Positions 1 through 64,000 of a DNA stretch of 64,000 nucleotides are shown here, one piece after another. Position numbers and translations under genes: made by a program. The notes under the pieces are model-generated. The model had not been told where the DNA came from, did not search any database, and worked only from the letters and a program-made list of their open reading frames with translations. The stretch comes from Octopus vulgaris (lineage: Eukaryota). Positions within the stretch are counted from its first letter, which is position 1. Every line of letters begins with the position of its first letter. The stretch covers positions 11,098,001 to 11,162,000 of the forward strand of contig OX597825.1 of NCBI GenBank assembly GCA_951406725.2, read 5' to 3'.

Positions 1-564
1 TGATGTAAGTAATTTTGTATCTTTTGACTACCGTTACTGTAATTTAACATATCAACATCACATTTACTATGGCTTTCAAGTTTATTGTTTCATTTATAAA
101 AGCATTTGTTGTTTAAAATTCTTTTAGAAATAAGACCCTTTGATGATTGTTTCATTTTCTTTTAATATCTTTGTAGGGCAAGGTAAAAAGTGTTGAACAT
201 TATGATTAGAAAACATTCTCTTTTATAAATTTTATTCACATCAGTACACACAGAATGTGTTCTCAGACTGAAGCATTTGGCTCAGATAATTTATGTTTAA
301 TATTGACTTTATATCCCCTGTTCCTTTGGTCTGTCAATATTTGTGAGAAGGTATAATAAAATATCAATTCTTATGATGAAATTGTTTGCTCTGGACATTG
401 ATTTTATTCAGGTATTTTGTTTGGTTGTCTGTTGATTTATTGATAAGATGTAAGTTACATCAAAGTTGTTTTACATCTTTACAAGCTCATTGTTATCTAT
501 TTTTAATGATAAAATTAAATACTGGAAAGATACTTGAGTGTTAAGAATTTTTGTGGTTACTGTA

Positions 565-597
<33 letters not shown>

Positions 598-778
598 GCG
601 ATCACTTAATTGTTCATAAGTCAGTAAAAAAAAAAAGGACACTCAGTACGAGTAACAGAGAGCTTCAGGTAAGCATATCTCTGGAGTCATCAATATTACC
701 AAGTGCAATAGTCATTGTGAAACTGATGGTAATATCCTGAACAGTTGTATGGTATGAATAGCAATATTCTGCTCAACT

Positions 779-883
779 ATGTATGTATGTATGTATGTAT
801 GTATATATGTGTGTATGTATGTATGTATGTATGTGTGTGTATGTGTATGTATGTATGTGTGTGTATGTGTGTGTATGTATGTA

Positions 884-923
<40 letters not shown>

Positions 924-1080
924 TGTGTATGTATGTGTGTGTATGTATGTATGTATGTGTATGTATGTATGTGTGTATGTATGTATGTGTGTGTGTGTAT
1001 GTATGTATGTATGTATGTATGTATGTATGTATGTATGTATGTGTGTATGTATGTGTATGTATGTATGTATGTATGTATGA
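779..1080. repeat. Compound (TATG)n/(TG)n microsatellite
   Basis: Direct inspection; explains the MYVC/HTYI ORFs. Confidence 0.97.
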
Positions 1081-2110
1081 ATAGGTTTGTGTATACGTGG
1101 ATATATTTATGTGTATACACATTTGTGTATGTATGTGTGTGTTGGCTGCCTTATGACCATGTTTTTTGTCCTTGTCCAAGAGTGGGGGTCTTATATTTTG
1201 TTGGTCTCATATGTTAAATATAAATAATCACCACACTCACCCACTTTCCTATCTACTATCTTTTGTCTGCACACGGATGCACACGCACATACACACGCAA
1301 GTTGGTAATACCTTGTCCAACATTTGCAAGATTTTTTGAGCTTAAAAAGTCTTAATGACATGTATCTGTCTATAATGTATGTGTGCGTGCACTTGTGTGT
1401 GAGTCTGTGTGTGCATGTGTACACGATTCTCTGTCTGTGTGTCTGCATCTTTTTTCTGTGTATATGTATAGTGTGTATATATGTATGTCTGTAGGTATAT
1501 ATTATATATCTATACATGACTGTATATATGCATGTATATATGTGTGTGTGTATAAATATATATATATATACACACACACACACATATGTGTAAATATATA
1601 GATATCAATAGGATGTGTTATAATACTATTCCACATATACAATAACAACCATAACAATATTATTTAATTCTATTTGATTATTTATTTAACTATTATTGTT
1701 ATTATTGTTTACCTGAGGAGTGACTATAATTTGTAATTAAATTGTTTTTCGATTGAATTTAAATTTAATTGTAATTTGAATTTAAATTATAGCCATGGAA
1801 TGTACGTAAGTTTGATTTTTAGTGCTCTCAAACTTAAATTTAATGAAATCTTGTGCTGATGAAAAGAATATTGGAATAGGGTTGTATTTCTAGCATCTCT
1901 ATATCCAGTTAACCCAGAAACGCATTCACAAGTGATGAATCTTTCAAGTGAACTTTCGTTATTTTTCCCTCTATACCGGCGTGAAATGTTTTTGAGTATA
2001 CATTATCTGGGAGACTCCTCTTAAAGTAGAAGAAATAGCTAAATTTTTTGGCTGCTACTTCTAAAAGTTTGGTATGTGGTAAAGCAAAATATTTTTGCTG
2101 AACCCTAATT

Positions 2111-2114
<4 letters not shown>

Positions 2115-2187
<73 letters not shown>
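2115..2187. repeat. (TA)n microsatellite
   Basis: Pure TA run. Confidence 0.97.
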
Positions 2188-2189
<2 letters not shown>

Positions 2190-2240
2190 AAGACCATAGC
2201 TCTTCAATATTCTTCCTAAATGCCTGAGAGATTCTTCCTG

Positions 2241-2476
2241 CCATGGTGTGGATGTGGGTTTCTTTAAAATTTAAATAGATCTCTTCTTGTCAGGGGTTCC
2301 AGATGAACCTACCTCTCAGCAGGAAACACAGATGTGGGCAGCATCATCGAACTCCCTTGTTGACCAAGTGCCATGTATCAGCGGTAGTTTCACATACTAG
2401 TGTAGCTCATTCAAGGACGATGCCCCTGCATGGCCTCAGCTTTCGGGCTGAAACATTTTTAAGGATTTAAGGATTT
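2241..2476 (+). mobile_element. 5'-truncated 3' end of a CR1-group LINE with (TTTAAGGA)n tail
   Basis: Colinear with 26739-26959 (HGVDVGFFK..DLFLS.VPDEP, same 3'UTR and tail). Confidence 0.85.
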
Positions 2477-2496
2477 ATATATATATATGTACATAT

Positions 2497-2537
<41 letters not shown>

Positions 2538-2544
2538 TATGTAA

Positions 2545-2603
<59 letters not shown>

Positions 2604-2605
2604 TA

Positions 2606-2703
<98 letters not shown>

Positions 2704-2708
2704 TATAT

Positions 2709-2754
<46 letters not shown>

Positions 2755-2824
2755 GTATGTGTGTTCATATATATATATATATATATATTTTGTTGAATTT
2801 TCTTGTACATATGTATATATATAT

Positions 2825-2857
<33 letters not shown>
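2477..2857. repeat. Interrupted (TA)n microsatellite
   Basis: Direct inspection. Confidence 0.97.
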
Positions 2858-3643
2858 AAGTTGAAAGTGGACTAAATCTTTCATATCCCACCAAGCAGAT
2901 AAGAACACCTTATGTGGGCGAAGATCTTCTTTAGCCTGAGGTACTGGTGTGTCTTCTTTCCCAACCCACTGTCTTCGACACTGAACATCTCTATAGAGAA
3001 CCCATTTCTCATCACCAGTCACTATTTGGTCCAAAAAAGATTCATCTGTGAGATGTGACAGCAAAGAAGAGCACACATTCACTCTCTGCATGTGATTAGA
3101 CTCGCAAAGTTTGTGACCCAATTTGCTGACTTTTCCAATGGCACACAGGTGTTGATGAATGGTTGAATGACTAGATCCAAGCTTCTCTGCTAGTTCCTCA
3201 ATAGTTACAATGGGATTTTGTTCCACCAGGGTTTGCAGGATGTCCTTGTTGAGCTCTACAGATCTTCCAGGATGCAGCTTGTCTCCTGTGCTGTAGTTTC
3301 CAGTTCAGAATTTCTTGAACTACTGCTGATACTGGCTTATGCTTATTATCCAGTTCCCACATACTGCATAAAAATATTCCTCATACTTTCTGTTGCGTTG
3401 TTGCTTTTATGGAACTCATAAAGCAAAATATGCCAAATATGTTCCTTTGTTACTTCCGTTATAGCTTTGAAAAAATAACTGTTAAAATTGAGCTGCACTC
3501 TTCAAAACATGCATTAAGAATAAGGACAAGGTAAAATTACTACCTGATTTTATAGCAAGTCAATGCAGGTAGTTTATCCTGTCCCCCTCTGACTTTTAGT
3601 TCATGCAATTGAAAAAACTGCTTTATCTATGGGATGATCCAAT
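2858..3643 (-). mobile_element. Mariner transposon 5' half with decayed transposase
   Basis: ORF 2765-3226 has HTH (TIEELAEKLGSSHSTIHQHL), IVTGDEKWVLY and [12 protein letters not shown]; mariner-like terminus tattggatcatcccata near 3643; truncated by the TA run. Confidence 0.9.
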
Positions 3644-4650
3644 ACATAGTTTTGATTTAGGGGCAAATCAAAACAAATAAATGTTCTAAATATTTACTTG
3701 ACTTCTTAATGAAAATAACCATGTTACAGTAATCTGGGGTCTACCTATGTAAATAAGTAGGGAAATTGGAAAATTGCTCTGGAAGAATGAAGGATTGAAT
3801 AACAAGAAAATATCTCTTTGTTGACATATCAGTCCCTCTAATTAGAAAATCGTTCAAAGAAATAATCAAAATATGAAGAATCAGAATTATAAGTAAATGA
3901 TAAAGTGAATATGAGTTTGAAGATTCTCATGATAAATGGAGCATTAGGAATACTAACAATAAACATACCAAGAGTAACAAAATTCCAAACATCATAAATT
4001 TATATACACCATAAAAAAAATGTCATTATGAAATTCAACACACATTCTGTGTGGAGTCCTGTTGTTAAACTCATTAGTTAAATACATTTGCACATGCAAA
4101 AGAACCCCTACTTGATAATAAATAATGATAATAATGATAATTTCCTAATAATGACTTTGAACATAGTCACTGAGACACATATATAGTCAAGGTAGAGGAC
4201 AATCAATTAAATTTATTGCAGTATATTACTGGTATTTAATTTTTCAGCTTTAGAAAGCTGAAAGGTACACTAAACCATTAGCTAATTACCGTTATGAATT
4301 TGTTTCTGATTCTGCTATTAGTGTCTGAATAATAACAAACAATGTAGAAAGAGTGGAAGAAAGTAGAAAAAAACATTCATGTGGAGCTTTTTCTTTGCTT
4401 CAAATTTTAAGCTTGAGATCTGGGGAACTTTTCAAACATTAAAATGAAAAAATATGTAAACAACAACTTTTGTTGAACTACCTAACTAATTTCATTATGT
4501 TAAAAAAATAAAATGGAAAAGAAAAATGTAATTAAAAGATATTGAAAAGGAGTTAATTATCATTAACTGTATGTTTCAACTTTATTTCAGGTTTCAGGCT
4601 CTTGTTTATTACTCAAACTAATAATTCAAAATTTTATTAGGTGCTTGCTA

Positions 4651-4812
4651 TGTTGCTGTTTTGCCCTGATCAAGCTGACCTATAACTGGACATTCCAACT
4701 ATACCCAGCCCACATTGTAGGCACATTAGATAATGTGGATGTGATCAATGGAAGATTTGGCTGCTATTTCTAATAGACTGAGTTTTTACATAGAGGCTCT
4801 CTTGTTAGCTTG
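4651..4812 (-). repeat. Old unclassified interspersed repeat (likely SINE 3' part)
   Basis: Reverse-complement similarity to 8320-8495 and 35812-35985 (tagcagccaaatct...gatcagggc...aaacagc). Confidence 0.55.
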
Positions 4813-5593
4813 CAGATACATTTGCCATTTGCTTTTCTTGGTGGAGTAGCTAGTTGAATATTGTAATATCACATCATGAGTTTATATGAAGCATGGGTGT
4901 TTTGTTGTCTCGAGACTGGGTACTGAAATCTACAAGTTTCACCTCACCCAGCTATTGAGAGTATATATTGAATCTTTTGTGAATATTACCTACAAATAGA
5001 TAAGTGGTCTAGTAGCTGGGTATTTATCTCTCATCTGCCTAATTTTTCTTGTTCATGGAGACTTTTATCTTTAACTTTATTACTTTTCATCTGTTAGGAT
5101 TGAGATATAATTCAGAATTGCAGTGTACTACCTTTGATAAAAATACTTTACTCTGAAAGAGATGAAGTGTAGATGTTTGTTTATGGGATGCTTTTCTTGA
5201 AATTTTATTGATAGTTAAATAATTGTTGGTGTTGGTCCAAATAAGTAGGCACCGTACATAAAAACTAGTTTGTAGATTAACTAAAGAAAGAGGTTTCTGT
5301 GAAGTTTGTATGTGTAATATTTAATTAATTCCTTAACTTATGTTTGTTATACTATTCATAAGACTTTAGCTTGGAAGATTTATTAACCATTTTATTTTGA
5401 TTTTGTTCAGTTGAAAAGAATGAACAAATGCCATTATTTTGTATTGTATTTAGAAGTATAGAAGTTACATATTTTTAGTTATAAATAAATACTTCTCACT
5501 AGAGCCATATGAAAGTAATCATCTCGCTTGTTTTTTTTTTTTTGTCAGTAGCTTTTGTTAATAGATAAAATAATTATTAATGATTGTGTGTGT

Positions 5594-6377
5594 ATGAGGG
5601 GGTACCCAAAAGAAACTAGAATTCTGCAATATTATTTTATTCACTTACTTTTAAATGTTTACATTTTTATCCCCTTCAAAGCATTCTCCATTTAAAGCAA
5701 TGCATTGGTCCAGATGCATTTTCCACTATTTGGAGCAGTCCTGGATCTCTTGTGAAGTGATGCACTTTAACGCCTCCATCGTTTTTTTCTTCACCTCTTC
5801 CACAGCTACAAAATGTTTCCTTTTAAGGACTTTTTTCCATTCAGAGGAACAAAAAAAAGTTGCAAGGTGCAAGATCAGGTAAAAAGGAAGGGTGTGTAAG
5901 CGAGGTCATGCCATTTTTGGTCAAAAACTGTCTCACATTCAAGGCCAGGTGTGCAGACGCATTGTGGTAATGAAGCCACCATTCTCCACTTTTCCACGGG
6001 TTGGGCATTTTCAACTCACTGCATCTCACAAACACTTCAGACTGTCCAAGTAAAATGTCTGGTTAATAGTTTGACCAGGAGGAACAAATTCTGTGTGGAT
6101 AATTCCTTTTGCATCGATGAAACAAAATCACCATCATCATATTGGACTTCACTTGATGCACTTTTTGGGGGCCTGGTGACATTCAATGCTTCCATTCACT
6201 TGATTGCTGCTTCATTTCTGGGTCGTAGCCATAGCACCAGCTTTCATCACCAGTGATGACCTTTGAAAAATGATCTGAATTAACTTCCAACTGTTCTTTC
6301 AGTTCACAACAACTGCTTTTGATCTTTTGTTAACAAGTGAGGCACAAATTTTGATGCAATTCTTTTCATTTGCAACT
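5594..6377 (-). mobile_element. Decayed mariner transposon 3' half
   Basis: Minus-strand motifs KFVPHLLT, WWLHYHNASAH and HPSFLPDLAPCNFFLF (cf. HPPYSPDLAP.DF); terminus tatgagggggtacccaaaa. Confidence 0.88.
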
Positions 6378-6935
6378 CATCATCATTGTTTGGCATGGGT
6401 TGGACAGTTTGACTGGAGACTAGCAAGCCAGGAGGCCTCACCAGGCTGGCATTGACCATGTTTGGATGGTGCTTTTTGCATACCACTGGCATGGGAAGCC
6501 AGTCAGGTGGCATTGGCAAGTGAAATCGCGGTCATGGCTGATGCTGGTGTCACATAACTGGCATGTAAAAAGCACCTTTCAAGCATTGGGCCTCACAGAA
6601 GCAAAGTGGCTGAGCTCCTTTCAAGTGTTGGGCCTTACAGAGGCAATGACTGGAACCTTTGGCATTATGTCATACTTGAGAAGAAGACCCATCAAGCTGA
6701 GCAAAATCACAGTCATGGCAGAGACTGGTGTCACGCAAATGGCACCTGTGCCGGTGGCACATAAAAGCACCCATTACACTCTCAGAGTGGTTGGCATTAG
6801 GAAGGGCATCCAGCTGTAGAAACTATGCCAAATCAGACTGGAGACTGGTGCAGCCTTCCAGCTTGCCAGCCCTGGTCAAACCGTCCAACTCATGCCAGCA
6901 TGAACAATGGATGTTAAATGATTATGATGATAATG
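6378..6935. mobile_element. Two divergent copies of the RTE-tailed SINE-like family C
   Basis: (CAT)n tail on the left (minus copy), (GAT)n tail on the right (plus copy); core ggttggcattaggaagggcatccagctgtagaaac. Confidence 0.8.
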
Positions 6936-6947
6936 TTGATATAATTA

Positions 6948-6983
<36 letters not shown>

Positions 6984-6987
<4 letters not shown>

Positions 6988-7520
6988 TAGGGGAAATAAA
7001 ATATTAAATGCACTCTTGTTTTTGTAATTTATTTAAGCAAAAGCAAGGGTTGAACAGTTACATCATTTTTTTTAGCAGTCTCCTTGCTTTTAGATGCACT
7101 TCTTCCAGTCGTCTACAATCTTGCTTATTCCATCAAAGAAGGTTTTCGGCTGGTAGCACTGCCATTCATGCACTGCTTCCTGTGCTTCTTCAGCAAATTA
7201 GTAACCTCATAAAGGATATTTGAGTGGTCCAAAGAGGTGATAGCCAAAGGAGGTGGAGCAGTAAGATCTGGACTGTATGCAGAGTGTTCCAGCAACTCAA
7301 ACCCAATTTTTCATTGGTTTCAATGGTGTTGGCATCCGTATATGAGCATGCATTGTTGTGCAACAATTACACTTTGCTTTGACTATAAACTTTGTGTCTG
7401 GTGTGAATTGCTGGTTTCAGTTTGTTGGCAAGCATTTCACTGTAGCCTACATTGGTGACTGTAGGTCCTTTTTTGGGTAATGTTCCAGTATAGACCCTTC
7501 TGCATCCTCAAATATTAATT
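6984..7520 (-). mobile_element. Third decayed mariner fragment (3' end)
   Basis: Terminus tactaggggaaataaa after the TA run; reverse strand reads LEHSAYSPDLTAPPP..HLFGPLK. Confidence 0.7.
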
Positions 7521-8319
7521 GCATTTCTCCAAATTCTTGATTAGTTTCAAAATATATTTGAAAGTATAGGCAATAGATCTCAAGAGAAATATGGTAACAG
7601 AAAGTTAATTTAATTTTAACTATTAAGCTAATTCTCTATTCCATTGATATGCAACAAAGTTTCCATATTTCTTGGCCCAACTTTTAAGAAAGTCTATGGA
7701 AGATTGATCTGATGGGATATTTGAAAACCAATAGTCCAGAAGCTTACATCCTGACATCAGTCTATAATTCCTGTAGCAAAATTACTTACATATTTCTGTT
7801 CCAATCTCCTTAATTTGGCTAAGTACAAATTTTCTCTGAAAACAGTGGTGTTTGTTGGCTTGCAATGTTAAGTGTTTCTGTGAGGAAGTAAAGGGAAACT
7901 GTTTGTACATTATACTCTCGAATCACTTGTACAAAGACTAGGCTTTCAGCTGTTTAACCAGTTTTCAAGTAAGGTTACATGACTGACCATCATCATTTGT
8001 AACCAATGGCATCTATCTAAAAGTGATTCATTAGTACTGTTTGCTTCAGGTGTTGCAACAGAAATGTAAGTTGTCATATGCATACTAAATGGCTATAGTT
8101 ATTAATTGTAACCAGGTCATGATATCACTTTGTGGTTACTTTACTTTGTGACATTTACTAATTTAAAATCTAGAAACAAAAAGGTTGTCTGAGTACTCAA
8201 ACAATTTGACAGAAAGAAATATCACTGCTGCCACCTGTGAGGAGGCAGATATTGATTACTAGTTATAAGCTAATAAAGGAACCTGCTAATAAGCTAATAA
8301 AGGATCATTTGATATACTA

Positions 8320-8495
8320 GAAGTAGCAGCCAAATCTCCCTCAAATCACACCTTCCAATCTTAAGTAAATCAAGGACACAATAGATGATGTGGCCTTACA
8401 TAGTCCTAGAAAGACATGATGGTCATAGTCGAAATGTCTTTTGATTGTAACTGATCTTGATCAGGGCTGATCTGGAGCTAAACAGCAGTAACAAC
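8320..8495 (+). repeat. Old unclassified interspersed repeat (same family as 4651-4812)
   Basis: Shared motifs. Confidence 0.55.
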
Positions 8496-9021
8496 AATAA
8501 TTACTTAGCACTGCAGTTTCTTTCTCTCATTTTATATCTGAAGTTGAGAAAGACTGTGTTTGGCAACAAAAATGCTGCTCGATATTTAAAAATAGAATTT
8601 ATATCTTAGTTGCTTTTGGATTAGTGATAAAAGAAAGTATTATTTGACAAGATTAATTTGACAGCTGGAATTTATTTTGCTTATACCAATGAAAAGAATT
8701 GAGTAGGAAGGTTGCTTTTTGACTCACAGATCATTGCACCATGCACATAACTTGTGGTATAGCCATGGTCACTGTTGTTGTTATCGTTAGAGGTAAAAAA
8801 CGTGGTAACTCAGTAGACTGTTGGATTAAATTATGGGTCTTTACATTCTGAGTTTAAATTGTATCAGGCTGAACTTTTTCTTTCATCTTTCCAGGGCTGG
8901 TAAAATAACCATAATAAATACCAGTGACGTACTGAATCCGAATAAATCAACTAAACTATTTCCCCAAATTTATGGCTTTGTGCATTGGACAAAGCATTAA
9001 TACTTTTATCACTAAATAAAA

Positions 9022-9432
9022 AGGCACAGGCGTGGTGCGTGTGTGTTTAAGAAGCTTGCTTTCCAGCCATGTGGTCTTTAGTTCAGTCCTACTGCATGGT
9101 ACCTTGGGTAAATGTCTTCTGTTATAGCTCTGGATTGACCAAAGCCTTGTGAATGGATTTGGTAGGCAGAAACTGAAAGAAGCCCATTATGTGTGTGTTT
9201 TGTACCCTTGTGTAGGTACCACGTGATGGTTGTAAATGGGAATCATTCTTCAACAAGTGAGGCTGTTCATTTCAGTCTTCTGTGAAAAACATGTCTAGTT
9301 ATGGGAAAATACTACCTTGCTTGGAAATAGGTGAGGGTAAGTGACAAGAACAACCAGCCATAGAAAATCTGCCTCTATTCCATCTGACTCATGCAAGTAT
9401 GGAAAAGTGGGTGTTTAATGATGATGATAATG
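9022..9432 (+). mobile_element. CORE-like tRNA SINE (family B) with RTE-type (GAT)n tail
   Basis: Same head and core as 60007-60432 but a different 3' half ending catgcaagtatggaaaagtgg..gatgatga. Confidence 0.8.
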
Positions 9433-10545
9433 AAAGAAGAGAATTGGTTGAGCATTGGACAAAATACCTTGTGATATTTAAGATGAACTCAGTATGCAAA
9501 CAGCCAGAACAGATACCTCAAGGCATTTCACACAATAGAATGAAATTCTGCCTTGGTACTGATGGATGGAACTAATCACCTGGTCATGAGTGCACTCTGT
9601 TCTAGTAGCAGTTGGCTTATGTGGACAGAGAGGACCACAACCAACATAGGTAAACTAACAAAGACATGTTGAGGCTCCATTCTATAGTGGAACAAAGATA
9701 ACTGAAATTTAAGCTGTATCTTCACTGAGGGTCACATTTGATTTTCATCCTATGAAGTTGGCAAAATAAGTACTAAAGTTGATATAATTAGTTTCCATTT
9801 TCTCATAACTTAATGAATATTATCGTTTTTTTTTTTTAAATTTGGTTTCCGTATTTTTGAAATACCTTCATTAATTTCTTTCTTATTGTGATTCTTAACT
9901 ACTTCAATTAGATTGTTAACAATTCTGTATATGAATATATTTCTGAAATTGCAACAAGAGTTTAAGGTATACATTTAAACTGGACCATTTAAAGTTAAAT
10001 GCCTTTTTAAGAATTCAAGGCAGTTGAGAAGAAATACGAATTTTAGTAGATTTTCCCCAGTTAGCCTGCATCCTCTGACTGAGCCAGCTGTGATTCTCTC
10101 TTCATCATATGTATTGAACTGAAATTTCTATTTGTTCTGTTATACCTTAGAAAAGGGTGTTTGAAGTAGTACTGTCATTTGGTGCTAACACAAGGATAGA
10201 TTCTCTGAAAGAAGTTTAGTTTTATTTTTGGCTTTGCTCTTAGAGTGTGTACGATTACTAAGACTGTGTTAATATTCCACAATTTTGTTTTCTTTTTTTC
10301 TGGTTTTGTATTCAGTTCTTTTTTAATCTGATTGACTAAAATTGTCTTATTATTTGGAAAAGTCACATAAATCAGTATTAAACCCTAGATAAATGAAAGG
10401 AGATAACCACCTATATTATGAGGACTATCTCTTATCGTCTATCTCTGGTATCCTGAACAACAATTGTTCTAATACTTTGCTACACTTTAAGTGTATGCAT
10501 CTACCACTTTTTTCAAATATATTATTTATTTTGTATTTTTTCTTG

Positions 10546-10840
10546 TGTGGAGGTGCAATTGCCCAGTGGTTAGGGCAGCGGACTCATGGTCGGAGGATCG
10601 CGGTTTCGATTCCTAGACCGGGCATTGTGTGGGTTTATTGAGCAAAAATACCTAAAGCTCCACGAGGCTCCGACTGTACTCTTTCGCCCCAACTTTCTCT
10701 CACTCTCTCTTCCTGTCTCTTAAGTAACGCTACGATGGATTGGCATCCCATCCAACTGAAGGGGAACACATATGCCATAGAAACCGGGAAACTGGGCCCA
10801 TGAGCCTGGTTAGGCTTGAAAAGGGCGCATGAATAAAAAA
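10546..10840 (+). mobile_element. tRNA-derived SINE (family D), tail type 1
   Basis: A box (gcccagtggttagg), B box (ggtttcgattcc), A-rich end; head shared with 44147. Confidence 0.8.
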
Positions 10841-11369
10841 GTTTTTTCCTGTAAATCTCACTGTTCCTAACATGTTTGAAAGTGTACTCTGGTGATTTCA
10901 GAGTAAGATTCCAAGAAAGATGTAGGCATTGGTTTCTCAAATGCTCGCACATGCAACATATTTTAGTATATTTTTGTGGGAGACACTGGTCCTGGTATGC
11001 AATTATTAGGCTTTCTGTTTCTCCTTTCAGGTGTGAGTTTTGAAGCCTGGTGAAATTCTGCTGTTTGTCACAGCCTGGTTTGTTTATTTGTTTTTGTGAT
11101 TGTTCATGCTTTAGTTCCCATACAGTGTTTATATTTTCAAGTTATATGAATTTATTTTATTATCTTTTTAATTGCTTCTGTTGCTGTATGTTGTACTTTC
11201 TGTTGTTTTTTTGTTAAATGCTTGGACTTTCTTTTTTGCATACAGATAATGATGCTCATTGTGGATTAATTGCTTTTCTGTATATCTTTCAGTTCAATTA
11301 GTTAACCATCCTAGGAAATCTGTGGATGCATTCTGATGCAACTTACTCAATATTTTTTTACTTATATGC

Positions 11370-11520
11370 ATTGGCGTTAGGAAGGGCATCCAGCTGTAGA
11401 AACTCTGCAAGATTAAGATTGGAGCCTGGTGCAGCCATCTGGTTCGCCAGCCCTCAGTCAAAATTGTCCAACCCATGATAGCATGGAAAGCGGACGTTAA
11501 ACGATGATGATGATGATGAT
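11370..11520 (+). mobile_element. Family C 3' fragment
   Basis: ggcgttaggaagggcatccagc...ggacgttaaacgatgatgat. Confidence 0.9.
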
Positions 11521-11704
11521 GCTCATTGCAGCGGTATAAAGATTTTTTTGTGTGTTTACTGTTATTTGAAACAGAATATTGTAGTCATGGGAGATTATTA
11601 TCAAAACCATGTGCATAGGTTTTTGAAGATATCTCCACCTTACAATTTCTCTTTAACTATAATAAATTATATTATTATTTACAGTCCTAGAGTAGTGGAT
11701 TAAT

Positions 11705-12050
11705 AGAATCATTAGAGCATTGGACTAAATGCTTCAGTATTTCTTCCATCTCAAGATGTCTTGAGTTCAAATCCAGTCTAGGTCAACTTTGCTTTCATTC
11801 CTCTAAGATTGATAAAATAAGTAGCCATCAGGTGGTAGGGGTAAATGAAATCAGTTAGCTCCCACTCCCATCAAAATTGCGGGCTTTGTGCCTTAATTAG
11901 AAACTATTATTTAGAGCACTTTATAACCTGAGTTCAAATTTCACTGAAGGTAACTTTCCTTCCCCTGGTGTCAATAGAGTAAGTACCACTCAAGTGTTGA
12001 GATCAATATATTTAACAGCACTTTTCCCACAAAATTTCTAGTCTTGAATC
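11705..12050 (+). mobile_element. Two tandem decayed Meta-domain SINEs (family A)
   Basis: gagttcaaat B box plus degenerate ctttcat..gataaaataagta..c domain, twice. Confidence 0.6.
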
Positions 12051-13250
12051 TGAAAATAAAACAAAAAAACCCTCAACATTATTACTAACAAATTACACTT
12101 ATATCAACCAGGGTGGCTGCAATTGCTTTTCTATGGCAGTAAAATACAATTATTGCTTTTGTGAAAATATGTTATTTTTTCCTCTCTTGTTAAGAGATTG
12201 AGGTAGGGATGTACCTGCCTTGGTTACATAGTGCTGCCAGGTAGATTTTTCTTTACTTGAAAATTCATGTCTAGAACCTTTATATTGGCGGTTGTTTTAA
12301 TAAGAGGTTGGGTTGTATCTTTATTACTCAACTCACTGTCTTTCATTTGGCAAAATGTGTGTGTGTGTGTTGCTATAGTTGTTTTATTTGGCTATCTATT
12401 TTGTTTAGTTTCTACAAAATAATATTTTCTATCAGAAAATAATTTTTTCTTATGAATTACATGTATTCTGTTTAAAAACTGAATTTATTTTAATTTTACT
12501 ACATGAATACTAAATATATAAGAATATATAAATATCTATCTACCTTCATATATGCATATATATACATAGCACTGTCAACATCAGATGTGCAGTTATTTAA
12601 AAATGACTTTTTGAGTGTTTTCTATGATTTTGGACATTTTTCCTCTTCTCCAGTCTAAATCAGTAACTTGTTTATTTCTCTTATGATAAGCATAACACTA
12701 ATTTTTACTTATAAGCCTTACATTATTCAGACTATATTACAAAATATTTCTTACACCAAATGGAAGTTTGCTTCTACAGTCAAGGCTAAGAACAATAACA
12801 CCAATACCATTACCAAAACAAGCAGTACTTCAACACCTCTAGGTTATTTAAAATGACATAAGTTCTCTTCTCGCTTCACTTGTTCTTTACACTTAAATCA
12901 AGATCTGCTTTGGTTGTATGAAAATGGCTGTGATGACTCTTTTATTGACCATATGAAGCGGATAGAAAAATACCCAAACTTAAACTATTTCATGGTAATA
13001 AAACAGCTTCTGCAACAAGCATTCTTCTTTACGGGAAAAAGTGGCTGCCAGAGAAAGTAATTGTCATTTCAAATCTTATGATGTCAATCAGCCTTCTCAA
13101 AACCTTCAGAACTAGCCAAAATCTGCCATAAGAGAGATCAAAAATAATGTAAAGATACTATGGCACCTTTTGTGACTGATTCAGGAGAGATAACAAAACT
13201 CTATGACTATTCTTCATACCAAGCTCTTGAGAGAAAGCTGGCTACTTTAA

Positions 13251-13470
13251 CCCTTTAGCATTCAGATTCCTCTGTCAAATGTAAAGCCTGTTTAATCACA
13301 TTGTTTTAAATTAATTGTACAGCATCTTGCAACTCTGAGATTTTGATGATGTCCCTGTTTATTTTTAGAATGACTTTGTAGGGTAGGTGTGAGAGGTCAG
13401 AGCTGGCTGGTTTGAGCATAAAACAGGAAGACAATTTTGGCCTGGTATGGCTGGTTTAAACACTAAAGGG
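13251..13470 (+). mobile_element. piggyBac-type MITE (220 bp)
   Basis: TTAA on both sides, CCCTTTAG/CTAAAGGG termini; homologous to 47209 and 52142 copies. Confidence 0.88.
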
Positions 13471-14091
13471 TTAAAGCATGAACTTAGGATGCTGAATGAA
13501 AAACTTCATTATCATAGAAAAATATTTGAGTGAGCCAGTACATTCTCATATATACTTCCATTAACTTACATCCAAATAAATACATTTACACTCACACACA
13601 AAACGAATGCACACTCACACACAAAACGAATGCACACACACATATCTCCTTCCATATGTTCAACAATTAGAATATTTGATAAAAATTGGAGCAATAAATT
13701 AAATTTACTTGGTATTTCTATTGTAAAATAGACAATTGATTAAACCACACACAGGAAAAAAAGAAGGTAAAAATATATTTTTTTAAATGAAAATTAGCTA
13801 GTAGATATAGCACACCTGTTTATAATAGAAAGAAAACAATCTGTTTATATATTGCACCTGACATGTCAATCAATATATCTATCTATCTATTTAGCTCTCT
13901 CTCTCTCTGTCTATCTTTATACACACATACACACATGTATGCACGCACACATACATACAGTATATTGTAACATCTCAATCAACTTGATATTGACTATAAA
14001 TTTCTCTGTACACTCAATAGAGTTATTATTTTAAACTATTTGTTGTTATTCTTGAAAATAGTTTAAAATAATAACATGATTTTAACATTAA

Positions 14092-14473
14092 CTAGCAGTA
14101 TCGCCCGGCATTGCTCGGGTTTGTTTCAACCCTTTAGAATTGGAAAAGTAAACAGTTTGCATTATGTAGCTTGTTATTCTCTTTAAGTGAACATTTTTCT
14201 GGTTGAAATACACCAAAAAATGGCCACACAACAGTAAAAAAATCATAAAAATAGGGATTTTCATAGAAAAAAAGCACCTTTTTATGTAAATAATTTTTGG
14301 TGTTAACATGGTCCGATTTGAATTTTGTCTTCTACAGAAGGAAGAGCAAGCCTTCTTCTATCATACTCTCAATTTTGGTCAACTTGCGCTGCAGGGTCTC
14401 GGAGGAGATAATGTTAGTTGAAGGCTACCAAATCTGCCATACTCAGACAACTTCAGCTGTATATATAGAGAGA
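14092..14473 (-). mobile_element. Non-autonomous Helitron
   Basis: On minus strand: A|TC 5' end, subterminal GC hairpin, CTAG|T 3' end, no TSD. Confidence 0.85.
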
Positions 14474-14515
14474 TATACAGATGTGTGTGTGTGTATCTCA
14501 GTATGTGTGTAATCT

Positions 14516-15497
14516 TTTTCTTTTACTTGTTTCAGTCAGAGTCTGTGGTCATACTGGAACACCATTGTTGGTGTGATTCCTAGTTTATTTCTTTCTACTT
14601 ACACAGCACACCCACACCCACTCCATGTTTGGTTCTGATGATTTAGTGAGCTGGACCACTCCTTCTTTATTTGCATTCATTGCCATAATGTAGGTTCATC
14701 CAATACCTCAGATGAAAATTTGTCTAAGTATTTTTTTTTTACCATATCTACATCTATGCCTAACAGATCTCTGGGTATTTGTAACAATGTATTGAAAAGA
14801 TGTGGCTCCTTGAATCCTAAGTTGTTACAGTACTGGATCCTTACTTTAGATAGAGAAGATTGGATGTTTGATACTATCAGTGACATCCACTTCAGGGGTT
14901 GGCTTAGTTTTCAATCCTAGAATTAGGTGCTAAACCCTTTAAGATCTTCTGCATATATATCACTGCATATCTTTCATGTCTTCTCACTAGAAAGTCTCAG
15001 TTCTTTCAGCCTCACCCAGTAGCTTCTCAGTTGCACCACAGCAATTTTGTGGTGTAATAGCATTGCATTACATTGAGTTCTTTTGTTAGTTTAGTGACCA
15101 TAATTGGGATCTGTAGTTCAGGCAACTGAGAACAAATTTTCTCTACAGGACTAACACAGTTTCCTTTTTACTTGTTCTGAATTATCTCAGAATCCAAACA
15201 ACCTTTCACCTGCACATTGTTGCCATCTCAGCAATGTGCATACAGAATGATACACCATTACTAGATTGTTTTCTGATTGTAACTCCAAGATTACAATACC
15301 TCCTAATCTTATGTATTCCGTTTGTTGCCTGAAAGTGAAGCACTTGAAATTTTTCAGCATTGAAGTGCACGTTATTTTCTAAAACCCACTTGTATATTGC
15401 TTTTAGGTATTTCTGTATTTTTTGCATTGCCATCAGAGTCCTTGACTGCCTGTGATACTTTAATATCAACAGTATATCTTGTGAGAGTGGGTGACTG

Positions 15498-15546
<49 letters not shown>

Positions 15547-15700
15547 GAGAGCTATTACAAACAGTAGTAGTCCTAGTATAGTGCCCTGAAGGACAATGCA
15601 TGATTTGATGTCTCTCCAGAGAGAGTAATGATGGCTGTAACTGCCTGATTCCTACCTTTCAAATACCATGCAGCCTCTTACCTAAATTTCCAGCTATGTT
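14516..15700 (-). mobile_element. Decayed CR1-group LINE 3' portion (RT, C-terminus, 3'UTR)
   Basis: AIYKWVLENNVHFNAEKFQVLH and YCNNLGFKEPHLFNTL...DEP; tail gactgaaacaagtaaaaga; (GA)n inserted at 15502-15550. Confidence 0.85.
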
Positions 15701-16170
15701 GGGGCTACACAGTTTGTGACATATCATTTTGTGATCAACTTTGTGCTCTTTCCAAAGTCAAAATATATCACATCCACAATAATTAACCATTTTGCAAACA
15801 ATAACTCTGAGCACCTTTTCAAACTCCACCTGTCTAACACCCATGGATATCTTTACAAAGTCAGAAAACAGCACAGCTCCCATGACTTTCGGAAACATTT
15901 TTTCACGCTAAGAATTGCTGAAGTATGGAACAAACTGCTAGCATCGGTTGTCAGTTGTCGGAGCACTGAATCCTTCAAAACTTCCATGCTTCCTGAGATT
16001 CACAAAAACTACACCTGATTTTCTCCCCTCCATACACACACAAGCATGTTTCTGACTCATACATTGTTCGCTCTCCAGACATTTCTACATTACTGCATGT
16101 ACTTTATATGCACTTTTGACAAGTTGTGGTGCACCTGAGCACTGTATACAATAATTTCATTATTATTATT
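15701..16170 (+). mobile_element. 3' end of a different CR1 LINE family with (ATT)n tail
   Basis: HGYLYKVRKQHSSHDFRKHFFTLRIAEVWNKL..VV...FK is a CR1 ORF2 C-terminus; tail repeated at 48437-48488. Confidence 0.88.
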
Positions 16171-16509
16171 ATATATTATTTTAATGGTTGAACTGTTGTT
16201 TCAGTATGTTGTCATATTGCTGTAGTAGCTGTGTGAGTGAGGTGGCTCCTTCCTGGGCAAAGGCTGTGCTACGTGTCCGTGATGAATCCATTTTCTTCTA
16301 GCAGAATACATTTTATTAGTAGCTGAAGACTGTTTATATGAATTTTCCAATTTAATGAAAAGTCCTTTTCTTGGTTGAAATCTAGTTAGTGAATATGTAT
16401 AGTTTCATACGTATAAGCAGTATACTTTTATGAGTTCATTTGTGTTTTGTAAAAGTTTGTTTGCTAGTTACATTCTTTGGCACTGAAAGAAACGTTTTCA
16501 CTTGTTTAA

Positions 16510-16725
16510 CCCTTTCGTTACTGTATTCATTTTGAGATGCTCTGTTTTTCTCTGAATTATTTTAAATACAACAAAGAATTTAGTAAAATAACTTAGTTGT
16601 CATTAAGCTAGTGTTAGGAACATAAATAGTGACTAAGGTTGAAGATTTTTATTCAAAACTTTTGAAAACAAGACATTTGTACTACAGTGTCAGAGCTGGT
16701 TTCAGCCAGGCTGGTAATGAAAGGG
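16510..16725. mobile_element. piggyBac-type MITE, second family (216 bp)
   Basis: TTAA flanks, CCCTTTCGTTAC / GTAATGAAAGGG TIRs. Confidence 0.85.
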
Positions 16726-17835
16726 TTAAATTATATGTCTTGTGATCTTTGACAGCCTTGAGAGTATAAAAGTATAAACACTTGAGTTGCATGATATATG
16801 TAACTTGGATAAAAATATTTAGTCCATGCTGTTTAATGTTTTATGGGTCCAAGGGAATGCACTAGCCTTGCATACTTTATCATTGCATGTGAATGATGTC
16901 TTCATGCTGAAAGTAAGAAAAAAATGCAAGATGATTTTAACATAAATTATATGTATCGAAATACAAGAATGAGGGTTCGAGAAATGACTGAAGCCATGAT
17001 ATACTCCTGAGTTGGTAGACCGAGAGAGTAGGAGAAAGTTTCGAATTAAAACATTTAGCATCAGGTTAAGTCTATAAGTGTGTATCTTCAACAGAAAATT
17101 TTTGTATATTTATAATTTCCTGTTGTCAAGAGCAACACATTTGCTTAATCCTCCAAAATGGGTCCCTGATATTTGGAATTTATATTGTTACTTATGTCAG
17201 CTTTAGATTCAAAATGTTGGCAGTAATTATTTATAAGGCAGCATAAGAGATAATTGTTTATGATAAAACTTAGAAATGTTAGTCATAAGTATAATAGACT
17301 GATGACTGGCGACTTCTTAAAAGTTACATGGTTACATTCTATGATATGTCCATCTCAAGATTAATGTTTTGTGTGTGTTTGAGAGAAAGGTGGGAATCCA
17401 GTTTTGAGAGATTAAGGAGGTTTGGTTAATGGTTGGGGCACTATTGGGTTTTGTTGCCTTAGTTTTTTATGAGTAACTAATTTGATGTTCTTGGTGTTTG
17501 CAAATATGGAATACTAAGCAATGTGGTATCGATAATAAAACAGTAGAATCTGTTTTATGTAGAGCTTGGAAAGATTGCACAGTCATCTTTTTAGATTGTT
17601 TGGTTTACTCAAGATAATAAATGTTTCAGCTTGTCAGAACATTGAGAGAATGATGATTTCAGGCAAATCCAATGTGAATGATGATGTGATTGTTATTGTT
17701 TAGTCATGAAAATCATCTCAAGACACTGAAATTTGCACTAAAATTATTCAATTTACTATACCCTATTACTTTTCTCCCTCTTATTACCACCATGTGTAAC
17801 ATGTGTTGTTGTGTGTGTATTTTGTATGATTTTCA

Positions 17836-18315
17836 ATCATCATCATTATCATTATCATCCTCATTTAACGTCCGTTTTCCATGCTAGCATGGGTTGGACG
17901 GTTCAACTGGGCTCTGGGAAGCCAGAAGGCTGCACCAGGCTCCAGTCTGATCTGGCAGTGTTTCTACAGCTGGATGCCCTTCCTAACGCCAACCACTCCA
18001 TGAGTGTAGTGGGTGCTTTTTACGTGCCACCGGCACAGGTGCTAGGTGAGGCTGGCAATGGTCACGATCGGATTGGCGCTTTTTACATGCCACCGGCACG
18101 GAAGCCAGTCAAGGTGGCGCTGGTATCGGCCACGTTTGGATGGTGCTTTTTACGTGCCACCGGCACGGAAGCCAGTTAAGGCGGCGCTGGCATCAGCCAC
18201 GTTTGGATGGTGCTCTTTACATGCCACTGGCACGGAAGCCAGTCAAGGCGGCGCTGGCATCAGCTACGTTCAGATGGTGCTTTTTACATGCTACCAGCAC
18301 AGGGATCACAACTAC
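17836..18315 (-). mobile_element. Family C element with five tandem internal units
   Basis: Motif ggtgctttttacgtgccaccggcac (with variants) at 18012, 18075, 18142, 18209, 18276. Confidence 0.92.
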
Positions 18316-19039
18316 TATTCTTACATAATACTCATTATTTTTCATCTCAATACTAAATCACAATATTATTGTAATGCTAATTACACAAATTGTTAGATGA
18401 AATATTTGTTTGCTAAGAGTTTAAAAAGCTGGATAATATGGTTATGATTTTATCGAAAATATATTAAAATCTGCTAGACCATTGCAGCTATTCACTTTTT
18501 TCTGAATTTTAGTATATTTTCAAACTTTCATAATTAAATTATGTCAGAAATTATGTGAAGTTTTTTTTTTTCTTTATTATTGTGTTTTAGCAAAGTTCTC
18601 TCAAGTCTATACAAGATTTTACAATTACAGTATAAAAGCCATAGTTTCGTTGATATCTTCTTTCAGTCAGTATTCTCTGAACATATAAAGAAAAGATTAC
18701 TTTAAAATGGATCTCTGACATATTTAGGGTAGACTGAGAGGAAGGGTAATTTAGGGACTAAGTTGACCTAGAAAATGGGGATAGCATTTCACACTCACGA
18801 TGTCTCTTGTTGTCATCAATTAAACAATCTTATCTTTTTGATGATGTAAAAACAAGTATAAACTTGATATTCTATGTTTTCTTGCAGTTTTAAAAGATTC
18901 TGATTTCAAAACTTACATAGTTTCCTTCAAGTTTACTTTTAATGATAAACTCTATTTAGTTTTATAAAGAATGAATTTCAGAAAATTTATTCTGAATGCC
19001 ATTTATAAACACACACACACACACACATACACACGTGTG

Positions 19040-19460
19040 TGTGTATGTGTGTCTGTCACCACCACTTGACAGTTGTCAAGGCAAGCTGGTAGAAATATTA
19101 GCATGCTGGGCGAAATGCTCAGTGATATTTTGTGTCTTTACATTCTGAGTTCAAATTCCAGTGAGATCAACTTTGCCTTTTATCCTTTCGGGGTCGATAA
19201 ATTAAGTACCAGTTGCGTACTGAGATCACTGTAATTGACTGGCTCCCTTCCTCAAAATTTCAGGCCTTGTGCCTAGTGTAGAAAAGAATTGTTGGTTTAT
19301 TTACATCCCCATAACTTACCAGTTTGGCATAAGAGACTAATAGAATCATTAGCAGACTTAGAAAATAAGTACTGCGGTCGATTTATTTGACTAAAATCCT
19401 TCAAGGTTGTGCCCTAGCATAGCCATGGGGCAATAATGGAAACTAGTAAAGAGCAAAAGA
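19040..19460 (+). mobile_element. Family B 3' half interrupted by a Meta-domain SINE (19078-19290)
   Basis: ccaccacttgacag..[A element]..gttggtttatttacatcccc continues to the family B tail. Confidence 0.75.
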
Positions 19461-20513
19461 AATTATGTATTTCAATAAAGTTAACTTTTTCTACTCTTTT
19501 ATATTTTCTTGTTTAAATTGGATTTGTCTCATCTTGGGGGAAAATGAAATATAAAAGTGTGCCAACAACTCCTTAGATTTGTTCATTTTGTTTTATTGAT
19601 TGAACGGGCTTCATGTTATTTTGGTCTGAATGCCTAATGTTATTCTTTAGTCAGCTTGATACTACTTCGTTAGTAGATGACTGTTTTTCTTGATACTCTC
19701 TACAAAAGGATTTTTTTAATACCTGTGTTCCATTGTTCACCAAACCCTTTTATATATATATTTTTTCTATTTTGTAATTCTGACATACTGCTCCCTAGGA
19801 TAAAGGGCTTAATTAAGTAGATCCATTCTTCCCCTTTCTCTAGTCTGTTTTTTCTGATCTCATTTGTGACAGCTTTAATAATACTGTCACACTTTCTGAG
19901 GAATTTTCGTGCATATTTTTGTTTACTAGATTCTCCTCTGTGTTTTTCTTTGGCTCTTCACTCTCTTAATCTGATGCTTTACTCATCATTGGTGAAGTGA
20001 GAAATGGTTGAAAGTTATAGATGTTCAGACACTATTACTGCTGCTGCTGCTGCTACTGGTGAGGATAATGGTAACCATCATCATCATCGTCATCAACATC
20101 AATCCTTATAATCCTTCCCATCAGTCTCAATGAGAGCCACTATTATTCATGTCAGCTATAATCCTTTCTGACAAAACAATTGCAGTTTGCAGGACTTATT
20201 GCTTTATGCCATGTCCTGTCAGCTGAAAGATATGGACATGTCTTTTACACAAATGGCTACAACCTTTTTTAAGCATCTAACTTCTGCCTGTTCAGTTATA
20301 CACTCATAGTCATGTATAATATATATATATATAGCACCTCCATATGTAGAGACACTGTATAGAATAGTATAAAAACATCTAGATATTTTCCAATTTTTCT
20401 CTCTTGCATTCTTCCTTCCATTCAAGAATTACTGATGCACATACGCACAGATGTATTATCCATCAGCAAGTCAGAATTTAAAAGTATTTGAAGATTAGAA
20501 CCCAGTATGATTT

Positions 20514-20547
<34 letters not shown>

Positions 20548-20627
20548 TACATATGATGTATGTGCATATGACGAAGTTTTGGAGCATGTTGTTGTAGTAA
20601 ACAATATTCAGTAAATGAAATATATAT

Positions 20628-20925
20628 TCATCATCATCATCATCATCGTTTAACGTCCGCTTTCCATGCTAGCATGGGTTGGAAGGTTCGACTGGGGTCT
20701 GGGAAGTCAGGGGGCTGCACCAGGCCCAGTCTGATCTGGCAGTGTTTCTACAGCTGGATGCCCTTCCTAATGCCAACCACTCTGAGAGGATAGTGGGTGT
20801 TTTTTACGTGCCAGGCGAGGCTGGTGCTTTTTATGTGCCACCGGCACGGAGGCCAGTCGGGGTGGCGCTGGCAACGGCCACGTTCACTGGCAACTGCCAC
20901 GTTCGCTGGCAACGGCCACGGTCAC
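20628..20925 (-). mobile_element. Family C element
   Basis: (CAT)n tail, core and two units. Confidence 0.9.
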
Positions 20926-21949
20926 TAATTTTGGGAGTAGTGCTAAGTCAGTCTGGTTTAAATAGTGCCATGTTTAAGCAGTAAGTACACCGAGGGTCAC
21001 TTCTCGTTAATGGGTTCCTTGTTATTTTCATATATAAATTTATTGTTTACAAATCTATGATGTTTAATATGATGTTAAAATCTTGAGTATTATATCATTT
21101 GTGTGTTTGTTTGTGTGTGTGTATGAGAGTTATCCATCATATGGTGGCTAATTTCGGAAGAATACATACTTTTGCCACCATAAATAATATCAAAAAATAT
21201 GGCAAATATACAATAATTATAATTTAAAATATATCATAGATCTGTTCACTGTTCCATGCTGCCTGCATTGCATGGGCCTTGTCTGATTTTATCATCAATC
21301 TCTCTACTATTTGCTTTCTTGGTCTGTTCCTTGAGTGAATAAACATATATGCAAAATGTTATGAAGGAAACCTAGTTGTAGAAACCAAGCTAAAAAGGAA
21401 ATTTACAAGTGAGTTGCACTTCTGTGATCCATCCATGAGTTCAGAAACAACCTATCTAATCCATATAGGTATGGAACATAGGTGTAAAACAATTGATGAT
21501 GATGATAATGATGTGTGTGTGTTTGTATCTGTCAGTGCATCCATCCATCTACCCATCTATCTATCTGTTTATCTATCTAGCTATCTTTGATTTTATATGT
21601 GCGTGTGTGTGCATGCATGCACACACACCATGGCTGTCACTTGCAAGAGTGTATAACCTGGTACCATGTTCCATGCTTTCACTAATTGTTTCAAGTGTAG
21701 TTATGAGCAGACATATACATCTTCTTGGCCCTCTTCTTCTTGACTCAGAACATCAAAAATGTGACAACTGGAGGGAGAGAAGACTGCACCAGCATACAGC
21801 TTGTACTCATTTCCAGCTGTGTAGAACAGAACAACATTTAATGAAATGCCTCAGTACTTGTTATGCTTGCTCCTGTACACCTGCTTCATATGAAGGTTAA
21901 CTGCCTGTGATTCCACTACACCTCTTGAGCATCTATTGTTTATATTAGA

Positions 21950-22350
21950 CTAGCAGTATCGCCCGGCGTTGCTCGGGTTTGTAAGGGAAATAACTATATA
22001 AGCATTTTTAGAGATGTAAAGTATAATAGCCATCTCAATATGGTTAACCACAAAGGGGGGGGGGGGGTTATTGTAGTTTTTTACGTTCTGAGATTTAATA
22101 ATAAATTTTTAGAGAGTTACTTCCCTTATATATGCCAAAAATGCATTAAAAATGGGAAAAGTTAATGGTAATTTTTTTTTTTAAATCGTAGACTCATTGT
22201 AGACGTGCGCTAATACCCAGAAGGGCTCGATATGAATCACGACTATAAGATACCTGGTTTTGGTTAAACTGCACCGCAAAATGTGGGAGTAGTTAGGAAT
22301 CTAAATCGTATGAGACAGACAGCACACAACCTCACTTTTATATATAAAGA
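21950..22350 (-). mobile_element. Non-autonomous Helitron
   Basis: A|TC...hairpin cccgagcaacgccggg...CTAG|T on minus; near-identical ends to the 30821 copy. Confidence 0.88.
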
Positions 22351-23014
22351 TATCCTATATGGAGTTTCTACTTAATCCAGTTCCCTGATGGCAGCATAGC
22401 CCTGTCTCTTTTCCTACTTAGTAAAACTTATATATTAGTTAAGTTTTACTTCAAGATTCTTCAGTTCCAATTTTGAATCCATGCTTAGAATTTCTCCTCC
22501 AAATCCTCTACAGGTTCTGCTATAAGAACATCATCATTGGTATTGAAGAATTGCCATAAACAGCCAGTGATAAACTCCTGTTATGGCTTGAAGGACTATG
22601 ATAGAGATTTGGAAACAGACCTGTTGGACCAATATCTGCATGCTAACTTTGTTGTTGAACTCATTGTTAACTCTTGCTGACTGCACTTCTATACATGATT
22701 TGAACAACCCTTACGAGCTATTTATCTATCCCTAATTTAACTTACTGCTTACCAAATGATTGCATAAGGGTCCCTGAAATTAGTCTCCAGGTGAATGAAT
22801 GTGTGGCTGTTCGCCCTTCTCAATATTGTCAAACTTTACTTCTAACTCCAAATGTCATCCGATCAACCTTGCAACATCTGAGATTGGCTTGGTAATCTCA
22901 AGCAGCTGATCATGTCATTAGGAGAGCCTCTGGCCTCACTCTCTGGTGTTGTACCTGCAAGGTCATCACAAAGTTTAGAACCAATAACAGCAAAGTTAGA
23001 GCAAAGTTTATATA

Positions 23015-23560
23015 ATGTGATATTGTGAATTTTTACCCATTTATATCAAGGAAGTTAGGTAGTATCATGCATGTCAGAAAAACCCTACTCTTCAGCAAGG
23101 ATTCAGCCTAGGCCGAGTGCACTGACCCAGAAGGCTCCTTCGATGTAGCAACTGGCACATTCAACAGTGCTGATGTTAGTTCTTATTAGTTCTTCTTTGT
23201 CCTAGATTTACTTAATTAGAAATTCCTTGAAACTAGCTTTGGTCTCTGCAGAGACAATACTTTGGAAATATTGAGAAGGGTAAATGTCCACACACTTAAT
23301 AGACTCAGGAAGGACCTCATCTACACTGAATTCTTTTGGGCTCAGGTCACAGCAGGAACCAACCTGAAGACAGTTTATTTCATTGACGTAACCTTAGACT
23401 TGGAATCTGGTGCTTGCAGGTCCTTTAGTAAGCCAAACAAAAGGCTGACATTCATTAACACAGCATCCTGTCTTCCAGCCATAGTATTTCACCTAATGAA
23501 AGTGGTCAGTGGGAGAATCTCTAACGTGTTTTCAGGTAAACTTTGGCTCCTGCTACAATC
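23015..23560 (+). mobile_element. Penelope-like element RT remnant
   Basis: DIVNFYPFIS, IMHVRKTLLF, FDVATGTFNSADV and TNLKTVYFIDVTLDL..KPN..FIN..S match PLE RT/thumb motifs; frameshifts and stops. Confidence 0.75.
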
Positions 23561-23611
23561 TCACCAAGAACAATAACATTTTTGCAACTTGCCACCCACA
23601 CTTAATCTCAC

Positions 23612-23850
23612 TATTTCTTATTTCTTTATTGCCCACAAGGGGCTAAACACAGAGGGGACAAACAAGGACAAACAAACGGATTAAGTCGGTTATATCGACC
23701 CCAGTGTGTAACTGGTACTTATTTAATTGACCCCAAAAGGATGAAAGGTAAAGTTGATCTCGGTGGAATTTGAATTCAGAACGTAGTGGTAGACGAAATA
23801 CCACTAAGCATATCGCGCGGCATGCTAACGTCTCTGCCAGCTCACCACCC
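23612..23850 (-). mobile_element. Meta-domain tRNA SINE (family A1)
   Basis: tRNA head, cctttcatcct..ggtc.at.aa.taagtacca domain, gccccttgtggg tail. Confidence 0.88.
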
Positions 23851-24294
23851 CCTGGTAACACTAATGAACCCCTATTCCCCAATTCATATGTATCATTAAT
23901 CACCCTTATACATTTCCAACCTCTAGTTATCATCTTCTCTCCCCTAACTTCTTTTAAACTCATAATTATTAACCTTTGTTTATCATTCAGTATTTTTACA
24001 CTGCTACCCTTACTATCTCATACTCTCTCCATACATTTTAGCTACTATCCAACTTCATGTCCTATTCTTCTGTCTCCAGAGCCTACTCCAACACTTAGTC
24101 ACCACTATCTTTATTTCTCTTTCCAGTGTCACACTGAATACTCCCACCCCATTTTTGTATAATGTGAGCAGCCATATATCTCTTCAACAGCAAGAAATCT
24201 ATCCTTATTCCTTCCTTCATACACTGCCACTTTCATCATCCAGCATGAAGCTACCCCCTCTATACTGATACTGATCTTAGTTTTGATAGCTTTA

Positions 24295-24500
24295 TGGTGA
24301 CCTCAAATAGTGCCGGCACTTCAAAAAATGCACTCAGTACACTCTGTAAAGTGATTAGTGTTAGGAGAGGTACCCAGCCAGAAAAATTGTCAAAGCAGAC
24401 TTGGAGCACAAATGTAGTCCTCTGATCTGTTGGATTCTGTCCAAACTATCTGGTGCATGCTACCTAGAAGTTAAATGTTAAAAGATGATGATGATGATTA
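24295..24500 (+). mobile_element. Older family C copy
   Basis: Degenerate core and (GAT)n tail. Confidence 0.65.
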
Positions 24501-24509
24501 TTATATATA

Positions 24510-24676
24510 TGTAGGCATAGATGTGTAGTTAAGTTTGCTTCTCAACCACATGGTTCCAGGTTCAATCTCACTGCATGGCACTTTGGGCAAGTGTTTTCTA
24601 CTTTAGCCTTGGGCTGACAAAAGGCTTGTGAGAGGATTTGATGGATGGAAATTGAAAGAAACCTATTGTGTGTGTA

Positions 24677-24709
<33 letters not shown>

Positions 24710-24710
24710 A
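24510..24710 (+). mobile_element. Family B head and core ending in (TG)n
   Basis: caaccacatggttccaggttca...ggcactttgggcaagtg. Confidence 0.8.
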
Positions 24711-24939
24711 TGAGTTGAGAAGATAATGGGGAAGAGGTAACAGGTGGTGCAAAAAAGTAGGGGGAATAATATGTGCCAATACTTCCCTCAAGTGCCTACA
24801 GCCACCAAGTAGTAACATAGATAGTGGAGTGACGGAGGGCTGGGTATTAGATGAATGTGATGTGAGGAATGTTTGGTGCAGTAGAATGGGTTACAAGCAT
24901 AACCACAATGCTTTTAGGACATCATCTTTGCTGTGTTGG

Positions 24940-25620
24940 ACAGGACCCCTTGAGTATAGTGAATCACCAGTTTTCTCAGTCCTTTGTCATTTTCTCTATG
25001 AGGTTCAGCAACTTGAGGTCAGTCTTCACTACTACATCCCATTTCTTCCCAGGCCTCCCTCATCCCCATGTCCCATCCACTTTATGTAGCTGTCCTCCTC
25101 CATACACATCACATGACCAAACCAGCACACTACATCTGATTCCCCTTATGCCTAATTTTTCTCTTAAAATCTTAGTATTTTGTCATACATATACACTGAT
25201 GCTGCACATCCGTTGGAACATACTAGTTTCATTCCTCTCTATTCTTTTGTATGTCCTCTGCATCCATAGTCCACTTCTCATTACCATGTAGCATTGCTGT
25301 TCATACACAAGCATCATACAATCTGCCTTTTACATGGAGAGAGAGAGAGAAAACTATTGTATCCAACAGAGGTAATAGTTTCCTGAACTTTGTCTATCTT
25401 ATTCTTATTCTTGCAACTATACTTTCAGAACATTCTCCTCCACAGTTAATTAGATCACCCAGTTAACTGAAACTATGTACGAATTTTAGGGAGCTACCAG
25501 GGCATTTGAGAAAATCAGTTTCCCCATGTATCCTTGGTCTTTATGGCTCCTTTGCATCTTTTACATACAAAGGATACTTTCTCCATTAACTTTCCTGGTG
25601 AATAAAAAGTCGGTGGGTCC
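24940..25620 (-). mobile_element. Decayed RTE-clade LINE fragment
   Basis: Minus strand reads LREKLGIRGIRC and a WFGHVM-like motif; homologous to 39480-40900, 47480-47760 and 57853-58270. Confidence 0.7.
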
Positions 25621-25845
25621 TGTACTTGTGGGTAGCACAAGGAATGGTGGAAAAAAATGTAAGAATAGGTGCATTTAGACTGACTGGAAGCAATAAATAA
25701 GAAGTGTGGTGTGAGGATTAAGAGATGTTAGTGTTAGAGGATGTGACAAGCTTTCAAAGAGTAGAGAGCTGGCAGACATACATGCACACATATGTACATA
25801 CATATTCCTAACGATTCCAGCCTGTGTATATACAAATATTTCTTA

Positions 25846-26390
25846 TATAGGTGCAGATATGGCTATGTGACTAAGAAAGCGGCGAGCTGGCAGAAACGTT
25901 AGCATGCCGGGTGAAATGTGTAGCCATATTTCGTCTGCCGTTACGTTCTGAGTTCAAATTCCGCCGAAGTCGACTTTGCCTTTCATCCTTCCGGGGTCGA
26001 TTAAATAAGTACCGGTTACGCACTGGGGTCGATATAATCGACTTAATCCGTTTGTCTGTCCCCTCTGTGTTTGGCCCCTTGTGGGTAGTAGAGGAATATA
26101 TGTGACTAAGAAGAGTGTTTTGCAACCACTTGGTTTCAGGTTCAGCTGTACTGTGTAACACCATGTACAACATCTTCTATAACTCCAGGCTGATCAAAGC
26201 CATGTGAGGTGTTTTGGTGACTGCAAACTGAAAGATACCTGTTGTATATGTGTGTATCTGTGTTTGTACCACATTGTCATGACATCACCTGATAGTTGTA
26301 AATAAGTTTCACTGCTACAAAAGGAGTGTCATTCATTTTTCAGTCTTCATGTAAACAGGTCTGATCATGGGAAAATATTATCTACTAAGT
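25846..26390 (+). mobile_element. Family B SINE interrupted in its A box by a family A SINE
   Basis: Host head resumes after the duplicated tatgtgactaagaa. Confidence 0.75.
25878..26098 (+). mobile_element. Young full-length Meta-domain SINE (A1) with 14-bp TSD
   Basis: TSD tatgtgactaagaa at 25864-25877 and 26099-26112. Confidence 0.93.
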
Positions 26391-26460
26391 CTTCCTGACT
26401 ATATTTCTATATAGCCCTTCACTTTTACTGCTTTTGAAAAGGCATGAATGATAAAACTAT

Positions 26461-26959
26461 GCAAAATATCAGCTACTGGGAAAGACTGAAAGTATTAAAC
26501 CTCTTCTCCCTAGAGTGAAGGCAGGAGAGATATGCGGTGATATACATCTGGAAAATCCTGGAGGGTCTTGTCCCAAACTTTGACATTCAAAGTTACCCCA
26601 ACCGCAGAATGGGGCGCCACTGCATGGTGCCAAAGACTCCAACATCACCATCAAAATACAGGTCCAGATACTGCAACAGCTTGGGTTTCAGAGGACCACA
26701 GCTCTTTAACATCCTCCCTAAATGTCTGAGAGACTTACATGGTGTGGATGTGGGTTTCTTTAAAACTAAACTGGATCTCTTCTTGTCGGAGGTTCCAGAT
26801 GAACCTACCTCACGACAGGAGGCAGCATCAAACTCCCTTATTGATCAAGTGCCACGTATCAGAGGTGGATTCACATATTAGTGTAGCTCATTCAGTGGTG
26901 GTGCCCCAGCATGGCCGCGGCCTTCGGGCTAAAACATTTTTAAGGATTTAAGGATTTAA
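26461..26959 (+). mobile_element. CR1-group LINE 3' end
   Basis: SYWERLK..SLE*RQERYAVIYIWKILEGLVPNF...SLGFRGPQLFNILP...VPDEP; (TTTAAGGA)n tail. Confidence 0.9.
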
Positions 26960-27779
26960 CTCTGTGTCATTATATTTATTCCGTAAAACACAATCTGCTG
27001 TTTCTTTCTCTGTTTGAAAACTGACATTTGGCAGTGTTATCCATGTATAAAAGTAAACTATTTAGTTTAAAATGTTTGGTTTTAAGGGTGTCAATATTAG
27101 GATTGAGTTTTTTTTAATATGAATAATGAAATAAGTGTAAATGAATGGAAATTGCTGAAAAATAGATTATAGGATTCCTTGTCAATAGTATCTGTGGTCT
27201 GAAAATGGATATGTTTTCCATATAAAGGGAGCTGGAAATAACTACTAAGCAGTGATATCAGCTGGACTTGAAATCTTTGTCTAGTTTCTCTTTAGAACTT
27301 ACTCAAGTGTTAAGATGAGAATAAATTCACCTTTGATTTTTACTTTGTGTATGAATGTATGTGCGTGAGTGCATGCATGCATAGATATATATACATGCAC
27401 ATAGATATATACATACTTTTGTGTGTGTATACATATGCATATACATACATTTATATATACTCACATGTGCATACACACACACACACACTTACACACATGC
27501 ACACACACACACGCATGAATGCACACACACACGCATGCATGCACACACGCACGCACACCCATGTATATATATAATTTTGTATAATAAAATAATGTATAAC
27601 TTGTTTCATTCATTAATCAATCTAATTATTTGTACTTCCTCTAGTGATGTGTGTTGTTTTGATTGTCTTACAATGATTGAAATCTATGCTTTCTCTTTCT
27701 TTGTATAGAATATTGTCTTCGTTTTTATTAGTGTGTAAAACCTAGTTTCATATGATACCAAACTGCTGTTGTAAAATCA

Positions 27780-27928
27780 AGTTCTGAGTTCAAATTCCAC
27801 TAAGGCTGACTTTGCCTTTCATCCTTTTGGGGTCGATAAATTAAGTACCAGTTGCTCACTGGGGTTAATCTAATCGACTGGCCCCTCCCCCAAAATTTTA
27901 GGCCTTGTGCCTAGAGTAGAAAAGAATA
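27780..27928 (+). mobile_element. 5'-truncated Meta-domain SINE (A2 tail)
   Basis: B box, Meta domain, ggccttgtgcctagagtagaaaag tail. Confidence 0.85.
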
Positions 27929-28477
27929 TGTGATTCTGTAGAAATTTCACTATAACTAGGGAGTAAAAAATTATGCAAAATCATAAAATAGTACTTGCAA
28001 TTCTTTATGTTTTACATACAATGGATTTAGTTCTGGTAATTCCATCTCACAAACATATGGATCAACTTGGTGCAATAAAACTTTACCAGGAGATGTAAGC
28101 CAAGCTGGTAATGTGTTACTATTGGCAGAACACTCTTAAAACCAAAATGTCCTTCATAAGTTATAACTGTACTGAGTAAAGAACTTACTGAGTGAGGATA
28201 ATGTATCAGAAAATACTGCCTCTCAATAAGAAACAGGGTAACTGTATATTAGGAGAGATAATCTAATAGCTTACTGGATAATCCCATAGTATCCTTCAAT
28301 GAAACCATTGCCACATGGGTTGTAAGGGATAGTTTTGTATTTGATGATTCCTTGTTTATTCAAATGATCTTTACATCCTTTGTAAGCAATGATGACCTAA
28401 AATGATAGGAATGTATCCTGCAGTGGTATCCAATGTTAAAATTTGATATAGACATTTTATAGCAGTTTAAAAACTCA

Positions 28478-28809
28478 TCTCTATATATACAAACGCAAAA
28501 TGTCTGTGTGTGTGTGTATCCTTTATAGAAATCCACAATTTTTCAGTTAGAGGGCTCGCACTTTCTATGGTCATTCAAAACCATCCAAGGGTGGTCGTGC
28601 ACATCTTTACATTTCCCCAGTTACCCCGCAAAGCCATTAAAAAATCAGCAGAAGTGACATTTTTGTGAATTTTCTATCCAAAACCCAATCAAAACGCCTG
28701 AAACTTGATATGCCAATTGAATGCCAGCTAGCTGCATGTGATTGGTCAGAGATTTGGACAGTACTCGCGTGTATGTGTGCACGCACGCAGCTGTATATGC
28801 ATGCACTAG
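28478..28809 (+). mobile_element. Probable non-autonomous Helitron (different family)
   Basis: A|TCTCTATATATA start, imperfect cgcgtg..cacgc hairpin, CTAG|T end. Confidence 0.6.
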
Positions 28810-29427
28810 TATTTGAATAAGATATTGCAAATAAAAAAAGGAAAGTGTAGGAGTTCTTCAATGGCTTCAAAGAGATATTTATTGTGAGTGAGTATTGATA
28901 CCAATGTCACTAAAGTTACTCCATAGGATGAGTAGACTTGATAAGTGTACCTTGTAGTGAATGAAATAACTGAAGCTTAAAACTGGTGCACAGACAGCAA
29001 GACAAATAGGTCCTTTAACACCCTCAGAAGAGAAAGATGAATTTTCAGATTGCACAAAATGAAGCATTTTTGTTATTTCTGGACATAATGGCCCTTTGTG
29101 TGTTTCAGATAATGTAAATGGTAAAATAAATGCTCAGAAGTTACATGTCAGTGCACAACATGTTTTTTTTTCTGTTTTGTTTTGTTTTTCTGGGATGGTA
29201 ATTAATGGTGCCAGAAAAAGATGGAAGCTGAAAATGATATTCCAATATCTTGTTATTTCCATTATCCACCTGTTGATCAGTGATGAGAGTAAAATGGCTT
29301 TCAGCAATTGGATTTCTTTCTCTGCTCATGAATAGTGTAAGTTTACCTTACAAGACCAAGAGTACTTGACATGAAAGCAACAGGTTTGTCTTCTTGTCTT
29401 AGAGTAGTTGAAACATCAGCATCATCA

Positions 29428-29600
29428 GCGCCGTTCAAGAATTTGGACCTGGAGATCTCCATTTCCTGCGACTTCGAGGGCCACCTCCCAGTGGTGTCGG
29501 GTGTCAACAAGACGACCAAAGTTTTTTTTTTCCAAGGTCTGGGGTCTCCCGCCCCTAAGCCCTAGACCATCACCTATCCATCTTGTTGCTTAACAACAAC
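29428..29600. mobile_element. Unclassified retroposed insertion with 16-bp TSD and (CAA)n end
   Basis: aacatcagcatcatca at 29412-29427 and 29601-29616. Confidence 0.8.
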
Positions 29601-29866
29601 AACATCAGCATCATCAAATTCAAGAATGAAAGTTGAAGTTTCATCAATAGCTACAAGGGGGATGGTTGTAATTACTTTTCATAAGTATTAAAGGTTATTA
29701 AGTGCTTTTGAGGATATTACTGTGTTTCTGATAAGAATATGATTTTATTAGAATTTATGGATCCATTTTGCATAATATGCAAGTTTACCCAGTTCTGCAC
29801 AGCATCTTAAGATATGAGATATCAGCCAAGTATTTTGACAATCCTCTATCAAATAATAGATTTGGA

Positions 29867-30266
29867 GGATCTTTTCGGTTTGAACGGCAGTTTTTTCTAG
29901 CGGTGTCATATGAAATTGTCACCCATAATTATGACCCTAGTATCGATCTATTGCATTTCAATCTGTTTAAGGGTTAGGGTTAGGGGTGGGGGAAGGGTAT
30001 CTTGTAAATAAACCCAATCTGTTTCTTAAACAAGGGACATATTCATACGGCACAGAATGTTTTCACCTCAATAGACGTCATTGATTGGTTGAAATTGCAG
30101 AAATTGAAGAAAAAAACAACAAATATCTTACAAACTATAGAATTTTCTCAATAAAGCCAAGAGAAAAAAATGTTTTATAAACACATTCTACCAGTATACA
30201 AAGTTTTAAAGTGTTTAGTTACATGGAAATTATTTTCAAAAACTGCCGTTCAAACTGAAAAGATCC
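29867..30266. mobile_element. 400-bp MITE, 28-bp TIR, 8-bp TSD (Merlin-like)
   Basis: TIR ggatcttttcggtttgaacggcagtttt (1 mismatch); TSD gatttgga; GG termini. Confidence 0.88.
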
Positions 30267-30820
30267 GATTTGGAGTCATTCAGTCTTCAGTTTTAGGTTT
30301 TACATACATTTCTAAACTTAGTGGCCTAAATTATTGCTATCTGGGGAGAAAAGGGTGACTAATGGTTCACAAGGCTGCTGCTCTGGAGAAGGCTTGGGAT
30401 GTATGATATATTGATTGATTTGAGAGGAAGAAAGACAAAGTACATAGAATATATTTAACTGGGATACAGTGTTAAAGTGTTTTCTTGCACTGAAGAAGTA
30501 ATTCTAGCTTTAATGATATTGTCTGGACATTTAATATGATGATGTGTTTGAAATACTTCCATTAGAGATGGAAACATATTGGGCAAAACTTGTCACCATT
30601 AGCTTATTATATAGTACATTTAGGTAAAGAATACAAACTTTACAAATTCTCGATTCCTGAATTCAATAATTATATATGTTTATTCTCTGTTAAAGGGAAG
30701 ATAGAATATAAAAGTGTACATAAAAAAACGAAGAGCAAAGTGGTAATTGAACACGCATTTCTTTGTGATACTCTGAATTCTTTCTTTTTAAAATTACATT
30801 CACATGCATTATATAAAGAA

Positions 30821-31206
30821 CTAGCAGTATCGCCCGGCGTTGCTCGGGTTTGTAAGGGAAATAACTATATAAGCATTTTTAGAGAGTTATAGCAAAAAAA
30901 TGCATTAAAAATGGAAAAAAAATTATGGTAAATTTTTTCTTAAATCGTTGACTCATCGTAGATATTTTTAGAGAGTTACTTCCCTTATATAATAGCGAAA
31001 AAATGCATTAAAATGGAAAAAAATTATGGTAATTTTTTTTTTAATCGTAGACTCATCGTAGACGCGCGCTAATACCCAGAAGGGCTCGATATGAATCACG
31101 ACTACAAGATACCCGGTTTTGGTTAAACTGCACCGCAAAATGTGGGAGTAGTTAGGAATCTAAATCGTAGGAGACAGACACACAACTTCACTTTTATATA
31201 TAAAGA
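30821..31206 (-). mobile_element. Non-autonomous Helitron with internal duplication
   Basis: A|TC...hairpin...CTAG|T; CpGs retained. Confidence 0.9.
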
Positions 31207-31229
31207 TATGCAAACTGCGTTAAAGGGCT

Positions 31230-31753
31230 GAGGGATTTACTCGGGAGAATCCCAACATATACGCGTATTAACGATAAAATAATAGTACTTAAAGAGATGT
31301 ATAGCTCAGGGTGGGACAGGAGAGAGTTTATTCTTTGTTGCAGATCACCTCAAAATCTGAATATATTTTACTGCTCTAATCTTTAGATTAACACGGGGCT
31401 TTAAATGAGAGTGGAATGAAACTGGCCACCAAAGTTTGCCTCACCTGGATGCTTATGTAAGAAACGGGAGAGTAATTTCATACTAGTTCGAACGCAACGG
31501 TGAATCACACACTTATATTCGAAGGGATGTAAAATGAAACAAAAAAAAACCCCAACAATATGAATCAAAATATTGCGGATTGTTTATTTCTGAATAGCTT
31601 TCTGCGTGTGTCTAACTTAATCGGGACAATAAAGAAATAAAGTGAAAGAAAAAACGTGTAACCCGTTTCACAGAATGTGTGATAGAAATTGCGTACTGTG
31701 TTTATCTGTCGACGATCAGAGAGTTGACGAAAATAAAACTAAAGAATTCTCCT

Positions 31754-31801
<48 letters not shown>

Positions 31802-32938
31802 AAAGTATCGCATTCTAGTCTGTTATAAAATATGATGGGAAGGGAGAGGGGATCTCGAGTCGATACGACTGATTGGGTCTGCGGTTATTAACCAGGTAAG
31901 CTGTAGCAACGAGAAATGACCAGAGTAGCAGTAACACTCACACCTCCATCGACACCACAACCACTACTACTACGACTACTACTACGGCTACTACGGCTAC
32001 AAATATCATTTAGAGTAGCAGTGGAGTATAGCGGCCAGTAGCAGCTTTACTGCTGCAGGAAAACAATACATGTTAGGAGTACAGCCAGACAACAGGCATT
32101 TTATTACATTCTCCTTTTAAGAAAAAAAAACAAAACTGTTTCTCAGGGACTTTGACGACAGTGAAGGAAAAAACAAAAAGAGAGAGAGGCACATATCAGA
32201 TATTCTACTGCTGAACAGGTAGTGGTTTTTACCTTTAATTAGACGTATATACATTTTTTTTTTGTTTGAGAATTATATTTCTTTCAATTGATCAATTTAA
32301 TTCAGTTGGCTGTAATTTTAAATGAAGATTGCTTTATTTCTTACCATCATTCCTTTTTTTTTTTTTATTATGGAAATAACTATTGCTATAAGATTCTGTA
32401 AAGGGCAGTTTATAGAATTCATTTTGCTCACCTGTTGAATGCTTATGCAACTTTGTATGTATGTATTTAAGAGAGACAGACAGACAGACAGAGAGAGGAG
32501 AGAGAGGCTGTGGTGAAGACGTCATTTTTAAAACCCTGTAGCTTTCGGGTTGCCAAAAAGATTATTGTTGAAGAATACTCGATTTATTTATTAATGCAGT
32601 AATAAAAGATCACCATTCTTTATCTTGATTGTTATCTAGATTGGGAAACAATAAAAGTACAATATTGATGGTGATGAAGATGATGATGATGTTGATGGGG
32701 GATGGGAATGAGATTTGGAAAGTAGCTGGGTCCTGTAAGAAGATCTAATTATATTGTGAATTGTGAAAATAATTTTAAAGAGTCGAGCATTGATTGAAAC
32801 AACAATTCAATAATAACGAATGTTTCTTAAATACTGATTGACCTGTTCGATGTATTTATAATGAAACATTTTCTGGTCCGATCACCTTCTTCAGTCCATT
32901 CCACTTTGGGACGTTACATACATGATCATATAAACACA

Positions 32939-33018
<80 letters not shown>

Positions 33019-34400
33019 TACACACACGTGTGCGCTTATGTATATATACACGTAATCACTCGCATGCGCTTTCTCTTTCTGTATCTCTCTCTCTGTCTCT
33101 GTCTCTCACCACATCCATGAAATGGTATCGATGATGAATTACAATGAAAACTTCCTGTTCGGGATTTTAAATTGATGTATGTGTGTGTGTGTGTGTGTCT
33201 ATGTATGTGTTAGTACATGGAAGACGATGATGGATGATGTTTCTGGTTCTGATTAATCTTCAGGTGTCGGTTCATATTTCTTTTGATGTGTGTTGTGTGT
33301 ATATAAAAGAATTGAATTGTGCAGCTGTAATTTACTAACTAAGTTAACTGTTGTTTGTTGTCAACTAGTTTCATTATTAATGTGGAGGAATTATTTTTCG
33401 ATTTTAAAGAGGACCTTTTTAATGTTCTCTTATGCTGACTTTTACTTGAACACGCTTTCTCCCTGTAAATCAGATGTTGGTCAGCCAACCTCTTTTACAC
33501 ACACACACACACACGCACCTATCTGCCTATGTGGATGCGAACAAACATTCTCTGTATCATAATCATTTGTTTAATTTCTAATGAAAGCGTCGGATATAAT
33601 ATGCTCCAAGGCAGGTGAAAACGGAAACTAATGGATTACAGCATCCCTCTTTTAATTCCGGATCGGCTCAAATTTCATCCCAACGAGGTCGGATGATACT
33701 TCTTCCGAAAGGAAATTGTTACTGTGCTTTGTTAGAGAGAAAAAAATGTTGTTGCGATTTATTTGACTCTAGGAAATGAAAGAAAACTAAAAAAAAAAAC
33801 CCAGTTTTACACACGAATGAAACCCAATTGAAATCATACATCAAATTCGTTAAACTTAAAGTCGTATAGGAGTGGAAGTTGTGACGTTAATGTCCTAAAA
33901 TAGAGCACAACCGGTAAAAACATCTACAAGTGGGTTAGAAACTGTGTTAACGGACTCGATTTGCGGGTAGCTTCCATCTAATAGCCGACCCACATTTAAA
34001 GGATCTACAAACCTTACATGCTCCCTCCCCACTTCTCTCGTCTCCCACTTCTACAATCTGGTTTTCCTATCCCACCTTTCACGCTCCGGAGAATAATTTG
34101 TGACGGTTTTGAAGTGGTCTCTTTGATGTCCGCCTGTTGCTATGGGCCGTGATATTATAGCATTGCAGTAAATTTCGTTGTGATTCGTTACTTTTCATGT
34201 ATTTCTCGCTTTCAACAATTTCGGTCCTTTCACAAATGGGTGGAAGAATAATAAATACACTGTTCTAATTAAATGGAAAGCCTCGATCAGCTGAACGCTT
34301 TAAACTGTGGGACGATTACCATAATCATTAACCCACAAATTCTGCGTGACATAAAAACAAATTATTTCTATTCAATGGAAGTATGCAAATTTTGCAGGTC
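31230..34400. promoter_or_regulatory. CpG-retaining, TE-poor region; candidate promoter with non-coding first exon (about 31900-32218, +)
   Basis: Visibly more CpG than flanks, no SINEs, reverse CCAAT (ctgattgg ~31869), (CTA)n tract, donor cag|gtagt at 32218/32219. Confidence 0.4.
32935..33027. repeat. (CA)n microsatellite
   Basis: Direct inspection. Confidence 0.95.
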
Positions 34401-34441
34401 CTTCGGTGCTATTGAGAGTGAGAGATAGAGATAGATAGATA

Positions 34442-34476
<35 letters not shown>

Positions 34477-35718
34477 AATACATACAAGTAACCCTTCAAA
34501 ATTTCAGTAGCCTGTGTTGAAAGGGAAATAACTCCCTTTCAGGCTTTCTATATATTATGTCAACAATTAAGGTTTTAAGCTTTAGAAAATACCAGTTAAT
34601 GTGGGACAAACGGTTTTAATCCACGTTGCCTTTCTCTTTCTACAATATGCAGATAGGAAAGAAAACAAATGTTAATTCCTTTATTACTGAGTAAATAAGC
34701 ATATATATGTGTGTAAGTATATGTATGGTTGAAAAGTTCGCATATACTCATATGTTCTCGGTTCGATCCCATCATGCGGCTATTTAACTTCGGATTGATG
34801 GATGAAGTCTTGTGGTTGAAATTTGGTAGATAGAAATTGTGGTGTGTGATTAAACTAAAATGTGCTGTATAGTTGCGTGTGTGTCCATCTGTTGTATGTG
34901 TTTAAGTGTCCCAACTTAATATTCCTCTTGTAGAGCACTCTGAAGATATTTTACACTATCTTACTTAGAGATTATTAAAATTCATAGAGTGACTGCTTCG
35001 TTCCTGCTCGATCTGTATACTAATCACTCGTAAACTCAACTACTACTCTACATTGTCTAGCTTAAATGATTATGTGTCGTAAGTTCAACAGCGGCTGACA
35101 TAGTGAATAATTACCAAAACTTCTCGATGCCCAACGAAGTAAATATTCTACCTTGCCTTCAAGTAGTGTATTTAAGGTTCATTCTTCCCGTTTATTTCAT
35201 TCACATAAACATAATAACACTGACTATATGTTGGATCGTTGTGCACACCAAATTATTAAAAATCTCGCGTAAATTAGCTAAAATTATTTTATCTAACTTC
35301 GGCTGTAAGTCAACTATACTTACTATTATGTGTGTATGTATCTAAAAGGACATTAGTAAAGGAGTGTCAAACAAAATCAGTGTTACAAATGTACTTTGTG
35401 GTATTTTAGTCTGAGTTACATCCCTTTCTACCTACATGAGGTGGTTAGAATAAATACTTGTTGTAGTACTGAGGTCGAGATATTGAATAAAAACGTTGAA
35501 GTCGGTGCTCGAGTATGGCCAACATGCGAAGGCTGAAACTAGTGAAAGAATATTATATGTGTATGTAGATTCTCTGCTTAAATTGGGTTTGGTATTTTTT
35601 ACTACAAAACTGACTTAGTGACAAAAGTAAAAGAGAAACTGAGGGGGCTAAGTATAGATAGATACGTGAGAGTTTTCCATTCCTTCTTACAGCTGTTCAT
35701 TCTTCAAACGAGAGGGAT

Positions 35719-35812
35719 TCATCATCATCATCGTTTAACGTCCGTTTTCCATGCTAGCATGGGTTGGACAGTTCGACCGGGGTCTGGGAAACCAGGAGGC
35801 TGCACCAGGCTA
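35719..35812 (-). mobile_element. Short family C 3' fragment
   Basis: (CAT)n plus cgtttaacgtccg tail. Confidence 0.85.
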
Positions 35813-36417
35813 CTGGCTACAAACAGCGACTAAATCTCTGTCAAATTAAACTTACTGACTTATAAAGGAATGATACAATGCAACCCTAGTTACACTTTTG
35901 TAAAAGAAGACTGTGTAGCCACAGCTGTTATGCATTTGATCATAGATATGTTTCATCAGGATTGACTTGAGGTAAAATAGCAATTGCTCATTCTTTAAAA
36001 TACCTAAAATATTACAATCATTTACCATTCTTATTATAGCAAAGGTTGTAGAAAATGGTATTAATTCATTTCTTAAAGAATCTTAGTTGAATACTTCTTT
36101 ATTCCAGATGTAATTGTATATTGACTGTTAATTATTACAATAAAATAAAATTTCAAATTTTAATGCTGCCCTTGTAAAATTTTCATTACTCACCCTTAGG
36201 TGACAACTTTTCTCAATTCTAGTGAAACAAAATATCAGTTTCGTTTTGGGATTTAGTTTGCAAGATTCTTTATGTGAGTTTGTGTGTTGAAGCATATTCT
36301 GTTGTGTCTGGGGAGAATCATTCTCTTTTGGTTCCTTATAATTTAACATTGCATAACATGTGCTTATATATGATAGTGGCTGATCTTGGATATGTTTCTA
36401 ATATTCTACCGATATCG

Positions 36418-36615
36418 AAGGTGGTGAGCTGGCAGAGTTGTTAGCATACTGGGTAAAATGCTTACCTGTCTTTATGTTTTGAGTTCAAATTCCATGGAGG
36501 TCAAATTCCTTTCATCGGCAATAAAATAGGTACCAGTTAAATATAGGGATAGATGTAATTGGCTTACTCCCTCCCCACAAGTTTCTGGCCTTGTGCCAAA
36601 ATTTGAAAACCGATA
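36418..36615 (+). mobile_element. Meta-domain SINE (A2), decayed
   Basis: ggtgagctggcagag head, B box, tail ggccttgtgccaaaa. Confidence 0.75.
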
Positions 36616-36879
36616 TTCTACCATTATTCTTGTCTTCATTAGTTTCAAGACATACATCTAAAACTGTAGTCTAGGTTTTTCTACTTCATTTTATTTCAAA
36701 GTATCCAGGGAAGCACATAAAATGACTACAGTGTGCTTTTTCATGCGCGAGTTCTTTAGATCTTTGGTTTGTTTTAACTTACACAGTGAGGTCTGTGTAT
36801 ATGTATGTGTGTATCTGTATACATAAGTATGAGTGTGAACACACACAGACACACACACATTATGACATGGTTCAATACC

Positions 36880-38330
36880 TTGAATTTCTCTCATCAGTGA
36901 CCACTATTACAGCTTCCACAGAGCCAAGTCTACTGGAGAACTATTCTCTTATGTCACTCATCACTCATCAGTTCTCATGATAGAAAAGTTTGATGAAAAC
37001 AAAGTTGTTGCCCTACACATAAGCAAAATCTTTGACTGTATTTGGCATGCAAATCTGCTTTCAAGACTTCCCCTACATGAATCCCTACCCATTTCTCATA
37101 TCATTGAATCAGTACTTCCTATATAATTGCACCATATTATGGCATGTGTTGACAGTTTCTTCTATCCAACTCTGGTGTTCTTTGAAGTTTGGTTTCAACC
37201 CCTGATCTCTTCCTTCTATACATCAATGACCTACTTACCACTACATACAACAAATGTCCACTCTTACGCAAATCACACAACACTTCATTCCTTCCTTCAT
37301 TTCCCCCAACCAGCATCACCCACTTAAAGCTTAGAAACCACACACCAAACTTGCATAGATTCCACAACTGGAAACCCTGAGAATGCCCTCCAGTAGGACC
37401 ATGCCAACCTTATTTCTTTCAACAGGAAAAAAACACAAAAAGCAGAAATCAAAAGAGCTAATGCAGTATTCATCAAGAAAACACCACTGTACTACATCCC
37501 CATTAAACATGAGCAGCACTCATCTTAGATTTCCCACAGTCACTCCAAATGTTGAACCTCACTTTCAGTAACGAAATCTCTATCATAGCTAGAATCATCA
37601 TCATCATCATTTAACATCCGTTTTCCTTGCTAGCATGGGTTGGATGGTTCGACCGGGGTCTGGGAAGCCAGGAGGCTGCACCAGGCTCCAGTCTGATCTG
37701 GCAAGGTTTCTACGGCTGGTTGCCCTTCCTAACGCCAACCACTCCGTGAGTGTAGTGGGTGATTTTTACGTGCCACCAGCACGGGGGCCAGGCGAGGCTG
37801 GCAACGGCCACGATCGGATGGTGCTTTTTACGTGCCACTGGCACAGAAGCCAGTCAAGGTGGTGCTGGCATCGGCCACGTTTGGATGGTGCAATTGGCAC
37901 TTCACTTTAGGGCCAGAAAATAAAGACCCAATAGCTGCTAACATTCAACAAACCTCAAGTGTGACCCAAAATGTAGTACTGCTCCAACATCTGCAACAGA
38001 GCTGCTACTATGCATGGAAACACCCTTTACCACATCCAGAAAAGAGTTACTTGATTAATTAAAATTCAGTCACAGCCTCTGACCCAGTGGCCTGCTGTCT
38101 CCCTGCTCTCTCTCTCTCTCTGTCTTTGAGCTGGCTGGTCTCCTACCTCCAACACACAGGCATGCCTTGTCTATTTGTCTTTCCATCTCTCATCAGTCTT
38201 GATACCTCCAATCCCATAATCCTTGTGCTGCCCATTATGTCCAGGTCTTTCTTGCCAGGACATTGGGAATCTCCTCTTTGTTCAGGTCTTTACTGCAGAT
38301 GTTGAAACATTTGTAACCAAACTTTAACAG
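36880..38330 (+). mobile_element. Decayed jockey-group (CR1/L2-like) LINE RT fragment, interrupted by family C
   Basis: VALHISKIFDCIWHANLL and LFLLYINDLL..HSYAN motifs; extent after 37892 uncertain. Confidence 0.65.
37595..37892 (-). mobile_element. Family C element
   Basis: (CAT)n tail, core, two units plus the start of a third. Confidence 0.9.
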
Positions 38331-38728
38331 CATCAAGTTTGCCAGTTACGGAGGACCTGCAAAGGTTGTGAGGAGTTCTCTTTCCATCAGACAAGTAAAA
38401 AAGAAAAAAAAAAAAAGGCAAGCTTACAAACACACACATGTATCAATACACACATACACATTATGTGTTTGCTAATTGTAAATTAAAAAAGAAAAGTTTG
38501 CTTTTACTTGGTAGGCCTGTAGGAAAAGGCATTGCTCATTACATTTGCTGATGCTTTGAGACTGATTATCTTGATGCCATTAATCAGTTCTATTTAAAAC
38601 TATTTGAACTAAAACCTGCAAGGAAAGTGTGAGCAGCGGTGCAATATTATAGGGACAAAGGATTTCATAGGGAAATTGAAATGTGCATACACCTGCTTCC
38701 TAGTTTCTGACCATGTATGTACTGTATA

Positions 38729-38946
38729 TATTTCTTTTACTACCCACAAGGGGCTAAACACAGCGGGGACAAACGGATTAAGTCGATTACATCGACCCCA
38801 GTGTGTAATTGGTACTTAATTTATCGACTCTGAAAGGATGAAAGGCAAAGTCGACCTCGGCGGAATTTGAACTCAGAACGCAGTGGCGGAAGAAAAACTG
38901 CAAAGCATTTCGCCGGGCGTGCTAACGTTTCTGCCAGCTCACTGCC
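38729..38946 (-). mobile_element. Meta-domain SINE (A1) with ~25-bp TSD
   Basis: tttctgaccatNNatgtactgtata at 38704-38728 and 38947-38971. Confidence 0.92.
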
Positions 38947-39106
38947 TTTCTGACCATACATGTACTGTATAGATAAATTGCTTACATTCATTATAAGACA
39001 TAGTATTGGCTAAAGGAAACAAAGCAAAAAAATAGACAGAGACATGGTATATACTATATTATAGAATAGAATTATATATATATTTATAAATGTGTGTGTG
39101 TATATG

Positions 39107-39370
39107 AGCCTCGCCTGGCCTCTGTGCCGGTGGCATGTAAAAAGCACCATCCGATCGTGGCTGTTTGCCAGCCTCGTCTGGCACCTGTGCCGGTGGCACG
39201 TAAAAAGCACCCACTACGCTCATGGAGTGGTTGGTGTTAGGAAGGGCATCCAGCCGTAGAAACATTGCCAGATCAGACTGGGCCTGGTGCAGCCTTCTTG
39301 CTTCCCAGACCCCAGTTGAACCGTCCAACCCATGCCAGCATGGAAAGCGGATGCTAAACGATGATGATGA
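39107..39370 (+). mobile_element. Family C element
   Basis: Two units, core, (GAT)n tail. Confidence 0.9.
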
Positions 39371-39479
39371 TATGTGTGTGTGTGTATGTAAATTTGTATG
39401 TACATGTACAACCATCATATATATTTGCATATATGTGTTTATATACATGTACACACATATGCACACATATTTTGGTGGG

Positions 39480-40900
39480 GCATGTTTTCTCGATTACCAA
39501 ATTCCTTACCACTTTCTCCTATGTCTTCCTCGGTCTTGTCTCAGAGGTTCCTTTCACTTGAGCTACCTGGTATTTCTTTACCCAACTGTCAACTTGCTCA
39601 TGCTGTCCATATTGTTATTACCACATATTCTTGTCATTTGCACACTCCGTCTTTCTCATGCCTAATTTTTCTATCAACTGTGCTCCATCATGTATGCACA
39701 CTGTTCTGCATTCAGTAGTGCCTGCTCACCTTATTTCTTTTTTCTCTTTGCACTTCTGCTGTCATTTCCAATATTTCATCATTATCTAACTTGTATTTTG
39801 TACACAATAGCCCATACAATCTGTCCTTTCTCTCAGAGCAAGAATCTTAATGTCAGCAGAAGTTATACCTATTTCTTTACTGCCCACAAGGGGCTACACA
39901 CAGAAGGGACAAACAAGAACAGACAAAGCGATTAAGTCGATTACATCGATCCCAGTGTGTAACTGGTACTTAATTTATCGACCCCAAAAGGATGAAAGGC
40001 AAAGTCGACCTCAGCGGAATTTGAACTCAGAACATAGCGGCAGACGAAATACGGCTACGCATTTCGCCCAGCGTGCTAACGATTCTGCCAGCTCACCACA
40101 CAGAAGTTATACCTTCCTGAACTTTGTCTATTCTGATATTACTTTGGCTGCTGTATTTCCAAAGTATTTTCCTGCACTGCTAATTTGGTCACTTAGGTAA
40201 TGGAAGCAATCAACTATTTGTAGGGAGCCTGGTGGGTATTGGACTTGAGTTTAAGTGTTGGGTGTTCTAACTGTAAGCTACATCTGCATATCTGCTACAT
40301 GTAAGCTACACCTGCACATCTGCTACATGTCTGTGCCCCCACTGCTTCTCTGAGCCCATTGTTTACATTGGGTATATGTTGTAGCATTCTACTTATTCCT
40401 TTTCAGCATATTGAATATAACTACTTTTGAGATGACAGTAGGGTCATATCTTTTCCCCTACAAACTGAATCTTTTGTCCTTATTAATTTAACTTCCGAGA
40501 CTTCTTCATTCTAGGCTTTGCTTTCACATTTGGAATTTTTAAAATTCTTGAACAAATCCTGTTGTAAGAACTAGGTCATTGGTATACAAAAGTTCCAATG
40601 AACAACTGGTGTTAAATTCTTCCATTATGACCTGGAGAACTATAATAAACAGGAAGTGATGAAGAAACAAGCCTGGTACCTATCTATCTGCATGCCAAAT
40701 TTCTCAGTGAACTCATTACTAAGGCTCATCTTGCTGACAGCATCTCTGTATATAGCTTGCATGGTTCTCACAAGGCAATCTATGTCTCATTTTCATAGAG
40801 TTGCAAAAATACAAAGCTTAGCACCCTATCAGAGTCCTTTTCCATATCAAAGAATGCTATATATAGTGGCTTCCTTGTATGTTTTATTTATATTCTTATA
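39480..40900 (-). mobile_element. Decayed RTE LINE fragment
   Basis: Similarity to 24940-25620; minus-strand RT motif ELLYTNDLVL near 40600. Confidence 0.65.
39871..40100 (-). mobile_element. Meta-domain SINE (A1) with 14-bp TSD inside the RTE remnant
   Basis: cagaagttatacct at 39857-39870 and 40101-40114. Confidence 0.93.
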
Positions 40901-41082
40901 ATATTAATGTAGGATATAGAATATAGAATATATAGTAAGAAAGAAATGAAATGAAGTATTGATTGTCTTATTGAACAAATCAAATATTGAAAATTTAATA
41001 TTAAATGTCTATTCTCATTGAACTAGTGTACTTTCTTGCATATAAGCATTCATCAGGTTCAGATTGTGACAGGAACGCTTCA

Positions 41083-41114
<32 letters not shown>

Positions 41115-41667
41115 CTAGAAGTATAACCCAGCTTTGCCCGGGATTAAGTTAGGATTATTAAGCAAATCGAGTTCTTTGTTTCAAACCAAACTAAGTAATA
41201 TCGATGTCAAATTTGAGAGAAATCCGTTGAAATTGGTTTATATATATATATGGGCAACACACACACGTATCTACATACACCTATTGCATATATGTCTTTT
41301 GTACGCATACATGTTCGTGTGAGTATTTGTGTGTGTTGCCCATATATCAACAAAACACTTTTTTCCTCGATGGAAAAAAAAACAACAAAAGTCTTAACAG
41401 AAACTTACTTGTCACTAGAAGGGGACTTAACTCCTGTTTGTAAACAATGGTGATTCTCCAACTTCAAAATTGTTAAAAGTTTTGGTTGGAAATTTATATT
41501 TACTGCTATTCGCTGGTGCCTCTGGGAAAAATAAGTTGATGAAAATACAGCTAGGAGCATGACAAATGTCCTCCTAAAATTTGAGCGACATGCGTGCTAG
41601 TTTGTGGACGTACATAAATTACATTCGCGTACACACACACACACATCCTGCCTTTTATATATACAGA
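41115..41667 (-). mobile_element. Non-autonomous Helitron
   Basis: A|TCTGTATATATAAAAG 5' end, hairpin cccgggcaaagctggg, CTAG|T. Confidence 0.75.
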
Positions 41668-41754
41668 TATATATATGTATATGTATATTTATATATATGT
41701 ATATATGTATATGTATATTTATATATATATGTATATATGTATATGTATATATTT

Positions 41755-43655
41755 ATTGATTGCTTCAAGGTCTGCTGTTAAATTTACACTGGTGGATGAC
41801 CATATCTGTGGGCAGTAATCCAGGTGGCTGAGAACGAATTTCTGCCAGAGGTCCCTCACTGATTCAGGCTCTGGGATTGAAATTCCCTGTAGACCAGTAT
41901 ACCCTGTAAGTTTCATATTCAGTTTTGGATGCTGGTAGAGCAGGGCTTGGAAATTTTCAGCATTAAACTGCACATTATTATCCTCAGCCCATCTGTAAAT
42001 TGAGTCCGACTCCTGCTGCAGGTGTGCAACATTGCTGGGGTTCTGTATTTTCTGCAATACTTTCATATCTGCATATTTTGCAAGGGTGGCTATCCAGGCT
42101 GGTCCCATGACAGTGCTCTGTGGAACACCGCTCACTATTTGTGTATTCATAGAGGTGGCTCCATTAGCCACTACTGCCTGACTCCTATCTTTCAGAAAGT
42201 CATGTAACCACTCTCCAAGTTTTCCAGCTATGCCAAGATCATGCAGTTTGTGCCATACCATATCATGATCCACCTTGTCAAAAGCTTTTGTAAAATCAAG
42301 GTATATTACATACACATGTGATTTGTTGAGTAACTGCCTCAACACCCAGTCATAATGTTATAAGAGTTGGGTCAGGCAGCTCCTACATGGTCGAAAGCCA
42401 TGCTAGGTATCACTCAGCAAGTTATTTTCTTCAAGGAATGCAATTAGTTTCCCTCTGACTATCCGGTCCATGACTTTGCTGATGTGTGAAGTCAGAGAGA
42501 CAGGCCTATAGTTTTTGGCATCTGCTCTGCTTCATCCTTTATGGATTGGGTATATTATTCTCTCCTTCAGCTTGCTTGGCAGTTTGCCATTTGCAAGAAA
42601 GCTCTGGAAGAGAATCTGGAGAGGTTTTGCCAGGGCATGCTTACACGATTTGAGGAGGATTGCTGGGAGACCATGAGGACCAGCAGTTGAGTTTGTGTCA
42701 ACTTCATCTATGGCTAGTAGTATATCTTCTTCGCTAATGTCAATGCATTCCATTGTAACTGCCTTGCTGGTTATAGGTGAGGTGGCAAAGAAGTCCACTG
42801 GTTCGTTCAGTTGTCTGTGTTCCAACAGGGTGGTAAAGGCACTTTTGAACTGGTCATTCAGTATCTCACTGATCTTAGTTGAACTGTCTGTGAGGGAGCC
42901 ATCCTTTTGGAGGAAGGGTCCTATCTTGCAGTGTACTGAGGCTGTTTCTTTCGCGTAATGAAAGAAGGCCTTTGGGTTTGACTTAATGTTTTTTATAACC
43001 CAGGCTTCTTTGTCTGCTTTCCCCTTCACATAGGATTGTTGCAGCCTTTTTTCGACCTCCATCAGTGTTGTTTTTAGGTGGGACCTTTCGATGCTTTTGG
43101 GATGTTGGTTGAGTCGATTTGCAACCTTCATCTGTCATCTCATGTTTTGGCCTTGTACTCTGGGACATATTTCTGGCATATGGCTTGCACAACAGACATG
43201 AAACATTCTAGTTTCATGTGAATGTCCGGTGTGGAGAGACATTTTGACCAGTCCTCTCAGAGGATCTCTTTTTTGATCGATTTCCAGTCTGTTTTGTAGA
43301 ATTTCAGATTGGAGAGATTTTGGGTGCTTCCTTTAGGCTGTATGTCTCTGGTTACTTTCGGCCCAAACATAGACAGCTCTATTATGTTGTGATCTGAGAC
43401 TAATGTCAGCGTCACTTTCACATCATGAATGATGTCCATATTGTTCGTGAAGCAGAGATCCAGAATGTTATTCACCCTAGTTGGTCTGAGTACAGCTTGC
43501 TCCATGAATAGGGCATTGGTATGGTTGAGCAGGGACTCCACCTGTGCTTGCTTGCAATGAGTCATTCCTGAGAGTATGAGACCTTTAGGCCATTTAACAT
43601 TGGGGAAGTTGAAATCACCCATAAGAAATATGGTCATGTGATATTCCAGATTCAT
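41755..43655 (-). mobile_element. CR1-group LINE ORF2 pseudogene (APE endonuclease end to post-RT), inverted segment
   Basis: MGDFNFPNVKW, PTRVNNILDL, SDHNII (endonuclease); NPKAFFHY; YLDFTKAFDKVDH, GVPQS, YADM (RT). Confidence 0.93.
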
Positions 43656-43937
43656 GAGGCTTCAGAGGTCCACAGCTCTTCAATATCCTCCCGAAGGACC
43701 TGAGACACCTGCATGGGTGGATGTAGGTGTCTTGAAAATAAAGCTGGACCTCAGGTGTCCCAGATGAACCAACTTCGCAGCTGGAGGTGCAGATGAGGGC
43801 AGCTGCATCAAACTCTCTCATGCACCAAATATCAATTGCTAAAAAGCATTTGTGAAGTAAAATTATGTCAGAACACCAAATGGCGGTGCCTCAGCATGGC
43901 CACAGCTCATGAGCTGAAACTAGATGAAAGAAAAAAA
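43656..43937 (+). mobile_element. 3' end of the same type of CR1-group LINE, opposite orientation
   Basis: GFRGPQLFNILPKDLRHLHG...VPDEP, 3'UTR ggcggtgcctcagcatggccacagc, A-rich end. Confidence 0.9.
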
Positions 43938-44146
43938 TGTATATATATATATATATATGCCATGTTGGCTGCAGTTTCTAGCATGTAAAAATTACCTGTG
44001 AAAGGGTAGTTTTCTTTTGTGTTTAACTGTACACTATTTTAAAATATGAATATGTTGTCTGTTGACTATTTATACATGCTAGGCCACTGGTGGTGATATT
44101 TATATCGAATATTCGCTACCCTATATATGTATCGTATATATATATA

Positions 44147-44527
44147 TGTGGAGGCACAGTGGCCAGTGGTTAGGGCATCAAACTAGCGGTCGTAGGATCG
44201 TGGTTTCGATTCTCAGACTGAGCATTGTGAGAGTTTATTGAGCGAAAGCACCTAAAGCTCCACGAGGCTCCGGCAGGGTGTGCTGGTGAACCCTGCTGTA
44301 CTCTTTCACCACAACTTTCTCTCACTCTTTCTCCCTGTTTCTGTTGTATCTGTATTTCAAAGGGCCAGCCTTGTCACGCTCTGTGTCATGCTGAATCTCC
44401 CTGAGAACTACATTAAGGATACATGTGTTTGTAGAGTGCTCAGCCACTTGCATGTTTATTTTACAAGCAGGTTGTTCCGTTGATCAGATCAACTGGAACC
44501 CTCATCATTGTAACTGATGGAGTGCCA
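44147..44527 (+). mobile_element. tRNA-derived SINE (family D), tail type 2
   Basis: Head colinear with the 10546 copy, unrelated 3' half, TA flanks. Confidence 0.8.
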
Positions 44528-44528
44528 T

Positions 44529-44564
<36 letters not shown>

Positions 44565-44566
<2 letters not shown>

Positions 44567-44966
44567 GCATGATCGTTACCAGTGTCACCTTACTGGCACT
44601 CGAGCCCCGTGCTAGTAGGGTATTAAGAGCACCATCTGAGCGTGATCATTGTCAGAGTGGCTATCTATGAACGTAAAAGACACCATTTGAGCATGATCAT
44701 TACCACATCGCCTTACTGGCACCTATGCCGGTGGCATGTGTAAAAGATTCGAGCGAGGTCATTGCCAGTACCACCCGACTGGCCCCGTGCCAGTGGCACC
44801 TAAAAAGCACCCACTATACTCTCGAAGTGGTTGGCATTAGGAAGGGCATCCAGCTGTAGAAACTCTGCCAGATCAAGATTGAAGCCTGGTGCAGCCATAT
44901 GGTTTGCCAGCCCTCAGTCAAATCGTCCAAGCCATGCTAGCATGGAAAGCAGATGTTAAACGATAA

Positions 44967-44970
<4 letters not shown>
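44565..44970 (+). mobile_element. Family C element with diverged tandem units
   Basis: Repeated gagc.tgatc.tt.cca units, core, gat tail. Confidence 0.88.
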
Positions 44971-45019
<49 letters not shown>

Positions 45020-45334
45020 TACACTCTCACACCACACAAACACCTTGCATAAATACATATGTATATATTTTATCTTATAGATTATACATAGATCAACAAC
45101 AACCTTCCGAATTATACTGGTTATGGCAGCAATATTTCTCGAGTAAATATAATATTGAATTTTTTCAGATTGGGTTTTCTATTAAATATTTACTTGATGC
45201 TGAACTTTCATGTGTTGTTTTCCAGTATTATTATTTAGTTGTAAATCCACCATGTGTTTTATGATGGAGCCTTTATTTTGAGAGAATAAAGTTAGCTTTC
45301 CTTTCCTTTTTTTATTTTTTTCTTATTTATTCAG

Positions 45335-45399
45335 TGATATTTGAAACACTGGAGAACATCTGGAGGATTGTTGATTTATCAGAAGATTATACCACAAAG
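45335..45399 (+). other. Possible 65-nt internal exon
   Basis: Long polypyrimidine tract plus ttcag acceptor, open frame IFETLENIWRIVDLSEDYTTK, weak donor aag|gtttca. Confidence 0.25.
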
Positions 45400-46333
45400 G
45401 TTTCACACATTGTGTAATCTTCAATTTACTACATTTGTGATACTAAACCAATCCATCTCATACTCCACTTTTCTAATATATTATTCAGAATTCTTAAAAT
45501 ATTATGCACAATGGAAACCCAAAATTGTTTAATATGCATCAGTTGTTATAAATTATATGCTTAATTTAGCGTAAAAATAATTTTTTCTATATGATCATTA
45601 TACAACTCCTCTCCATGCAGATGAATTACACATGAGACTATGTGGATGAAACATCAATCTGTTGGTTTCTTTTTATTTCATATATTTGTATCCTAATTGT
45701 AGTCTTTGCACTTATTATGTGTGCTTGAGTTGACAATATCTATTACTGTATTTCCCTCTGGATAACATTGTCAAAGCAATAAGGTCATACTAAGGACTGA
45801 GTGGTATAATGTCTCTTTGATGACCAGTCGAGGTTTGTCTGATGGGAGTGAATGCATTTTGCTGAACTAGACACGGGGAAATGCATTATCCATTCATGTT
45901 CTTGTGCATTTATTTGTGTACGCATTGCACATGCACACAAACACACGCACTCACACACACTTTCTCTCAATTTATGATGTATGTATGTTTATGTATATGA
46001 CTATATAATATTTAAAGTAAATGGATTTCATGTTGGTTTCAATCCCATGCAATAGGAAAATAACCTAGCTTGTGACATGGCTATTCCTTTGAGGTATATA
46101 TATACAATCCAGCCTATTCCTTTGAGATATGTATAGTCCACATGTGGGTGTATATCAATTTGTTGTAAGTTGAATTTTCGCAAATTATTAAGTTAAATTT
46201 CTCATTTCCAATCTTTAGATGATTCTATGAAATTGAAAAAAATTGTAAATAAAATGTATGCAGATTTTGAATAAAATGGCATGCATTGAGAAAATGTAAT
46301 GGTAAATATTTGAAAGATATTAATATTCCTTTA

Positions 46334-46530
46334 CGGAGATGTACTTGCATAGCAAGTGATCTGATCTGAGATCGTGTGCTGAAACGAAAACAATTGCAGC
46401 GTGGAAGGTGTTTGTAAGCCATTTAAGAAACACACAAAAGCCGTTCGATTCACTTCAACATTTAAGTTTAATTTGTCAAAATATTTTCGTCGCTTTAAGA
46501 CTGCGACCTGTTCACTGACAAAAATCCGTG
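46334..46530 (-). mobile_element. Short hammerhead-bearing element, probably derived from a Penelope pLTR, with 14-bp TSD-like repeat
   Basis: ttaatattcYttta at 46320-46333 and 46531-46544; CpG-rich interior. Confidence 0.7.
46472..46522 (-). ncRNA. Minimal type-I hammerhead ribozyme variant (G3/C8 core)
   Basis: Minus strand UUUGUCA GUGAACA G GUCGC AGUCUUAAA GCGAC GAA AAUAUU U UGACAAA: 7-bp stem I, 5-bp stem II, GAAA, palindromic stem III. Confidence 0.65.
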
Positions 46531-47208
46531 TTAATATTCTTTTAATTGTACTAATATTATAAAACTATCTTATACATAGATAAATTAGTTCTGAGGTCAA
46601 TTAGTTCAATTAAATCATTCAAAGCAATACTCCAGTATTGGCTGAAACAAATAAAAGGTATGTTTTTTTTCTTCTTTTTTTTTTGTAACAAAGCTGTTAG
46701 AATTCGGATTTTGGGAGCAGGGGAGCTTTCATGCTGTTTCTGTCCATCAAATTTCATTCAAGGTATTAATCACTTCAAGTCTAGAGTAAAAGAGTAGCTA
46801 AAGGTGTTACTTGGTGGGACCTAACAAAGAATCATATGATTACAAAGCAAACATTTTAACTATAGAGCCATGCCTGCCCTTATATTACTAATACATCGGT
46901 CAACTGCTATACTTCATTCACTGGAACTGTAGATTCAAAACTAGCCATATGACTTTTCTCTGCTATGAATATAAGGATGTAACGCTACATGTTAAGATTT
47001 GCTCAGGCTTAACCAACACAGTTGTACAGCAGCAGAATAATATTATAGGTAGATTAGGTCTTTGATTTCATTTCATAGTTAAGATTGTTTACTTTTTTGG
47101 TGTAGAGTGAGAAATAATAGATACCAACTCTTGAGCTAGAAGAGGTGAAAAATGTATGACAAGAGCTGCAGCTTTCAGAGAGTTTGTCTCCCAAGACTTC
47201 ACATTTAA

Positions 47209-47429
47209 CCCTTTGGTGTTTAAGCCGGCCATATCCGGCCCAAATATCCAACATGTTTTACATTCAAACTGGCCATATCTAGCCCCTTACACCTAACCTA
47301 CATTGACATTCTAAGAATAAACTATCACACCATCGAAACTTCAAAGCTGTAAGATAATGTATGATTAATTGGAAACAATTTGAGTGAAAAAAGTATTACA
47401 TTTAACAGATTAAGCTGAACACTAAAGGG
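47209..47429 (-). mobile_element. piggyBac-type MITE (221 bp)
   Basis: TTAA flanks, CCCTTT/AAAGGG ends; reverse complement of the 13251 family. Confidence 0.88.
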
Positions 47430-47479
47430 TTAATACTACACATGTGGACTTGTACACTATTTAAAGAATCAATTTTGAA

Positions 47480-47760
47480 AGTGATTATACATGTCATGGT
47501 TTTCTCTGTGTGTGTGTTGAGAGAAAAATTGGACATAAGAGGCTTTAAATGTAGTGTGCAAGAGAGAAGACTGTACATAGTATGGTCGTATGATGCACAT
47601 GCATGAGGACAGCTGCATAAAGAAGTGCTGATTGCCAAATGTGGACAGAACCTGTGGAAGAGGAAGATCCAGGAAGACAGGGGATTAAATGGTGAAGAAT
47701 GATCTCCTGATGTTGAGCCTCATGGAGGAGATCATAAAGGATTAAGATATGACTGGCAGT
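47480..47760 (+). mobile_element. RTE LINE 3' fragment
   Basis: LREKLDIRGFKCSVQERRL and GRGRSRKT motifs. Confidence 0.7.
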
Positions 47761-47974
47761 TTGCTGTGACTAACTTACCCACTCATAACACTCCTCTTTA
47801 TTCACTTTTTTGTAACCTGAGTCTTCACCACCATCCTCCATCTCTTCCAACTGGGTAACCATGTATCTCTCCTATAAACAAGATACCTGTTCCTGTCCTT
47901 CTTTCATACTTTAGCATCTCATCACCTGGCATACATAATACTACCTCACTCAATACTACTCCACCCACCCCAGT

Positions 47975-48203
47975 TGAAGGGTCTTGACATGTCTTGTGAG
48001 TTACTTGGAAACCTTACTAGTGTCAGTACCACATATAAAGCACCCAGTTCACTGTAAAGTGGTTGGGATTAGGAAGGGCATCCAACCATAGAACCCATAC
48101 TAAAGCAGATATTGGAGCTTGGTGCATTTCTCTAGCTCACCAGCCCCTGTTGAGCCACCCAACCCATGCTTGTGTAGAAAACGTGTTAAATGATAATAAT
48201 GAT
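47975..48203 (+). mobile_element. Older family C copy
   Basis: Core and ccaacccatgc tail. Confidence 0.7.
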
Positions 48204-48729
48204 TGTGTGTATGAGGTTAGAAGTATATAGGAGTGGAAATAGTCTGAGATGAACACAGGTAGCCTTTTACTGTCTGTCTTCTAGTAATACTTCTTGCATT
48301 ATCACTCTCATTTTTCTCTCCAATTCCACATTATCATCCCAATCACTCTGCTGTCCCCTCCATCATCCTCTTGCTTCTTTCTTATTAGAAGAGCTAAATT
48401 AAATTAACTCGTACATACCTGGCTATGCACAAAAAATTGTGGTGCACCTGAGCACTGTTTACAATAATTTCATTATTATTATTATTATGATTTTGTCTTC
48501 TGTCCTCTTCTACTCTCTCTCTGTCTCTCTCCCCTTTTGATCTCATTGCCCTAAATGAATGGAGACAATACAGAGCAATTAAAGACTCCTTTTCTTTTCC
48601 AAGAAACAAAGCAACCTCAATAATGCAGGTGCTACAATAAAATGCATTATTTATACTCTGTAATGTGGTTGGTAAATGAGTGGAGACAACAGTGTTGAGA
48701 GGACCCTAATTGAAGGTGTGACAAACTTT

Positions 48730-48945
48730 CTATTGCTGATAGAGGTAGTGTTATGATAAAATGCACCGGGTGCCATTCTGTAAAGTGGTTGGTGTTAGGA
48801 AGGGTATTCAGGCATAGAAACCACGTCAAAATGTATGAACAATACACAGTCCCCTAGGAGAGTGGTAACTCCGATTAAGCACTGACTTGGATCGTGCTAC
48901 CCTTCCAATCAATGCTATCATGGAAAGTGAGCATAAAATGATGAT
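48730..48945 (+). mobile_element. Older family C copy
   Basis: gtaaagtggttggtgttaggaagggtattc core, gat tail. Confidence 0.6.
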
Positions 48946-50336
48946 ATTCACAATCACACACACATGTGTGTGTGTGAGTATTGGTTGATGCTGATATGAA
49001 CTGCAATTCAGTGAAAAAGTACTCCCAAATGTTACACAAGGAAAATAACATTTACACAAAGCTGAGTCTTTGAGTTACTTACTCATAATAGACATTCCTA
49101 GCATGGGCTACTTGTCAACCTAATTTAACTGTATGACTATTGAACACACAAAGCTTGTTATTCATGCTAAACTCAGGCTAGCTCTGATCAATCGGACTTA
49201 ATGTAAAGTAAGTTAATCTGCTAGCCAAACAAATATTTTATTTAGAAGTAAATCTAAGGACTCAATCCACTGATCCCTTTAAAAAATTTTTTTTTTCTTT
49301 TAGTTTTCCTTATGCTCATTTAATATTTAATTTTATGTACAGCATTTGTTTTAATATGTATATACTGATAAAGCTAGTTCCCAGAAAAAGAAACAAAAAG
49401 CACCCTTGTTCTCAGCAAAAATGTAAGAATAAGAAGTGATGTTGAAGTTATCTATATAAGATATTCGGGCATGTATTATTTATATGTTTGTAAATATTGT
49501 TTAGGTGAAAATAATTTCGTATCTTTATTTATTTATTTTTTTCCTGTATAAATACTCAATAGAAATCTTTATTTTCTATATGAAAAAATAAAACTGGTTT
49601 TACTGAAATATATAGATATGAATTTAGCGCATTTTCAACCCACCCTTATTATTTCCTGTGCGTGCGTGAATGAATGAAATCTAGTAAAAGCTCACATTTG
49701 GTTTCATGTGAAATATAAAATTGTAATTCCAAGGGAGATAATTCTTCCAGCAAGTTTTCGTTATTTTTCAATTAAGGTCATGTAATTAAAGAAAATAAAA
49801 AAAAAGCAAAAATAATTTAATTTACTTATTGCTTACAAAAATTACTTCAGTGATAAAACAGGAGCTCAAGTTAAAACAAAAATCTAGAGAAAATCAGAGA
49901 AAAATTGAAGCTTTATTACTTTAACAAAATATTCATTTAACAATTTTGTGATTTCCGAGGAAATTTGAACTGATTTAGTGAAATAACTAAATTATTCATT
50001 ATTTAGCTGTTGTTTCGAGCATAACTAAAGGTGCATATATAAATTATGAAAGATGGTTTTAATTTAAATAGAAACCCTTTAACACAAGCAGTATCAAACA
50101 AGCATAGGTGGTTTCAAATGGATTGGTATAAAAAATAAAAACATTAATAAGCTAAGTTGGGGCATTGTCTGAAAGGATATAATCAATTATACTCTGTACT
50201 TCACTAGTACTTATTTTATCAACCATAGAAGGAAGAAAGACAAATTTAATATGAGCAAGATTTGAAATCAAAATATAAAGGATCATAATCAAATACCACA
50301 CAAATCTACTGTTCTATCAATTCTCCCTGTCCACCT

Positions 50337-50590
50337 CATCATCATCATCATTATCATCATCATCGTTTAGCGTCCTGCACCAGGCCCAGTCTGATCTGGC
50401 AATGTTTCTATGGCTGGATACCCTTCCTAACGCCAACCACTCCATGAGTGTAGTGGGTGCTTTTTACGTGCCACCGGCACAGGTGCCAGACGGGGCTGGC
50501 AAACGGCCAAGATCGGATGGTGCTTTTTATGTGCCACTGGCATGAGGCCAGTCGGGGTGGCGCTTGCGACGGCCACGTTCAGATGGTTCT
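50337..50590 (-). mobile_element. Family C element with internal deletion
   Basis: Tail joined directly to ctgcaccagg; two units. Confidence 0.88.
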
Positions 50591-52141
50591 CATATAATAA
50601 AATATGATGGTAATAATAATACATAATATTACATGGAATAATGATAGATATCACTAATGCATAAAAGCATGTTGATGTTGTATTAAAAATAGAGAAATTA
50701 TTTTTCAAAAGGCCAGATGAAAATTTAAGCCAGTTCACATTGCACCTGCAAAGGATATCCTAAAAGCTGGGAGTTATTGCTCTCATTATACACATTAATA
50801 TTATCTCTTGCACTCTTACCACTGAAATGTAAAGTTAGACTTGCCTCTGTATTTGTCTATTCCTTCTATATGTGGAGAGAAGAGATTGTATACATACATA
50901 TATACATTACACACACACACACACACACTTTATATGATCGTTGTGACTCACTGTTATTGTTCTTCGTTATCAATCTGTTGTGTAAATATGTCCAGCCATG
51001 GAAAAAAAATTACCTTGCTTGGAAGCAAATGAGAGTTGGTAACAGGAAGGGAATCTGGCTGTAGAGAATTTGCCTTAATAAATTCATCTGACCTATGGGA
51101 AAGTGAAAGTAAAAACAATGATGCTATGTGTGTGCGTGCGTGTGTGTGTGTATCATCATCATCATCATCATCGATTAACGTCCGTTTTCCGCGCTAGCAC
51201 GGGTATATATATATATATATATATGCATACACACACACACACATGTACATACATACACTGGTTGTGGCATATATATATATTTACCCATTATTCATTTTAT
51301 CATAAAATAAAATGTTTTAGGTTTTGGTTAATGAAAATTTACAAGTTGATTGTTATATTTATTGACATTATTTTACATATATTTACAATTTAAAATGCCC
51401 ACCCTTTGCTTTTACCATAGCACTCAATCTTTTCTCAACTGGAATGCATGATGTATTATGTTTAAATAATGGGGAAAAGTATTTGCTGCATCCAGTGTAT
51501 ATAATATATATATATATATGAAATATAGACTGAATTTTTTAGGGTTGATTTTCTATAGCCAGATGTGATTTCTGTTCCCAATACTTCAGACAATCCTTCC
51601 TTTGAAGTGTAAACCTCTGAAGAAAAAACGGTTTCTGGTTGGCTACTCACAGGAAAACTGAATACCACAAGTGTGGAGAACAAAGAACAGCCCATTGTCA
51701 AACACTGTCATGATGATCCCTGAGAATTACATTCAGTATAGCAGTGAATAACCACTTTACAGATAGCAGTAGAGTCATATTGTTTACTTTCCTGCTTGCA
51801 AGAACTTTTGTCTTTACTTCAAGGCAGTGAATCAACAGAGTTGTTTTAGAGCATTGGAGAAATCACTTTGAGATATTTGTTCCAACTTTCTTTGCTCTGA
51901 ATTCAAATCTACCGAGATCAACTTCACTGTTTATCCTCTTGGGGTTGATAAAATGTACCAATCGAAGGTGGTGGATTGGCCAAACTGTAAGAATATTAGA
52001 CCAGATGCCTTGTGGAATTTGTTCTAATACTTTGTATTCTTAGTTCAAATTCCACAAGGGCCTATTTAATCCATCATTTGGACACCTGACACCTTGGATG
52101 CCTTTAACAGAGTCCATACTCTGGCCAGATATCTAGTTTAA

Positions 52142-52362
52142 CCCTTTAGTGTTCATCTTATTCTGCCAAAATTAATCCTTTTTTATCCACATTGTTTTGA
52201 ACTAATCATACATTATGTTGTAGCTTTGAGATTTTGATAAGGTAACTGTTAACTTTTAAAATGATATTGTAGGGTTGGTGTGAGAGACCAGATCTGGCCA
52301 GTTTGAACATAAAACAGGCAAGGTACTTTTGACCGGATATGGCCAGTTTAAAAGCTTAAGGG
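52142..52362 (+). mobile_element. piggyBac-type MITE (221 bp)
   Basis: TTAA flanks, same family as 13251. Confidence 0.88.
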
Positions 52363-52656
52363 TTAAGGATACCTTCCTTCCTTCCTTCTGCGTACAAGTC
52401 ATGGAGGCTCTGTGAACTGTCATTGATGCTGTCTTTTCTTCTGATTAATAGATAAAAGAAAAGATAAATAATATTTAATTTAATTCTAAGCTTTGCTTCT
52501 CCAATTTGAATTTTGTTTCCAACTCTTTGAAAAGTTCAGCTCTGGGAACTAGCTCATCAACATGTAGAAAGTCCTGCAGACAACTGGTCATAAACTCCCC
52601 TGCTATGGCCTGTAAGGTTGAGATCTGAGACCTGTTGGTTATCTATCTGCATTTAT

Positions 52657-52816
52657 CATCATCATCATCATCGTTTAACTTCCGCTTTCCATGCTAGCAT
52701 GGGTTGGACGATTTTGACTGAGAGCTGGCGAACCAGATGGCTGCACCAGGCTTCAGTCTTGATTTGGCAGAGTTTCTACAGCTGGAGGCCCTTCCTAACG
52801 CCAACCACTCTGAGAG
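52657..52816 (-). mobile_element. Family C 3' fragment
   Basis: (CAT)n tail and core. Confidence 0.88.
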
Positions 52817-53180
52817 TATATGTTTTTTTGTGCACACACACACACACACATGCATGCACATGCATGTGCACGTGCACGCACGCACACACACAGTCAGCCA
52901 TCACTCATGAGTATGTATGTCTTGGTGACATGGACCCAATTAAATGTCACCAATTCTTTTAGGTGTTTATGTATTTGAGCCAAGAGCCCTTCCCCTGCCA
53001 CTTCTCCTTGATCCAGCAAAACATCCAAGATGTGGCAGCTGGAAGAAGGGTGAGAGTGAGCTGCATCAGCACATGGCTAGTACTCACTATAGCTGTGTAG
53101 ACTGAAGCAATATGAAATGAAGTACCTTGCTCAAGAACACAACATGCCACCCTTATGATCATTAGCTGAACACTCTAACC

Positions 53181-53621
53181 CAGTGTTTCCCAAACTTTTC
53201 ATGCCAAATTGCAATATCGCCCACCTATCGGCCAAAAAATGCTCCATTGCCCACTTATGTATAAAAAGAACTCTGACACAACCCCACCCAACTCAAAATC
53301 CCCTAGGATCCCCCCCTATCATATGACACGCATATGACAAATTTTAAACTTTGGCACATTAATGTACTTTTCCAAGCTAAATTGCTGGAGTTATTCGACT
53401 TTTTCCAGAAAAATGTTTTTAAAAAAGTTATAGAGGTTTAAACTTTGATCATTTTCACCCAGTCAAGAAACACGATTTCAACGCTGACTCAATTTCTAAA
53501 AATTCATTGTCACCCACAAAATGCTCATATCACCCACCAGAATCTCAAATCACCCACTATTTTCTAGAAATTAGCCCATCGCCCACCTGTAAGTTGAAAT
53601 CGCCCACTTTGGGAAGCTATA
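53181..53621. mobile_element. hAT (Charlie-like) MITE
   Basis: 8-bp TSD ctctaacc; cagtgtttcccaaa / tttgggaagctata ends. Confidence 0.8.
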
Positions 53622-54461
53622 CTCTAACCTCTAGAGTATTTTTCTTCCTTTCTTCTTTTCTGCTAGACCCCCTCCTTAAATGCAGGTGAACAATTTCAAA
53701 CTTCCATGAAAAAAAATCAACAAATTCAAATGTTGACAACTAAGACAAATATTTTCTGAATATGAAAGCAGTTTGAGACAAATTAGTTGTGTCATTATAA
53801 AGCACAGTTTAATTATTTTGGGTCACAAATTCATTTGCATATACAATATATTCTTAAATAAACATGGCATTTAATAGAATAAAATAGTAAGAAAAATATG
53901 TGATTTCCTGGGAAATAGCTTTAATGGTGCCGCCAGTATTTCCATGCATAGTTTGTATGACACAGATAATAGTTAGCAGGTGTGTTCTTGTAAAAATGCC
54001 AACAGATAATCTTTCTTAACCATGTAATAAGGACTTGCTTTTGCAATTGTACAGATTATAAATAAATGGGGAAATAGCAAGTGGTGAATTCCCTGGATTC
54101 TAGAGAATCCACAGGTTTTAAAAAATCATGTCTTTTAGCAGCTAAAAAGACAAAAACACTACAGCTCTTGATTTCTGTGTAAATATTAAAGAATGCTTTA
54201 TTGTAGATTTGTTACTTTGCATTCAGATTTCAAATACCACCCACATGGTTCATCTTTGCCTTTAAATAATTAAGTACTACTAATACTGTGGAGTCAATTC
54301 ATTTAACCATGCTTCTCCCTTTCCTCCATAGATTATCCTTGCGCCTGGTCAACAGAAATCAATTTACCTTATCAATAGTTTCTTATTGAAACTTAAAACC
54401 CGTTTATAAAAAAAAAAATACAAAGAGACCGAGAGAGGGAAGGAGGGGGATATGCGCATAT

Positions 54462-54523
<62 letters not shown>

Positions 54524-55507
54524 CTGAGTGCTTATGGGACATTGCAAGACCAACAGTCAGTCATGCTTCCTATGTGTTGTTTTTTCCCCACAAAGGAAGA
54601 CTGCTGTCAGTCAACTTAAATATGACAACATCTATCAACAATAGGTGGGTGTGCCACTGGCTGCTGACTCAGCCTGGGATGTTTCTGTTTTAGGTGTTAA
54701 TTTATTGAGGTTGAAAAGCAGTATTTGTTTTCTTTAGCCATTCAGTACAAATACACTATTACTTTCTTTTCCTGTCCTTACTATTATTATAAAAATAAAA
54801 AAGCCTGCTTGCTTTGTCTTCAGTGTTATCAATCTTCTCTTAAACTAATTATTCCTTTGAGAGGTGACAAGATTGTAATTTCTTTTGATTTCATTGGAAA
54901 AGCCAAATATTAAGTAGAGTTAATTTTTCCCCAACCAATGGGTGACTGGGGTGGCTGTACCACAGCAAAAAAACTTAAACCATCTAGTTTTGTCCATTTA
55001 GATTTGAGTTCAGATTTCATGTTGACTCCAATGACTATCAATAAAATAAATGCCAGTGATATCATGAAACACTGTGCACTCATTTATCCCCAGCTTCATG
55101 ATTTATCAAAAAAAAATCAATGTTTTATCAACAAAGGTAAATGCTGTTGAGTAAGAGGTAAGTCACTAGTGAGCCACTCAGTTTACTATTACTACATAAC
55201 TAATACTCTTGGGAAAGGCTTAACTTTTACATCATTCCATTCTCTTCCTCTATAAATACTATGTTTGAAAACTATGAAATATAACCGTTGAAGCAAACTT
55301 TATTTTTATTTTTTTTATTCCATAGATATATAAATTGGTATGTGATATTTCTAATTTTCTGAACATTATTGAAATTATTTATACTATAAATAATTTCAAT
55401 AATGTTCAAAGCAATCAAAGCATTCTAAGCTAAAGAGATGAATGGATTTGGTACTTTGTAAAACAAATTATTATTACTTGTAGTTTTTTTTTTTTTTACT
55501 TTTGAAG

Positions 55508-55901
55508 TTTTCAACCACATGGTTCCAGGTTCAGTCTCACTGCATGGCACCTTGGGCAAGTGTCTTCTACTATAGCCTCGGGACGACCAAAGCCTTGTGA
55601 GTGGATTTGGTAGATGGAAACTGAAACAAGCCCATTGTATATATGTTCATATATATAAATATATATATATATATGTGTGCGTGTGCGCGTGTATGTTTGT
55701 GTGTCTGTGTTTTTCCCCCTAGCATTGCTTGACAACCGATGCTGGTGTGTTTATGTCCCCGTTACTTAGTGGTTCAGCAAAAGAGACCGATAGAATAAGT
55801 AGTGGGCTTACAAAAGATTAAGTCCCGGGGTCGAGTTGCTCGACTAAAGGCGGTGCTCCAGCATGGCCGCAGTCAAATGACTGAAACAAGTAAAAGAGAG
55901 A
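55508..55901 (+). mobile_element. Family B CORE-like SINE with CR1-type tail, 5'-clipped
   Basis: Colinear with 60007-60432. Confidence 0.9.
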
Positions 55902-56527
55902 GTATATGTGAAACTATATAAAATGAGTTACCATTTTTTTTTATATTGAAAGAACTTGCTTTTGAATCTTTGCAACAACCATGTCTTTGGACAGTGTTAA
56001 TAGTCTTGCTTGTTTCTGCTTGCCTAGTTGTTTGCATGTTTTTCAACTGAATAATTAGCACAAAGAACATCATCCAAATTTGAAAATAACTTTCCCCTAC
56101 AGAGAGCAAATGTACATTTTCAGCAAAAAAATAATCCCTAAGAAAGGTAGCATGGAATAACAGTTAAAGGACAGATTTTATCTAAAGTGGTCAGAGAGAG
56201 AGACAGAGAGAGGGTAAGAATTAGTTCTTCAGGCCTTTAGTTTTATTTGCAGTAAATAGCTGTTGTAAGACTTCTCAGGGGTTACCAGTTAATTTTGTCT
56301 AGTATTTCTGGGAGCACCTGTTTGCTTCCTGAAATAATGGGTCTGCAACTAAAATGTTCCCCATAAGTAAAGTTTTGGGTTTTTGTTTAATAGAAATCCA
56401 GCAGTTGATTGCTAGTCTCTCCTTTTCATGACCCTAACATCAAAGAAAAAGGGTTAATAGAGCCTGACGCCTATGAATGATATTGCAAGTATTCCCTTCA
56501 GAATAGAAAGAGTTGGAACAAATATCA

Positions 56528-56760
56528 ATTTCTTTACTACCCACAAGGGGCTAAACACAGAAGGGACAAACAAGGAAAGACAAACGGATTAAGTCGATTA
56601 TATCGACCCCAGTGTGTAACTGGTACTTATTTAATCAACCCCGAAAGGATGAAAAGCAAAGTCGACCTCAGTGGAATTTGAACTCAGAATGTAACGGCAG
56701 ATGAAATACGGCTATGCATTTCGCCCGGCATGCTAACGATTCTGCCAGCTCTCTGCCTTT
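56528..56760 (-). mobile_element. Meta-domain SINE (A1) with 16-bp TSD
   Basis: gttggaacaaatatca at 56512-56527 and 56761-56776. Confidence 0.93.
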
Positions 56761-57539
56761 GTTGGAACAAATATCATAAAACATTTTGTTACATACTCTA
56801 ACAATTCTATCAGTCTACTTCCCAATAAATAAATTACCCGTAATGTCTTTATGGAGAAGAGAATAAAAATGGTGGTTGATCTCAGCTAGAGTTGAACTTA
56901 TAATACAGAAAGCCAGAACAAATACCAAAAGGTATACTATCCAAAATTCTAGTCCCTCAACCAATTTACTATTTTCTTGTCTTGTAGAGCTAAAATTAAT
57001 ACACTTTCTATGTGTGTATTGCAAACTCAGATGTGAATATTGTTACATAATCAACATTGTCAATATCAAATATTTCTAACTTTCTAATAATGAGTCATAT
57101 TTATTTGAAGATATTTGTTTTACAAATATGATTGGTTTGACTTTTAATTAATTTATATAAAAAAAGAAATTTTTTAAAAGGGCTATCATTTCATAAAAGC
57201 TGAAATGAATTCAAGAAGGAAATATTTTGGAGTGTAGTGGAATCATGTTATTAATGCTGTATCAGGTCTGAAGTGACTATGTCTGATTTACAAAAACAGT
57301 GTAGGAAGGAATTCAATACACTTCTTCCTGATATTAATTATTGGGGTTCAACAGATACAGTAAGTTTGAACAGAAGTTGACAAAAATGCTTCTATATGCA
57401 ACTGATGTATAAGATAGTTACCTGTAAGAACACCTGTAAAATGAATACTACCAAATGCTTGAAAAGCTCCCTCAAAGTAGTTGGTGATTTCTGTTCAGTG
57501 GAGGTGTGTGATATAAAATCATTGTATCCAGATGAAGGA

Positions 57540-57852
57540 TCATCATCATCATCATCGTTTAACGTCCGTTCTCCATGCTAGCATGGGTTGGACGGATCGA
57601 CCGGGGAGCTGGGAAGCCAGAAGGCTGCACCAGGCTCCAGTCTGATCTGGCAGTGTTTCTACAGCTGGATACCCTTCCTAACGCCAACCACTCCGCGAGT
57701 GTAGTGGGTGCTATTTACGTGCCTCCTGCACAGGTGCCAGGTGAGGCTGGCAATGGCCATGATTAGATTGGTGCATTTTACATGCCACTGGCACAGAAGC
57801 CAGTCTAGGCGGCGCTGGAATCAGCCACGTTCAGATGGTGCATTTTACGTGT
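57540..57852 (-). mobile_element. Family C element
   Basis: (CAT)n tail, core, units. Confidence 0.9.
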
Positions 57853-58270
57853 TGAGAAAATTCAAACAATTATTGGGATCAGTTTTGACAAGAAAAGGAT
57901 TATTCTGGTGAAGAGCAGATTGTATCAGGCTTGTGTGTAAAATGCAATGTTGCATAGTAGCAGAAATAAAGGCATTGAAAGCAGAATATGTGCAGAGACT
58001 GAATAAAAATTTAAATGAAGATGAATGACTGGGTACATGGGTGCTGAGGGAAAAACCTGGGTATAAGAGGAATTGGTTTAGTGTACAGGAGAAGGGATTA
58101 CACTGGTATGGGCATGTGATGTGTTTAAAGTTGGGTAAAGAAGTATCAAACAGTTGGAGTGGATGGAACTTATAAAAGAAGATGTAGGAAAAAGTGATGG
58201 AGACTAATGATCCTAGAATACTGAATTCAGAAAGATGATGAAAGATTACATTAATGGTGAGACAATACCT
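57853..58270 (+). mobile_element. RTE LINE 3' fragment
   Basis: LREKPGYK and GLHWYGHVM motifs. Confidence 0.65.
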
Positions 58271-59239
58271 GTAGTAAATACATCTAATATTTGCAAGCAT
58301 GTACAAAAAAAATGAATATAAAATAATCATGAATCTTTTTTCATTCTCATAAAAAAAGTTTTTTTCTTTTCTTCCACAAAGATGTTTTGTGGCGAATAGA
58401 GAAGGCAGAGTTTTGCTCCTTTCAATTTTAATGTATGTATAAAGCTGCAATTTTTGGAAGAATGATAAGATGATTAAGTCATTTCTATTGCTTGGCTAGA
58501 ACTATAGTTAACGACTTCAGAAAGGTGAAAGGAAAAGTTGACCTTGATGGGATTTGAACTCAGAATGTAAAAAAGCTGTAACTAAATACCACAAGACCCT
58601 AATGATTCTGTCAATTCACTGCCTGGTGGCGGATTAGCATGAGGGAGTGGATTACAATAGTAATCAATAAGCATTACTATTAACATCATCATCATCAACA
58701 ACATCCTTGCAGTGTTGGTTTCTCTCGAATTTCATCATCTCAGCATTTGGGTACAACTGCCAACCTTTCAATGTATAAAACACTAAAATATTTACCATTT
58801 TGCATTGCAACCTAGAATTTTAAATGATTAGTTTTGTAATGTATCTTCAACAAACTGATATTTCCTTTCCTTCTTTCCTTTGCTAACGACCTACCTGCCT
58901 ATCTAGTTACCTGCTTACCTTCCTATTTACTTGCCTGCTATCAATGTACTTGGCTGCCTATTTAAGTGCCAAGTCTATAGTTATGTGCATGCAGGCAGAA
59001 GGAAATCTTAGTAAATTTGTCCTTTGTTGATTATGTCTATACTTATTTCAGATTTATTCTTGACTACAGCACTTTCATTCCTTATCAGACGTTGTTTGCT
59101 AGCTTTCCTTAGCTTTATTTGAGTAGACCTATGTATAATACAGAACAAAATGATCAAAACCCTCTGGTTTAACACAATCAGTCCTTATAACCGTCTTTCA
59201 TATTGGAACACGTATGTATTAATATAAGACAGAATATGT

Positions 59240-59390
59240 TTTACTTTGAGTTCAAATTATTCCAAGGTTGACTTTGCCTTTCATCTTTTCGGGGTCGATA
59301 AAATAAATACCAGTTGAGCAGTGGGCTTGATCTAATCAAATTCTCTCCTCCCCTGAAATTGTTGGCCCTGGACCAAAATTTGAAACCAAT
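59240..59390 (+). mobile_element. Meta-domain SINE (A2) fragment
   Basis: B box and Meta domain. Confidence 0.8.
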
Positions 59391-59506
59391 ATATGAGTCC
59401 CTTTGTTGGTTTTAAGAAAAAATCTAGGAGGCTGTTGAGGATTGAGAGAGATTGCCATCATTTCTGGGATAATTGGATTATCATCATCATTATCATCATT
59501 CATTAA

Positions 59507-59667
59507 CATCATCATCATCATCATCATCATCGTTTAACGTCCGCTTTCCATGCTAGCATGGGTTGGATGGTTCAACTGGGGTCTGGGAAGCCAGAAGGCT
59601 GCACCAGGCCCAGTCTGATCTGGCAGTGTTTCTACAGCTGGATGCCCTTCCTAACGCTAACCACTCC
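59507..59667 (-). mobile_element. Family C 3' fragment
   Basis: (CAT)n tail and core. Confidence 0.9.
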
Positions 59668-59784
59668 TTTCTCTCTCATATTTATCTAAAAACCTTCAAT
59701 CATTTTAATTATAGTTAGATTATTTCCTAAAACAATTTTCATGTCAAGAGTTGTAGAAGTTGTATTGTCTCAAAGCAAGTTTAT

Positions 59785-60000
59785 ATGTTTCAGTCATTAG
59801 ACTGCAGCCATGCTGGAGCAATGCCTTGATGAATATTTAGTCAAATAAATCAACCCCAGTACTATTTTTTTTAAAAACTGGTACTTATTCAATTGGCTCT
59901 CTTTTGTCGAGCTGCTATGTTACAGGGACATAAACACACCAACACCTGATATCAAACAGTGGTAGGAGACAAACACAGACAAAAATATACACATTGATAT
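59785..60000 (-). mobile_element. Older family B 3' half
   Basis: tgtttcagtcattagactgcagccatgctggagca tail in reverse. Confidence 0.8.
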
Positions 60001-60006
60001 ATATAT

Positions 60007-60432
60007 ATAGGCGCAGGAGTGGCTGTGTGGTAAGTAGCTTGCTTACCAACCACATGGTTCCGGGTTCAGTCCCACTGCGTGGCACCTTGGGCAAGTGTCT
60101 TCTACTATAGCCTCGGGCCGACCAAAGCCTTGTGAGTGGATTTGGTAGACAGAAACTGAGAGAAGCCCGTCGTATGTATTTATATGTGTATATAATATAT
60201 ATTTGTGTATGTGTGTGTATATGTTTGTGTGTCTGTGTGTCCCCCAACATCGCTTGACAACCGATGCTGGTGTGTTTATGTCCCCGTAACTTAGCGGTTC
60301 GGCAAAAGAGACCGATAGCATAAGTACTGGGCTTACAAAAGAATAAGTCCCGGGATCGATTTGTTCGATTAAAGGCGGTGCTCCAGCATGGCCGCAGTCA
60401 AATGACTGAAACAAATAAAAGAGTAAAAGAGT
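60007..60432 (+). mobile_element. Full-length CORE-like tRNA SINE (family B; resembles octopus OR-type SINEs) with CR1-type tail
   Basis: A box tggctgtgtgg, B box gggttcagtcc, CORE-like caccttgggcaagtg, internal microsatellite, tail ggcggtgctccagcatggccgcagtc..(taaaagag)n. Confidence 0.92.
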
Positions 60433-60924
60433 ATATATATATATGATGGGCTTTTTAGCTATTCTATAACAAATTATAGAATAGCTAAAAAATTTTTTTC
60501 AAAAGCTCAACCATCTCTAAGCCCATATGTATCAAAGGTTGGGATAATGATTGGCGAAAGTGAAAGCCAGTAAATTTCCTATGGAAAATCCCCAGCAAAA
60601 GGAAATGTTTTTGTGAAGACGTAAACACTGTCTACTCCATGTTTACCTAAATGAAATATGCTTGTATTTTTTATTAATGAGAATGCAGAATTAAGGCTGA
60701 AAATTTATTATTTTAAAGTTATCTGTTAGTAAATGCAGATTTTGTCCTGTATTTTATAAATATTGATTTGTTCTCTTTCTGGGTGTGAACGAAGAAGCAA
60801 TAGAGAAACTATTGGGTCTTAAAACATTAAGCTTCAATTTAAGATTCTTAAAGCTTACAAAACATTGCTATTTTATGTACTGATAATAATTCAAGTTATT
60901 GTTGAAAATCTCTGCAGTGTAAAA

Positions 60925-61105
60925 ATCCGTTCTACTATAGGCACGAGGCCTGAAATTCTTGGGGGAGGAGGATTAGTCAATTACATCGACCCCAGGGCTC
61001 AACTGGTACTTATTACATCGATCCCAGAAGGATGAGAGGCAAAGTCGACCTTGGCGGAATTTGAACTCAGAACGTAAAAACGGACGAAATGCCACTTCAC
61101 ATTTT
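60925..61105 (-). mobile_element. Meta-domain SINE (A2)
   Basis: Reverse-complement Meta domain and B box. Confidence 0.85.
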
Positions 61106-61692
61106 GTTCGATTCAAGCAAAGCTACATGTTGTTTCCTACACTATTTAATATTGTCTCTGTTTATGTGACCACTGTGATGTAGAAATATGAAAAGAATTG
61201 TGAGAGTCCCTATTTAAATTCTGCCCTGTTTGGAACCTTTCCATCATCAGAATGTTGCCTTATAAATATGCTACGATAGCTCAGCTCACTCACTAAAAGC
61301 TCCCTGAGCTATCATCTCGGCAGCTGTTACAGCTTACAAAAGAATGGGATTAACTTGATAGCAGAAAACCGAAGTTGACTGTCAGTAGCGCAGTTAGATC
61401 TACCTCTCCCTTCCCTACACTCTCAATACAGTAGCACTGACTAATTACCTCTTCCAACTTGGATACCCTTGCAGCAAATTTTTTACTGACTGGGTGAGGA
61501 GGTTATAAATTGTATCAGAGAGGTCTTTATATATTTTAGAGAGATTAAAAAAAGAAAAAAAAAAAAAAAACGAGTCTTACTACACAATCATCTCACCCTC
61601 CATACCAAAGTTTCAGCTACCCAGAATTTTGTGTTTCCATTGCGAATATAAAGCAGACACATCAACTTTCTGAAGTTCTTTAAGGTCCAATG

Positions 61693-62060
61693 TCTCTTTT
61701 ACTGTTTTACTTGTTTCAGTCATTTGACTGCGGCCATGCTGGAGCACCGCCTTTAGTCGAGCAAATCGACCCCGGGACTTATTCTTTGTAAGACCAGTAC
61801 TTATTCTATCGGTCTTCTTTTGCCGAACCGCTAAGTAACGGGGACATAAACACACCAGCATCGGTTGTCACACAAACGCATATATATACATATATACGAC
61901 GGGCTTCTTTCAGTTTCCGTCTACCAAATCCACTCACAAGGCATTGGTCGGCCTGGGGCTATAGCAGAAGACACTTGCCCAAGATGCCACGCAGTGGGAC
62001 TGAACCCGGAACCATGTGGTTGGTTAGCAAGCTACTTACCACACAGCCACTCCTGCGCCC
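61693..62060 (-). mobile_element. Family B SINE, near full length
   Basis: Reverse complement of the 60007 copy with a small internal deletion. Confidence 0.92.
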
Positions 62061-62931
62061 GGTATGTTGACCAAAGAAGTAATTCAAAGGTTAGTTGAAG
62101 GCCCCGTGAAAAGGAACAACAGTCAATTAAGAGAGAAAAACGTCACTACCTTCTGTTCTCAATGATGTTTTTAATGTTTAGGGTGAGGATTGAAGAATTG
62201 AGATGTGGGAGAGAAACACACTCAAAACTAGCAAAAGTGAAAGATGTATATCAAGGCTTGAAATATACAGTAAATAAAGATTCCTAAGTGAAAGAATAAG
62301 TCATCATTTAATGTGGTGGACAATCGTATAAGCAAGATGACTAATAAAATGTGTGGATTTAACTGTATTGATTACACACACTATTATACATTATATATAC
62401 GTTTGACTGTATGTCTACAAAAATTGTGGATGGGTGTATACATGTATATTTCAGCACTTTTTTTAGAAGTGGGGGATAATTGTGTTGTTACACTTAATTT
62501 AATTAGAAATAGCCCTAAAGATTTGGTTTCATATAAAAAGGTTCTTCTTTTGCCTCTACTTCACTGATTACAGGTGTATACATGTATATCTATGTGTTTA
62601 TATATATATGTCCTCCTGGCTTTTACAATAGTTTATACATGTATTAATGTCTGAAAGCATTAAGATTAATGGTATAGAAATTGAGAGTAAAGTTTTGTGA
62701 AAATATTTCAGTAAAAGGAATAGATTATTTTCTTGTATCAAACCAATTTGTTATCCATACAACATTAAAGTTTACAGTCTCTGTGTTTCTTCAATTTTTT
62801 GTAAACTGTTCATTGTAGTGAAAAAATATTTTGACCAATGTTCTCTTAAACATGAACCCTTTTGCCTAAAACTACTTGCAGTACATTTCTTAAAATAGGA
62901 AAAATAGTTCCTCTCCTTAGGCTCAACAGAT

Positions 62932-63188
62932 TCATCATCATCATCATCGTTTAATGTCTGTTCTCCATGCTAGCATGGGTTGGATGGTTCGACCGGGGAT
63001 CTGGGAAGCCAGAAGGCTGCACCAGGCTCCGGTCTTATCTGGCAATGTTTCTACAGCTGGATGCCCTTCCTAACGCCAACCACTCCGTGAGTGTAGTGGG
63101 TGCTTTTTACGTGCCATCTGCACTGGAGCCAGGTGAGGCTGGCATCGGCCACGGTCGGATTGGTGCATTTTACGTTCCACCTGCATGG
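62932..63188 (-). mobile_element. Family C element
   Basis: (CAT)n tail, core, two units. Confidence 0.9.
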
Positions 63189-63382
63189 AGATTATAGAAA
63201 ATAATGCATGTGTGTAGGACCAAACACATAGATACAAAAACAGACAAACATCCAAAACTTAAACTCACAAACAAAATCATATACTCACATACATAGTGAA
63301 TGGATGTGCGCAAATATGCAGATAAAACATGATAACAGGCACACATACATACACAGAAGACTGAGACAAACATACTCTAAAG

Positions 63383-63562
63383 CAGTGATTCCCAAACTTT
63401 TTAGAGTCACGACCCACTATTTATCACACCAGTTTATGATGACCCACTTAACTCTACTGAACTATCTTGATAGACAGCAGTTAATCAAAGCTAATGCGTA
63501 ATTTTATAACTTTTTGTGAACCACTAAGATTCCGTTTGTGACTCATAGTTTGGGAACCACTG
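63383..63562. mobile_element. hAT (Charlie-like) MITE, 180 bp
   Basis: TSD ctctaaag; TIR cagtgattcccaaact / agtttgggaaccactg. Confidence 0.9.
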
Positions 63563-63754
63563 CTCTAAAGAATATAGCGTGTTTTTTTTTGCGGGGATAA
63601 ACACTATCTTAGCATACAATTAAATTGTAAATGAATTTTAAAGACAGGAAAATGATAGTCTCAGATTTAAAGAGATCTTTGTCATTTCCTTTTACAGCAG
63701 GTCCTTGAAATGCAAGTAAAATTCTAACAAAAAAACGATGTATTTATTACAAAT

Positions 63755-64000
63755 AATCCTTTCTACTAAAGACACAAGGTCTGAAATTTGGGGGGAGGAG
63801 CTAGTCTATTACATCAACCCAGTGTGTAACTGGTACTTATTTTATTGACCATGAAAGGATAAAAGACAAAAGGATAAAATACCATGAAACATTTTGCCTG
63901 GCGTGGCACTCATGCCGGTGGCATGTAAAAAGCACCATCCGTTCGTGGCCGTTGCCAGCCTCGCCTGGCCCCTGTGCCGGTGGCACATAAAAAGCACCAT
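63755..64000. mobile_element. Decayed family A2 SINE (minus) followed by family C units (plus) running off the window end
   Basis: Meta domain reverse complement to ~63900; gccggtggca..taaaaagcacc units after. Confidence 0.8.

What the first reader, a model, noticed from the sequence alone, without database searches (positions are those of the whole stretch)
46334..46530. Short mobile element carrying a hammerhead ribozyme with a compensatory G3-C8 core swap
Seen: the minus strand of 46472-46522 folds as a minimal type-I hammerhead. Stem I is UUUGUCA/UGACAAA, the core is GUGAACA instead of CUGANGA, then one extra G, stem II GUCGC/GCGAC, GAAA, palindromic stem III AAUAUU, and predicted cleavage after UUU. 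The two core deviations are exactly positions 3 and 8. Established: C3-G8 is a tertiary Watson-Crick pair and swapped pairs can restore activity in vitro; Penelope-associated minimal hammerheads have palindromic stem III and cleave as dimers. The motif lies at one end of a ~197-bp CpG-rich insert flanked by a 14-bp direct repeat (1 mismatch), with short inverted ends acgga/tccgt. Inference: a non-autonomous PLE/retrozyme-like family whose ribozyme would be missed by CUGANGA searches. I cannot verify whether this variant is already reported.
Basis: partly seen in the sequence, partly recalled or inferred. Interest (0 to 1): 0.85.

Follow-up and report, generated by a model that had tools for sequence, protein, structure and literature searches.

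The report
Swapped-core hammerhead in Penelope retrotransposon
This 197-base insert is a short copy of the front end of an abundant, protein-coding Penelope-type jumping gene, and it carries a hammerhead-shaped RNA motif with two paired core letters swapped across the whole family; it likely still cuts itself weakly, but cutting is untested.

Summary
The motif is real (minus strand 46472-46522). G3/C8 is the family state, not a private mutation: 6,805 exact 18-base genome matches. It is kept in an older family, whose majority sequence differs from this copy at 0 of 33 constrained positions against 26 of 136 downstream. A sister lineage (54% protein identity) has C3/G8 at the same place, so the pair has covaried naturally.

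The insert is a solo pseudo-LTR (5' leader, ribozyme, first ~30 codons) of an autonomous Neptune/Nematis-type Penelope-like element.

Against a strict need for cleavage:
- Unpaired G3/G8 forms recur (292 matches) and were mobile.
- 54 of 74 unselected insertions span the intact motif, and only 2 end near the predicted cut.
- The youngest sister family has lost A9.

Activity is untested; I put weak dimer- or protein-assisted cleavage at about 55%. I found no published natural G3-C8 hammerhead, but one key paper (Lunse 2017) was not readable. This scan noted G3-C8 before in phages and in two other Penelope-like tails. Verdict: new variant of a known kind.

The parts
46331..46530 (-). Solo pseudo-LTR copy (5' leader, ribozyme motif, first ~30 codons) of an autonomous Penelope-like element; starts 8 bases short of the commonest family 5' end
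46472..46522 (-). Minimal type I hammerhead motif with G3-C8 core pair
46509..46515 (-). Core positions 3-9, GUGAACA (G3 at 46515, variable N7 at 46511, C8 at 46510)
   Evidence: sequence; family counts
46489..46508 (-). Extra G (46508) and stem II (5 bp, G10.1-C11.1) with a loop that varies between subfamilies
46480..46485 (-). Palindromic stem III, AAUAUU (AAUU in the older family C); predicted dimer interface
46478..46479 (-). Predicted cleavage site, after U17 (between 46479 and 46478); not shown to be cut
   Evidence: inference from hammerhead numbering; no clear peak of insertion ends here
46331..46422 (-). Start of the element's reading frame (ATG at 46422, 56 bases after the predicted cut). 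Its last ~55-60 bases are the optional Penelope 'tail' that inverted partner copies lack
46320..46333 (+). Left copy of the target-site duplication (11-14 bp)
46531..46544 (+). Right copy of the target-site duplication (1 mismatch)

Best explanation
The insert is a solo pseudo-LTR of an autonomous Penelope-like retrotransposon, and its hammerhead motif carries a family-wide G3-C8 swap that is likely kept by selection and is predicted to cut weakly, as a dimer or with the element's protein.

Shown:
- The motif lies in the 5' leader, 56 bases before the start codon, and so also after the 3' UTR of the preceding copy.
- The swap is the majority state in a young and an old family, while a sister lineage has C3-G8.

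Inferred:
- The element's reverse transcriptase primes inside the first codons (the two 'tail' ends) and runs off the capped 5' end of the transcript about 60 bases upstream of the predicted cut. This would make the thousands of 140-205-bp copies, of which this is one, from uncut RNA.
- Cleavage would need two motifs pairing through the palindromic stem III, as in read-through transcripts of pLTR-ORF-pLTR tandems. It would remove the cap or release unit-length RNA.
- It helps the lineage over long times but is not required for a single insertion.
For: Element identity:
- Walking upstream from the insert leads through a microsatellite-rich 3' UTR into a GIY-YIG frame.
- L095 holds a 1,025-residue open frame with the RT YVDD motif, a cysteine-rich linker and GIY-YIG (Pfam E 1.8e-5).
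- In L102 the piece reads on into the frame; this N-terminus matches the sister family's (35% over 97 residues, E 4e-20).
- Inverted partners lack the last ~55 bases, the Penelope tail signature (PMC8557442, PMC11167929).

Constraint:
- Window copy against the old family C majority: 0 of 33 constrained positions differ, against 26 of 136 downstream (Fisher p 0.003). N7, loop II and the length of stem III changed, and stem III stayed a palindrome.
- The commonest stem I variant turns U-A into U.G (12 of 105 copies).

Covariation:
- In the same 16-base context, C3/G8 gives 343 matches, G3 with a non-G at 8 gives 8,769, C3/C8 gives 46 and G3/G8 gives 292; controls 2-6.
- The C3/G8 lineage also swaps a stem II pair, G-C to A-U.

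Run-off:
- 40 of 74 unselected copies begin 55-66 bases upstream of the cut.
- 25 of 32 short copies have G before the start, where 29 of 32 long copies have C.

Literature: a C3G/G8C double mutant partly restores cleavage in a Penelope hammerhead, which needs its protein (PMC11167929).
Against: - No cleavage was measured, and no raw RNA reads were available.
- G3/G8 is about 3% of copies (292 of ~9,060) and six times commoner than C3/C8. It occurs on several subfamily backgrounds and is shared by both arms in 5 inverted pairs that I picked for that reason, so such templates transposed.
- Among 40 long copies not chosen on the core, position 8 was the most variable core position: C 33, G 4, U 2, gap 1.
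- Only 2 of 74 insertion ends lie within 3 bases of the predicted cut, both ambiguous.
- The young sister family B has C in place of A9 in 20 of 20 copies, and family D's stem I is imperfect next to the core, so core decay is tolerated in this clade.
- The double-hammerhead dimer (-23.8 kcal/mol) is less stable than two monomers (-26) or an alternative dimer (-28.6), and the monomer pairs G3 with U17.
- The extra base is G, outside the published H consensus.
- Family C copies were found with a query that holds the motif, so some ascertainment bias is possible.
Confidence: 0.55

Rival explanations
1. The motif descends from a hammerhead but no longer cuts in cells. Its sequence is kept because it is part of the internal promoter, 5' leader or protein-binding fold just after the transcription start, and G3-C8 is a fixed relic.
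For: It lies within the first ~70 bases of the inferred transcript. Insertions come from uncut RNA. G3/G8 templates transposed. Sister family B lost A9. In the anole element, ribozyme-dead mutants inserted normally in vitro and no reads ended at the cut (PMC11167929).
Against: What changed between families (N7, loop II, length of the stem III palindrome) and what did not follows the hammerhead rules. Two changes at exactly positions 3 and 8 separate the lineages in an otherwise shared context.
Confidence: 0.35
2. The ~200-bp copies are a self-propagating non-autonomous family (retrozyme- or SINE-like) that is mobilised in trans and processed by the ribozyme into circles.
For: Short copies far outnumber long ones (3 of 74 run on upstream). 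Six of 74 share one inverted junction, so some short composites were copied again.
Against: Short copies carry the same loop II variants as long ones. They begin just after the inferred start site and so lack upstream promoter sequence. Among the 30 best loci there was no head-to-tail monomer array; one place holds two direct copies 744 bases apart with inverted pieces between them.
Confidence: 0.08
3. The resemblance to a hammerhead is chance.
For: The fold alone is modest (z -2.24) and Rfam finds nothing.
Against: A canonical CUGANGA core sits at the homologous place in the sister lineage, and the position in the pseudo-LTR is where Penelope hammerheads lie (PMC4209133).
Confidence: 0.02

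Closest known systems
Minimal type I hammerheads of metazoan Penelope-like elements (Cervera and de la Pena 2014, PMC4209133)
   Same: Type I layout, extra base between 9 and 10.1, G10.1-C11.1, palindromic stem III, U17 (common in their alignment), position in the pseudo-LTR, thousands of solo copies.
   Different: The core is G3-C8. Their text reports only the U3-A8 covariation, and none of the 56 aligned representatives has G3. The extra base is G, as in one of the 56.
Hammerhead of the anole Poseidon element PAc (Frangieh et al. 2024, PMC11167929)
   Same: Motif at the pseudo-LTR/ORF junction, internal priming and tail, AT-rich targets; the engineered C3G/G8C double mutant is the core found here.
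   Different: There the swap is a laboratory mutant and the motif overlaps the start codon. Here it is the natural family state, with the cut 56 bases upstream of the ATG, in a Neptune/Nematis-type element.
Neptune/Nematis clades of endonuclease-bearing Penelope-like elements (PMC8557442)
   Same: Single frame with RT, cysteine-rich linker and C-terminal GIY-YIG with two cysteines between the GIY and YIG halves; partial tandems, inverted 5'-truncated partners, tail, frequent (TA)n flanks.
   Different: Variant ribozyme core; I did not resolve Neptune against Nematis by phylogeny.
Non-LTR retrozymes of animals (bioRxiv 10.64898/2026.07.22.740005; PMC7229834 seen as a listing only)
   Same: Short, non-coding-sized copies with a type I hammerhead, related to Penelope pseudo-LTRs.
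   Different: No head-to-tail monomer arrays seen; the sequence is the front end of an autonomous element.

Membership tests
Penelope minimal hammerhead (type I) | Stems I and II around the junction, with G10.1-C11.1 | tested here: met
Penelope minimal hammerhead (type I) | Literal CUGANGA core | tested here: not met
   GUGAACA in the window and family; no Rfam match
Penelope minimal hammerhead (type I) | Watson-Crick pair possible between positions 3 and 8; U4, G5, A6, A9, G12, A13, A14, A15.1-U16.1 kept; N17 not G | tested here: met
   about 3% of copies are G3/G8
Penelope minimal hammerhead (type I) | Extra base between 9 and 10.1 (published consensus H) | tested here: inconclusive
   Present but G; shared with both C3/G8 families; one published precedent among 56
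Penelope minimal hammerhead (type I) | Palindromic short stem III | tested here: met
   AAUAUU here, AAUU in family C
Penelope minimal hammerhead (type I) | Located in the pseudo-LTR of a Penelope-like element | tested here: met
Penelope minimal hammerhead (type I) | Self-cleavage after N17 (as dimer or protein-assisted) | not testable with these tools
   No assay; only contigs, no raw RNA reads
Neptune/Nematis-type Penelope-like element | One frame with RT and C-terminal GIY-YIG | tested here: met
   (GIY-YIG above the Pfam cut-off; RT only weakly matched by Pfam, E 0.07, YVDD motif seen)
Neptune/Nematis-type Penelope-like element | Two cysteines between GIY and YIG, and a zinc-finger-like linker before the nuclease | tested here: met
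   read from the L095 translation against the definition in PMC8557442
Neptune/Nematis-type Penelope-like element | Pseudo-LTR tandems, inverted truncated partners, optional tail | tested here: met
Neptune/Nematis-type Penelope-like element | Placement in Neptune or Nematis by RT phylogeny | not tested
   No named reference sequences were in hand
Non-LTR retrozyme | Head-to-tail monomer arrays with no link to a coding frame | tested here: not met
   No such array in the 30 best loci; continuous with an RT-GIY-YIG frame
Non-LTR retrozyme | Circular RNA intermediate | not testable with these tools
   No raw RNA reads

The most novel reading that the evidence does not exclude
This is a naturally evolved, catalytically active G3-C8 hammerhead that became the fixed core of a whole animal retrotransposon lineage (about 9,000 copies per genome, held by four organism labels), made tolerable by U17 rather than C17. 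Its C3-G8 sister lineage and recurrent G3/G8 variants in the same genome form a natural mutant series. A whole class of animal ribozymes would then be invisible to CUGANGA descriptors and Rfam.
Probability: 0.5. Interest if true: 0.65.

Novelty: new variant of a known kind. Interest (0 to 1): 0.5.

Why it matters
The 3-8 pair was proven in the laboratory by the C3G/G8C rescue. The papers I could read report only U3-A8 as its natural alternative. A lineage-wide G3-C8 beside a C3-G8 sister is direct evolutionary support for the pair, and it shows that standard searches miss thousands of motifs in one animal genome. It also bears on an open question: what Penelope hammerheads are for. Here there are young near-intact elements, matched natural core variants (G3-C8, C3-G8, G3/G8, A9C) and a sharp inferred transcript start, so cleavage and its effect on transposition can be compared directly. 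The limit: it is a variant of a well-known ribozyme in its usual host element, and the data suggest cleavage is dispensable for single insertions.

Tried and rejected
- Rfam scan of 44000-49000: no hammerhead family among 22 weak matches.
- A look-alike flank in L028 led to an unrelated short repeat; by luck one of those loci held family C.
- A DNA search for sister family B returned nothing, although the query came from this genome (the tool skips very common words). I fetched 20 of its copies by coordinates instead.
- No RNA holder was listed on record and no raw reads were served. The four runs laid were contigs and cannot show RNA ends, strand or level.
- Idea that pair-breaking changes at position 8 are enriched in long copies because dead ribozymes escape cutting: 6 of 32 long against 1 of 54 short (Fisher p 0.01, after the fact, copies not independent). 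It was not repeated in a second sample: long copies were 2 of 33 among G3/G8 and 1 of 30 among G3/C8. Left open.
- Terminal inverted repeats as element ends: rejected.
- A peak of insertion ends at the predicted cut: not found (2 of 74).
- The automatic alignment misplaced the stem III indel, so the comparison was redone with anchors.
- Target-site duplications: a crude script printed a repeat of 7 or more bases for 11 of 30 loci, several only simple TA repeats; not pursued.
- Lunse et al. 2017 and Przybilski and Hammann 2007 were not held. The effect of an extra G between 9 and 10.1 could not be read in any paper.

Full report
1. Observation. The sequence is as described. On the minus strand, 46522-46472 reads as stem I, GUGAACA, an extra G, a 5-bp stem II, GAA, the palindrome AAUAUU, U17 and the second arm of stem I. 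The 14-bp flanking repeat has one mismatch. Folding gives stems I and II at -13.0 kcal/mol (z -2.24; 6 of 200 shuffles as good), with stem III open and G3 paired to U17. None of the 22 weak Rfam matches in 44000-49000 is a hammerhead. The window holds no other copy and no piece of the element's frame.

2. Copy number and core state. The host is a 2.8-Gb animal genome; the best protein hit carries an Octopus label, so an octopus is likely. The 197-bp piece drew 1,054 candidates, and the 40 scored were 96-100% identical. Exact patterns give whole-genome counts. The 18-base G3/C8 pattern has 6,805 matches (control 0). In a shared 16-base frame, G3 with A, C or U at 8 has 8,769 (99 of the first 100 listed are C8), C3/G8 343, G3/G8 292 and C3/C8 46, with controls of 2-6. 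Public contigs under four organism labels hold the stretch. In the four runs laid (one per label), the listed differences cluster at CpG sites, in loop II and at one stem I position. The tally by kind shows no C-to-G place in any run and one G-to-C place, elsewhere, in one run, so neither G3-to-C nor C8-to-G reaches 2%. Twenty rows were not shown, so transitions at 3 or 8 cannot be excluded.

3. What the insert is. One end is fixed and the other varies; many copies have an inverted partner that lacks the last ~55 bases. Longer copies continue through 1.0-1.6 kb of microsatellite-rich sequence into a GIY-YIG frame. [quoted passage not shown] These are the marks of Neptune/Nematis-type Penelope-like elements in PMC8557442 (introduction and passages read). 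An ATG lies 56 bases after the predicted cut (window 46422). In the tandem copy L102 the sequence reads on past the tail into the frame, whose N-terminus matches the sister family's (35% over 97 residues, E 4e-20). The insert is therefore a solo pseudo-LTR: leader, ribozyme motif and first ~30 codons. Arrangements with two motifs on one strand exist (L095, L107), so a read-through RNA could hold a dimer.

4. How the short copies arise (inferred). A pattern downstream of the motif has 8,802 matches. I examined 74 of the first 100 listed, all from the first 28 Mb of one contig. Forty begin 55-66 bases upstream of the predicted cut (one value corrected by hand), 3 run on into the 3' UTR, 54 keep the whole motif, and 2 end within 3 bases of the cut, both ambiguous. 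Where copies reach the peak, 25 of 32 short ones have G just before it, whereas 29 of 32 long ones have C (some are duplicates or abut an inverted partner). A non-templated G from copying an RNA cap is recalled from other retroelements, not tested here. The simplest reading is run-off cDNA from internal priming to the capped start of uncut RNA. This agrees with the anole element, where priming is internal, unprocessed RNA is the main template and dead ribozymes insert normally (PMC11167929, main text read).

5. Is the swap under selection? For. An older family C turned up (the 40 scored loci matched the query copy at 71-80%, apart from itself). Its majority sequence over 30 loci and the window copy differ at 0 of 33 constrained positions against 26 of 136 downstream (Fisher p 0.003). 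N7 changed from C to A, loop II changed, and stem III grew from AAUU to AAUAUU, still a palindrome. Of the 30 loci, 18 parse as G3/C8, 4 as other states and 8 did not parse. The commonest stem I variant in the family keeps pairing as U.G (12 of 105). The sister lineage, 54% identical over 814 residues, has C3/G8 at the same place before its own ATG: family B in 20 of 20 copies, and its older relative D with a full CUGANGA core (most of the 20 loci viewed of 343; the first 16 bases match by construction). Both share the extra G and swap one stem II pair from G-C to A-U. The double mutant C3G/G8C partly rescues cleavage (PMC8495972 passage; PMC11167929). A G3-C8 variant was reported more active with G17 than with C17 (PMC3884650 passage, 'data not shown'), which suggests that avoiding C17 matters with G3; this family has U17.

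6. Against. G3/G8 is about 3% of copies and six times commoner than C3/C8. It appears with several loop and upstream variants, and both arms carry it in 5 inverted pairs that I chose for that reason; in at least 4 other loci only one arm does. Such templates were therefore mobile. In 40 long copies not chosen on the core, position 8 was C 33, G 4, U 2, gap 1, while positions 3-7 were 39-40 of 40. Family B has C at position 9 throughout, and D's stem I is imperfect beside the core. The double-hammerhead dimer scores -23.8 kcal/mol against -26 for two monomers and -28.6 for another dimer. An apparent excess of position-8 changes in long copies (6 of 32 against 1 of 54) was not repeated (2 of 33 against 1 of 30).

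7. Mechanism. Most likely (about 55%) this is a weak, dimer- or protein-assisted ribozyme that trims read-through or capped transcripts, useful to the lineage but dispensable for one insertion. The main rival (about 35%) is a catalytically silent relic kept as leader or promoter structure. The element's identity and the covariation are shown; cleavage, dimer formation and the cap are inferred.

8. Literature and novelty. Cervera and de la Pena 2014 (results, discussion and supplement parts 1-2 of 3 read; one supplementary file not searchable) report U3-A8 as the core covariation and list no G3 among 56 representatives. Perreault et al. 2011 (core-variation section and passages) also report U3-A8. 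Searches for G3C8, G3-C8, C3G with G8C, GUGANCA, and octopus with hammerhead gave no natural G3-C8 case. The 2026 retrozyme preprint (parts 1-2 of 5 read; supplements closed) covers vertebrates, three insects and one anthozoan with canonical and minimal models. Lunse et al. 2017 and Przybilski and Hammann 2007 were not held; the first could hold such variants. Earlier notes of this scan describe G3-C8 in phages and in two Penelope-like tails of other genomes (unchecked); none covers this genome or sequence.

9. Verdict. A real feature and a new variant of a known kind: a Penelope minimal hammerhead with a lineage-wide G3-C8 core, in its usual host element. Interest 0.5.

Noticed in passing
L110:5892-5940 and L135-L154: A very young, high-copy sister Penelope-like family (1,312-residue open frame with a long Asn-rich insert) has C instead of A at hammerhead position 9 in 20 of 20 copies.
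   Followed up: partly
L247-L278: C8-to-G arises repeatedly on different subfamily backgrounds and is six times commoner than G3-to-C; unexplained (mutation hot spot, template switching or selection).
   Followed up: partly
L298, L300, L339, L341, L342, L346: Six of 74 copies share one identical inverted junction 34 bases upstream of the predicted cut, suggesting a short inverted composite that was itself copied many times.
   Followed up: no
L185-L204: Older family D has a canonical CUGANGA core, but its stem I is mismatched next to the core, with an alternative 5-bp pairing upstream.
   Followed up: partly
L101:6647 and minus strand 1074, 1437: A hammerhead-like motif with a U3-A8 core and palindromic stem III, in three copies in one locus; probably another Penelope-like family in this genome.
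   Followed up: no
L061:3695-4734 (+): A second, different reverse-transcriptase frame (FIRYIDD motif, Penelope/Poseidon-like by eye) lies back to back with a family A copy.
   Followed up: no
window 41719-43661 (-): Broken pieces of a non-LTR retrotransposon frame (RT- and endonuclease-like), 2.7 kb from the insert.
   Followed up: no
window 2765-3304 (-): Remnant of a mariner-like transposase frame.
   Followed up: no
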